A stretch of 63,331 nucleotides of DNA, filler included, from Basidiobolus ranarum (Eukaryota): NCBI GenBank assembly GCA_040143965.1. It is 42 parts of 42 records of this genome, joined end to end, with 100 filler letters (N's around TTAATTAATTAA, not from the genome) between each part and the next. Parts side by side here need not be neighbours in the genome. Positions count along the whole stretch, not along the records: positions 36,328 to 37,736 come from JASJQH010005271.1; 41 more parts are not named here. The stretch is one strand, 5' to 3'. The notes under the pieces were generated by a model. That model had not been told where the DNA came from, did no database searches, and worked only from the letters and a program-made list of their open reading frames with translations. Positions 1 through 63,331 of the stretch are shown here, piece by piece. Position numbers and translations under genes: made by a program. The number at the start of each line of letters is the position of its first letter. Positions within the stretch are counted from its first letter, which is position 1.

Positions 1-56
1 GACCCCCTCTTTTCATCCTTACCCTCCCTTACCCTTACCAGAACATCTATACCCTA

Positions 57-200
57 AGAACAAAACCCCAGTGTTAGTTTTCTGTATTTCCACCAAAATA
101 TATAAATGCTTTATTTCAGGACAATAAATAATTATCTCATAACACTATTCACAACTCCACTTTTCTAAAGTTCCTCCAAACAGCCCATATTTTCCCAATA
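57..200 (+). mobile_element. Copia LTR family A, 3' part, inserted in a CMC transposon
   Basis: Matches the LTRs at 2170-2547, 32132-32509 and 54527-54902; ends CCCAATA. Confidence 0.85.
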
Positions 201-703
201 TTATTCTCATTGTGAATGGTAACAAGAGTCAGCTATTTGCCAAGTGTCAGTGCTATTCAAAGTTTCAGATGTTTAGAATTTTTCTACCATTAGTTTGCTA
301 GTAAAGCATATTGATGTTGTTGAGTTATGTCTGATCAGCCAAGCATGTGTATATAAAGAGACTAAAAACAACCAGATTCTTGTATTTTTTGATTCTTATT
401 GTAGCTGGAATAAAAAATCTAAAATATCTAACCAAAGGCATGCATATTAATTCAAATTCCTATGGCAGTAAATCCAGTAATTTGCATTCAAAAATTACTA
501 GAAATTAAATAACACATGCCAAATATGAGGATCAATACTTTAACATGTATGAATACCATTAGAATACTATCAAGAAGCCACCATCTCACCAGCAAAATCC
601 CTGGTAGAATGCAAGCTACTAATATTGTGATGGTTCTCTGATGGTTTTGCAATCCAGAAGGGTGGATCCAATCTGAATAAAATTGATTTTATTTTTGTTA
701 GGG
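201..703 (+). mobile_element. CMC/EnSpm-like DNA transposon, transposase C-terminus and terminal inverted repeat (691-703)
   Basis: Same sequence as 4550-5160, 29611-30188 and 51942-52800; ends ATTTTTGTTAGGG. Confidence 0.8.
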
Positions 704-1329
704 TGCCCCTTAATACTATGTTTACATCTTCAGAACTGGATTACATTGGTCATCAAGTTAAATATGTATATGATCCAGTTTTATCACAATATCTTAAAAC
801 ATTGATGTTTTGATTGCCACTTTGTTTAGATTAATGTATAAGCTAAGTAAAGTCCACACCACCTGGGGCTTTTCATCCCCCTTAAATGTTTATAACTTAT
901 ATTCTGCGCTTTGTCCCAAACTAGACTAGCTAAGCCTTGAACTGGCTTCCAATGCCATTTGACAAACACCACTTCACCATCAACACATAAGCATCATCAC
1001 TATAACCCATTTTAGATATGATCTATGCAATTATTATGCTATAAAACCATATACTTGCGTGTTATAATAACTCGCAGCATTGTACACATGAACGTTTAGT
1101 ACTACATTTGCAAACTTTAAATTATAACGGGCACTGAACTTAGAACACGTTGGTTAATAATGAACTTTAATCATAGTTGTGTTAACACTACAGTAAAGCC
1201 AGACACGTTGAGAGCTACACTATAATAGTGAATGAAAAATATATATATGTCAAGTATCAGTTTCTAACTTTATTGCTATTTCCGAATATCATAAAATGCA
1301 TAGATGGTGCAGTAATGAGAGGTATGAAA

Positions 1330-1416
1330 TTAACATCTGCGACCAAAGCGATATCTACGGCCACGATGTCTGCGACGGCAACCACAACGACTACAGCCTG
1401 AACTTCCTGACGTGGA
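1330..1416 (-). CDS. Possible 3' end of an Arg/Cys-rich protein (STSGSSGCSRCGCRRRHRGRRYRFGRRC*)
   Basis: Manual translation; CpG-rich non-repeat sequence; AATAAA downstream; reading frame is ambiguous. Confidence 0.4.
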   Translation of the reverse strand, partial: STSGSSGCSRCGCRRRHRGRRYRFGRRC

Positions 1417-1417
1417 G

Positions 1418-1517
1418 NNNNNNNNNNNNNNNNNNNNNNNNNNNNNNNNNNNNNNNNNNNNTTAATTAATTAANNNNNNNNNNNNNNNNNNNNNNNNNNN
1501 NNNNNNNNNNNNNNNNN
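1418..1517. other. Artificial contig linker N44-TTAATTAATTAA-N44 (first of 41; recurs about every 1.5 kb to 61828-61927)
   Basis: Identical 100-nt spacer with six-frame stop motif; flanking contigs decrease in length from 1417 to 1404 bp. Confidence 0.99.
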
Positions 1518-1730
1518 ACCATGTAGTATCTGTTAAGGAAGGCCCCAGAAACATGTGTGCAAAGTTTGAGTCTCCTAGCACAAGTTAGAAAAATCTATAT
1601 ATCTGAGAACTTCCAAGTTGGTAAAAATATTCCAAGTAAATTTCAATTGAGATATATTGATAGTATCTTAGTGAAAATATAAGATAACTAAGTACTAAGC
1701 TATATATGACTATATAGGTGTTTAGGTAAT
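1518..1730 (-). mobile_element. Copia LTR family C fragment
   Basis: Similar to 17619-17870 and 61020-61257 (gttaaggaagg.ccagaaaca.tgtgcaaag). Confidence 0.65.
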
Positions 1731-2169
1731 GCTAAATTAAATGTAAACCTCTTGGATTATATGTCAGTTTATATAAGCATTGATCCTTTCCCCCTGAGGC
1801 TAAATGATTTCCATTTTGATCAGTGATGGTGCATCCTGACCTATCCAAATTGAATTTCAGGCCTTCTGAGGTGGCCTTATATACAGATATTAAGTTCTTG
1901 GTAATATCAGGAGCATGTCGCATATCCTTAAAAGTATACACTTTCTTTACAGAAGCTCCAGTTAAATACACTTAAATTGTTCCCATTCCATTAGCATCCA
2001 ATGTGTGGTCATCTCCATGGTAACCTTTCTCATTAGGATTTCTTTATATTCCACAAACCAATGCTTTTCATTTGCAAAATGTTGGGAGGCTCCAGAATCA
2101 ATATACCACATCTGAGAATCCTTGTTGGTAGTTGTAGATAGAGTAAACATGAGCAAGTGATCTTTTGCT
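1731..2169 (-). mobile_element. Copia pol protease region, frameshifted
   Basis: WYIDSGASQH motif; near-identical to 27400-27830. Confidence 0.9.
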
Positions 2170-2547
2170 TATTGGGAATATATGGGCTGTTTGGAGGAAC
2201 TTTAGAAAAGTGGAGTTGTGAATAGCTCTGTGAGATCATTATTTATTGTCCAGAAATAGAGCATTTATACATTTTGATGGAAATACAGAAAACTAACACT
2301 GGGGTTGTGTTCAGAACATCTGTGGGAGTAAAATGAGCTATCTTTGGGGCAATTTGGACAAGTTTGAAATCTCCAATATGGAATTGCTTATTCTCACATT
2401 ATTCACATATATATATAATAAATGTTCCGATTTTCAGCTAAGTGATATTTGACTAAGTAATGTTAACTAAGTTATATGTGATATATGACATAGTTAGGTG
2501 TAGAAAGATAGAGATAACAAATATAATAAAGACAATAAACTTCAACT
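2170..2547 (-). mobile_element. Copia family A 3' LTR (378 bp) with PPT at 2548-2560
   Basis: Directly follows the RNase H stop and purine tract AGTTGAGTGGGAG; repeated several times in the window. Confidence 0.9.
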
Positions 2548-2558
2548 CTCCCACTCAA

Positions 2559-2905
2559 CTAAATAATCATATATCTTAATCCTAACTTAAATCTTAATTC
2601 TTCAAATTTTGGCTTGGGTAATGGTTTGGTAAGGATGTTAGCAGTCATGTCCTCAGTAGGAGAGTACTCCAGTTGGACGTGCTTATTCTCAATAGCTTCC
2701 CTAACAAAGTGATGTTGAATATCAACGTGCTTACTTCTAGCATGAAATTTAGGATTTTTAGCTAAAGAAATGCAACTTTGATTATCCTTAAAAATTATGG
2801 TGGGTGAACTTTGAAAATGCCCAAGTCTTTGAACAGTTTTCTTAACCACATAGCCTCCTTTGTCATATGTGAAGCTGCCATGTATTCTGCTTCAGTTGTT
2901 GAAAG
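2559..2905 (-). mobile_element. Copia RNase H fragment
   Basis: DNQSCI, FHARSKHVDIQHHFVRE and LSTTEAEYMA motifs. Confidence 0.95.
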
Positions 2906-3189
2906 CACTAACAAAAATAAAATCGATTTGATCNNNNNNNNNNNNNNNNNNNNNNNNNNNNNNNNNNNNNNNNNNNNTTAATTAATTAANNNNNNNNNNN
3001 NNNNNNNNNNNNNNNNNNNNNNNNNNNNNNNNNCCACCAAAATGTATAAATGCTTAATTTCTGGTCAATAAATAATTATCTCACAAAGCTATTCACAACT
3101 CCACTTTTCTAAGGTTCCTCCAAACAGCCCATATTTTCCCAATAATCCCAAGCCAGGAGATCAAATTGAATCAGAAATAGCAATGAATA

Positions 3190-4365
3190 CTATATTAATG
3201 AGTGCTATAGTTGGGCCTATGCCTGCACAGCTCAAATACATGAACCCCAGATGGTAAAAGAGGCCCAGAATGGCCCTCACAGAAAATTTTGGAGATCTGC
3301 AATGGCTGATGATTACCCAGCTTTGATTGCTAATCAAACTGAGACTTGAGCCAACTTACTTGATGATTGAAAATCAATTGGCTGCCAATGGGTGTTTAAT
3401 GTTAAATACAACTCTGATGGCAATATAGAAAGGTACAAGGCTAGACTAGTAACCTAAGGCTATTCCCAAATACCAGGAATGGATTATATAGAAACTTTTG
3501 CTCCTGTAGGAAAGTTGAATTCAATTAGATTGATTTTAGTAATTTCAGATAAATATCAGTTTATTATACATCAAATGGAAGTTAAAACTGCTTTGTTGAA
3601 TAGTGAGCTTGCTGAGGAAATCAATATGAGCCAGCAAGATGGATTTGTGGACCCAGAAGACCCTAAAAGAGTTTGCAGACTCTGGAAAATACTCTATGGA
3701 TAAAAACAATCCCCAAGAGCTTGGAATAGCAAGATAGATCCTTTGTTGGAAACACTGAAATTCCAAAAGAGTAATGCTGACTATAGAATCTACTTCAGGC
3801 CAGATAAGACAAGCCCCATTTGATTAGACTTATATGAAGATGACCTTATCATAGCAACCAATGACTTGCAGACTTTGGAAAAAAACAAATACAGCCTATC
3901 AGCCTAATTCAAAATGACTGATCTTGGTGAGCTGACATACTATGTGGGAATCCAAATTAAGATAGATAGAATGACCAAAACAATAGCTTTAAACCAGTCT
4001 AAGTATATGCAAGATATATTAAAGAAGTTTAAAATGAAGGAATGTAGTCTAGTATCTACCCCAGTGGAGACAAATGTTAACTTGACCAAAAATAGCTCAA
4101 ATCAGACATTTTTGGATTCAAATGAAAGCCAGAAATTTCCTTATATATCCATGTTTGGTAGTTTGATGTATATCATGGTTGGAATATGGCTAGATATTGC
4201 AAATTCAGTGGAAGTTATGTGTCAATATCTTCAAAATTATGGATCTGATCAAATTATGGCAGTTAAGTGGATTTTCAGATATCTGAAAGGTACTGTGGAT
4301 CTATCTTAAAATACACATATTCTGGATCAAACTTTGATCTGATGGGATATTCAGATTATTACTGA
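3190..4365 (+). mobile_element. Copia reverse transcriptase, decayed (family A LTR end at 3034-3144)
   Basis: YKARLV, DYIETFAPV and MTDLGELTYYVGIQI motifs with stops. Confidence 0.95.
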
Positions 4366-4549
4366 GCTTGAAGAAGTCACAACAGCCAAACACAAACCTC
4401 ATGGTAGACAATATGCTCTAACACATTCTGCCAGGCAACAGAGGTCACANNNNNNNNNNNNNNNNNNNNNNNNNNNNNNNNNNNNNNNNNNNNTTAATTA
4501 ATTAANNNNNNNNNNNNNNNNNNNNNNNNNNNNNNNNNNNNNNNNNNNN

Positions 4550-5965
4550 CCGGATTGGATCCACCCTCCAAAATAGCAAAACCATCAGAGAACCATCACA
4601 ATATTTGTGGCTTGCATTCTGACAGGGATTTTGATTTTGTGATGGCAGTTTCTTGATGGTATTTTGATGGTATTCATACATGTTCAAAAATTGATCCTCA
4701 AATTTGGCATGCATTATTCAATATCTGGAAATTTTTGCAAAAATATAATTTTCAAATGGCAAATTGCTGGGTTTACTGCTGTAGGAATTTGAATCCATAT
4801 ATATGCCTTCATTTGTATATTTTAGGATTTGTATTCCAGCCATAATGAAAATCAAAAAAAAAGAAAGAATCTTGTTTTGTTTAGTCTCTACATTTGCACA
4901 TACTTGACTGATCAGACATAACTCAACTACAACAATATGCTTTACCAGCAAACTAATGGTAGAAAATTGCTAAACATCTGAAATTTTGAATAGCATAGAC
5001 ACTTAGCAAATAGCTGACTCTTGTTACAGTTCAGAATGAAAATAAGCTCTTTGATTTTGGCAAATTTCTGAAAAGAATTCAGCCAATATATCCCCAACTT
5101 GCAGTCAACAAATGTTCTGCCACAAGTAAATGTGTCATTGCTAGAATAGATTACCACATGGCTACAACAATAATACTACATATCTTGATCTATCTCATCA
5201 AAAGTCTGTCTTGCAGCTTTCCTACAAATACTGTCAGATTATCCCACAAACAAATTAGTTCAATTATAGAGGTACTTACTCTGTGTCCATGGATTGGGCT
5301 TTGTTGCTGTTATTGTGCTCAAATGATGCAAAAACCTGTGTGCTCATTGAAAAGAGCCCTTTGTTGGCCGGTTAATGTTGTCCAGCATATCCTTAACCCA
5401 TTGCATTACATCCATCACTGATTTTGCAGATACATTGTTGATCAGATTAGCATATAGTAATACAGACAATTTCACACAGAGCTTCATTTCACCATAGGTG
5501 TGCTCTATTGGGAACTCCCAGAATGTATAGCAAGGGCCTATAATCTCAAAGAATTGTGAAAGATGAAGCAGGGAATTTATTGAATACTGGCATAGATTCA
5601 GTCTATCTTCTTTAAATCTGTAATAAAGTTTTTGATATCCAATTACAAAATCTTTGCACAGTTGCTGTATCTGCCTGGGATCTGCCAATGTGAGTTGATG
5701 CTGCAAGAATAAATTAACAATCTCCACAAACAACTCCCAATGTTGCCAATATTTATCAGGCCAAATTTTTTTCAAAATTCCACTTCAATGTATACAAATC
5801 CAAGACTTCCAGTCTTTGCATTTGAACAAACACCTAGATGAGTGGATACTGATGGGAGTCCTGATAAAATATGATGGTATTTTGCTGTTTTCAAGCATTT
5901 TTTGAATTGACTCAAACTTTGATCTTATCTTGAATTTCTCATTCATATTGAATTTTCCACTATAT
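4550..5965 (-). mobile_element. CMC/EnSpm-like transposase, C-terminal half, decayed
   Basis: SLLHLSQFFEIIGPCYTFWEFPIEHTYGEM resembles the HxxxHL...GP...W.F.MER block of Transposase_21/CACTA proteins. Confidence 0.85.
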
Positions 5966-6065
5966 NNNNNNNNNNNNNNNNNNNNNNNNNNNNNNNNNNN
6001 NNNNNNNNNTTAATTAATTAANNNNNNNNNNNNNNNNNNNNNNNNNNNNNNNNNNNNNNNNNNNN

Positions 6066-7481
6066 TTCAAAAATTATGATGGGTGAACTTTGAATAATGC
6101 CCAAGTCTTTGAACAGTTTCCTTAACCACATAGCCTCCTTTGTTGTATGTGATGCTGCCATGTATTCTGCTTCAGTTGTTCTAAGTGCTACAGTGGGTTT
6201 TTTCTTGCTATTCCATGATATGGCTGCTTCACTATAGAGAGCAATATATCCAGTGATAGATCTTCTGTCCTCAATATTGTGTCCCCAATCTGCATCACTA
6301 AACCCAATTAGAAACTTACTCTCATAAGAATATATGTATACTAATCCCAGATTAATTTTCCCCTCCAAATATCTGAAAATCTGCTCAGGCTGGGTTGAGG
6401 AGACTGAAGGTAAAGAGTTTTCAATGTTTTTCTCATTGATCGGGATCTGGTGAGAGAAAGAAGAATTTTCATCAATGTTTGGTTGTTTTCCTTGATCCTG
6501 GATTGTTTTCATTGAAAATTGCTCTTCTTCAGCAAATTCAATGTTGAGTGACTTGATTAGCCTCTTATTTCCAGTGTCATATAGTCTGTACCCTTTTGTT
6601 CCATCACAATATCCCAGAAAAAGATATTTCTGGCTTTTTTGGCCTAATTTTACTCTCTTCTGGTCTGGAATCATTGCATATGTAGTACTTCCAAAAAGTC
6701 CAAGATTAGCCACATCAGGTTTACTTCTAAACCAAGCTTGATAAGGTGTCCTAGCCAATAGAGATGTTGAAGGACATCTACTGCTAATATATACTGCAGT
6801 AGCAACCAATTCAGCCCAGAACTGTTTTGGTAAATCTTGATCATGAAGCGTGTATCTTGCCTTTTCCATTATTGATCTGTTTGCATGTTCTGCTACTCCA
6901 ATCTGCTGTGAGGAATATGGCACTGTAGTCTGCTGTTTTATCCCATGTGTTGAGCAGAAGCTAGAGAAGAGTTTTGAGGTATATTCACCTCCATTTTTAG
7001 TATAGATAAGCTTAATCATTAGAGCTGTTTCAGTCCCCACCATTGCTTTGAATTTCCTGAAGGTATCAAAGGCTCCATCCATACTGGCCAGAAAGTACAC
7101 CCAAGTATACTTTGTCATATCACCAACAAAGGTCACAGAATAACTTTCTCCACCTAAGGATTTTGTCTGCATTGGGCTACACTGCTCTGAGTATATCAGG
7201 CCCAATTTTTGATTAATATGGCTCAATCCAGAGCCCACAAACAGCTGTCTGTATGGCATACCATATAGGCAAACTTCACACTGCTCCAGAACCAGTTGAA
7301 TTACAAAAGGTAGCCCCAAAACCATCTTGTTTATGATTAAATTTCTCATATTTTCAGCTCCTAGATGACCCAATCTCCTCTGCCAGATTTTCCAGTCTAT
7401 CTCTTCAGCTGTGGCAGTTATAACTTGTTCATGGATTGGGCTAATATATTGAAGTTTATACAAGTTATTTTGCTTAGCTCC
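6066..7481 (-). mobile_element. Copia integrase fused in frame to RNase H (RT deleted)
   Basis: WQRRLGHLG zinc finger, integrase core, then GFSDADWG...TTEAEYMA. Confidence 0.95.
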
Positions 7482-7636
7482 NNNNNNNNNNNNNNNNNNN
7501 NNNNNNNNNNNNNNNNNNNNNNNNNTTAATTAATTAANNNNNNNNNNNNNNNNNNNNNNNNNNNNNNNNNNNNNNNNNNNNCGGGCCGATTCACCCCCTC
7601 AGTAGGCAAGGGGGGGGAGAGCGGAGTAAGTCTGAT

Positions 7637-7709
7637 TGGAGACAAGGGGACTCGAACCCCTACAAGCATGCTTGCAAAGCATGTGCACTACCAGTTATGC
7701 TATGTCCCC
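7637..7709 (-). tRNA. trnA: tRNA-Ala(UGC), probably mitochondrial
   Basis: 73-nt cloverleaf; acceptor GGGGACA/TGTCTCC-A with G3:U70; anticodon stem CATGC/GCATG, loop TTTGCAA; T-loop TTCGAGT. Confidence 0.93.
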
Positions 7710-7747
7710 CTTTGGGGCTATTCCCCCCCCCACCCGAAGGGCCCCCC

Positions 7748-7783
<36 letters not shown>

Positions 7784-8385
7784 CGGGGGGGGGGCCGGGG
7801 GGGTGGCGGGGGGGGGGGGGGGGGGGGCCTTTAAGGGGCCCCCCGGGGGCCCCCTATGACAAGGGGGGGCGGGGGGAGGCATTCTAAATCTCGCCCAAAC
7901 CCCCCCCCCTTCGAAGCCGAAGGATCAGCCCCCCCCCCATCCTTTGGACCCCTCCTCGACCCTCCACCCTTATGGGTGGCCCCCCCCCATCTGACGGCTG
8001 GGGGGGGGGGGTGGGGGGGCCCCCCCCCCCCCGCCGGGGGGGGGGGGGGGGGGGTAGGGGGTATGCGGAGCCCAACCTGTCTTTGATCGGCCCTTCGCCA
8101 ATGGCGAAGGGCGATATCGGTAGAGTCAGATTATACCCCGATGCGAACCCTGCCTCCCCCCTAGCCCCCTCACCCACCTCGTCCCCCTTCCCGAACGCCC
8201 TTTGGGGGCCAATTAAGGCCCCCCCCCCGAATAAGGAATCCGGGGGGGATCAAAATTGGCCACCCCGCCCCCCCCCCTCCTCCCCGCTTCCCCCCCCCGG
8301 CCAACTGGCCAGTTCCCACCATCGATAGTGACTCCGCTATAGCCTGAAAGGATCAAAGGGGGGGGGGGAAGCCAATTAACGCATT
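7710..8385. repeat. GC-rich palindromic/homopolymer spacer (GC clusters or double-hairpin-like elements)
   Basis: Run of about 33 C at 7750-7782, G runs of about 20 nt, hairpin GCCCTTCGCC-AAT-GGCGAAGGGC near 8090-8112. Confidence 0.75.
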
Positions 8386-8458
8386 TAAGGAGGGGAAGAC
8401 TTGAACTTCCACAAGGACCGTTATGAGCGGTATGCTCTGCCAATTGAGCTACCTCCTC
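8386..8458 (-). tRNA. trnM: tRNA with CAU anticodon (elongator Met or modified Ile), probably mitochondrial
   Basis: Acceptor GAGGAGG/CCTCCTT-A; loop CTCATAA; lacks the three G-C pairs of initiator tRNAs. Confidence 0.88.
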
Positions 8459-8779
8459 TTTTGCCCCAAAGGACCGGTATTCCCCCTTCCGAAGGCCCCC
8501 CCCCCGGGGGGAGGGGGGGGGTTGGGGGGGGGGGGCGGGTAAAGAGGGAATCCCGCCAATATATTGGCTTGGCAAAGTATTACAATATCGCCAAGATGCG
8601 AACCCTCTCCATCGGCGATATACGGTCCCTTCGGCCAATGCAGAGCCGGCAACCACCCCCGGGGGCCCGTGGCGGGCCTCCAAAGCACGCCCGATGCGAA
8701 GCCCCCGGGGAACCCCTTTCGACACTGGTCTCGCCCCCGTGCTTCGGCTCGATACTGGTCTCGGGGGGGGGGAAGTGAT

Positions 8780-8861
8780 TGAGAAGCAAGGGATTTGAAC
8801 CCTTAACGCCCGTAGGCACCTTTTTTACAGAAAGGCCGCAATACCAATTTGCATACTTCTC
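8780..8861 (-). tRNA. trnY: tRNA-Tyr(GUA) with long variable arm (organellar/bacterial type)
   Basis: Anticodon stem CCTTT/AAAGG, loop CTGTAAA; variable arm TGCCTACGGGCG; T arm AAGGG-TTCAAAT-CCCTT; no intron. Confidence 0.88.
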
Positions 8862-9097
8862 CGCTGGTTGGGCTTCGCATTAACAGGGGCGCTTCCCCCG
8901 CTTGGCCAGATTGCCCCGCCCAGAAGAGTGCATTGCCGCGAACCCAGGGGAGGAGCGAAGCAGGGGGGGGTTGATGTAGCACCCCTTCGGGGGGGANNNN
9001 NNNNNNNNNNNNNNNNNNNNNNNNNNNNNNNNNNNNNNNNTTAATTAATTAANNNNNNNNNNNNNNNNNNNNNNNNNNNNNNNNNNNNNNNNNNNNA

Positions 9098-9271
9098 AAG
9101 AAATATGGTCGAGGTGGAGGTGGCGGCGATTACGATGATGAATATGATGGATACAGCAATGGCGAAGACTACAAGCATGGGAGAGGCAAGAATTATGGTG
9201 GTGGTGGTGGTGGTAGTGATGATGATGACTATGATGGAAAAAAATACGGTGGTAGTCATGGCAAGTATTAG
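9098..9271 (+). CDS. 3' end of a Gly/Tyr/Asp/Lys-rich low-complexity protein
   Basis: Open frame KKYGRGGGGGDYDDEYDGYSNGEDYKHGRGKNYGGGGGGSDDDDYDGKKYGGSHGKY*; AATAAA about 45 nt downstream; not in the ORF track. Confidence 0.75.
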   Translation, partial: KKYGRGGGGGDYDDEYDGYSNGEDYKHGRGKNYGGGGGGSDDDDYDGKKYGGSHGKY

Positions 9272-10223
9272 ATTAAATATTACCTCTTAGATACCCACAG
9301 CCAACGTTATTTTTAGAATAAATCTCTTTCTATTAGAGGTCTTTCCTGAATCTTCGAAAATAATATTAGACAGTAGTTTATATGGTTGGAAGAGCCTTAA
9401 TAGAAGCAGAGCAAGTCGCAATATTCAAAACTTGAAGTTGAAATTGTTGACTGAAGTCGACCACCAATGTTGTTGATGGAAGTACGATACTACCTCAAAG
9501 CAAACTCACAAGTAGAAGGTTTATAAGTATTCATCAGCTGGACACAACTAGAGAATGAGACCAATTGATAGACAATCTGACTTCCAATAGTACTTTTTAA
9601 TTAGTTTGGAATACATGCGATGGTGGTGACTTAGCTCAACATGACTTTATGAGGAGTGGCGAAATGCTTCGCGTGGTTAATATTCAGACTAAGTATAATC
9701 CATCTATAACCTGAATTTAATAGGGAACATGACAAGTACAATCTTATGAAATGCATAAATGTTGGTTGAAGTACTTTTAAATTTTGAGGTGCCCCCGTAT
9801 GCTGGTGTATCCACATGCTCTCAGAACATCCACGTCTGATGATTGAATTGATCGGTCAGCGTATCAACTGTCATGGTTCAGAACGTTTCCATATGCATGG
9901 TCATTATTGACTGTAAAATTAGTGCTCGTCACTCCAAACTACTGTTGATATGCATTCAGTTATACATTCAAACCATTACGCCACTGGATAGAAAAGACTG
10001 CGCATTTACAATGGATTTCTCAGTTACTAACTCTTCACGCTCTTGGTCCAATATTTAGTTTCATTTAGGGTTACGGCTCGTTCAGTTACAGCATCAATCA
10101 TTTGTCCAGTGAGAGCTATCAAATTAGTACTTTACTAAAAAAACTTCAAACGCCCAATGTTGCCTATTACGAACTGTTAGCCAGTTCCTCACAAATACGA
10201 ATCAAGATCCAATGATCTTGGGA

Positions 10224-10511
10224 TCAACGAGTTGTGTAACCACCATTGGCAAAAATCGTTTGGCTAGTGGTCCAACCCTCGATCGCCAGAAATTTGATAA
10301 GTGGAGCGATATCATTAATCTTGGTTAGCTCGCCATTTATACTGTTGTTGGCCTTACTATAGGTAATAGAATCAGGATTTTCTTCACGGTAAGAGAGTGG
10401 AGTATCCATGGGCCTTGGAGCGATATTGGTTACGGAGATTCTACGACTCCCAAATTCTGTTGCGGCCGCACAAGTGAATTCCTACATCGGGGCCGTGGAG
10501 CCAGCATAGAT
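10224..10511 (-). pseudogene. Short-chain dehydrogenase/reductase C-terminus, disabled
   Basis: IYAGSTAPM*EFTCAAATEFGSRRISVTNIAPRPMDTP...QTIFANGGYTTR; catalytic YxxxK lysine lost and an in-frame TAG. Confidence 0.8.
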
Positions 10512-10611
10512 NNNNNNNNNNNNNNNNNNNNNNNNNNNNNNNNNNNNNNNNNNNNTTAATTAATTAANNNNNNNNNNNNNNNNNNNNNNNNNNNNNNNNN
10601 NNNNNNNNNNN

Positions 10612-10820
10612 TAGACTTAAGACACTATGAATAAAGCTTTCATTATCTTTTGAATGTGCAATAATGTCTAAAAGTACTTTTCTTAAACATACCACATAAG
10701 TAAAATAAACTGTTTCCAAAATAGTAAATAACATCGTGCCGGATAGTGCCAAATCATGCCAATTTGTGCTGGCACACTTTTTAGCTGGCCTGATCTGGCT
10801 CAATAAAATGGAACAAGTGT
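10612..10820. mobile_element. Tourist/PIF-like non-autonomous element end
   Basis: Ends ATGGAACAAGT; reverse complement of 49573-49790. Confidence 0.75.
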
Positions 10821-11876
10821 ATTGCTTCCCTAACAAAATGATGCCTTTTATCTATATGTTTTGTTCTAGCATGAGATGTAAGGATTTTGGCTAATGAAAT
10901 ATAACTTTGACTTTCTTCACATGCAGTAATAGCATGTTTTTGCATGTGTCCTAAGTCTGCAAATACCTTCCTTAAACACATAACTTCTTGTGTGGTAGCA
11001 GAGGCAGCCATATATTCTACTTCTGTTGTGGAAAGTGCTCTGGTTGGTTGCTTCTTACTATTCCATGTTATGGCTCCATTATCATAGAGAAAAGTGTACC
11101 CAGTTGTTGATCTTCTATCATCATGGTTTCTTCCCCAATCTGCATCAATGTAGCCTTCAAAATTTTGTGCATCAGGAGTAGCAGTGTATTCTAGAACTAG
11201 ATTGACAGTTCCTCTCCAATACCTGAATATTTGTTTTACTGCTGTTTTGTGCTCAGATCCTGGATTTTTGAGGTATTGGCTGACATTTCCCACTACCACA
11301 GCAATGTCTGAACATGCTTCAACCATTGTATATATTAAACTTCCCAACATGGACTGTTAAGGGAACTCCTGGCTTGGATTTGAGTGATTTTAGGCTAAAG
11401 CGGATGAGATTTTGATTAATTTCACATTAGGATCCATTGGTGTTGAAACAGACATGCTATTCTTGCTGTTGAAGCATTTTGGGATTTCTAGGATGTATCT
11501 AGACTGCTTCAGCATGATTTTCTGATTGTGTTTTTCTCTCTTGATTTGGATTCCAAGAAAATAACTTAATTCACACATATCAGTCATCTGAAATTGATTT
11601 GATAAGCTACTTTTCATTTGATTAGATGCATGTAGATCATTTGTGGCTATGAACAAGTTGTCCACATATAGTGCCAAGATAAGGATCCTAATTCCAGTTG
11701 TTTTGATGTAAATACTACAATCTGAGATGAACTTTTTGGAATTCTAGTGATTCCAAATAGGTATCTATCTTGTTGTACCATATGCTGGGTCCTTGCTTGA
11801 GTCCATACAGCAATGTTTGCAGTTTACTGACCATATTAGGATGCTTGAGGTCAACAAATCCATCTGTTTGCTCCAT
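10821..11876 (-). mobile_element. Copia RT-RNase H fragment
   Basis: LYGLKQ, LALYVDN, GYIDADWG and ALSTTEVEYMA motifs. Confidence 0.95.
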
Positions 11877-12026
11877 AGACTTGTTCCATTGGACCAGGTC
11901 AGATTGTGCCGCTCAATCCAGCCTGCTAGTACACCATCTGGCGCGATCTGTCAATTACCATGGCTGGGTCCTATAACACTTGATCGGACACTATAAGGAA
12001 CAATATGGCACTATCCCACCACAATC
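11877..12026. mobile_element. Tourist/PIF-like element end (second subfamily)
   Basis: Starts AGACTTGTTCCATT where it interrupts Copia RT; internal TGGCACTATCC motif. Confidence 0.7.
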
Positions 12027-12128
12027 NNNNNNNNNNNNNNNNNNNNNNNNNNNNNNNNNNNNNNNNNNNNTTAATTAATTAANNNNNNNNNNNNNNNNNN
12101 NNNNNNNNNNNNNNNNNNNNNNNNNNGA

Positions 12129-12578
12129 ACCGAGTCGAGTGCTGCCACCACAACTAGTCAGATAGTTACGCCAGTTCTATCATCAGATACAGCCTCGCTA
12201 CAGACAATCACACCAGTATCTAGCTCAATTAGCAGCATTGATTCTTCCAGTACCGTCGGGTCAGGTACACAGTCCACCAATGCAGAAAGTTCATCGGTAA
12301 CTGGATCTCAATCCTCCACTTCCTCAGGGCCAACCCCAATAGTAGCTTCTTGTACTGACATCGGCTCATCTGCTCCTAGTAATGCAGACATATCCGCAAC
12401 TGGATCAAATGGCATCCCAACACCATCACCATGCCTTCCATCAAGTGAAGTGACGGGTTCCCCTACTACATTGCCATCTGTAAATGCCGGTGGCGCCTGG
12501 ACTACTTCGTGGAGTAGTAGCTCCTGGTCAACATCATGGTCATCTTCACACAATCCTAAAGCAACCAGTGTACAATAA
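12129..12578 (+). CDS. 3' end of a Ser/Thr-rich (likely O-glycosylated, extracellular) protein
   Basis: 149 uninterrupted codons TESSAATTTS...WTTSWSSSSWSTSWSSSHNPKATSVQ*; AATAAA downstream; not in the ORF track. Confidence 0.8.
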   Translation, partial: TESSAATTTSQIVTPVLSSDTASLQTITPVSSSISSIDSSSTVGSGTQSTNAESSSVTGSQSSTSSGPTPIVASCTDIGSSAPSNADISATGSNGIPTPSPCLPSSEVTGSPTTLPSVNAGGAWTTSWSSSSWSTSWSSSHNPKATSVQ

Positions 12579-13641
12579 TTGTGAGGTGTATTTATATTTG
12601 TTGGCACAGTATCACATTTACAACTCACCTCTTAACGTAATCATTCAATTGAATAAATAAACTATCCACTATGTATAAGGAGCTTCATTTTATTTATGAA
12701 ACTAACTCTATTTAAATCAAGATTAACAAAGTGTTTGTCTAAAAACGACCATTACTAATTTAAAGTTAGTGGAATTGAGTTGGAGATTTCGAACTAGAAA
12801 CTATTTGTTACATTTCCCAGAATTTCAATGTTGGCTATTTACTATTTTGCGTTGAATGATACAATTTTAAGTAAATAGCTTAGTGTAAAAATAAAAAGAC
12901 AAATTAAATTTGGTATGAGAAAATTCACCGTCGACAATTCTGACTTGAAGAGGTTCTCGCTCTGGTGAGCACAGATCAAGAGTTATACTATCAAATACTC
13001 AAATACATATTTGATTTTCATACCTTTGACCAATGTTTGATATCCGAATATCTTTAACCTTGGATTTTAGCTTCTTTTAAACTGTCATGCTTCATACCTA
13101 CACTGAAAAGTACTTATACACAACCAAAAGAATAGCTTCTCCAAATATGGATATTCCATATTGCCCACACAACTTAACCCTTTTAACACATGTGGCCATA
13201 TGCAAACTTAGTACTCCAATTCAATAATTAAACACTTCTGATCTCGCTTAGACCTAATAAATTTACAAAAATTAGGCTTGAACTAAATATGATATAAAAG
13301 TTCATACGCTAGTCTTGTTCATAGCATGGACTGAGGTAGTATAGCAGGAAGCCTCGGTACGTATCTTGTTATCATCTTATTAGTTTCATAAGCCTCTTGG
13401 CCTAAATTTACCTGCAGGCAATCGCTAAAGCATTTTCGTATTTTCTTTGACAATCTTAAGCTGAATGGTTCATAGTGCGCTGTCCGTTAAGGAAAGTGTG
13501 AAGTTGATTGGTTTGACTCTCAGAAACCTTTCCTTTGAATANNNNNNNNNNNNNNNNNNNNNNNNNNNNNNNNNNNNNNNNNNNNTTAATTAATTAANNN
13601 NNNNNNNNNNNNNNNNNNNNNNNNNNNNNNNNNNNNNNNNN

Positions 13642-15056
13642 ATATCATTCATCATGTGTTGAAAGACTGCAGGGGCATTGGTAAGTCCAAATGGCATGAC
13701 ATTGTATTCAAAGTGTCCATAGCAAGTTCAAAAGGCAGTTTTCCATTGGTCTCCTGGTTTGATTCTTACAAGATTGTAAGCACCTCTTAGATCAATCTTT
13801 GTAAACACCTTGGCTGAAGCAAGCTGATCCAAGAGTGAGTTGATTAATGGCAAGGGGTACCAATTTTTGACTGTAATGCTATTTAGGCCTTGATAATCAA
13901 CACAGAGATGGAGGGATCCATCCTTTTTCTTAACAAATAAGATTGGAGAGCCTGCTGGGGACTTTGAATGTTGGATAAATCCTTTCTCCAGATTTTCTGC
14001 AATGTACTCTTTCAGAATGTTGAGTTCTGGCTGGGTCAGCCCATATATAGGCCCAAATGGTGGTTGTTTTCCTTCTTGTAGATCTATAGGGCAATCAAAT
14101 GGGCAGTGATCTATTAATATGTCAGATTTCTTCTTGTCAAAGACATCAGCAAAGGCTAAGTATTTTGGTGGGAGCTTATGAATCATAGGTTTTGTTGGTT
14201 TCAGCTCTTCAGCAATATTGTCAATGGATATTGGCTTCATAGATGTTTTTAGGATTTGGGTGGATGATGAGTTGGATACTTTGCAAGTTGGCAAATATGG
14301 ACTACAAGATGCAGTTTGCTTGAACATGCTAATTTTCTTCTTCCAGTTGATTACTGGGTTGTGCTGCATGAGCCATATACCAAGGATGACTGGGTGGTGA
14401 GGTGAAGAAATGATGTTAAAGGCTATTTATTGTTGATGAGCAGTGGACATGAGTGTCATAAAGGTTGTCTCATGTGTTACAGCACCAGATGATAGCAGCC
14501 TTCCATCAATTACTTCTACAAGGACTGGACTAGATTTCTTGATTGTTGGGATAGATTGGGAATTTACAAAGGCAGAGTCAATAAAATAGGAGGAAGCACC
14601 TGAATCAAGAAGTGCAGTTGTTTTTATTGACTTGGAATTTGGTAGCAGGAGTGTCATGGGCAGCTATGATGATTGGTATGACTGCAGAGATTGCAATGTA
14701 TGGTGAAGATAGATTTTTGAAGATGGTTTGCCCAACTGAATGCCCATTATTGCAGCTGGGCATTGAAGTTTTCCGAGGGTTGGGAAGAGTTATCTTCTAC
14801 TTGCATATTGTTGATCTTAAATCCAGGATTCTTTTTTGGACAGGTTCTTGCTACATGTCCAGGAGCTCCACAATACAGGCATAGATTCTCTTGTTGGCAT
14901 CCATATTTCTCCTCAGGGCTAAGCTTTCTGAAGCAAGTTCCATCAATTTGCATTAGGTCATCTGCTATTCCACATTTTCCCCATAGGTTTTGGCAGGCAG
15001 GCAGCACATTTAAAAATGGAGAAAGCTCATGCCAAGATGAGATGAGAAAAATATGT
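13642..15056 (-). mobile_element. Ty3/Gypsy gag-protease-RT fragment
   Basis: CLYCGAPGHVARTC knuckle, ALLDSGA protease, [19 protein letters not shown] and [17 protein letters not shown] motifs. Confidence 0.96.
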
Positions 15057-15156
15057 NNNNNNNNNNNNNNNNNNNNNNNNNNNNNNNNNNNNNNNNNNNN
15101 TTAATTAATTAANNNNNNNNNNNNNNNNNNNNNNNNNNNNNNNNNNNNNNNNNNNN

Positions 15157-15383
15157 TTGTGTAAAATTTGAGTTACGTTTTTTGCACATGTGTAGATCCA
15201 TAGTTCTCTGAGATTGTAGCCAATCATGTGCAACTATTTTGCAAGATCTTGATATTTCACTCCTGAAACTGAAAGAATTGATTATAATCAAATCTAACTT
15301 GATGGTGAGTAAATGGTCAATCCCAAATGGATTAAAATTGTGATGGTTTTCCTACAATAACAATCCTCAAATTTCTGTCAGGG
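15157..15383. mobile_element. CMC transposon opposite terminus (TIR 15371-15383) inserted in Copia RT
   Basis: Reverse complement of 46536-46779; terminus CCCTGACAGAAAT. Confidence 0.7.
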
Positions 15384-16344
15384 TTTAGCTGAAATCGCTA
15401 AAATCAATCTAATTGAATTAAACTTTGCTACAGCAGCAAAAGTTTCTGTATAATCTATTCCTGGCATTTGAGAGTAGCCTTTGGCTACTAGTCTAGCCTG
15501 GTACCTTTCGTTATTGACATCAGAGTTGTATTTAACATTTGACACATATTGGCAGCCAATAGATTTTCTATCATCAGGTAAGTTTGTTAAAATCCAAGTT
15601 TGATTATCAAGCAAGGCCTGGTACTCATCAGCATTTGCAGGTCTCCAAAATTTTGTGTGAGTGCTATTCAGGGCCTCTTTCACCATCTGGGGTTTGTTTA
15701 TTTGAGCTGTGTAGGCATAGGCCCAATTTTGGAACTCATTGATGTGGTAATCAGGGCTATTTCTGATCCAACTTGATCTCCTGGTTTGGGATAAAGCTAC
15801 CATAACTTCTTGCATTGTATTGGGCACTTATGTAGGCAAAATTTGGTTGAAGGGTCCACAGGAATACTATTTTCTTCATTGTTTTGGTTTGAACCAATTT
15901 GAACAATTGGATCAGGAGAAAATTGATTTTTGTCATCATCAGTGGTCATGTGGGTGATAAATTTCATATTTCATTATGCAAAAGATCCCTGGACTTGATT
16001 AATTTGGAAATTTCAGTATTGTAGAATCTGTAGGCCTTAGTTTGAGTACAATAACCCAGATATGCATTTCTTACTTTTCAAAACAAATTTAGACCAATTT
16101 TTGGACATAATTTTTACATAAGCAATGCATCCAGAGATCCTTGAATGTTTTACATCAGGTTTAACTCCAAACCAAGCTTGATACGGTGTAGAGTTAGACA
16201 GACTTCTAGTAAGGTTCCTATTCCTCAGATATACAGCTGTAGTGACAGATTCCACCCAAAAGTTATGAGATAAATTTTGTGCATTTATCATTGATCTTGC
16301 CATTTCTATTTTAGTCCTGTAAGATCTTTCATCAACTCTATTTT
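15384..16344 (-). mobile_element. Copia integrase-RT fragment
   Basis: EMARSMI...AVYLRNR and RYQARLVAKGYSQMPGIDYTETFA. Confidence 0.95.
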
Positions 16345-16570
16345 TGTTGGAGGTTCTTGACATAATGGGGGTAGACTTTGGGTATTAGAAGCAACTTAAG
16401 TTAGGGTGTTTTAATTACTTTACTCTTAAGAATATATGGTGACTTATATAGTGGAAAAATAAATCAATTGTTTGAGATATTCAGGAGTTTGTGTAATAAG
16501 ATATAGTAGATAAGTGGGGGTAATAAGACATACTTGTTATATAGATATAGAGATATTCCTATTTAGAATA
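16345..16570 (-). mobile_element. Copia LTR family D (3' part)
   Basis: TGTTGGAGG terminus; matches 31458-31698 and the reverse complement of 17871-18084. Confidence 0.85.
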
Positions 16571-16670
16571 NNNNNNNNNNNNNNNNNNNNNNNNNNNNNN
16601 NNNNNNNNNNNNNNTTAATTAATTAANNNNNNNNNNNNNNNNNNNNNNNNNNNNNNNNNNNNNNNNNNNN

Positions 16671-16843
16671 CTTCATCTGGCTGAACTACATCCCAGACAG
16701 GTTTCCCTTCAGGCACAAGTTGCATCTTGAATTTCCATTCATGGAAATCTTCCCCATTGAATGTTGGAATAGTAGTAATCTCCTTTTGAGAAGAAGACTC
16801 TAATTCTCCTGCTGCTACCATGTTGGAGGATCTTGACATAATG
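16671..16843 (-). mobile_element. Copia family D LTR end, PBS (16808-16820) and gag start
   Basis: ...CCTCCAACA-TGGTAGCAGCAGG, then IPTFNGEDFHEWKFKM. Confidence 0.85.
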
Positions 16844-17587
16844 TATATTTTTCTTCTTTTGCAATTCATTTAAAGCAATCTTTGCTTAACTGGCCAGTTC
16901 TTTTATAGTAATTACAGAATGTTACTTTTCTTCTTGAAGTGTCTTTGACCTTCAAAGAGAGGTTTTCCATAACCTATTAAAGCATTTTCTTCATTCTTTT
17001 GATTAGTTCCTGATTTGTGTAAATCTTCATCCAGAAGTCTCCCAAATACAAAATTTAAGGTCAAATTTTCAGTTCTTGATTCTAGAGCCATTACTAGGCT
17101 CTGAAACTTGTGTGGCAGGCTATTCAGGACTGTAACTATGATATCTTGATCAATAGTAGGTACTCAATGCATTCCATTTCATCCACTAAAATGGTGACTC
17201 TTTTAATTAGTGATTCAATGTCTTCTCCTGGCTTCATCTTTAAGTTAAAGAATTGTCTTCTTAAAAGCTTCTTGTTGGCAGCAGAACTTGTTTGGTAGGT
17301 GTCTTCCATGGCTTTCCATATCTTCTTTGCAGTATTAGCTCTTTAACATTGAATTAGCAATTTGGCTTTAACATTAAGACAAATTGTGTTATAGGTGCGG
17401 TGTTCTTGTTTAACCTGGAGTAAAACTTTTTTTTCAATGGTTTTGCATTGATTCCTTCTCCTTAAATAGTGTCCCAATGTTCTTTTTCTTGCAGCAGCAT
17501 TTTCATTTCAATTTTCCAAACTTGATAATTGGTTGCATCCAATTTTTTAGAAGAGGGAAAAGCTCCATAAATTTGAGAATTAGACAT
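16844..17587 (-). mobile_element. Copia family C gag, decayed
   Basis: KLDATNYQVWK-like start, MKPGEDI, zinc-knuckle region; preceded by a PBS. Confidence 0.85.
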
Positions 17588-17605
17588 TACAGAGAGGGCA
17601 AGCTT

Positions 17606-17870
17606 GGGGCTCATAACCTGTTAGAGTATTTGGGAGCCTGTTGGAAGTGGCTTCACTTGTTGCTTTATTGAGTATTCAATTGGCATTTGCAGTTTTGCCA
17701 GGATGTAAACAAACTATTGTGTAGAATGTGTTAAGGAAGGTCCCAGAAACACATGTGCAAAGTGTGGGGCTTCTAGCACAAGTTATCAAAATCTATATAT
17801 CTTCAAACTTCTAAGCAAATTCCTTATGAGAATAATGGATAATATCTTAGTTCATTATAAGATAACTAAG
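17606..17870 (-). mobile_element. Copia family C 5' LTR (partial) with half-tRNA-type PBS (17606-17618)
   Basis: CTCTAACA-GGTTATGAGCCCC junction. Confidence 0.85.
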
Positions 17871-18084
17871 TGTTGGATTATTAATCTTTATTCATCATCA
17901 TAGTTAACTTTAGTTATGATACAAATATCAGAAACAGAAAGCAATGTATCTATAGCCTCTCTATTCTAAATAAGAATATCTCTATATCTATATAACAAGT
18001 ATGTCTTATTACCCCCACTTATCTATTATATCTTATTACACAAACTCCTGAATATCTCAAACAATTGATTTACTTTTCTACTAT
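17871..18084 (+). mobile_element. Copia LTR family D 5' part nested in LTR C
   Basis: Starts TGTTGGA; overlaps family D sequence. Confidence 0.8.
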
Positions 18085-18671
18085 NNNNNNNNNNNNNNNN
18101 NNNNNNNNNNNNNNNNNNNNNNNNNNNNTTAATTAATTAANNNNNNNNNNNNNNNNNNNNNNNNNNNNNNNNNNNNNNNNNNNNAGATCACCTTTACCAA
18201 TTTTCACTATTTTCTCAAAACTACTCCAAATCACCTCAAATTTTCACCTATGTTTTACAGGCATTGTTGTTATAATCTAAGCCTGTCTTATAGTCCTCTT
18301 TCTTAGCAAACTATAAATAAGACACATCCAGTTAAAATGGACTTAAGTGTCTGATTTACAAGTCCAAATCTTGTCAAAAACACTGCCAAATCCCCAAAAC
18401 ACTTTTATCATAAACTTACAAGCATGCTTTACAGTCATGTTTGTTTTGGGTTATTTGAGCTCTTTGCTTGGAATACAAATCAAGAGTCCAAAACCTAATC
18501 AGAATATCTTGTTAAATTAGTCTAGATACATCCTGGGCATCTGAAATGCTTCAACATGGAGAATGGCAAGCTGTATCCACACCAATGAATCTGAATGTGA
18601 AATTAATCAAAATTTCATCCTGTTTGGCCCAGAATGACTCAAACCACAGCCAGGAGTTCTCTTAGCAATCA

Positions 18672-19023
18672 TGTTGAAATAAGGAAGAGAGCAACTCATG
18701 AATTATTAGTCAGTTTATTCATATTCTGTTTATATAGTACTCAATTCTGTTACTCAAAAACATGTGTTTATTGCTCTAATTCATAAAAATATCAATTAGA
18801 TCACTTTTATCAATTTTCACTATTTTCTCAAATCCTCTCCAAATCACCTCAGATTCTCCCCAATGCTTAACAGGCATGTTTGTTATGATCTAAGCATGTC
18901 CAATAGTCTTATTTTATAGTAAACTATCAATAGGACACATTCAATTTAGTACAACTGAAGTATCAAATTCACAAATCCAAATGTTTTCCAAAACACTTCC
19001 AAATCCCCTAAACACTTTTATCT
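18672..19023 (+). mobile_element. Copia family B 5' LTR (another partial copy at 18185-18410)
   Basis: TGTTGAAAT start; followed by a decayed PBS and gag; matches 48577-48928 and 34543-34718. Confidence 0.85.
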
Positions 19024-19054
19024 GATTATAAGCACCAAGCTTGCAGCTAAAGGA

Positions 19055-19598
19055 ATTGCTACCATAACTATTAACAATGTTTTTGCATCTACAGAGAAGT
19101 TTGATGGTGAAGAATTCCACCTTTGGAAGTTTTATATGCAAAAGGTGCTCAAAGTCAAGGACCTTTGGGGATTTGTTACTGGAGAAAAAACAGAGCCAAA
19201 GGGACCATCAGAAGCTATCCTTTCCTTTCACAAAAAGCGGAGGAAAGCACTCTCTACACTTTCTTTACATCTCAGAGACTCTCAGTTGAGGCACATAAAA
19301 TCAGCAAAAAATATCCAAGATGCTTGGGAAACACTTGAAGGACTATTTGAGACTAAAGGTCCAGCTAATAGGCTACATCTTAGGCAAAATTTAATCTCAA
19401 TTCAGACGAATTCTGATGATTCTGTGCTTAACCTTATAAATTGGATCAAAACTATGGTGGATCGGCTCTCATATTTTGGAGCACCTCCAAATGAATATGA
19501 CCCAGTCATGACACTACTTAGGAGCCTGCCAAACCAGATTGCGTGCACCATAATTGCTCTAGAATCAAGATCAGAGCCATGAACAAAGAAATATGTTG
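19055..19598 (+). mobile_element. Copia family B gag
   Basis: EKFDGEEFHLWKF...DLWGFVTG...LLRSLP. Confidence 0.9.
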
Positions 19599-19698
19599 NN
19601 NNNNNNNNNNNNNNNNNNNNNNNNNNNNNNNNNNNNNNNNNNTTAATTAATTAANNNNNNNNNNNNNNNNNNNNNNNNNNNNNNNNNNNNNNNNNNNN

Positions 19699-19808
19699 CG
19701 GCACAATTTGGCACTATCCATCACCCTCTGGCATGATCAATTTCTATCACATTTACTCTAATATATTGATCCAAGGTCCGATAAATCTTGGCACAATGGA
19801 ACAAGTCC
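19699..19808. mobile_element. Tourist-like MITE, partial
   Basis: Reverse complement of 30834-30945; ends GGAACAAGTCC. Confidence 0.85.
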
Positions 19809-20827
19809 ATAATTCTGGAAAGTAATATATAGCATGAATATTGGCCACAACTATTGCAAAATTCCTTACCCTATAGTCGTTAATGGCACTTTACTTGGCG
19901 AAGTATAAATTTACAGTAAAGTAGGCCAATCATTGTTCTGTTGGTGTTGCCTTATGAGAGCTAATACCTCATATTACGAAGGATAGTGTGGAATGTATCA
20001 TCAGAATCACAATATGACGTTATGTAAAACGAGGACAAGAGTTTTGACAGCAAGCAGTTATTCGTCATAGTAAAATAATACTTCTTTGCTCATATTGTAG
20101 GATCAGCCCAATTAAATATTCGCCTAATTTGGAACAGGTTCATATCTATATATATAGGTAATACTATCTTACATAGTATTTCGGTAAACATTAAGCACAG
20201 CCAAAACTCTATTTGCTAATGTGACTGACATTTCTCAAGTATAGGAACCGTGTGGTTACCGATACATGTGGTTCGCTGTTGCTTTCAATTCACATCTCCC
20301 TCTATATTTAGCATCTCATACATACAAATTCAATAAAATTCTGTTACTGCTATGCATACTAAATATACGCATTATACTAAGTGGCTAAAACTTGAGTATT
20401 TACAGTATTAATATGAATATTGATAAGGTATTCCTCTAAGATTACACGCTACGTATATTCACTAACTTCTATTAACCTCTAATTACAAATGTGACACTAT
20501 GTCGTCGAATTAAAACTAGGCTCACATATATAACAAGAGATTAAACCACAGTTTTATAATAGTTGATGCCAAGTAACCCTACAAGTAAAGAAGTTTTACA
20601 ATTACGTTTCTTGGCTGGATAAGTATATTGCCGCTATATTGATATGAGAATGCTGCCAAGTCGCTACTGTGCCCATTTTCTTACGAAATCAGCCCAATCC
20701 ATGTTTATTCCTTATTTAGCATTAAACCGCAACACATCTAGAATCTGCGTTCTATAAAAACGCAATCATCTTGCTGATAACTACGATAACATTTTCAGCT
20801 TAACCCTTTACAGAGTATTTACTTACC

Positions 20828-21112
20828 ATGAAACTCAATTTATCAATATCTTTCATAGCCACTTCAGTATTGTTGTCTAATGCTGCTCCAGTGGATAATG
20901 CACTTGGTCAGCTCTCAGCCACGTGTAAACAATCACTACTTTCCATCGTAACTGGCGATGAGCCTTGTCTTCCCTTCAGTCAGATCTGGTCACAAGCTAG
21001 CTCTATTGATTGGGAGAACTATGACTCCAGCAAAGTTGACCAGTATACCTCTCTTCTGGATACAGCGTGTGCTGCTCCACGATGTGACAAGTCAGTCACA
21101 GATGCTCTGGCC
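20828..21112 (+). CDS. Secreted Cys-containing hypothetical protein, 5' part
   Basis: Signal-peptide-like MKLNLSISFIATSVLLSNA-AP; spaced cysteines; TATAAAA at about 20753; ACCATG context. Confidence 0.8.
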
Positions 21113-21212
21113 NNNNNNNNNNNNNNNNNNNNNNNNNNNNNNNNNNNNNNNNNNNNTTAATTAATTAANNNNNNNNNNNNNNNNNNNNNNNNNNNNNNNN
21201 NNNNNNNNNNNN

Positions 21213-22626
21213 AGTGGAAAGTGCTATGGTAGGTTGCTTCTGACTATTCCAAGTTATGGCTCCATTCCTATAGAGAAATGTGTATCCAATTGTTGATCTT
21301 CTATCATCAAGGTTTCTTCCCCAGCCTGCATCACTGTAGCCTTCAAAATTTCATGCATCAGGAGTGGCAGAGTATTCCAGTACTAGATCTACAGTTCCTG
21401 TCAAATACCTGAATATTTGTTTTGCTGCAGTTTTGTGCTCAAATACTGGATTTTTGAGATATTGGCTGACAGTTCCCACTGCCACAGCAATGTCTGGATG
21501 TGCTCCAATCACTGTACATATTAAACTACCAACCATGGATTGATAAGGGAACTCCTGGCTTTGATTTGAGTCATTTTGGGCCAAATTGGATGAAATTTTG
21601 ATTAATTTCACATTGGGATCCATTAGTGTTGATACAGGCTTGCTATTCTCCATGTTGAAGCATCTTAGCATGTCTAGGATATATCTAGACTGATTCAGCA
21701 TGATTTTCTGATTGGGTTTATCTCTCTTGATTTGAATTCCAAGAAAATAACTTGATTCACCCATATCAATCATCTGAAATTGGTTTGATAAGCTGCTTTT
21801 TGTCTGATTAAGTGTTTGTAAATCATTTGTGGCTATGAATAAGTCATCCACATATAGTGCCAAGATAAGGATTGTATTCCCAGTAGTCTTGATGTAAATA
21901 CTGTGATATGCTGTGCATTTTTAGAATTCCAGATATTCCAAATAGGTATCTATCTTGTTGTACCATGCCCTGGGTGCTTGCTTGAGTCCATAGAGAATCT
22001 TATGCAGTTTACAGACCATATCAGGATGTTTTGGGTCAACAAATCCGTCTGGTTGTTCTAAATAGATCTCTTCTTCCAGATATCCTTTCAGAAAGGCTTT
22101 TTTTACCTCCTTATCATGTAGATCAAGATTATCAATGGCTGAGAGTGCCAGGATTGATCTTATGGAGCTAAACTTAGCTACTGGAGTCAAAGTTTCATTA
22201 AAATCAACTCCTGGGGTCTGAGATTAGCCTTTTGCAACTAATCTTGCTTTGTACCTTTCTATGGTTCCATCAGCTTGGTTTTAACTTTGTAGACACATTT
22301 GCAACCTATTGGCTTTCTCCCTGATGGAAGAGGACTTAAAACCCATGTTTCATTGTCTTGAAGAGAAGAAAGCTCATCTGACAGTACTTTTTCCCATAAT
22401 TTTGTTTCTGGACACTCCAAAACTTTATCTAGAGTCTGTGGCTCATCACAGAATGCTGCATAAGCATATACATTATCATTGGAAGTGTTCCACCAGTTTC
22501 CTGGCTTATTTCTCCTTCTGATTGATCTTCCAGGTCCCAAAGCATCCATTGATGTAATTAAGACTGAAATTTTGGTTCAATAGGGCTCAGATAGAGCTGG
22601 AATTTTGTCAGACACTTCCTGAATAG
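21213..22626 (-). mobile_element. Copia RT-RNase H fragment
   Basis: [11 protein letters not shown] and LALYVDDL motifs. Confidence 0.95.
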
Positions 22627-22726
22627 NNNNNNNNNNNNNNNNNNNNNNNNNNNNNNNNNNNNNNNNNNNNTTAATTAATTAANNNNNNNNNNNNNNNNNN
22701 NNNNNNNNNNNNNNNNNNNNNNNNNN

Positions 22727-24139
22727 GTGTCCATGGATTGGGCTTTGTTGCTGTTATTGTGTTCAAACAATGCAAAAACCCATGAGCACATTGAAAAGAG
22801 CCCTTTGTTGGAAGGTTCATATACTCTGGAGTCTCCTTAATCCATTGTATTACATCCATGACTGATTTTGCTGATATATTGTTAATCAGATTAGCATACA
22901 GTAATATTGACAATTTCACACAAAGCATCATTTCATCACAGGTGCGCTCCATAGGGAACTCCCAGAATATACAGCAAGGGCCTATAATCTCTAAGCATTG
23001 TGAAAGATGCAGCAGGGAATGTATTGAATACTGGCATAGATTCAGTCTATCTTCTTTTAACCTGGAATAGAGTTTTTCATATACAATTACAAAATATTTG
23101 CACAGTTGCTGTATCTGCCTGTGATCTGCCCATGTGAGTTGATGCTGTAAGAATATGTTAACAATATTGACAAACAATGCCCAATGTTGCCAATATTTAT
23201 CAGGCAGAAATCTTTTCAAGAATCCACTTGAATATATACAAATCCAATACTTCCAGTCTTTGTGTTTGAATAAATGGCTAGATGAGTGGATATTGTTGGG
23301 AGTCCTGGTAAAGTATGATGGTATCTTGATAATTTCAAGCATTTTCCAAATCAATTCCAACTGTGATACTATCTCAAATGGCTCATTCATATTGAATTTT
23401 TTATTATATAGCTGAGTAAGTAGTATTGGAATGTTGTCAAATGATAAGGGCATTTTGCCTAATGGGGAGCTCTGGCTCCAGCTGCTCCCATTTAGTAATA
23501 AAATCTTAGGCTTACAGCTAATACCAAGTTTGATATTAGACTGACTATTTGGTGAATTGCTATCAGTGATCATATTGAAATCTGAGCAGGCTCTTGATGG
23601 TAAAATCATGGAGTTTAGTGTTGTATTTGGATAGTAGTAATGTGTATGCCTGAAAGAGTAAACTGCATTGATTTGTCAAAATCTACAGCAAGATTGTGCA
23701 TTGAGCCTGCAAAAACCTCCAAGTTTACTGATGGCAGGTGTATCACCAATACATAAAATGATATTAGCTTTAATAAAGCATTTACCCATCTGAACCCCAT
23801 TAGATACCTGTTCTAATTCCACAATCAAAGGATCAAAGAAGCTACCTATCAGTACTGGTGAATTAGGTCCAGATATGATGGATAGTATCAAAATATTATG
23901 ACTCTTATACCATTCAGAAGGAGGAAGATTTAAGTTGATTAAAATTATTGGCCCGCAAGCCTTTCCAGCAGTATATTTGTTGAGTGAGAAACAATCCAGA
24001 GCCAATGCAAATACATGATTGTATGTGCTCTCAAAGAAACCTTGACTTTTCAGATTCTGGTAGGGATATCAATCAAGCATATTGGTAAAACCATCAGCTT
24101 AAGGTGAGTACTTTGGTTTTGGCTCAATGACCAATATTA
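22727..24139 (-). mobile_element. CMC/EnSpm-like transposase fragment
   Basis: PIILINLNLPP...IISGP...GDTPAISKLGGF...CRF; WEFPMERTC. Confidence 0.9.
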
Positions 24140-24239
24140 NNNNNNNNNNNNNNNNNNNNNNNNNNNNNNNNNNNNNNNNNNNNTTAATTAATTAANNNNN
24201 NNNNNNNNNNNNNNNNNNNNNNNNNNNNNNNNNNNNNNN

Positions 24240-24348
24240 TAAGTGATATTTGACTAAATAATGTTGATTAACTAATATGTGATATATGAAATAGTTAGGT
24301 GTATAAAGATAGGGATAACATATATGATAAAGACAATAAACTTCAACA
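24240..24348 (-). mobile_element. Copia family A LTR 5' end
   Basis: Ends CTTCAACA; inverted twin at 25541-25652. Confidence 0.85.
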
Positions 24349-25540
24349 CTGATGGTGGTATATCAGAAGTTGAAGAAGAAGAAAACAGTTTTGTTACAGA
24401 CTCTTTGTTATTGGCAAGCATTAGCCCACTCATAACACTTTCAGTAAAGGAAGCAGCTCTGATTATTGAGCTGTGGAGAGTTCAATCTAATCTTAGCAAC
24501 CATGTGTTTATTGGTTTTCTTACACTCTTACCACAGTTGATTGGCAACTGTTGCTTGCCACAAACCTGGTACAAGTGGAAAACACCTGTCAATTGTATGA
24601 CTTATAATCCTTTAGTAATAAAACTACCTTTGTGTCTGAATGATTGTGTGGCTTTCACTGGTGATCTGAAAAACCTGAAGTCATGTACTTTTTGCATGCA
24701 ATTGGCAATCACTGAATCAGGTAAATATTGTTCATATTTGGCTTACACACTGTTCTTTCCCCATCTTAAAGTTTTGATGAAATCACCCAAATATCAATCA
24801 TTGATCCAATACTAAAGTACTCATCTTAAAGCTGATGGTATTACTAATATACTTGATGGATATCACTACCAGAATCTGTAAAGTCAAGGTTTTTTGAGAA
24901 CATGTATGATCATGCATTTGCATTGGCTCTAGATGGTTTCATGCTAAACACATATACCATTGGAAAGGCTTGCTGGCCTATAATTTTAATTAACTTAAAT
25001 CTTCCACCTTCTGAACAGTATAAGAGTTATAATGTTTTGATAACATCCATCATATATGGACCTAAATCACCAGTGTTTATAGATAGCTACTTGGAGCCTT
25101 TGATTGTGGAATTTGAATGGTTATCTAAAGGGGTTCAGATTAGTGAATATTCTATTAAGCTAATATCATAGTATGTATTGGTGAAACTCCTGCCATTGGT
25201 AAACTTGGAGATTTTTGCCAGCACAATGCACTATCTTACTGTAGATTTTGTCAAATCAATGGAGTCTACTCAATCAGGCATATGCATTGCTACTATCCAA
25301 AGACAAAAGTAAACTCCATGATTTTACCATCAAGAGCCCATTGAGATTTTGACATAAACACTGATATCAATTCACCAAATAGTCAGTCTAACATCAAACT
25401 TGATATTAGCCATAAGCCCAAGATTATATTGCTAAAGGGGATCAGCTGGAGCCAGAGCTTCCCATTAGAGACTATGCATTTACTATTCAACAACATTCCA
25501 ATACCACTTACTAGGCTATATAGTGGAAAGTTCAATATGG
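24349..25540 (+). mobile_element. CMC transposase N-terminal/central fragment
   Basis: CLNDCVAFTG...CTFC zinc motif; ALALDGF...CWPIILINLNLPP. Confidence 0.9.
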
Positions 25541-25652
25541 GGTTGAAGTTTATTGTCTTTATCATATATGTTATCCCTATCTTTATACACCTAACTATTT
25601 CATATATCACATATTAGTTAGTCAACATCATTTAGTCAAATATCACTTAGCT
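25541..25652 (+). mobile_element. Copia family A LTR 5' end
   Basis: Near-identical inverted copy of 24240-24348. Confidence 0.85.
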
Positions 25653-25752
25653 NNNNNNNNNNNNNNNNNNNNNNNNNNNNNNNNNNNNNNNNNNNNTTAA
25701 TTAATTAANNNNNNNNNNNNNNNNNNNNNNNNNNNNNNNNNNNNNNNNNNNN

Positions 25753-26255
25753 TTTGTCATGGTGTCTCCCTGAATGTGGCCCACTAAACCAAATGATGTT
25801 TCCTTCCAAATCTGTCAAAGCTTGGAACTTTACACAGTGAGCTTTGTACTTGCCACAATAGAATAGCTTTTGGCTGCCCTCGGGCCTTTTAAATCTTGCA
25901 AAAAATGTGTCAAGAATACCACTGATGCAAAGTATGTTGGGAAATACTCCAGGAAACGGAAGGAAATTAGAGTATCCAAATCTTTTGTCCCGGGCACCAT
26001 TAACATCATTTATCGCTGATGATAGACAATTCTCAATTACTTGAAGCCTGGATTGGAAGCTTCTCCCACGTTTACTACCATTAACAGTGCACTGAAATCT
26101 GATTGGATTATTGTTTTTGTAGTAACAAAACAAATTGACTAGCTGCTTTCTAGTGGGTATTGGAGTACATGAGCCACAGTATTGCTCAAATATTGCTTGT
26201 AGGATGGTGATAGGAAAGCCAGTAGTTGCTTTATATTAACAAAGAATGAACATTT
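25753..26255 (-). mobile_element. PIF/Harbinger- or ISL2EU-like DDE transposase, N-terminal part
   Basis: YKATTGF...; GILDT...FYCGKYKAHCVKFQALTDLEGNIIWFSGPHSGRHHD resembles the DDE_Tnp_4 signature. Confidence 0.8.
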
Positions 26256-27265
26256 GGAGTAGATGAAGAGCATGATACTAATCTTATATTGAGCTAGTAC
26301 AATACTGATTGATCTGGTGCATGTTAGTAATTTATCTAAGAATTTTAATTATCATGGTCAGAATCCCTACATTCTGCATAATAAAATTTCTGTTTGCATT
26401 TATTATCCTAATTATTTCAATTACATGTAATTGCATGGATATTATATAATAGACTGCATCAGCAAAGTTAATCATAGTTTGATCTGAATCAATTTATTTA
26501 GCATGTATATCAAAATGGTTCAATGCAGAATGCATTATGCTTGATCACACTACAAGAAATTAATTTTGACATTATAACCAATAATATAAAAGATCCCTAA
26601 TTCTGATTGAAACCAACAAAGTCTAATATGATAGCTATATATGTTAGTTACATATCATGTCAAAACAGATTCTTACTGATTGACAACCAACTTTGGTACA
26701 GTGGGTGGCACAAAGCAACATGTGCCTAATGATTTTACAGATGCCCTGGTATCCACTATGAATTCTTGCTTGGATATATGAGAGTTATTGATTAACTTGA
26801 CGGAAGCTGGGGAAGGGGTCATTAGACAAAATTGGAAACTATCTTTTACTCTGCTTTAGAGAGAATACTATATCTTTATGCCCTCAGAAGTCTGCAAGAA
26901 AATAGGCAATAAGATGCATGAGGATAGAAAGTATGAATTGAGAAATTGGAATTTTGACTTTGAGTTCACAATGAAATAATCCCAATCATGTTTTTGCTTG
27001 CATGGACCAAAAGCAACCATTGCAGCCTCAGCTTTAGAGACAATAGCTGTTCTAAATAGCTATCTAGCATTACTCAATGAGACTTTGCAGCAACTGTTGG
27101 TAGAGGTAGCAGAGTTCAAAACAACATATCAGGATACTATGGCTAGTGTAATCAACAGAGGTGTANNNNNNNNNNNNNNNNNNNNNNNNNNNNNNNNNNN
27201 NNNNNNNNNTTAATTAATTAANNNNNNNNNNNNNNNNNNNNNNNNNNNNNNNNNNNNNNNNNNNN

Positions 27266-28677
27266 ATAAAGGTCAAAAGCACTTTAAGAAGAAAAGTAAC
27301 ACATTCTGTGATTACTGTAAAAGAACTGGCCATTTAAGCAAAGATTGCTTTAAAAGAATTGCAAAAGAAGAAAAACATACTGAATCTGGAAATGTGGTTA
27401 CAACAGAAGATCACTTGTTCATATCTGCTCTATCTATGACTACCAACAAGGATTCTTAGACATGATATATTGATTCTGGAGCTTCCCAACATTTCACAAA
27501 TGAAAAACATTGGTTTGTGGAATATGAAGAAATCCCAATTAGAAAGGTTTTCATGGGAGATGACTGCACATTGGATGCTATTGGAATGGGAACAATTCAA
27601 GTCAATTTAACTGGAGCTTCTGAAGAGAAAGTATATACTTTTAAGGATGTACTACATGTTCCAGATATTGCCAAGAATTTAATATCTGTATGCAAGGCCA
27701 TCTCAGAAGGGCTAAAATTCAATTTTGATAAGTCAGGATGCACCATCACTGATCAAAATGGGAATTATTTAGCTTTGGGAGAAAAGGATCAGAACTTATA
27801 CAAACTTACATATAATCCAAGAGGTTTATGTGTAAATATAAGTTATTCCAATCAAGAAACTATTCAATTATGGCATAAGAGATTTGGCCATATTGGATTT
27901 GATTATTTGAGCAAAATGATCAAAAATTGCCTAATTTCTGGAATTCAAATTAACCCCCCAACCAAAATGGAAATTTGTGAGGGTTGTATATATGGATAAC
28001 ATGCCAGGCAACAGTTCAAGAGCTCTGGTTTAATCAAATCTGTCAAAAAATTGGATCTAATTCATTCAGATTTGTGTGGACCTACACAAAATTTATCTTT
28101 AGGTGGGAAAAGATATTTAATCACATTTATTGATGATTATACAAGATACACTTGGGTCTACTTTATGGAAAGAAAAGAAGAAGCTCTCTCTATCTTTAGA
28201 GATTTAAAAACACTTGTGGAGACTGAAACTGGAACTAAAATCACAAAAATACATACTGATAATTGTGGAGAATACACTTCAACACTATTGAAGCACTTTT
28301 GAAAAGTTCATGGAATTAAGCAAAAAACTACTGCTCCCTATTCACCTCAACAAAATGGAGTTGCTGAAAGAGCTAACAGGACTACAATAGAAATAGCAAG
28401 ATCTGTGATAAATGCACAAAATTTATCTCATAACTTTTGTGCGGAATCTGTTGCTACTGCTGTAAATCTGAAGAATAGAAGTTTTACTAGCAGTCTGTCT
28501 AACTCTACACCATATCAAGCTTGGTTTGAAGTTAAACCTGATGTAAAACATTTGAGGATCTTTGGATGCATTGCTTATGCCAAAATTATGACCAAGAATC
28601 GGTCTAAATTTGATCCAAAAAGTAAGAAATGCATATTTCTGGGTTATTGTACTCCAACTAAGGCCACAGACTCGATG
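27266..28677 (+). mobile_element. Copia gag knuckle-protease-integrase fragment
   Basis: CDYCKRTGHLSKDC, YIDSGAS, LWHKRFGH and DLIHSDLCGP motifs. Confidence 0.97.
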
Positions 28678-28822
28678 NNNNNNNNNNNNNNNNNNNNNNN
28701 NNNNNNNNNNNNNNNNNNNNNTTAATTAATTAANNNNNNNNNNNNNNNNNNNNNNNNNNNNNNNNNNNNNNNNNNNNAATATCAAGGAGACAACAAAAGT
28801 AACAAAAGCAAATCAGCATGTA

Positions 28823-29032
28823 CTGCTTTAAACCTAGGCAACTGCTAAATACTCTTGTTAATACTTGCCATATCCTATCTTTACTGTTTAGCACATCATA
28901 CAAAAGCAATATGGATTGCAGTTAAATCTGCTTCAAACCTGGGCAACTGCTTAATGCTCTCTTTAATACTTACATTATCGTATCTTTACTCTTTACCACA
29001 TAATGAAAAGTTGACATGGAGCACAGTTAAAT
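28823..29032. repeat. Diverged tandem duplication, period about 105 bp
   Basis: ctgctt.aaacct.ggcaactgc at 28823 and 28928. Confidence 0.6.
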
Positions 29033-29610
29033 ATGGCATAAATTGCATTAGTTAGAGCAAAATTGCTTACATCTTTATGAAACACTGATAGTGTGATATT
29101 GTCATATATCAAAAAAATCAATGACAGCCCATTAATACAAGTGATTTCACTACAATTAAATGAAAAATGTCTGTCAATAAAAAGCTTGCACATATTTATT
29201 GGCTCAATATGGCTCAATCCATTCACAATCTCATCCAATTAGAAGCTTCCATGATTGAATGAATAATTCTGATCTAAAAATGATGAATCAAGCAATCCCA
29301 ATCACTGCCATCATATGGCAGATTGATCCATTGTCAAGTGCCACAATTTGTCACCCATGTGCCAGAACTACTGGTGTTTCATAGTGCAGGAGCTGTTGGG
29401 CCCAATTGAAAATCAGGATACTGTGTTTGTGAGGGACAAAGGATTGGCCTAAAAATATGTGAATGTCTCAGTTATATATTTGATTGGGTATGTTACAGTA
29501 TAAATTGCTTATTGTGACACATTCAGTAATTTGTAAGTTACAAACTAGGGGATGAACTTGCTTTGTCAGTTACCCAAAATATCAATTTGTCAATACTAAA
29601 TTGGGTAACT

Positions 29611-30188
29611 CCCTAACAAAAGTAAAAGCATTTTGATTTGGATTGGATCTACCCTCCAAAAGAGCAAAACTGTCAGAGAACCATGATACTATTGGTGGCT
29701 TGCATTCTGCCAGGGATTTTGATGGTGTGACTGCAGTTTTTTGATGGTATTTTGATGGTATTCAAACATATTAAAATATTGAGCCTCAAATTTGGCATGA
29801 ATTGTTCAAAATCTGGCATTTTTTGCAAAAATATAATTTTCAAATGGCCAATTACTGGGTTTACTGCTGTAGGAATTTGATATAATATGCATGGCTCTAT
29901 TTGGATATATTAGGTTATGTATTCCAGCCATAATGAGAATCAATCTATACAAGAATCTTGTTGTGTTTAGTCTCTACATATGCACATACTTGACTGATTA
30001 GACATAACTCAAAAACATCAATATGCTTTACCAGCAAACTAAAGGTGGAAAAATTTCTAATCATCTGAAATTTTGCAGAGCACTGACAATTGGCAAAAAG
30101 CTGACTCTTGTTACCGTTCACAATGAGAATAAGCTCTTGGATTTTGGCAAATTTCCGTAAAGAATTCAGCCAATATATCCCCGACTTG
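29611..30188 (-). mobile_element. CMC transposon terminus and transposase C-terminus
   Basis: Starts CCCTAACAAAAGT. Confidence 0.85.
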
Positions 30189-30288
30189 NNNNNNNNNNNN
30201 NNNNNNNNNNNNNNNNNNNNNNNNNNNNNNNNTTAATTAATTAANNNNNNNNNNNNNNNNNNNNNNNNNNNNNNNNNNNNNNNNNNNN

Positions 30289-31457
30289 GAACAATAAGTT
30301 AAGTCATTAAACTTATTCTCCTTAGCCTCTCTAATGAAGTGATGTTTAATAGGTTTATGTTTGCCTCTATTATGTAATGTGGGATTTTTAGCTAATTTGA
30401 TACTACTTTGATTGTCTTGAAATATTGTGGTTGAAGAATATTAAGAATAACCTTAATCTGCTAAGAGTTTTCTTAGCCATATTGCTTCTTTTGTTGCTTC
30501 ACAGGCAGCCATGTATTCTGCTTCTGTTGTTGAAAGTGCTATGGTGGGTTGTTGCTTTGAATTCCAAGAAATAGCCCCATTACAGCAAAAAAATAAGTAT
30601 CCTTTTATAGAACTTCTGTGCTCAATATATCTTCCCCTATTTACATCTGAATATCCCATCAGATCAAAGTTTGATCCAGAATATGTGTGCTTTAAGCACA
30701 GATCCACAGTACCTTTCAAATATCTGAAAATCTACTTAACTGCCTTAATTTGATCAGATCCATAATTTTGAAGATATTGGCACATAACTAGCAGAGAATT
30801 TGCAATATCTGGCCATGTTCCAACCAAGATATAAGACTTGTTCCATTGTGCCAGGATTTATTGGACCTTGGATCAATGTATTAGAGTAAATGTGATTGAA
30901 ATTGATCATGCCAGAGGGTGATGGATAGTGCCAAATTGTGCCACATAAATTTTAGAATACTTTATCCAATATGATATATAGAGCACAATCTGGCACTATC
31001 ACAGAGAACAAGTCCATACATCAAATTACTAACTATAGATTGATAAGGAAATTTCTGGGTTTCATTTGAGTCCAAGAACATCTGATTTGAGCCATTTTTG
31101 GCCGAGGTAGGATTTGCATCCATTGGGGTAGATACTGAATTACATTCTTCCATTTTGAACTTCTTGAGTATATCTACAATATGCTTAGACTGGTTTAAAG
31201 TTATTGTTTTGGTAGCTCTGTCTATCTTAATTTGGATTTCAAGAGAGTACATCTGTTCACCAAGATCAGTCATTTTGAATTGGACAGATAAGCTGGATAT
31301 GGTTTTCTCCAAAGTCTTCAAGTCATTGGTTGCTACAATAAGGTCTTCTACATATAAGGCCAATATAACTGGGTTTGTCTTATCTGGCCTGAAGTAGACA
31401 CCATAGTCAGATTTACTCTTTTGGAACTTGGGTGTTTCCAACAAAGCAATTCTAAGC
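30289..31457 (-). mobile_element. Copia RT-RNase H interrupted by a MITE
   Basis: LALYVEDL and ALSTTEAEYMAACEA motifs. Confidence 0.95.
30834..31015. mobile_element. Complete 182-bp Tourist-like MITE with 3-bp TSD ATA
   Basis: Termini AGACTTGTTC...GAACAAGTCC; removing it restores the Copia sequence gatatacatc. Confidence 0.9.
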
Positions 31458-31698
31458 TGTTGGAGGATCTTGACATAATGGGGGTAGACTTTGAGTATTA
31501 GAAGCAACTTATGACAGTGTGTTTCAGTTAGTTTATTCTTGGGAGTATATGGTGACTTATATAGTAGAAAAGTAAATCAATTGTTTGAGATATTCATGAG
31601 TTTGTGTAATAAGATATAATAGATAAGTGGGGGTAATAAGACATACTTGTTATATAGATATAGAGATATTCCTATTTAGAATATAGGGGCTATAGATA
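31458..31698 (-). mobile_element. Copia LTR family D (3' part)
   Basis: Matches 16345-16570. Confidence 0.85.
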
Positions 31699-31798
31699 NN
31701 NNNNNNNNNNNNNNNNNNNNNNNNNNNNNNNNNNNNNNNNNNTTAATTAATTAANNNNNNNNNNNNNNNNNNNNNNNNNNNNNNNNNNNNNNNNNNNN

Positions 31799-32131
31799 TT
31801 ATTGGTATTCTTACACTTTTATCATAGTTGATTGGCAACTGTTGCTTGCCACAGACCTAGTACAAGTGGAAAACACTTGTCAATTGTATGACTCATAATC
31901 CTTCAGTAATTAAACTACCTTCATGTCTAAATGGTTGTTTGGCTTTCACCTGTGATCTGAAAAACCTGAAGTCAGGTACTGTTTGCACACAACTGGCAAT
32001 CACTGACTCAGATAAATATTGTCATATTCCGCTTACATACCATTGATTCCCTGTCTTAAAGTTTTGATGAAATCACCCAAATATATATCATTGATCCAAT
32101 ACCAAAGTACTCACCATAGAGCTGATGGTAT
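31799..32131 (+). mobile_element. CMC transposase fragment
   Basis: Matches 24510-24845. Confidence 0.85.
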
Positions 32132-32509
32132 TATTGGGAAAATATGGGCTGTTTGGAGGAATTTTACAAAAGTAGAGTTGTGAATAGCTTTGTGAGATAA
32201 TTATTTATTGGCCAGAAATAAAGCATTTATACATTTTGGTGGAAATACAGAAAACTAACACTGGGGTTGTGCTCAGAACATCTGTGGGAGTAAAATGAGC
32301 TATATTTGGGGCAATTTGGATGAGTTTGAAATTTCCAATATGGAATTGCCAATTCTCACATTATGTGCATATATATACAATAAATGTTTCAATTTTCAGT
32401 TAAGTGATATTAAACTAAGTAATGCTAACTAACTTATATGTGATATATGAAGTAGTTAGGTGTATAAGGATAGAGATAACAAATATGTTAAAGACAATAA
32501 ACTTCAACA
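32132..32509 (-). mobile_element. Copia family A 3' LTR (378 bp), TG...TA termini, with PPT
   Basis: Sense TGTTGAAG...CCCAATA; preceded by the RNase H end and AGTTGAGTAGGAG. Confidence 0.92.
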
Positions 32510-32520
32510 CTCCTACTCAA

Positions 32521-33208
32521 CTAAATATTCATATATCTTAATTCTAAGTTAAATCATAATTCTTCAAATTTTATCTTGGGTAATGGTTTGGTAAGGATGT
32601 CAGCAATCATGTCCTCAGTTGGACAGTACTGTAGTTTGACATGCTTATTCTCAATAGCTTCCCTAACAAAGTCATGTTGAATGTCAATGTGCTTACTTTT
32701 AACATGAAATTTGGGATTTTTAGGTAAAGAAATACAACTTTGATTATCCTTGAAAATTATGGTGGGTGAGCTTTAAAAAATGCCCAAGTCATTAAACAGT
32801 TTCCTTAACCACATAGCCTCCTTTGTTGTATGTGATGCTTCCATGTATTCTGTATGATATATTTTGAGCCATATTTGGCCAATTTTCATCATTTTTGATG
32901 GGATGTTTAAATAGTTTCACACTTGGATCCATGGGAATTGTTACTGGCTTGCTATTCTCCATCCTGTAACATCTGAGAAAGTCTGAGATGTAATTAGATT
33001 GATTCAGAGTTATAGATTTGCCCAATATATCTGTATGGATCTGTGGACCCAAAAAATACATAAGCTCACCTAAATTGGTCTTCTTGAATTGGACTTACAG
33101 ATCTCTTTTGGTGTTCCTGAGAGCTTCATCATTATAGGTAGCTAGAATCAGATCATCTACATAAAAGGCAAGTATCACCTTACTGTCATTATTTGTCTTA
33201 AAGTATAT
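32521..33208 (-). mobile_element. Copia RT/RNase H with an internal deletion
   Basis: ALYVDDL region joined to EYMEASHTTKEA. Confidence 0.85.
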
Positions 33209-33308
33209 NNNNNNNNNNNNNNNNNNNNNNNNNNNNNNNNNNNNNNNNNNNNTTAATTAATTAANNNNNNNNNNNNNNNNNNNNNNNNNNNNNNNNNNNN
33301 NNNNNNNN

Positions 33309-34542
33309 AATAACCCACAATAAAAATAAAAGCAATTTGCTCTGGATTGGATCAACCCATCTGGATTGCAAAACCATCAGAGGAGCATTAGAGTATTAGT
33401 GTCTTGCATTCTGCCAGGGATTTTAATGGCAAGATGGTTGCATCTTGATGGTATTATGATGTCATCATACATAGTAAAGCATTGATGCTCATATTTGGCA
33501 TGCAGGGTTTAAATTCCAACAATTCTTGGAAAATACTATTTTTGAATGGCAATATACTGGGTTTACTGCTGTGAGATTTTGAATTAATGTGCATGTCTTT
33601 ATTTAGATACTTTAGGCTCTGTATTTGAGCCATAATTAGAAGCAAAAAAAACAAGATTCTTATTGTGTTCAGTCTTAACATATGCACATACTTGATTGGT
33701 CAGACACAATGCAACAATATCAATGGGCTTTACCAGCAAACTGATGGTGGAAAAATTGCTAAACATCTGAAATTTTGAATAGCGCTGATACTTTGCAAAT
33801 AGCTGACACTTTTCACCATTGACATTGAGAAAAAGCTCTTGGATTCTCATAAATTTCCATTGAGAATTCAGCCAAAATATCCCCAACTTGCTGTCAATTA
33901 AAGTCTTTCCATCATTATATATGTCATTGCGTTAATAGATTACCCCATGGCTAAAATGATAATACTGCATATTGTAATCTATCTCACCAAGAAGTCCATC
34001 TTGTAGCTGTCTTAGAAATATCATCAGAGTATCACACAAACAAATTAGTCCAATTATAGAGGTGCTTACTCTGAGTCCATGGATTGGGATTTGTTGCTAT
34101 AATTGTGCTCCAACAGTATGAAACTCTGTGAGCACATTGAAAAGAGCCCTTTATTAGAAGGTTAATAAAGGTTGGAGGCTTGTTGTTCCATATCAATATA
34201 TCCATCACCAATTTTGCAGATACACTTTTAATCAGATTAGCATACAGTACTACTGACAACTTCACATGAAGCATCATTTCAACAGGTGCACTCCATTGGG
34301 AACTCCCAGAATGTATAGCAAGGGCCTATAAACTCTAAGCATGGTGGAAGATGCAGTGGGGAAAATATCGAATACTGGCATATATTCAATCTATTTTCTT
34401 TAAACCTGTAATAAAGTTTTTCATGTCAAATTACAAAATCTTTGCACAGTTGCTATATCAGCCTGAAATCTGCCAAAGTGAGTGTATTTAATAAGTATAC
34501 ATTAGCAATATCCACAACCTGCTCCCAGTGCTGCCAATACTT
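33309..34542 (-). mobile_element. CMC transposase C-terminal part (diverged subfamily); LTR B inserted at 34543-34718
   Basis: Homologous to 4550-5760. Confidence 0.85.
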
Positions 34543-34818
34543 TGTTGAAATTAGGTAAATAGCAACTCATTATTTAGTAGTTAGTTTATTCATATTCTGC
34601 TTATTTGGCACTCAATTCTGTCATTCAAAAATGTGTGTTTATTGCTCTAATTAATAGAAATATCAATTCAATCACTTTTACCAATTTTCACTATTTTCTC
34701 AAAACCTCTCCAAATCATNNNNNNNNNNNNNNNNNNNNNNNNNNNNNNNNNNNNNNNNNNNNTTAATTAATTAANNNNNNNNNNNNNNNNNNNNNNNNNN
34801 NNNNNNNNNNNNNNNNNN

Positions 34819-36227
34819 TGTTTTTGCATCCATAGAGAAGTTTGATGGTGGGGACTTTAAACTTTGGAAGTTCAAGATGCAAATGGTGCTAGAAGACAAG
34901 GACCTTTGGGGATTTGTTACAGCAGAAGAAATAGAGCCATGGGGACCACCAGAAGTAATCATTGCCTTTCACCAGAAGCAGAGGAAAGCACTCTGTACAC
35001 TTTATCTACATCTCAGATATTCTCAATTGAGGCACATACAGTCAGCCAAATACATCCAAAATTTTTGGGAAACACTTGAGGGACTATATGAGACTAAAGG
35101 TATGGCTAATAGGTTGTATTGTAGGTGAAAATTTTTCTGAATTCAGATGAATCCTGGTAGTTCTATGCTTTATCATATGAATCAAATGAAAACTATGGCA
35201 GATCAGCTCTCATCCATTGGAGAACCTCTAAATGTAGATGACTTATTGATGAGACTACTTGGGAGCCTGACAGACAGGTTTGGTGCAAATTGAACATAAC
35301 TGTGACCTTACCAACTGAATCTAGTGCATGGTCATCACCTAAGTAGACCTTCCTTGTTTGGATTGATTTACACTGGAAAACCAATCTTTCTTGTTTGAAA
35401 TATGTTGGGAAACTCCTGATTCAATGTGCCACATTTCTGAGTCTTCTTTAGCAGTTACTGACAGGGCTGACACAAATAGATGCTCCCTATGGGTGCTTAC
35501 TTGATTTGTTTGTTCCTATTTTGGCTTTTTGGCAAAAATCCTTTTTTTGTAACATTTGATTAAATGGCTTGGTTACTTGCAATACTTGCAAATGACTGAT
35601 TTCCTTCTAGGTGCACCATTATTGAAGCCTGTTGGATGTTTTGCAGCTCCAAAAAATGCTTTTTCCACATTTTTTTCTGAGAATTAGATCTACTTGATTC
35701 CTCATTTAAAGGCCTAGCCAAAATATATTCCATTGTTAATGGCTCTGATCTTGATTCTGGGGCAATTATCAGGTTTGCAAACCTGTCTGGCAGGCTCCAA
35801 AGTAGCATCATGACTAAGTCATCTTATTTTAGAGATGCGCCAAAGGATGAGAGCTAATCCGCCATAGTTTTATCTGAATTATATGATTAGGCATAGAATC
35901 ATCAAAATTCATTTGAATTGAGAAATCTTTTTGCCCAAGGTATAGCCTATTAGTCAGACCTTTAGTCACATATAGTCCCTCAAGTGTTTCTCAAACATTT
36001 TAGAAATCTTTGGCTGAGTGTATATGCCTCATTTGACAGTCCCTGTGATATAGACAAAGAGTAGAGAGTGCTCTCCTCTGCTTCTTGTGAAAGGCAAGGA
36101 TAGCTTCTGGTGGTCCCTTTGGCTCTATTTCCTCTTCTGTAACAAATCCGCAAAGGTCCTTGTCTTCTAGCACTATTGGAATCTTGAAGTTGCAAAGGTG
36201 AAGGCCTTTACCAGCAAACTTCTCTGT
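34819..36227. mobile_element. Two convergent Copia family B gag copies (+ 34819-35285; - 35290-36227 including protease)
   Basis: MQMVLEDKDLWGFVT on both strands. Confidence 0.85.
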
Positions 36228-36465
36228 NNNNNNNNNNNNNNNNNNNNNNNNNNNNNNNNNNNNNNNNNNNNTTAATTAATTAANNNNNNNNNNNNNNNNN
36301 NNNNNNNNNNNNNNNNNNNNNNNNNNNGTGTTACTTTTCTTCTTAAAGTGCTTTTGACCTTGATAGGAAGGTTTCCCATAGTCTATTAAAGCATTTTCTT
36401 CATTCTTTTGGTTGGATCCTGATTTGTGTAAATCTTCATCCAGAAGTCTGCCAAATACATAATTT

Positions 36466-36747
36466 TGTTGAAATTATTTAGGGAGAAATATTGGTCTGGC
36501 CAGGATTTGAACCTGGGACCTCCTTCACTCTAGCAAGGTGCTCTAACCACTGAGCTACCACTCCTTGTATGCTATGCCTATATTGCTAGGGAACCTTGAC
36601 CTAGTCTGTCAATGTATGGTACTTTGGCATTTCAGCTATACAAGCAACTGAGTGGCCCTAGACTTTGTGTTCAGATGCAGTCACCATACTACATATTTTT
36701 CTCTTTGGGAATTACTGCTTGTACCACAAGTCACCATACTCTCAACA
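36466..36747. mobile_element. Solo LTR (282 bp, TGTTGA...TCAACA, TSD AATTT) containing a tRNA-like cassette
   Basis: TSD at 36461-36465 and 36748-36752; empty site visible near 17050. Confidence 0.9.
36492..36564 (-). ncRNA. tRNA-like element / Pol III promoter inside an LTR
   Basis: GGAGTGG TA GCTC AGTGGTTA GAGC A CCTTG CTAGAGT GAAGG AGGTC CCAGG TTCAAAT CCTGG CCAGACC A; perfect D and T arms, mismatched acceptor and anticodon stems. Confidence 0.85.
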
Positions 36748-36790
36748 AATTTAAGATCAACTTATCAGTTCTTGATTCTAGAGCCATTAC

Positions 36791-37241
36791 TGTCACAATA
36801 AGGAACTGGACAAGGAAGATACTTTGGCAAGAATCTTTATTGATAACTGGCATTGATCAGACTGAGGTCTGATCAAGGAAAGCAAGGAGCTTATATAGAT
36901 ATTGCAGGGTAAAAGATAATATATTGAATAGGGAATATTCTATGGCAAGTTCAAGCATTGGGGTGTTGGAGACTACCAGGACCAATACAAAGAGGGATGA
37001 TGTGGGAATGATCAGGTGACCTTTCATGGAAGGTCTTGGCAGAAATACGCTACGTGTGGGATGACACAATTGGTTAGGTTTCATGCAATGTACCAAAGAA
37101 CATGACTTCCATTTAAGGTAACCTGGATGAACTAACACAAGATTGCCAAGAATGGATGGCACAGCAGATATGATGTCATACTCTAATAATAGAAGAGTTC
37201 TATTTGCAATGGATGAGTATGCCAAGATCAAAATCATGACA
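36791..37241. mobile_element. Solo LTR family E (451 bp, TGTCA...TGACA, TSD ATTAC)
   Basis: TSD at 36786-36790 and 37242-37246; relatives at 37837-38009, 50072-50139, about 60720-60900 and 61713-61827. Confidence 0.9.
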
Positions 37242-38818
37242 ATTACTAGGCTCTGAAACTTGTGTGGCAGGATATTCAGGACTGTAACTATGATCACTTG
37301 ATCAGTGGTAGGTACTCTAATGCATTCCATTTCATCCACTACAATAGTGACTCTATTAATTAGTGATTTAATGTCTTCTCCTGGCTTCATCTTTAAGTTA
37401 AAGAATCGCTTGATTCAGCATTTTTAGATCAGCAAATTATTTATTTAATCATGCAAGCTTCTAATTGGGTGAAAATGTGAATGGATTGAGCCATATCAAG
37501 CCAATACGGCTGCTCAAGCTTTTTATTTCTCAATTCACGCTTTCTATCCTCATGAGTCTTATTGTATATTTTCTTGCAGACTTCTGAAGGCATCAAGATA
37601 TAGTATTCTCTCCAAAGCAGAGTTAAAAGTTGCTTCCACTTTTGTCTAATGCCCCCTTCCCCAGCTTCTGTCAAGTTTATCAATAACTCCCATATATCCA
37701 AGCAAGAACTCATAGTGGATACCTGGGCATCTGTAANNNNNNNNNNNNNNNNNNNNNNNNNNNNNNNNNNNNNNNNNNNNTTAATTAATTAANNNNNNNN
37801 NNNNNNNNNNNNNNNNNNNNNNNNNNNNNNNNNNNNATTGGTTAGGTTTTGTGGAATGTTCCAAAGAACATGATTTCCATATAAGGTAATCTGGAGGAAC
37901 TGACACCAGATTGCCAAGAAGGGATGGCACAGCAGATATGATGTCTTAATTTGATAATATAGAAGTTCTATTTGTAGTGGATCAGTATGCCAAGTTCAGA
38001 ATCATGACAAAAATCTTTTCTACATACATGTGCCCAAGCAATTTTATGTTGTATTGTAGGTTGATGGTCCAACATATATTCTGCACTGCTAGATTGTTAT
38101 ACTGACATTCATATTTATAGTGTAGTATTGATTGTAATCCCATAGGAGAATGGAAGGAGGGAGCAGCATGTTGCTGTAGCTCAAGTACATCATTCTCAAG
38201 GTCTTGTACCATTGTTGAGTGCCTCTAAAACTGTTGACTAATTGCTTCTGAATGCTACATTAATTGTAATATTTTGGTATTATTGCTTGTCACAGCCTGT
38301 ATACCAACTTGGTAGATTTTACTTATGAATAAATACAAATCATTATGTTGTTACACCAGAGATTCCCTTGTAATAATTCTACCCAAATTATCTTCAGTGG
38401 GATGTTCAACAGTTCACAAAGTAGCCATTTTGGAAGTTGATTTTCTTGATGGTGCTTCTGTTAACCTTGGCTCAACTATTGTTATATCATATATTTGCGG
38501 GATTACAATCTCTTCACTTGCATTATTGCTGAAAAGGAGCACACATGAAGAATCAATTAATGCTTCAGCACTACTTGAGATAGTTTCAGGCATGTGAATT
38601 CCTTCCAAAGTTGATGGTGGATTGCTAGACTGCCAATTAATTAAGTCCTCTGTTGTTGCTGGTTGTTTTCCTTTTGTGTCTGTAGGCTTTTACTTGAAAG
38701 ACAATTTTGATTTAGATTTTGAAAGCTTTTTGAATGACATTGAAATTTTCAGATCACAAATGTGGTGTAATAAAATTGCTTAGAAACAGCTTATCATAAA
38801 GCAAAATTGCCATCTATC

Positions 38819-39225
38819 CTGTAACAAAAATAAAATTGATTTGATCGGGATTGGATCCACCCTTCTGGATCGCTAAACTGTCAGAGAACCATCACAATAT
38901 TGGTGGCTTACATTCTGCCAAGGATTTTGATGATGTGATGGCAGCTTCTTGATGGTATTAATACATGTTAAAGTATTGATCCTCATATTTGGCATGTGCT
39001 GTTTAATTTCTGGAAATTTTTGAAAAAATCTAATTTTTCAATGGCAAATTACCAGGTTCACTACTATATGAATTTGAAATAATAGATGAGTGGATATTGA
39101 AGGGAGTCCAGGTAAGATATGATGGCATCTTGATGTTTTCAAGAACTTTCCCAATTGATTCAAACTTTGATCCTATTTCAAATGGCTCATTCGTATTGAA
39201 TTTTCCACTATATAGCTGAGAAATC
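38819..39225 (-). mobile_element. CMC terminus with internally deleted transposase remnant
   Basis: CTGTAACAAAAAT terminus; subterminal sequence joined to the KFNTNEPFEIG block. Confidence 0.75.
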
Positions 39226-39344
39226 ATCCCATAACTCGTCGCTANNNNNNNNNNNNNNNNNNNNNNNNNNNNNNNNNNNNNNNNNNNNTTAATTAATTAA
39301 NNNNNNNNNNNNNNNNNNNNNNNNNNNNNNNNNNNNNNNNNNNN

Positions 39345-40752
39345 AAACTGGAACTAAAATCAAGAAAATACATACTGATAAAGGTGGAGAATATATTTCA
39401 ACATTATTTAAGCACTTTTGCAAAGTTCATGGAATTAAGCAAGAAACTACTGCCCCCTATTCACCTCAACAAAATGAAGTTGCTGAAAGAGCTAACAGGA
39501 CTATAATAGAAATGGCAAGATCTATGATAAATGCACAAAATTTATCTCATAACTTTTGGGTGGAATCTGTTGCTACAGCTGTATATCTGAAGAATAGGAG
39601 TTTTACTAGAAGTCTGTCTGACTCTAAACCATATCAAGCTTAGTTTGGAGTTGAACCTGATGTAAAACATTTGAGGATCTTTGGATATATTGCTTATGTC
39701 AAAATTATGACCAAAAATTGGTCTAAATTTGATCCAAAAAGTAAGAAATGCATATTTCTGGGTTATTGTACTCAAACTAAGGCCTACAGACTCTATGATA
39801 CCAAAATTTCCAAGTTAATCAAGTCCAGGGATGTTTTGTTCAATGAAAATGAAAAATGTTCACCCAAAATGACCTCAGATGATGACAAAAATCATTTTTC
39901 TCCTGTTCCAATCATTCAAATTGATTCAAATCAAAACAAAGAAGAAAATAGCATTCCTGTGGACTCTTCAACCAAAATTTTGCTTACTGAAGTGCCCAAT
40001 ACAATGCCAGAAGTTATAGTACCTTTATCCCAAACCAGAAGATCAAATTGGATCAGAAATAGCCCTGATTACTATATCAATGAGTCCAAAAATTGGGCCT
40101 ATGCCTGCACAGCTCAAATACACAAACCCCTGACTGTAAAAGAGGCTGTGAATGGCCCTCACACAAGATTTTGGAGATGTGCTATGGCTGATGAGTACCA
40201 GGTTTTGATTGATAATTAAACTTGAATTTAACCAACTTACCAGATGATAGAAAATCAATTGGCTGCCAATGGGTGTCAAAAGTTGTATACAACTCTGATG
40301 GCAATATAGAAAGGTACAAGGCTAGACTAGTAGCCAAAGCATATTCCCAAACACCAGGAATAGGTTATACCAAAACTTTTGATCCTGTTGCAAAGTTTAA
40401 TTCAATTAGATTGATTTTATCAATTCCAGCCAAATATCAGTTTATTATACAACAAATTGAGATTAAAACTGTGTTTTTAAATAGTGAGCTTGCCAAGGAG
40501 TTCAATATGGACCAGCCAGATGCATTTGTGGATCCAGAAAACCCTAAAAAAGCTTGGAGACTCAGGAAAACACTCTATGGCTTAAAACAATCTCCAAGAG
40601 CTTAGAATAGCAAGATAGATGCTGTTTTGGAAACACTCAAACTGCAAAAGAGTAATGCTGATTATAGTATCTACTTCAGCCAGATAAGAGAAACCCAGTT
40701 TCATTAGCCTTATGTGTAGATGACCTTATTATAGCAACCAATGACTTGAAGA
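39345..40752 (+). mobile_element. Copia integrase-RT fragment
   Basis: TDKGGEY, KFDPKSKKCIFLGY, YKARLVAK and LYGLKQSPRA motifs. Confidence 0.97.
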
Positions 40753-41292
40753 NNNNNNNNNNNNNNNNNNNNNNNNNNNNNNNNNNNNNNNNNNNNTTAA
40801 TTAATTAANNNNNNNNNNNNNNNNNNNNNNNNNNNNNNNNNNNNNNNNNNNNCTGAAGCATCTGCTGCTCTTAACCGCTCCTAATCTTCTAACTTTGCTG
40901 TATAACTTCTAGAATGTAATATATAAATATCTTCGCCAATAAATCGACAAATCGAATCATGAGCACATTTGAAGTCACCCCACAATAGTAGTGGTACATA
41001 TTTGCCAAACAGTAGAGCTGTAAGGATCTTCCAAATGCCTTTAATTACAAATTCCAGATATAATATTTACAACATCCACAACAATTTATGCAAAAATTCA
41101 TGATTATCATTTGACATGGCATATAGTCTTATATAATGGATTTCTGAACGGTAGCTAGATCCATAAATACCAATTATACTTTGTTTATTTACAGCGAGAG
41201 AGGCCACTCTATAACAATAATTATTCAGGGGTTTCATCCAAAATAATTAAACTTTTCTATGTTTGGTTGGTTTCTTGCTCGCTATCATCCAA

Positions 41293-41951
41293 AGCTTACC
41301 TGCCAAGCGCTCCTTGAAGGTGACTTTGAGAAGGCCTACACTGAGACTGACAACAGTATGGTAGTTCCAACTGACACAGTCAGAAACACTTGTTATGTCA
41401 TTGCTAAGAAGTCTAACCATGTTCAAACCATTGAACGTTATGGCTAAGAACTTGGTAAACACTTTGTTGACAAATACTCTCACGTAACCCACGCCAATGT
41501 TCAGTATCAAATCAGGCCTGGAGGGTCTGCCTGTGTTGAAGACCACTGGATCATCCTTCACTAACTTCCATCTCTGCGAGAACACAACTCTCCAAGATGC
41601 TGATGACCGTATATTCTCTACCAATATCAGGGCTCACTGCAATATTGATACCTCAACATTCCATTTGATCGTATTTTTGATGGAGTTCGCAAGACAATCT
41701 TGGATGTATTTGCTCACGATGACTCTGCCTCGGTTCAAGCCAACATGTATCGTATGGCTGAGTTGATCTTGAAGCGATTCCCTGAGGTTAGGGATGTTCA
41801 CTATACCCTTCCCAACAGCCATCACGTCACTACCAACTTAGCGCCCTTTAAGCTTCCAAATTCTGGACAAGAAATGACTATCCTTTCCCCCATCACTGAT
41901 TTCTCCGGATATATTACTGCAACCAGTGGTCGTCGTAACAGTCGAATTTAA
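41293..41951 (+). pseudogene. UOX: Urate oxidase (uricase) pseudogene
   Basis: LLEGDFEKAYTETDNSMVVPTDT, VLKTTGSSF, DRIFST, SASVQANMY and YTLPNSH motifs; TAA at 41445-41447, internal deletion and frameshifts; PTS1-like SRI end. Confidence 0.9.
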
Positions 41952-42361
41952 CTCTTCCAAATTCTCGTACCATTCAGTTCTCATACCACATGGGTAACAT
42001 TTATGATTTTCAAATGTTTCAAATTCTGTGAATCAATAAATTTCTCTCCCAACTATACATATACCATGTGTTTCAGCGCATTAGTGAGTATTAACTCAAA
42101 CTAAATAGTACAGTAGGAGAGCCTTGTAAAAACTTATGTACCTTCAGTGGATAGATGGAAGGATATCCCACAAAGAATTTGGCATGTCTGATATGTTTTT
42201 GGCCATAGAAAAGGAAATACTGATGTAGCTGGTCATCAGCACTGATATGTGCTTAGGGTTNNNNNNNNNNNNNNNNNNNNNNNNNNNNNNNNNNNNNNNN
42301 NNNNTTAATTAATTAANNNNNNNNNNNNNNNNNNNNNNNNNNNNNNNNNNNNNNNNNNNNT

Positions 42362-42514
42362 AATGAAGTTTTGAACCCCTCAGCAGCCTGGAAGGGTACC
42401 AAGGAGTCATATGTGGCCACTGTCGAGAAGCTCGCTGGTCTCTTCAATGAGAACTTCCAATTATATGCCGATCAAGCTACACCTGAGATCATTGCTGCTG
42501 GACCTCAGTTGTAA
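42362..42514 (+). CDS. PCK1: PEP carboxykinase (ATP), 3' end of the upstream copy
   Basis: NEVLNPSAAWKGTKESYVATVEKLAGLFNENFQLYADQATPEIIAAGPQL*. Confidence 0.92.
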   Translation, partial: NEVLNPSAAWKGTKESYVATVEKLAGLFNENFQLYADQATPEIIAAGPQL

Positions 42515-43248
42515 GGACTCCACAAAGACTAGCTCACAATATCTGCATCAAATGGTTAGCATTACGCTACCAGTATTTACTTGCATTCATTCCATGTACA
42601 CAACCACAATCTTCTTAAAGAAACCATCTACCAAATATTAATATACAATAAATGTAGCTATTAAATATAATATCTATTATAGAGAATATTAAATTTTAAG
42701 TGTTTTGATGATTTCTATGTTTGTAAAAGTTGACAACTAAAGACGAGTACTATGTTTTTAGTAACCCTTTTACTCATGGTAAGCAAGTACATAATCTATT
42801 AGATGACTTTGCTCGAATTACTGTCAATGCCTTAGCGATCATTCAATATATCCCCGGAAAGTTGCCCAGTTACGTCACGCAGTCGATAGTAAGAAACTGG
42901 GTTAATGTGCAATACTTATGTGGGTTTTGAACACTCTGACTGTAAAACGTACGAGGTGGGGAACACTAAATATAGTGAATTAACACTCTTTGCCAATAGA
43001 GTCGATTAACTTGCATCCGAAATATAAATGTGAGACATTCCTAATTAGGACCAGTTTCGAATATATCATCAGTTGTCGGCCATATTCGGAAAGAGAATAC
43101 TTGAAACATAACCCCAAAGTTGGAATATTACTGTCAAGTCCGACATGACATACTCAGGACGATACGTGATCAAGGAGCATATATAATGCTCGGAATCTTG
43201 TTGATTTCAATCACACTACTACTTCCGTCATTCATATATCATTCAAAT

Positions 43249-43767
43249 ATGGCTTTCGCACTAAACTCCACTTCTGGTATTGATACCAACAAACCTGTGC
43301 TAAGAAATCTTCCCGTCTCTAAGCTCTATGAGCATGCTTTACAATATGAGAAAGGCACTTATCTCAGCTCCGCAGGTGCTATCATCACCTCTTCCGGTAA
43401 GAAGACCGGTAGAAGCCCCAATGACAAACGTATTGTTGAAGAGAAGTCCACCAGTGGTGATATCTGGTGGGGTCCTGTAAACATTCCATTGGAAGACCGT
43501 GTCTTCAGCATCAACCATGAGAGAGCTGTCGACTACCTCAACACTCGTGAGCGCCTCTATGTGTTCGACGGTTTTGCTGGTTGGGATCCCAAGTACCGTA
43601 TCAAGGTCAGAGTTATCTGTGCTCGTGCCTATCATGCTCTCTTCATGCGTAACATGCTCATCCGCCCTACTCCCGAGGAACTTGAGAACTTTGGTGAACC
43701 TGACTTCACCATCTACAACGCTGGTCAATTCCCAGCCAATCGCTACACCTCTTTTATGTGCAGCGCT
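43249..43767 (+). CDS. PCK1: PEP carboxykinase (ATP), 5' end of the downstream copy
   Basis: SGKKTGRSPNDKRIV, DIWWGPVN and RAYHALFMRNMLIRP motifs; TATATAA at about 43180; likely start is the ATG at 43249, not 43120. Confidence 0.97.
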
Positions 43768-45373
43768 NNNNNNNNNNNNNNNNNNNNNNNNNNNNNNNNN
43801 NNNNNNNNNNNTTAATTAATTAANNNNNNNNNNNNNNNNNNNNNNNNNNNNNNNNNNNNNNNNNNNNGCCTTGTAAGCTTTGTTTCAACTACTCAATGTA
43901 AGGAAGTTTTGGTAATTGGTGGAACTGAAATAAGGAAGAGTGAATCTATTTATTCTCATAAAAACGGCTTCAAGGTAAATGTGAACTCGAGTTCATGCCT
44001 TGAGGAGTATATAACACGCCACCTATTATACATTGGAAGTCCAAGTAACAAAGAACAAACCTACGTTGCATGTAGCTCAAAGACATTCTCAAAGGAAGAG
44101 GATCATTGGAATCTGGTCTTCTATATAGATGGAGGAGTTGCAGCCAAGTCATCGGTGGATAAAGGGATAAATTTAGGCCCGTGCTATCTGCTTCCCTCCC
44201 TCTTACTGCTTTTCTGGTCTTCTTATTGAGCTCATTTATTGCCAATGGCCTTTAGTATAGCACCATAAACAGAATACCTAGATGATCATCTGTTTACTCG
44301 TACTAACTATCTCTACAATATCATCAAATGTTAACAAATTTACGAGAAATCACAGCCTAGCAATCATGAGTTCGTTTAAAGGGTAAGTAAAGTTGCATTG
44401 TGCGCCTTATCTTACCTTAGATTCACAAATGATTAACTGAATAACATCTTTTACTACACATCTACACTGTTCATTGTGATAGTATTATATGTGTTATTTA
44501 CGTGTAAAACGTATTGACTCGCCGCTTTACTTAGAATTGATGGGGATTGGTAGTTCGTACGTTAACAATGGTTATCTTCACACACACAAATGAAAAACAT
44601 TCATTTATGCACATCATACAAATCCGCTTACCATATTCTCTTTATTGCACTACAGATAATGATAAAGGCTATCCTGCTTGTTGCTTTGAATGTTTGAGAA
44701 TCACGCTAGAAAGTTAGATAGACCAATTGCACTGAGTTCCATATATTGCAACACTCGGGAGTGGCTTCTAACCAACAGGATGAAGATGAATTTTCTCAAA
44801 TAACTGGAATTGATACTTTGTATGTAAAGCATATCAAAAACTACTCCAACGAGCTGCGTTCTATGAATTCTATGGCCACCATCTATAACAAAGAATGGGG
44901 ATGTAAGATTCTTGATAAAACCACTAATCTGACACATTTGGTTTGGCATATCTGGACAGTATTCTAATACTCTCACACTAGAACTCACTGAAAAAACCGG
45001 AACACTTGGCTACTTTCCATTGTACTTTTAAATATACTGTAGCATTTGGTCATTCAGCCCAGGTGAAGTAGTTTGATGTTTGTAACATGGAAGTACAATA
45101 AGTTTTACTAAACTCTTAATGCACCGTAATCCGTATTTATAGCCAAGCTCAATTCCTCATCTTATATTCAACTCAATCAAGATGAAATTTTCACAACTAC
45201 TTTGCGCATCAATCATCTTTCCAACCCTTTTGCTTGGCGCTCCAGTTCAACTTATTACTGTTGTCAAACGACANNNNNNNNNNNNNNNNNNNNNNNNNNN
45301 NNNNNNNNNNNNNNNNNTTAATTAATTAANNNNNNNNNNNNNNNNNNNNNNNNNNNNNNNNNNNNNNNNNNNN

Positions 45374-46535
45374 CAATCATATGACTTATAATCCTTCAGT
45401 AATTAAACTGCCTTCATGTCCAAATGGTTGTTTGGCTTTCACTGGTGATCTGAAAAACCTGAAGTCATGTACTGTTTGCACACAATTGGCAATCACTGAA
45501 TCAGGTAAATATCATTCATATTTGGCTTACATACCATTGATTCCCCATCTTAAAGTTTTGATGAAATCACCCAAATATAGATCATTGATCCAATACCAAA
45601 GTACTCACCGTAAAGCTGATGGTATTACCAATATACTTGATGGATATCACTACCAGAATCTGAAAAGTCAAGGTTTCTTTGAGAACATGTATGATCATGC
45701 ATTTGCATTGGCTCTGGATGGTTTCTCACTAAACAAATATATGGTTGGAAAGGTTTGCTGACCAATAATTTTAATCAACTTAAATCTTGCTCCTTCTGAA
45801 CAATACAAGAGTCATAATATTTTGATACTATCCATCATATCTGGACCTAAATCACCATTGCTTATAGATTGCTTCTTGGAACCTTTGATTGTGGAATTTG
45901 AATGGTTAACTGATGGGGTTCAGATGGGTGAATATTTATTAATGCTAATATCACTGTATGTATTGGTAACACTCCAGCCATCAGTAAACTTGGAGGTTTT
46001 TGCAGGCACAATGCACTATCTTTCTATAGATTTTGTCAAATCATTGGAGTTTACCCTATCAGGCATATGCATTACTACTATCCAAATAAAACACTAAACT
46101 CCATGATTTTACCATCAAGAGCCTGGTCAGATTTCAACATGATCACTGATATCAGTTCACCAAATAGTCAGTCTAACATCAAACTTGGTATTAGCCATTA
46201 GCCTAAGATTATATTGCTAAAGAGAATCAGCTGGAGCCAGAGCTTCCCATTAGGCACTATGCACTCACTATTCAACAATATTCCAATAGCTCTTACTAAG
46301 CTATATAGTGGAAAATTTAATATGAATGAGCCATTTGAGATAGGATCAAGTTTGAATCAATTGAGAAAATGCTTGAAAACATCAAGACACCATCATTTTT
46401 TACCATGACTTGCATCAATATCCATGCATATAAGCATTTATTCAAATGCAAAGACTGGAAGTATTGGATTGGTATATATTCAAGTGGAATCTTGAAAAGA
46501 TTTCCGCCTGATAAGTATTGGCAACATTGGAAGTT
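45374..46535 (+). mobile_element. CMC transposase fragment
   Basis: CPNGCLAFTG, ALALDGF and DWKYWIGIYS motifs. Confidence 0.9.
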
Positions 46536-46779
46536 CCCTAACAGAAATTTGAGGTTTGTAATTGTAGGAAAACCATCACAATTTTAATCCATTTGGGATT
46601 GACCACTTACTTACCATCATAATATTGTGAAGTTAGATTTGATTTTAATCAATTTTTACAGTTTCAGGAGTGAAATTTCAAGATCTTGCAAAATAGCTGC
46701 ACATGATTGGCTACAATCTCAAAGAACTATGGATCAACGCATGTGCAAAAAATGTAACTCAAATTTTACATAATTACCA
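46536..46779. mobile_element. CMC terminus (CCCTAACAGAAAT) nested in its own transposase
   Basis: Sharp junction after YWQHW; matches 15157-15383. Confidence 0.75.
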
Positions 46780-47184
46780 NNNNNNNNNNNNNNNNNNNNN
46801 NNNNNNNNNNNNNNNNNNNNNNNTTAATTAATTAANNNNNNNNNNNNNNNNNNNNNNNNNNNNNNNNNNNNNNNNNNNNCATGATGTTCTTCTTGAGAGT
46901 TTTAGAAGATTGGGACATCATCAAGGTAGATTATCACAAACTGGTCAAGAAATTCTCTGAAGATATCATTCATCTTGCATTGGAAGACTGCAGGAGTATT
47001 GGTAAGTACAAATGGCATGATATTGTAAACAAATTATCTATGGCAAGTTTGAAACACAGTTCTTCATTGGTCTTCAGGTTTGATTCTTACATGATTATCA
47101 ATACCGCTTAATTCAATCTTCAAAATACCTTGGTGGCAGCAAGCAGATTTAATTAAGTCAAGAGGTACCAATTATAGACTATAA

Positions 47185-47305
47185 TACTATTTAGGCCTTT
47201 ATAATCAACACAGAGATGGAGGGATCCATCCCTATTCTTATCAAAGGAGGTTGGAGAGCAAGTGAAAGACTTTGAATGTTGGATAAATCCTCTCTCCAGA
47301 TACTT
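47185..47305 (-). mobile_element. Gypsy RT fragment
   Basis: Similar to 13880-13995. Confidence 0.7.
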
Positions 47306-47384
47306 CATAGTAAACTATAAATAGGACATATTCAAATCAATCATGATCTAATTCTCAGCAAAATAATGCAGAACACACATTTAT

Positions 47385-48285
47385 TGGAGCTGTAACACAT
47401 CCAAAAAGCTTCAATAATGGTGCCCCTAACAGGAAATCAGTTATATGCAAGTATTGCAAGAATCCAGGCCATACTATCAAAGATTACAGAAAGAGGATTT
47501 TTGCCAAAAAGCTAAAATCAGAGTAAGCAAATCAAGTAAGCACTGATAGGGAGCATCTATTTGTGTCTGCCCTATCTGTAACTACCAAAGAAGACTCAGA
47601 AATGTGGTACATTGATTCAGGAGCTTCACAGCATATGTCAAACAGGAAAGATTGGTTTTCTGGCTTAAAACCAATCCAAAAAAGAAAAGTCAAATTAGGT
47701 GATGACTATGCACTAGATGTATTTGGTAAGGGCATGGTGGTGCTTTATTTAGACCAAAATTCAGATACAACATCTGCAAATTTTGATGCTGTACTCTATG
47801 TACCAAATATAGCTAAGAATCTACTCTCAGTAAGCCAAGCAACAACTCAAGGACCAAATTTTGTGTTCAGTAAGGCTGGATGCACTAGCACAGATCAGAT
47901 GATACTAAATTAGCTACTGGGATCAAAACTCAAAACTTACACAAGCCAGAAATCAACAAATTTCATTCCAAGCAAAATCTGAAGCCTTAGCTACAGTCAA
48001 GCACTACAAAGCAATGGTAGAGAAAGCACTGGCACAAAAAATACCGGTACTAGGGAGTGATAATGGTAGAGAATACTTCTCTAAATATGTTACTAGTTGT
48101 TGTTCTAAACATGGAAATAAGCAACAAACTACTGTACCTTATACTCCACAGCAAAATGGAGTTGCAGAACATGCTAATAGGACCCCAGTGGAGATGGCAA
48201 GATCAATGCTACATGATCAAAAGTTAGATTACAAATATTGGGCTGAATCTGTCTCCACTGCAGTCTTTATCAAAAGCAGATGCCC
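47385..48285 (+). mobile_element. Copia gag-protease-integrase fragment with deletion
   Basis: CKYCKNPGH, WYIDSGASQHM, SDNGREY and PQQNGVAE motifs. Confidence 0.93.
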
Positions 48286-48385
48286 NNNNNNNNNNNNNNN
48301 NNNNNNNNNNNNNNNNNNNNNNNNNNNNNTTAATTAATTAANNNNNNNNNNNNNNNNNNNNNNNNNNNNNNNNNNNNNNNNNNNN

Positions 48386-48928
48386 CTTCTGGTTGTCCCT
48401 ATAGCTCTATTTCTTCTCTTGTAACAGATCCCCAAAGGTCCTTGTCTTCTGACACCATTTGTATCTTGAACTTTCAAAGGTGAAAGTCTTCACCATCAAA
48501 CTTCTCTATGGATGCAATAACATTCATAATAGTACTGATAGACATTCCTTTGACAGCTAGCTTGGGGCTCATAACTGGATAAAAGTGTTTTAGGGATTTG
48601 GAAGTGTTTTGGACAAGATTTGGATTTTTGAATTTGACATTTAAGTTTTGTTGAATGGAATATGTCCTATTTATAGTTTACTATGAAACAGAACAATTGG
48701 ATGTACTTAGATCATAACAAACATGCCTGTTAAGCATGGGTGAAAATTTGAGGTGATTTAGAGAGGTTTTGAGAAAATAGTGAAAATTGGTAAAAGTGAT
48801 CTAATTGATATTTCTATCTATTAGAGCAATAAATACATCTTTTTGAATGACAGAATTGAGTGCTAAATAAGCAGAATATGAAGAAACTAACTACTAAATG
48901 ATGAGTTGCTATTTCCCTAATTTCAACA
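48386..48928 (-). mobile_element. Copia family B 5' LTR (48577-48928), PBS (48564-48576) and gag start
   Basis: GTTATGAGCCCC PBS; IEKFDGEDFHL gag. Confidence 0.9.
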
Positions 48929-49572
48929 ATAATCAACAGCTTAAAAATTTGGAGACTGTGTGGAATCTTGCCTAAAATCACCTCAATTTGAGCCAGTTGT
49001 GGAATATCAAGAACTAGCCATTCCTCAGAAGGTTCTTGACTTAATCCATATGGCTTATCCTAGGTTTTGACAAGCAAAGCAAATTAGGCTAGCTTTGGCC
49101 TATTGAAGAAACATCTCCAAAATGAATGCAATTATTGACTTGGTAAAGAAAGAAAAGCAGCTAAAGATGTAGAAAAACACTGCAAGGCACACTGAGTAAT
49201 GTCACACCACAAGGATGTATGGAAATAGTAATAGTACCTGAAGGGTATAATTTAAGGTAAGAAGGGAAAAGCTCAGTGCAAGTATGCAACAAGTATCTTC
49301 AGAAGAACAACATTCAAGTTGACATTCATTCCAGTGTTGCACTATGCAGACATCTAGAAAAAACTTTACAGAAAGTGCCACAATATTGCAGGGTATCTGT
49401 CAAATAGCTGGCAGGATGTTGATTCAGCCTTGTTAATACTGCTGTGGGCTTTGATGTAGATATTGATACAAACCTGTATTGGATGTGAGATAAACCTTGG
49501 GTGTGAAGAACTCTACAAAATATTCCAGAAAATTCATCAGAGAATAAGGTAAATGCACAAAATTTGAGTTAA

Positions 49573-49790
49573 AGACTTGTTCCATTTTATTGAGCCAGAT
49601 CAGGCCAGTTAAAAAGTGTGCCAGCCCAAATTGGCATTATTGGGCACTATCCGGCATGATGCTATTTACCATTTTGGAAACAGTTTATTTTACTTATGTG
49701 GTATGTTTAAGAAAAGTACTTTGAGACATTATTGCACATTCAAAAGATAATGAAAGCTTTATTCATTGTGTCTTAAGTCTAGAGCTCTCA
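49573..49790. mobile_element. Tourist/PIF-like element end
   Basis: AGACTTGTTCCATT; reverse complement of 10612-10820. Confidence 0.8.
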
Positions 49791-50139
49791 NNNNNNNNNN
49801 NNNNNNNNNNNNNNNNNNNNNNNNNNNNNNNNNNTTAATTAATTAANNNNNNNNNNNNNNNNNNNNNNNNNNNNNNNNNNNNNNNNNNNNTTATCACATA
49901 GAGCAGAATATCAGCCTAAAGAAGGGGATGAGGCCTTTGGCCAACAAAATACTTCCTTACTGAAGCCCCACCAACTTCAAATTAGTGCAACTGCCCTTTC
50001 TTTCCTAATTCAAGCGCATTCCATGAAGACATCCACAAACTCCAATCTGAAGATGCATTGGTAATATCAATCAAGTACTCTCCTGCCTTCTAGCCTCTTG
50101 TTGTTGTTCCCAGTCCTTATCCAGTTCCTCATTGTGACA

Positions 50140-51295
50140 ACCTTCATGTCCAAATGGTTGTTTGGCTCTCACTGGTTATTGGAAAAACCTGAAGTCATGT
50201 ACTGTTTGCACACAATTGGCAATTACTAAATCAGGAAAATATTGTTCATATTTGGCTTACATACCATTGATTCCCTGTCTTAAAGTTTTGATGAAATCAC
50301 CCAAATATAAGTCATTGATCCAATACCTAAATACTCACCCTAGAGCTGATGGTATTAACAAGATACTTGATGGAAATCACTACCAGAATCTGAAAAGTCA
50401 AGGTTTCTTTGAGAACATGTATGATCATGCATTTGCATTGGCTCTGGATAGTTTCTCACCAAACAAATATACCATTGAAAAGGCTTGCTGGCCAATAATT
50501 TGAATCAACTAAAATCTTCCTCCTTCCAAATGGTATAAGAGTCAGAATATTCTGATACTATCCATCATAACTCGACCTAAATCACCAGTGCTTATAGATA
50601 GCTTCTTGGAGCCATTGATTGCGGAATTTGAACAGTTATCTAATGGGGTTTAGATGGGTGAATATTCTATTAAAGCTAACATCATTGTATGAATTGGTGA
50701 CACTCCTGCCATCAGTAAACTTGGAGTTTTTAATGGGCATAATGCACTAACTTGCTGTAGATTTTGTCAAATCAATGGAGTTTAATCTATAAGGCATATG
50801 CATTACTACCTCTAACAAAATAAAATTGATTTGATCTCAATTGGATCCACCCTCCAAAATATCAAAACAATCAGAGAACTGTCACAATATTGTTAGCTTG
50901 CATTCTGCAGGGGATTTTGATGGTGAGATGGTGGTTTCTTGATGGTATCTCGATGGTATTCATACATGTTAAAATATTGATCCTCAAACTTGGCATATGT
51001 TATTCAATATTCAGCAATTTTTGTAAAAATATAATTTTTGAATGGCAAATTACTGGGTTTACTACTGTAGGAAATTGAATTCATATGCATGCCTTTATTT
51101 AGATATTTAAGGCTTTGTATTCCAGCCATAATGAGAATCAAACAATACAAGAATCTTGTTTTGTTTAGTCTCTGCATATGCACATACTTGACTGATTAGA
51201 CATAACTCAACAACTACAATACGCTTTACCAGCAAACTAATGGTGGAAAAATTTCTAAACATCTGAAATTTTGAATAGCACTGACACATGGCCAA
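50140..51295. mobile_element. CMC transposase (+, 50140-50809) interrupted by an inverted CMC end (50810-51295)
   Basis: Junction cattactac|CTCTAACAAAAT. Confidence 0.85.
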
Positions 51296-51941
51296 NNNNN
51301 NNNNNNNNNNNNNNNNNNNNNNNNNNNNNNNNNNNNNNNTTAATTAATTAANNNNNNNNNNNNNNNNNNNNNNNNNNNNNNNNNNNNNNNNNNNNTGGTA
51401 AATTGATTTAAGCTTCATTATTACTTGAGTTAGTTTCTGGCATGTTAATGCCTTCCAAAGTGGATAGTGGATTGCTAGACTGTTCATCAATTAAGTCCGC
51501 TGTTTTTGCTGGTTTTTTTCATTTTCTGCCAGCAGGCTCTGGCTTGGAATCCAATTTTGACTTTGATTTTGAATGCTTTTTGAATGGCATTGAAATTTTC
51601 TGATAGTAAACTTGCTGTACTGAAATTGCTTAGAAACAGCTTCTAATAAACCAAAATTGCAATGCATTACTAGAAATACCTTGTAAATCCCCTGATGGCT
51701 TGGCTGTGACACTGTCTCAGAATCAGCTGATGATATTGTTGGGCTATACTTAAAATGCCACCCTTATATGGGAAGTGTTCTTTTTTCAACAATATCCTTC
51801 TCATGCCACAACACAAATATTTAAAGAAGCCCTGCTATTTTTGTTGCAAATTCTTGTGCTATGTAAGCTGGAGTCTTTGTAAAAAAATAATTACAAGCAT
51901 GGTCACTGTACAAAGCCACCAGCTGCACAAAGCCTGCTGTA

Positions 51942-52800
51942 CTCTAACAAAAATAGTATTGATTTGATCCAGATTGGATCCACCCTCCAAAATAGTAAAA
52001 CCATCAGAGAACCATCACAATATTGTTGGCTTGCATCCTGCCAGGGATTTTGATGATGTGACAGGGGTTTCTTGACGGTATTCATACATGTTAAAACATT
52101 GATCCTCAAATTTAGCATGCGTTATTCAATATCCAGCAATTTTTGCAAAAATATAATTTTCAAATGGCAAATTACTAGGTTTACTGCTGTAGGAATTCGA
52201 ATTAATATGCATGCCTTTATTTAGATATTTTAGGCTTTGCATTCCAGCCATAATGAGAATCAAAAAATACAAGAATGTCATTGTGTTTAGTCTCTATATA
52301 TGCACACGTTTGACTGATTAGACATAACTCAACAACATCAATATGCTTTACCAGCAAACTAACAGTGGAAAAATTGCTAAACATCTGGAACTTTGAATAG
52401 CATGGACACTTGGCAAATAGCTGACTCTTTTTACCATTCACAATGAGAATAAGCTCTTAGATTTTGGCAAATTTCCATAAAGAATTCAGCCAATATATCG
52501 CCAAGTTGCAGTCAACAAATGTCCTGCCACAAGTAGATGTGTCATTGCTTGAATAGATTACCCATGGCTAATAAAATAATACTTTGTATATCCATCTATC
52601 TCACCAAGAAGTCTGTCTTGTAGCTTTCCTAAAAATACCGTCAGATTATCACACAAGTCAATTAGTCCAATTATAAAGGTACTTACTCTATGTCCATGGA
52701 TTGGGCTTTGTTGCTGTTATTGTGCTCAAACAATGCAAAAACTGTGAGCACATTGAAAAGAGCCCTTTGTTGGCAGATTAATATACTCTGGAGTCTCCTT
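51942..52800 (-). mobile_element. CMC terminus and transposase C-terminus
   Basis: CTCTAACAAAAAT terminus; homologous to 4550-5400. Confidence 0.85.
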
Positions 52801-54090
52801 NNNNNNNNNNNNNNNNNNNNNNNNNNNNNNNNNNNNNNNNNNNNTTAATTAATTAANNNNNNNNNNNNNNNNNNNNNNNNNNNNNNNNNNNNNNNNNNNN
52901 GAGCATCAGGGCAAGGGCTTGAAGAGCTAATCTTGAGGCGGACATAGTAATTACTGATAAATCGGTAGTGTTAGAACCTGTCTGTAAGAACAATGAGTAT
53001 GATGAATCTAAACCAGTAGATTTTTTGCTGGCTCCACTGGTCGTAGTACTCATACTTATACTAGTCAACTGTCCGATCACGCACCTCTACTCCACATTAC
53101 CACGCCATTGGAAAATCAACTCCACAATGACCTTTTCTCCACTCATAACGCTACTAAGGGAAGATACGGTTTTCTTCTAGGAAAAAGCGAACATGATGGC
53201 TACACTATCCTCTGAATTTTTCCATTGCACTCATATATTCCACCATAATTGACACCATTAGTTTAACCTTTTATGCATAACACCCAGTCCAGCTGAAAAA
53301 GAAATCGTCCTATTAGGGTTATATTTCGTATTCATTAAGGAATTCCCATATCAAAGGTTAAGGTTCGATACACGAAGTAGTCTGTCAAACATGGAATTCC
53401 AATGAGCAAAGATTACTAGACAAACATCGATACTATGCTGGTATTCAATTCGTGGATAAAGTGGCCTTAAAATGTAGCAACAGTTTGTTTCAAAGCACCT
53501 CGCAAATAGTTCTGGTGGACGAACTATAGCTCCAGAACCATGAACCAGTTGACGGAAATGCGTGACTGGATTACAGAATAAACTTGAATGGTAATATTAA
53601 TTTGCCTTTAAGAATCTTCCAATAAGCTCTTGCCTATCTTGCTGCTTTTATTGGCTCATATGAAACCATACCATACCATACCATTGCGATAAGATTTTGT
53701 AGTCAACTCGATGCTACAAATAAGCCGCATTTCAAAAGGCATGCCAAAGTCACCCAAAATTACTGCATGTAAAACAGTTACATCACTTCTCAGTCATTTA
53801 CTTTTGAAAATCAAAGGTGAGACACATTATAGAAACACTGGAGCACTCTAGGAATTATTAGTGATATTATTTTTTAAAATGATCGCATTCCGAAATTAAT
53901 GATTCCTTATTTTAGAGAATTGCCTATTTTATCACTAATTGCAACAATTGATATTTCTTTTGTTCTATATTTTTTAGTCTACTTGTTAGTAATATCCTGT
54001 AACTAACATATAGGTAGAGTATTGGTTAGACTGCGTTATGATCTATTTCACTTTATTTATTCAAATGGACTAATCCCATGAGCATTTAAT

Positions 54091-54303
54091 TTAGCAAGAG
54101 CCAAGATTGATCCAAACATTTGGCCCATTGTCCCCTGGCTTATCATTTTGTGACCACCACTTCGCCTCCCAGAGTTGATTGTTGTAAATCACCTTGTTTC
54201 CTCCGTTGTATGCAACATTAGACTTCCATTCAGATGTGCCAGCACAGATGCCTGATCCTTCATCTGCGGTGGGCTTGGGTTCGTTGGTACTTGTAGATGT
54301 GGT
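54091..54303 (-). CDS. C-terminal CBM5/12 chitin-binding module after a Ser/Thr linker (probably a chitinase 3' end)
   Basis: CAGTSEWKSNVAYNGGNKVIYNNQLWEAKWWSQNDKPGDNGPNVWINLGSC*; AKWW motif; not in the ORF track. Confidence 0.9.
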   Translation of the reverse strand, partial: TTSTSTNEPKPTADEGSGICAGTSEWKSNVAYNGGNKVIYNNQLWEAKWWSQNDKPGDNGPNVWINLGSC

Positions 54304-54405
54304 AGNNNNNNNNNNNNNNNNNNNNNNNNNNNNNNNNNNNNNNNNNNNNTTAATTAATTAANNNNNNNNNNNNNNNNNNNNNNNNNNNNNNNNNNNNNNN
54401 NNNNN

Positions 54406-54902
54406 TGCATTTTGAACTTCCAGAAATTGTAGTTTTCTCCATCAAGCTTTTCAACACTTGAGTTAATAAAAGTGGTAGTAGTGGTTTCTGTCATGCTGTA
54501 AAGGTTAGAACACAGGTCTCATAACCTATTGGGAAAATATGGGCTGTTTGGAGAAATTTTAGAAAAGTGGAGTTGTGAATAGCTTTGTGAGATAATTGGT
54601 TATTCTCCAGATATAAAGCATTTATACTTTTTGATGGAAATACAGAAAACTAACACTAGGGTTGTGTTTACAACATCTGTGGGAGTAAAATGAGCTATCT
54701 TTGGGTAATTTGGATGAGTTTGAAATTTCCAATATGGAACCACTAATTCTCACATTATTCACATATATATACAATATATGTTCCAATTTTCAGCTAATGA
54801 TATTTGACTGAGTAATGTTAACTATCTTATATGTGATATATGAAATAGTTAGGTGTATAAAGATAGAGATAACAAATATGATAAAGACAATAAATTTCAA
54901 CA
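54406..54902 (-). mobile_element. Copia family A 5' LTR (54527-54902), PBS (54515-54526) and gag start (ATG 54494)
   Basis: CCCAATA-GGTTATGAGACC; MTETTTTTFINSSVEKLDGENYNFWKFKM. Confidence 0.93.
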
Positions 54903-55810
54903 ATTTTATGAACATCATTGATGATAAGGCAAAGAATACTTGGGTATACCTTCTGGCCAGTAAGGATGAAGCCTTTGATATCTTTGCAACATTCAAAGCA
55001 ATGGTGGAGACTCAAACAGGTCTAAAGATTAAGATCATCTACATTGATAATGGAGGGGAATATATCTCAAAACTCTTCTCTAACTTCTGCTCAACACATG
55101 GGATAGAACAGGAGACTTTAGTGATGTATTCTCCACAGCAGAATGGAGTAGCCAAATGTGCAAAAAGATCATTAAAGGAAAAGGCAGATCAATGCTTCAT
55201 GATCAAGATTTACCAAAACCATTCGGGGCTGAATTGGTTGCATCTGTAGTATATATTAGGAATAGATGGCCTTCTAGGTCTAAATTGGCTATAACACCTT
55301 ATCATGCTTGGTTTGGAAGTAAACCTGATGTGGCTAATCCCAGAATATTTGGAAATATCACATATGCAACAATTCCAGACCAGAAGAGATCAAAATTAGA
55401 CCAAAAGAGCCAGAAATGTCTTTTTTTGGGATATTGTTATGGGATAAAAGGGTACAGACTGTATGACACTGGAATTAAGAAGCTAATCCAGTTAAGGGAT
55501 GTGGAATTTGCTGAAGAAAAAATATTTGCAATGAAAACAATCCAGGATCAAGAAAAACAACTAAAAACTGATGAAAATTCTTCTTTTTCTCACCAAATGC
55601 TAATCAGTGAGAAAACCATTAAAATTCCTCACCCGCAGTCTCCTCAACTAAGCCTGATGTGGTTTCATTGCCTAAATCTTTAACAGAAGCTGTAGTGCCA
55701 ATTTCCCAGCTTAGGAGATCCAATTGGATGAGATCTCTGCCTGATTACTACTCTCACACAAGCCAAAAGGGGCCTAGTCTTGATTTAGCTTTTTCTGATG
55801 AGCCAAATCA
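54903..55810 (+). mobile_element. Copia integrase fragment
   Basis: IDNGGEY, PQQNGVA and KLDQKSQKCLFLGY motifs. Confidence 0.95.
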
Positions 55811-55910
55811 NNNNNNNNNNNNNNNNNNNNNNNNNNNNNNNNNNNNNNNNNNNNTTAATTAATTAANNNNNNNNNNNNNNNNNNNNNNNNNNNNNNNNNN
55901 NNNNNNNNNN

Positions 55911-57315
55911 TGATTCCCCATCTTAAAGTTTTGATGAAATCACCCAAATATAGATCATTGATCCAATACCAAAGTACTCACCATAAAGCTGATAGTATTA
56001 CCAATATACTTGATGGATGACCCTACAAGAATCTGAAAAGTCAAGGTTTCTTTGAGAACACATATGATCATTCATTTGCATTGGCTCTGGATGGTTTCTC
56101 ACTTAACAAAGATAGCATTGGAAAGGCTTGCTGGCCAATAATTTTAATCAACTTAAATCTTCCTCCTTCTGAATGGTATAACAGTCATAATATTTTGAGA
56201 CTATTCATCATATCTTGACCTAAATCACTAGTACTTATAGATAGCTTCTTGCAGCCTTTGACTGTGGAATGTGAATGGTTATTTAGTGGGGTTCAGATGG
56301 GTGAATATTTTGTTAAAGCTAATATCATTGCATGTATTGGTGACACTCCTGCCATTTGTAAACATTGAGGTTTTTGCCGGCACAATGCACTATCTTGCTG
56401 TAGATTTTGTCAAATCAATGGAGTTTACTCTAACAGGCATACACATTACAACTATCTGAATGCAACACTAAACTTCATGATTTTACCATCAAGAGCCTAC
56501 TCAGATATCACATGCTCACTGATGTCAATTCACCAAATAGTCAGTCTAATATCAAACTTGGTATTAGCCATAAGCCTAAGATGAAATTGCTAAAGGGGAT
56601 CAGCTGGAGCCAGAGCTTCCCATTAGGCACTATGCACTTACTATTCAACAACATTCCAATACTACTTACTCAGCTATGTGGCAGAAAATTCAATGTGAAT
56701 AAGTCATTCAAGATAGGATCAAAGCTTGAACCAATTGGGAAAATTCTTGAAAATGTTAAGATACCATTATATTTTGCCAGGACTTGCATCAATATCCACC
56801 CACTGGGTGTTTATTCAAATGCAAAGATTGTAAGTATTGGATTTGTATATATTCAAGTGGAATTTTGAAAAGATTTCTGCCTGATAAGTATTTGCAACAT
56901 TGAGAGTTGTTTGTCAATATTGTTAATATATTCTTTCAGCATCAACTCACATTTGCTGATCTCAGGCAGATACAGCAACTGTGCAAAGATTTTGTAATTG
57001 GATATCAAAAACTTTATTACAGGTTTAGAGAAGATAGACTGAATCTATGCCAGTATCCAATACATTCCCTGCTACATCTTTTACAATGCTTAGAGATTAT
57101 AGGCCCTTGCTATACATTCTGGGAGTTCCCAATGGAGCACACCTGTGGTGAAATGATTCTCTGTGTGAAATTTTCAGTATTACCATATGCTAATCTGATT
57201 AACAATGTATCAGCAAAATCAATGATGGTGGTAATGCAATGGGTTAAGGAGACTCCAGAGTATATTAACCTGCTAACAAAGGGCTCTTTTCAATGTGCTC
57301 ATGGGTTTTTGCATT
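55911..57315 (+). mobile_element. CMC transposase fragment
   Basis: ALALDGF...CWPIILINLNLPP...HSLLHL...WEFPMEH. Confidence 0.9.
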
Positions 57316-57415
57316 NNNNNNNNNNNNNNNNNNNNNNNNNNNNNNNNNNNNNNNNNNNNTTAATTAATTAANNNNNNNNNNNNNNNNNNNNNNNNNNNNN
57401 NNNNNNNNNNNNNNN

Positions 57416-58369
57416 TCTGAAATCGGCGGTGGTATTCCAAACGTCATGATTTAAGGAGATGAATTTACCTACTTTAGGATTAGTAGGTCCGGTTTGCTCC
57501 ACGTATTCTTCATACATCTCATCGATTGTATTGACTGGATCCCAATCCACAGGATCTACATTCCAAGTTACGACGGTATAACCCATACGTTTGAAAATCT
57601 TCAGAGCGGAAGCATCGGTGTCACCATAGGGTGGTCTCATACAAGTAGGCACCTTGCTGAGGATTTTAGCGAGAGCATGATTTAATCTGGTCATTTCATA
57701 GACGACTTCATCTTCATCAACCGTGATTAAATCCGTATGAGCCCAAGTATGTGAGCAAATTTGATGACCGGCATTATAAGCACGTCTCACCACATCTGAA
57801 AGTTGATAAATATTTAAGGTTGGATTTAGAGTATCAGCATTCTTTTCATTCAATCCATTCACGAAAAAGGTGGATTTCACTTTTTTGGTATCTAAATAAT
57901 CCAATAATCCCGGAGTAAGAACACTTGGTTCATCATCGAATGTTACCGAAAATGTTCCTGGTTGTGTGCATCTGGTGATGACTTGTCCTTTATTTTTATC
58001 ATCGCATCCATCGTAATTTCTTTGACATTTAGTGCCGCAATGATCCGAGGTATAACCACAGTATCCCCATTGACTACAGCATAATCCTGCTGCACAAGAG
58101 CCATATTTAGCACCACACTGTTCGTCTAAGTACTTGACAAGTGGAGTAGCGGTAGCCTTTGAAGTAGTGCTAGTGGTAGTTTTAGTAGAGGTAGAGCTAG
58201 TGATGGCTCGTGCACTTGAAGAAGTGGTAGATTGTCCAGTGCTTGTAGAACTAACCCTAAGGTTTATAGACTTGGGAGCTCAATTTGCTCTTCTGATTTT
58301 TTTATGAGGAGCAGCTTCGATAGATGTTGCAGTCAGTGCAATAAGCAGCAATGGAAGGAAAGACTTCAT
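57416..58369 (-). pseudogene. Secreted chitin deacetylase (signal peptide, S/T linker, CBM18, CE4/NodB) with one in-frame TGA
   Basis: MKSFLPLLLIALTATSIEA; CGAKYGSCAAGLCCSQWGYCG; TFDDEP, HTWAH, RPPYG, DPVDW and LNHD motifs; TGA at codon 30 (58280-58282). Confidence 0.85.
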
Positions 58370-59700
58370 AGTAAAAACCTCGGATGATTCAACAGAAACT
58401 TAAGATTATCACACTGAACATGATTTAACTCTTTCATACTTCAAAGAAGATTAATTATGAATATATACTATACCTTTGCATAAATAGGGTCTATTAGCAG
58501 CTGACTATAGGCAAAACCAGATGACAAAAGAGTTTGAATATTGTTTATTGTCCAGTGTGGTTAGTTACTTCTCGCATTTACAGAGCTGATGGATTTTAAT
58601 TAGTAGAATTACCATATAGGGTTAATATGTATTCTTCCATATTTTGAACCGAAACATATTGCCCCAGATCTTGTTTATGGCTACGGCTATAGCATTCAAT
58701 TATGCCAGAGTTGGCGTTGTATATAGTTAACAGTCATAACAATGGATCCAAACCAACACCAAACCACGATTGTACCAGTTTTGAAGATCGTAAGTCTGGT
58801 GATAATACTGAGTACATGGNNNNNNNNNNNNNNNNNNNNNNNNNNNNNNNNNNNNNNNNNNNNTTAATTAATTAANNNNNNNNNNNNNNNNNNNNNNNNN
58901 NNNNNNNNNNNNNNNNNNNTCATGATCATAGGCTGCTTTGAGAGGAGTATTAACAATAAAGTAAACTTTCATTCATCACTTATTGCAATGATGCTGATCT
59001 AAGATAGCTAGGATTGAGCAGGATACATGACAACTTTACATCTCTAGCCAGTGCATGATTCATGTTAACTCAAGTCTGCCTAATGATGCATATAGCAGCT
59101 TATTATAGCTCAACATATGCTAAATGGATTAGATAAATTATATGTTGTATTAAAAACTTTGTAGTTGATCTAGTTACATGTGTAAACAGCCATCTATCTA
59201 CATGTTAGGTGTGTATACATTTCCCTCTGCATCAGAGAGAAAAATGAAGTGAAGAACATGGAATCAGCAAGTTTATACTACTGCACCAGTGAGGAACTAT
59301 AACATCTACAGGCTGTGGGATGATATCAATTATACTGAGCAAATAAGTAAACATCTGTGAGCTGGTACTATGAGTATAAATATGAAAGCAGTTAGTCAGT
59401 AACTGATCATCACCTTTCTGAATTCACTTAGGTATTGGAAAGACATTCAGAAATATAGAGCCTCTTCTGTTAAACAATCAATCTCAAGATAGTATCATTA
59501 TATTTGTTTTTCTCTAGCAATCCTGGCTAAATTGATTTAAATTCTGCACCAACATGTAAGTTAGCATAACCTAGGCACTTACTGCCCAAGTAGTATACAT
59601 ATCAATAATCATAGCTTTCAGTTTACTTTATGAGATTTTAAAATCATTTACAAGAATAAATACACCAGGTCATATGGAAATTATGTGACTTATATGCTCA

Positions 59701-59975
59701 TCAAAATTGAGTGAGAATTAGGACAGCAATCTCCTAAGACACAGTCAAAGTATAGGGTCATATCTTTCTTTGACTCATCTATTGGTGTATTCAAGTTTTA
59801 TGGATGTAGATATAGCGCTTGTAGGTGAAATGTATCCTAATCTAAATTAAGTGAGAACTAGGATAACAACCTCCTAATACACAGTCAAAGTTAAGCATCA
59901 TTTCCTTCATCAACTCACCTGTGAATGCATTCCAGTTTTCAGGATAAAGATATGGTGCTTGTAGGTGGAAGTAGC
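59701..59975. repeat. Diverged tandem duplication, period about 140 bp
   Basis: aatt.agtgagaa.tagga.a.caa.ctcctaa.acacagtcaaag at about 59705 and about 59845. Confidence 0.65.
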
Positions 59976-60084
59976 AATAAAAAGGAAGGAAAGGAAGAAA
60001 AACTAAATGGATAATGGATGAAAAGCCAGGTTTGCAGGTATTAAGAAAGGAAATGTACAAGGAATAGTCATTTCCCTCTTTTGA

Positions 60085-60323
60085 AACAGTGCATGGAACC
60101 AATGATCAAGTTTGCAAAATTAAAGTGAAAATGCTCCAGCAAGAAAAAGAACTTTTGGACACTGTTGTAGGAAAAGAAAACAATGCAAGATATATGAAAC
60201 CAAAGTTTTACTTCAGGTTAAAAGAGAACAAAGTACCTTTAACACAATTTGCCTTAATGTTAAAGACAAATTGCTAATTCAATCTTCAAAAGCTAAAACT
60301 GCCAAGAAGGTATGGAAAGCCTT
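60085..60323 (+). mobile_element. Decayed Copia family C gag fragment
   Basis: KMLQQEKELLDTV; similar to the reverse complement of 17310-17540. Confidence 0.65.
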
Positions 60324-61019
60324 NNNNNNNNNNNNNNNNNNNNNNNNNNNNNNNNNNNNNNNNNNNNTTAATTAATTAANNNNNNNNNNNNNNNNNNNNN
60401 NNNNNNNNNNNNNNNNNNNNNNNCTCTCCTAGAACCACATTCCAGAAACACCTTTCAAGGCCAATCCAATGACCCCCCCCCAGCAATCCAAGTACAAGAA
60501 CACTCTATATATAAAGTTAGCAAAATTCTGGATTCCCAAATATATTGAGGTAAATTGCAATATTTTGTGGGCTGGAAGTGACTTTTAGTAAATGATCCAT
60601 CAAGGGAACCAGCAACAAATCTTTCCAATGCAGAGAAACATTACTAGGATTTTCACAAAGCCTGCCTGGAAAAATGAGGCCCTATATTTTCTGGCAGCCA
60701 TGACTAAAAGAGGGGATACTATCACAATACTGATCTTTGTATTCTAATCCGCTGCAAATGGAACTCTACTATTTTTAGAATATGACATCATATAAGCTGT
60801 GCCATCCTATCTTGTCAATCTTGTGCTAGTTCATCCAGGTTACCTTATATGGAAGTCATACTCTTTGGAACATTCCATGAAACCTAACCAATCATGTCAG
60901 TAAGCATATAGTGTATTTTCCCGCACATGGAATATTTCCACCAAGACCATCCTTATTAATACTTACTGATTGTATAATTTGCTAAGATATTATCCTTTAT
61001 TCAGAAATGGTATTTACTT

Positions 61020-61827
61020 AGAACATTGACATCAATTTTGAAGTTCTCAGATATATAGATTTTTCAAACTTGTGTCAGAAGGCCCAAACTTTGAACACAT
61101 GTTCCTGGGACCTTCCTGAACACATTCTACTTGTTTGTTTGTCTGTTTCTTGGCAAAACTAGAAATGGCAACTCTCTACTCAACAAATAAACAAGTGAAA
61201 ACACCAAATTCTATAACTCTCCATACCACTTCCAACAAGCTACCAAGTACTTTAACATTGTCAATAATCTTTTTGCATACTTATAATATATTAAAACAGA
61301 TGTTTTTCCTGGACTCCTCTTAGATATATAGTAGTTAGATCCTCAAATTTGGCATGCGCTATTCAAGATCTGGCAATTTTTGCAAAAATATAATTTTCAA
61401 ATGGCAAATCACTGGGTTTACTGCTGCAGGAATTCAAATCAATATGCATGCCTTTATTTAGATAATTTAGGCTTTGTATTACAGCCTTAATGAAAATCAA
61501 AAAGTACAAGAATCTTGTAGTGTTTAGTCTCTATATATGTAAATACATCAATGATCAGACATAACTCAGCAACATCAAAATGCTTTATCAGCAAACTACT
61601 GTATGAAAAATTTTGAATTGCACAGACACTTGGCAAATAGCTGAATCTTGTTACCATTCACAATAAGAATAAGCTGTTGGATAAGACAAGTGTTTTCCAC
61701 TTGTACCAGGTCTGTGACAATAAGGAACTGGACAAGGACTGGAAACAATGACAAGAGGCTAGAAGGCAGGAGAGTACTTGGGTGTAGACCACAAGACAAG
61801 ACTGGACAAGGAATATACTTTGGCTAG
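61020..61827. mobile_element. Nested debris: LTR C (to 61257), CMC 3' region (about 61337-61674), LTR start at 61675, LTR E from 61713
   Basis: Similarity to copies elsewhere in the window; TG-starting junctions. Confidence 0.7.
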
Positions 61828-61927
61828 NNNNNNNNNNNNNNNNNNNNNNNNNNNNNNNNNNNNNNNNNNNNTTAATTAATTAANNNNNNNNNNNNNNNNN
61901 NNNNNNNNNNNNNNNNNNNNNNNNNNN

Positions 61928-62287
61928 AGCCAACTCCAAAGCCCAAGAGTGAGAAGGAACCAGAACCAAGATAGTGTAATTCGTAATAGTAGTCAGACCC
62001 ATAGGAATTGTACTGAGCATTAAACTTTGATGATGCTTGAGCAACAGGGGAATCGTCTCCGGGAACATCACCATTCTAGCCACAAATAGTAAGGTAAAGA
62101 GAGAGAACATACAGACGTTAGCCAAGAAGAAGATCGAACCGATGACGACCATACCGCGGAATGGGAAAGGGAAGTTAGCAATGACAATGCCTGTAATGCC
62201 TGTACCCATATTGACAGCAAACCATCCTGGAATGAAACCTCTAACAATATCGCGAGGGTGCTTTAGCTCAGAAAAGAAGCCTTTCAT
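61928..62287 (-). CDS. TDT/SLAC1-family transporter (Mae1/Ssu1-like), 5' end
   Basis: FIPGWFAVNMGTGI and LSTIPMGLTTI motifs. Confidence 0.92.
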
Positions 62288-63024
62288 TGTAAGTTTTAGA
62301 AGTAGCAGAACAATGTACTAACCATGAGCTAAACAGATCAGTATTTATACTGAACAAAGATCAACAAAGGTCGTTGTACTGTATCAAAGAAAACTAGAAA
62401 AATCTACTCACCTCCAACCTAATTAGCTAGCCGATCGTTCGATGTCACAACTGTTGTGAGAAGATTTATTGCATTAAAACGGAAATCTGACCAACACTCC
62501 CATCGATTTGACAACCTGTTCCCTAAAAAGAGAAATACGAAGGAAAGCTTACCCATGATTGATTTTTAAGTGAAGAAACCGTATAGGTTTACCCGATTTC
62601 AATGATTAATTCAGGTATATTGTTTCCTCTTACCCTGGTATGGTCAACATTAGATCCTATAAACGGTATATCAGCTACCTCGCTTAATTATCACATACCA
62701 TGTGGGATTATATTCCGTACCAAATCTGTTCTTTTTTCCAAAACAGAGAAGTGTTTGATTGTTTTGAATGTGCTGCATGCACCCAATCTAACCCTAATTT
62801 CTTCTCCATATCTTGCTTTTGTTACGCATGGAAATAAAGTGACCATACTTAGTGTTTAGTCCCGTGGGGCTACGTTACCCACTGGCCGTTTTGAAGATCC
62901 CTTTTACATCTCACTGATCCAACAGAATACGTATAGAAAAGATATTTTATTAACAATGAGTCTAAATTTTCATGAAAGAAATACAATTATTTAATAGTCT
63001 ATGGGAATAATATGGGGTATTTGC

Positions 63025-63331
63025 TTATTTTCTCTGCGATTGCATCTCAGGATCAGAGTTTGGTCGAGTAGGTGCAGGCACAGACTGAAGACAAGGTGCG
63101 TTAAAGACAGCACCAGAGTATACTCCACGTAGAGTGTGAATGGCTACAGTGAACCAATTGAGAACCAACCAACAGACAAAGAATGATGTCAACCCATGGA
63201 AGAACCGAGAGTGGGTAGCTATAGCGATGTTGAGAGTACCAGCTGTAAACACACCGAGGGGGAAAGTAAGTCCCCACCATCCCATATTATAGGAAAGTGT
63301 CTGCCGTCTGACCACCATCGAAGTCACAGCA
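63025..63331 (-). CDS. TDT/SLAC1-family transporter, 3' end of the upstream paralog
   Basis: YNMGWWGLTFPLGVF...VFNAPCL. Confidence 0.92.
   Translation of the reverse strand, partial: AVTSMVVRRQTLSYNMGWWGLTFPLGVFTAGTLNIAIATHSRFFHGLTSFFVCWLVLNWFTVAIHTLRGVYSGAVFNAPCLQSVPAPTRPNSDPEMQSQRK

Follow-up and report, generated by a model that had tools for sequence, protein, structure and literature searches.

TRIMs that carry tRNA-derived sequence in their LTRs have been described under the name Helenus, or TRIMp3 (Kojima 2024, PMC10886601). Fungal Helenus elements generate 5-bp duplications, are mostly primed by the tRNA-iMet anticodon arm, have primer sites in common with Copia elements and have left many solo LTRs; their published hosts are Pucciniales and three Agaricomycetes, all of which are Basidiomycota (PMC10886601). 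As for the family reported here, Pol III transcription of the published Helenus elements has yet to be validated, and how the dependence of a TRIM on its autonomous partner is maintained is stated to be not known (PMC10886601). A comparable design is found in Cassandra and Ajax, which resemble the family reported here in the presence of an internal Pol III promoter that stems from the gene of a small RNA, in the LTRs of a TRIM and in the formation of tandem arrays. They differ from it in that Cassandra and Ajax carry 5S rRNA sequence with A, IE and C boxes whereas the Basidiobolus LTR carries a tRNA-like cassette, and in that transcript evidence and a terminator exist for Cassandra whereas the Basidiobolus family is known from sequence alone (PMC10886601). 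The comparison with Cassandra, drawn in a preliminary description of this locus, is apt. The same description named no fungal case; fungal Helenus has been reported (PMC10886601).

Solo LTR and TRIM family

The LTR lies in a window (the whole stretch of DNA analysed, 63,331 nucleotides from Basidiobolus ranarum) that consists of concatenated short contigs (∼1.4 kb), mostly Copia, Gypsy and DNA-transposon debris, separated between positions 1418 and 61927 by 41 identical spacers (44 N + TTAATTAATTAA + 44 N) that recur every ∼1.5 kb. The genomic neighborhood of the LTR, which is located on contig G000:C5271, is therefore valid only within 36328-37736, the other parts of the window being separate contigs. 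Elsewhere in the window, an odd contig at 7582-8996 (G+C ∼0.63, long poly-G/poly-C tracts, calls for tRNA-Ala, -Met and -Tyr) looks like an organellar piece of mitochondrial type, a chitin-binding and polysaccharide-deacetylase protein is encoded at 57416-58276 (minus strand), and a PEPCK fragment is present at 43105-43767.

The insertion is of the TG...CA type, with termini TGTTGA...TCAACA. The 282-bp length, these ends and the perfect AATTT duplication (36461-36752) agree with the preliminary description, as does the empty site that it had placed in a gag copy near 17050 (Table 1). The host contig also encodes a Retrotran_gag_2 domain (36857-37411). A second TG...CA insertion of ∼451 bp occupies 36791-37241 of the same Copia gag, 43 bp from the solo LTR, and is flanked by an ATTAC duplication at 36786-36790 and 37242-37246; sequence that starts like this second insertion also occurs at G000:C4561, where the initial six bases of the primer site of the TRIM precede it.

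Table 1. Positions in the window of the solo LTR, its parts and its insertion site.
Feature	Coordinates	Strand	Remarks
Solo LTR, 282 bp, Helenus-type TRIM (probable)	36466..36747	sense = minus	
Target-site duplication copy 1, AATTT	36461..36465	.	single copy at empty site 17052-17056
Target-site duplication copy 2, AATTT	36748..36752	.	
LTR 5′ 183 bp, presumed U3	36565..36747	-	cassette starts at LTR position 184; U3 label inferred
tRNA-like cassette, 73 nt, LTR positions 184-256	36492..36564	-	ARAGORN, Rfam
A box TAGCTCAGTGG	36547..36557	-	fits Helenus motif TRGCY/YGG
B box GGTTCAAATCC	36503..36513	-	fits Helenus motif GGTTC
LTR tail, 26 bp, 3′ of cassette	36466..36491	-	maximum T run = 3, no standard Pol III terminator
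Decayed Copia gag hosting the LTR insertion, orientation as LTR	36328..36790	-	flanks align with gag copy near 17050
Empty target site, paralogous Copia gag copy, other contig	17052..17056	.	

A search of the whole assembly, which had been proposed as a check, places ∼260 copies in the genome: a 25-mer from U3 has 256 matches and a 27-mer from the cassette has 262, while controls have none. A DNA search of the genome with the LTR (40 of 405 candidates scored) returned at least 41 near-full matches of 94-100% identity, and the loci fetched yielded 84 distinct LTR matches, 51 of them full length. The cassette is present in all 51, and no full copy without it was found; the cassette is thus a fixed property of a multicopy LTR family, as had been suggested from the single copy in the window. 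Among 31 rows labeled as solo LTRs with both flanks available, two of which actually belong to two-LTR units, the 5-bp duplication is perfect in 16 and has at most one mismatch in 21, against a chance expectation of 0.0014 per site. Exact-pattern searches of JGI metagenomes (two patterns) and prokaryote genomes (one pattern) gave no matches.

Divergence among the copies averages 6.5% and is star-like, with no pair below 1%; in a sample biased to close copies, this pattern would correspond to a single past burst. At LTR position 281 two end variants occur, ...TCAACA in 22 and ...TCAATA in 28 of the 51 full copies, which suggests that at least two source elements may have been active. The LTR of one of the host's Copia families (Copia-C, below) likewise ends in TA.

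Two LTRs flank a TRIM interior elsewhere in the genome, so that the identification of the element as an LTR, put forward on the basis of its ends and duplication, holds; a unit that is never paired, named beforehand as evidence to the contrary, is not what the genome contains. The complete unit, at C1835, comprises an LTR of 282 bp, an interior of 51 bp and a second LTR of 282 bp (615 bp in total) and contains no coding sequence. On the cassette-bearing strand, the interior starts with GGTTATGAGCCCC and ends in a polypurine tract that finishes with GAGGGGGAA; its initial 14 nucleotides form the complement of the anticodon arm in the host initiator tRNA-Met. Twenty-two interiors bearing a primer site and a polypurine tract were recovered, and the family's own LTR precedes 12 of them, 11 directly and one across an inserted Copia solo LTR. 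Only C12063 and C1835 retain both outer ends, the remaining two-LTR units being cut or truncated; the LTR pairs of these two units are identical at 252/282 and 271/283 positions, and C12063 has a 4/5 duplication, the sole near-perfect case, whereas C1835 has none. At C2117, two LTRs lie 52 bp apart with the interior missing, and this locus was rejected as a TRIM unit. Two different elements appear to have inserted at the same position in the TRIM primer site, after GGTTAT (G000:C12063 and G000:C4561); at C12063 the insert is a Copia-A solo LTR in inverted orientation, accompanied by a 5-bp duplication.

Judged from how the primer site and the polypurine tract are oriented, the minus strand is the sense strand of the LTR, which puts the cassette in sense, 26 bp from the LTR 3′ end. 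The preliminary description had instead used a TATA-like site near 36636 to read the LTR on the plus strand, with the cassette in U3 and facing outward; that arrangement is excluded. With high confidence, we assign the feature in the window to a non-autonomous 615-bp TRIM of the Helenus/TRIMp3 type, of which it is a solo LTR that LTR-LTR recombination left behind.

The tRNA-like cassette

The cassette was first described as a 73-nt minus-strand cloverleaf, 26 bp from one end of the insertion, and two programs recover it there: ARAGORN calls a tRNA that it labels Ser-AGA, and Rfam RF00005 scores 52.3 bits (E 2.3e-08) while flagging two acceptor mismatches and one in the anticodon stem. In an Rfam scan of the whole window, the LTR site yields a tRNA only and no 5S rRNA. 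The A and B boxes read as originally written, and the D and T stems of this copy are intact (4/4 and 5/5 paired), again as described; both stems pair across the 51 full copies. Two acceptor mismatches had been noted and both exist in this copy, but only A3:A70 is a trait of the family (50/51 copies), G4:G69 being private to the window copy (C4-G69 in 49/51). The irregularity of the anticodon arm is familial, since position 31:39, which is G31:G39 in the window copy, is paired in 0/51. The 3′ LTR at C1835 shows G51-C63 in the T stem in place of the A51-T63 found in 46/51 copies, a double change that preserves pairing, and the G51-C63 state also occurs in several of the published Helenus cassettes available for comparison.

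A T4+ run lies within 25 nt downstream of 128 of 130 host tRNA gene loci, whereas at most T3 follows the cassette. Sense-strand T4 is absent from 44/51 full LTRs; its absence over the whole unit is not significant alone, as 35% of shuffles also lack T4. Minimum-energy folding of the cassette with its tail was no better than that of shuffles (z −1.0). A TATA element at a fixed position is absent upstream of host tRNA genes (31/130 in a wide window), and a sigma-70 scan, irrelevant for a eukaryote, returned nothing above chance. Host tRNA genes lie in dense clusters, in which many isotypes share a few kb and Arg(TCG) copies form arrays (e.g., G000:C7711, C6957, C1890).

The parent isotype, which the preliminary description proposed to recover, did not emerge. 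Within an incomplete host sample (130 gene loci representing 33 anticodon types, from 39 loci), no parent tRNA is identifiable; the best match is Cys(GCA), at 46-49/73, a score that falls within the range between unrelated host isotypes. A motif for a version of the cassette with a paired acceptor has no match in the genome. The primer site is complementary to tRNA-iMet and not to the cassette.

Could the cassette nonetheless be a functional or near-functional tRNA, or a one-off SINE or tRNA insertion in the window copy? Both programs call it a tRNA and 19 of 21 stem pairs are kept in most copies, as a functional gene would have it. The serine call is spurious, though, because the genuine host gene for Ser(AGA) measures 82 nt and includes a long variable arm, which the cassette, with AGA at the anticodon position, lacks. 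Other points against function are the mismatches fixed at A3:A70 and 31:39, the G37/T38 of the anticodon loop and the missing terminator, and occupancy of the same place in all 51 LTRs argues against a one-off insertion, so that this alternative is barely credible. A tRNA-derived SINE has a 5′ tRNA head, an A-rich or simple-repeat tail and duplications of variable length; such an element was ruled out by the TG...CA ends, the fixed 5-bp duplications and the internal position of the cassette at 184-256. Judged by its fixed mismatches and lack of a serine arm, the cassette appears unlikely to decode, in line with the initial proposal that it was kept without its decoding function. That proposal included retention as a built-in insulator against silencing of repeats, a TFIIIC barrier by which the element or host genes would be protected. 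tDNAs serve as barriers in yeasts, and both boxes remain intact in the majority of copies. However, box divergence equals that of the remaining LTR (π 0.065 versus 0.066 at base-matched LTR sites, P=0.47), and no excess conservation of the whole cassette was found (P=0.30), in a sample of which one part had been chosen by exact A-box match. The duplication-bearing solo copies are nested in other repeats rather than located at gene borders (a repeated flank on one side or more in 21/21, and on both sides in 18), and the LTR has not been spared the CpG loss typical of local repeats: 35/51 copies have no CpG against 12.9 expected, as in the surrounding Copia LTRs. An insulator role is accordingly improbable. 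CpG observed/expected is 0.24 across the window, depletion extends to the LTRs of Copia A, B and C, and CpG positions in the TRIM interior read CG, TG or CA depending on the copy; this variation, with the depletion, suggests that the repeats may be methylated.

The box comparison also bears on the reading of the cassette as a promoter. The preliminary description had proposed to look for boxes more conserved than the rest of the LTR and took equal decay as evidence against it; decay is equal, which tells against selection on individual copies. Equal divergence of boxes and flanks is expected from neutral decay after a burst and lends no positive support to promoter function. Since box divergence fits neutral decay, it is no test of a promoter role in the source element.

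Probable Copia helpers and hybrids at the primer site

A route for mobilization can be proposed from the layout of the unit. TFIIIC would bind the two boxes in the 5′ LTR, and Pol III would start at the cassette and, because the cassette lacks a T4 terminator, would read through the primer site, interior and 3′ LTR; we consider these steps, taken jointly, to be probable. Cassette and tail would then constitute the repeated (R) end of the RNA that is used in the first strand transfer, in which case the promoter would be rebuilt in both LTRs. The TRIM RNA would be packaged in Copia particles and primed by the same half tRNA-iMet, and Copia enzymes would reverse-transcribe and integrate it. The primer site is common to the TRIM and three Copia families of this genome (A, B and C), and Copia is very likely the helper. 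After insertion, copies would decay neutrally and most would collapse to solo LTRs.

The three Copia families also meet the TRIM in hybrid elements. The 3′ end of a foreign Copia LTR precedes 10 of the 22 interiors (4 A, 3 B and 3 C), a proportion that is inflated, as normal units lose their interior as solo LTRs and assemble poorly while hybrids do not; expressed per insertion, hybrids number about 14 of ∼260 (∼5%). The joins fall inside the shared 13-bp primer site, and the outer flanks are unrelated, except in two C cases that follow Copia pol ends 83% alike. Reciprocal hybrids, in which the TRIM LTR and primer site are followed by Copia-C gag, occur at four loci, and in two A cases the TRIM LTR is followed by further Copia-A sequence. 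For comparison, 100 of 196 Copia-C starts were classified as a control: 97 have their own LTR, 2 have the TRIM LTR, 1 has another insertion and none has an A or B LTR, a comparison (2 versus 0 of 100) that is weak. Outside the set of 22 are four units that have their own LTR but a cut or deleted interior, and one junction at C1029. A Fisher test of 10/22 versus 1/29 (p=4e-4) is confounded, since solo LTRs have lost their interiors, and we place no weight on it. Every hybrid lacks at least one intact end, and the junctions are known from short assembly contigs.

The hybrids fit cross-packaging with what may be several Copia helpers. According to the available part of one account, the second strand transfer depends on primer-site homology and cross-packaged RNAs can produce hybrids (PMC6894440). 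Plus-strand strong-stop DNA could jump between co-packaged TRIM and Copia templates and so give hybrids at the primer site; because the second transfer uses primer-site homology, such a template jump would yield both hybrid forms. In the same part of that account, the second transfer is drawn within one template and recombination between unrelated elements is rare, whereas TRIM-Copia joins recur here with three families (PMC6894440). Chimeric TRIMs with foreign LTRs in sugar beet resemble these hybrids, as far as the accessible portion of that report goes (PMC13570524). The main text on Helenus does not mention Copia hybrids at the primer site (PMC10886601), and a literature search that mostly left out subscription papers found no report of them.

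Two other origins of these junctions have to be weighed. The hybrids might be chromosomal deletions or cDNA recombinants formed via the 13-bp primer site, or misjoins of short reads. In favor of such an account, every junction lies in the shared 13-bp stretch, the contigs are short and repeat-dense, hybrids make up only ∼5% of insertions, and in 2 of 10 cases the Copia LTR is a 3′ LTR with pol sequence before it. Against it stand the occurrence of both reciprocal forms, the involvement of three Copia families with unrelated flanks, and the absence of Copia-Copia swaps at the same site (0/100); an overlap of 13-15 bp is, moreover, presumably short for an assembler misjoin. Recombination or misjoining keeps a substantial share of the probability, somewhat under one half, and would leave the Helenus identity of the element unaffected; an origin of the hybrids by plus-strand strong-stop jumps, under which three or more Copia families would act as helpers, we hold to be slightly better than an even proposition. 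The junctions could also be taken to mean that the LTR belongs to an autonomous Copia with a passenger cassette, of which the TRIM is a Pol II-transcribed deletion derivative, and the six loci at which the TRIM LTR is followed by primer site and Copia 5′ interior (4 C and 2 A) are of the form that this would require. Such interiors, however, natively bear other LTRs, as 97/100 Copia-C starts do. Furthermore, no Copia polypurine tract precedes the TRIM LTR among 20 matches examined by motif, and the TRIM LTR shows no extended resemblance to the LTRs of A and B. A gag-pol interior with the TRIM LTR at both ends was not found in this assembly, the fragmentation of which limits the search. Derivation from an autonomous Copia is therefore very unlikely.

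Relation to published Helenus elements

The Basidiobolus family shows the traits by which Helenus is recognized, namely length below 1000 bp, primer site, polypurine tract, boxes, duplication and non-decoding cassette. It resembles Helenus in being a TRIM shorter than 1 kb with a sense cassette near the LTR 3′ end and boxes that fit TRGCY/YGG and GGTTC, and also in the disagreement over isotype, the 5-bp duplications, the many solo LTRs and the Copia dependence, which is here inferred. Its primer site is of the commonest fungal type, matching the tRNA-iMet anticodon arm GGTTATGAGCCC, and a 51-bp interior is shared with Helenus-1_CCin, one of the published families available to us. Most of the published Helenus LTRs in this partial set have a T4 run after the cassette, in contrast to T3 in the Basidiobolus LTR. 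In the available portion of the published consensus sequences, five of six motifs of the family are absent and the sixth occurs once, in an oyster family (PMC10886601). The accessible part of the supplement does not contain the name Basidiobolus (PMC10886601).

The host sets the family apart from published fungal Helenus, the list of which is confined to Basidiomycota. Basidiobolus belongs to Zoopagomycota, and the PEPCK fragment in the window agrees with such a host, its identity being 96%, 93% and 90% to Basidiobolus proteins and no more than 81% to the other fungi among the matches listed. A literature search, with Repbase outside its scope, found no report of Basidiobolus TRIMs or of later work on Helenus. 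What is new here is a Helenus element in an early-branching fungus, the Helenus type itself having been described in 2024.

By hand count, the cassette is identical at 59/73 positions to that of Helenus-1_AmAr, from Amylostereum areolatum, and at 56/73 to that of Helenus-1_SMo, from Selaginella, compared with 46-49/73 for the best tRNA in the incomplete host sample; the first two are the best matches within the part of ∼230 families that was available, and closer ones may exist. Helenus-1_AmAr agrees with the Basidiobolus cassette in its AGA loop and in one A:A mismatch of the acceptor, Helenus-1_SMo in the G31:G39 mismatch, and both have 5-bp duplications. The elements differ in other respects in these available entries: the LTRs are 209 bp (AmAr) and 120 bp (SMo) long versus 282 bp here, U3 and interior look unrelated by eye to those of the Basidiobolus family, and the primer sites of both begin with TGGTA, of the 3′-end tRNA type, whereas the site here is of the anticodon-arm type. 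The likeness of the cassettes, as seen in this partial set, hints that they may be related by common descent or horizontal spread rather than independent capture. The combined proposal that at least three Copia families are parasitized through a shared half-tRNA primer site and that one old or horizontally moving Helenus lineage is involved is tentative, and on present evidence we lean against it holding in full.

A practical consequence is that this one repeat can yield ∼260 false tRNA calls in the Basidiobolus genome. The family extends the range of Helenus within fungi beyond Basidiomycota, a moderate gain given that the core element type was already known. The hybrids point to three candidate helpers within a single genome, which renders the question of helper dependence testable. 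Should the combined proposal be true, a Copia-dependent Helenus lineage would span early-branching fungi, Basidiomycota and a plant, in place of many separate captures of tRNAs.
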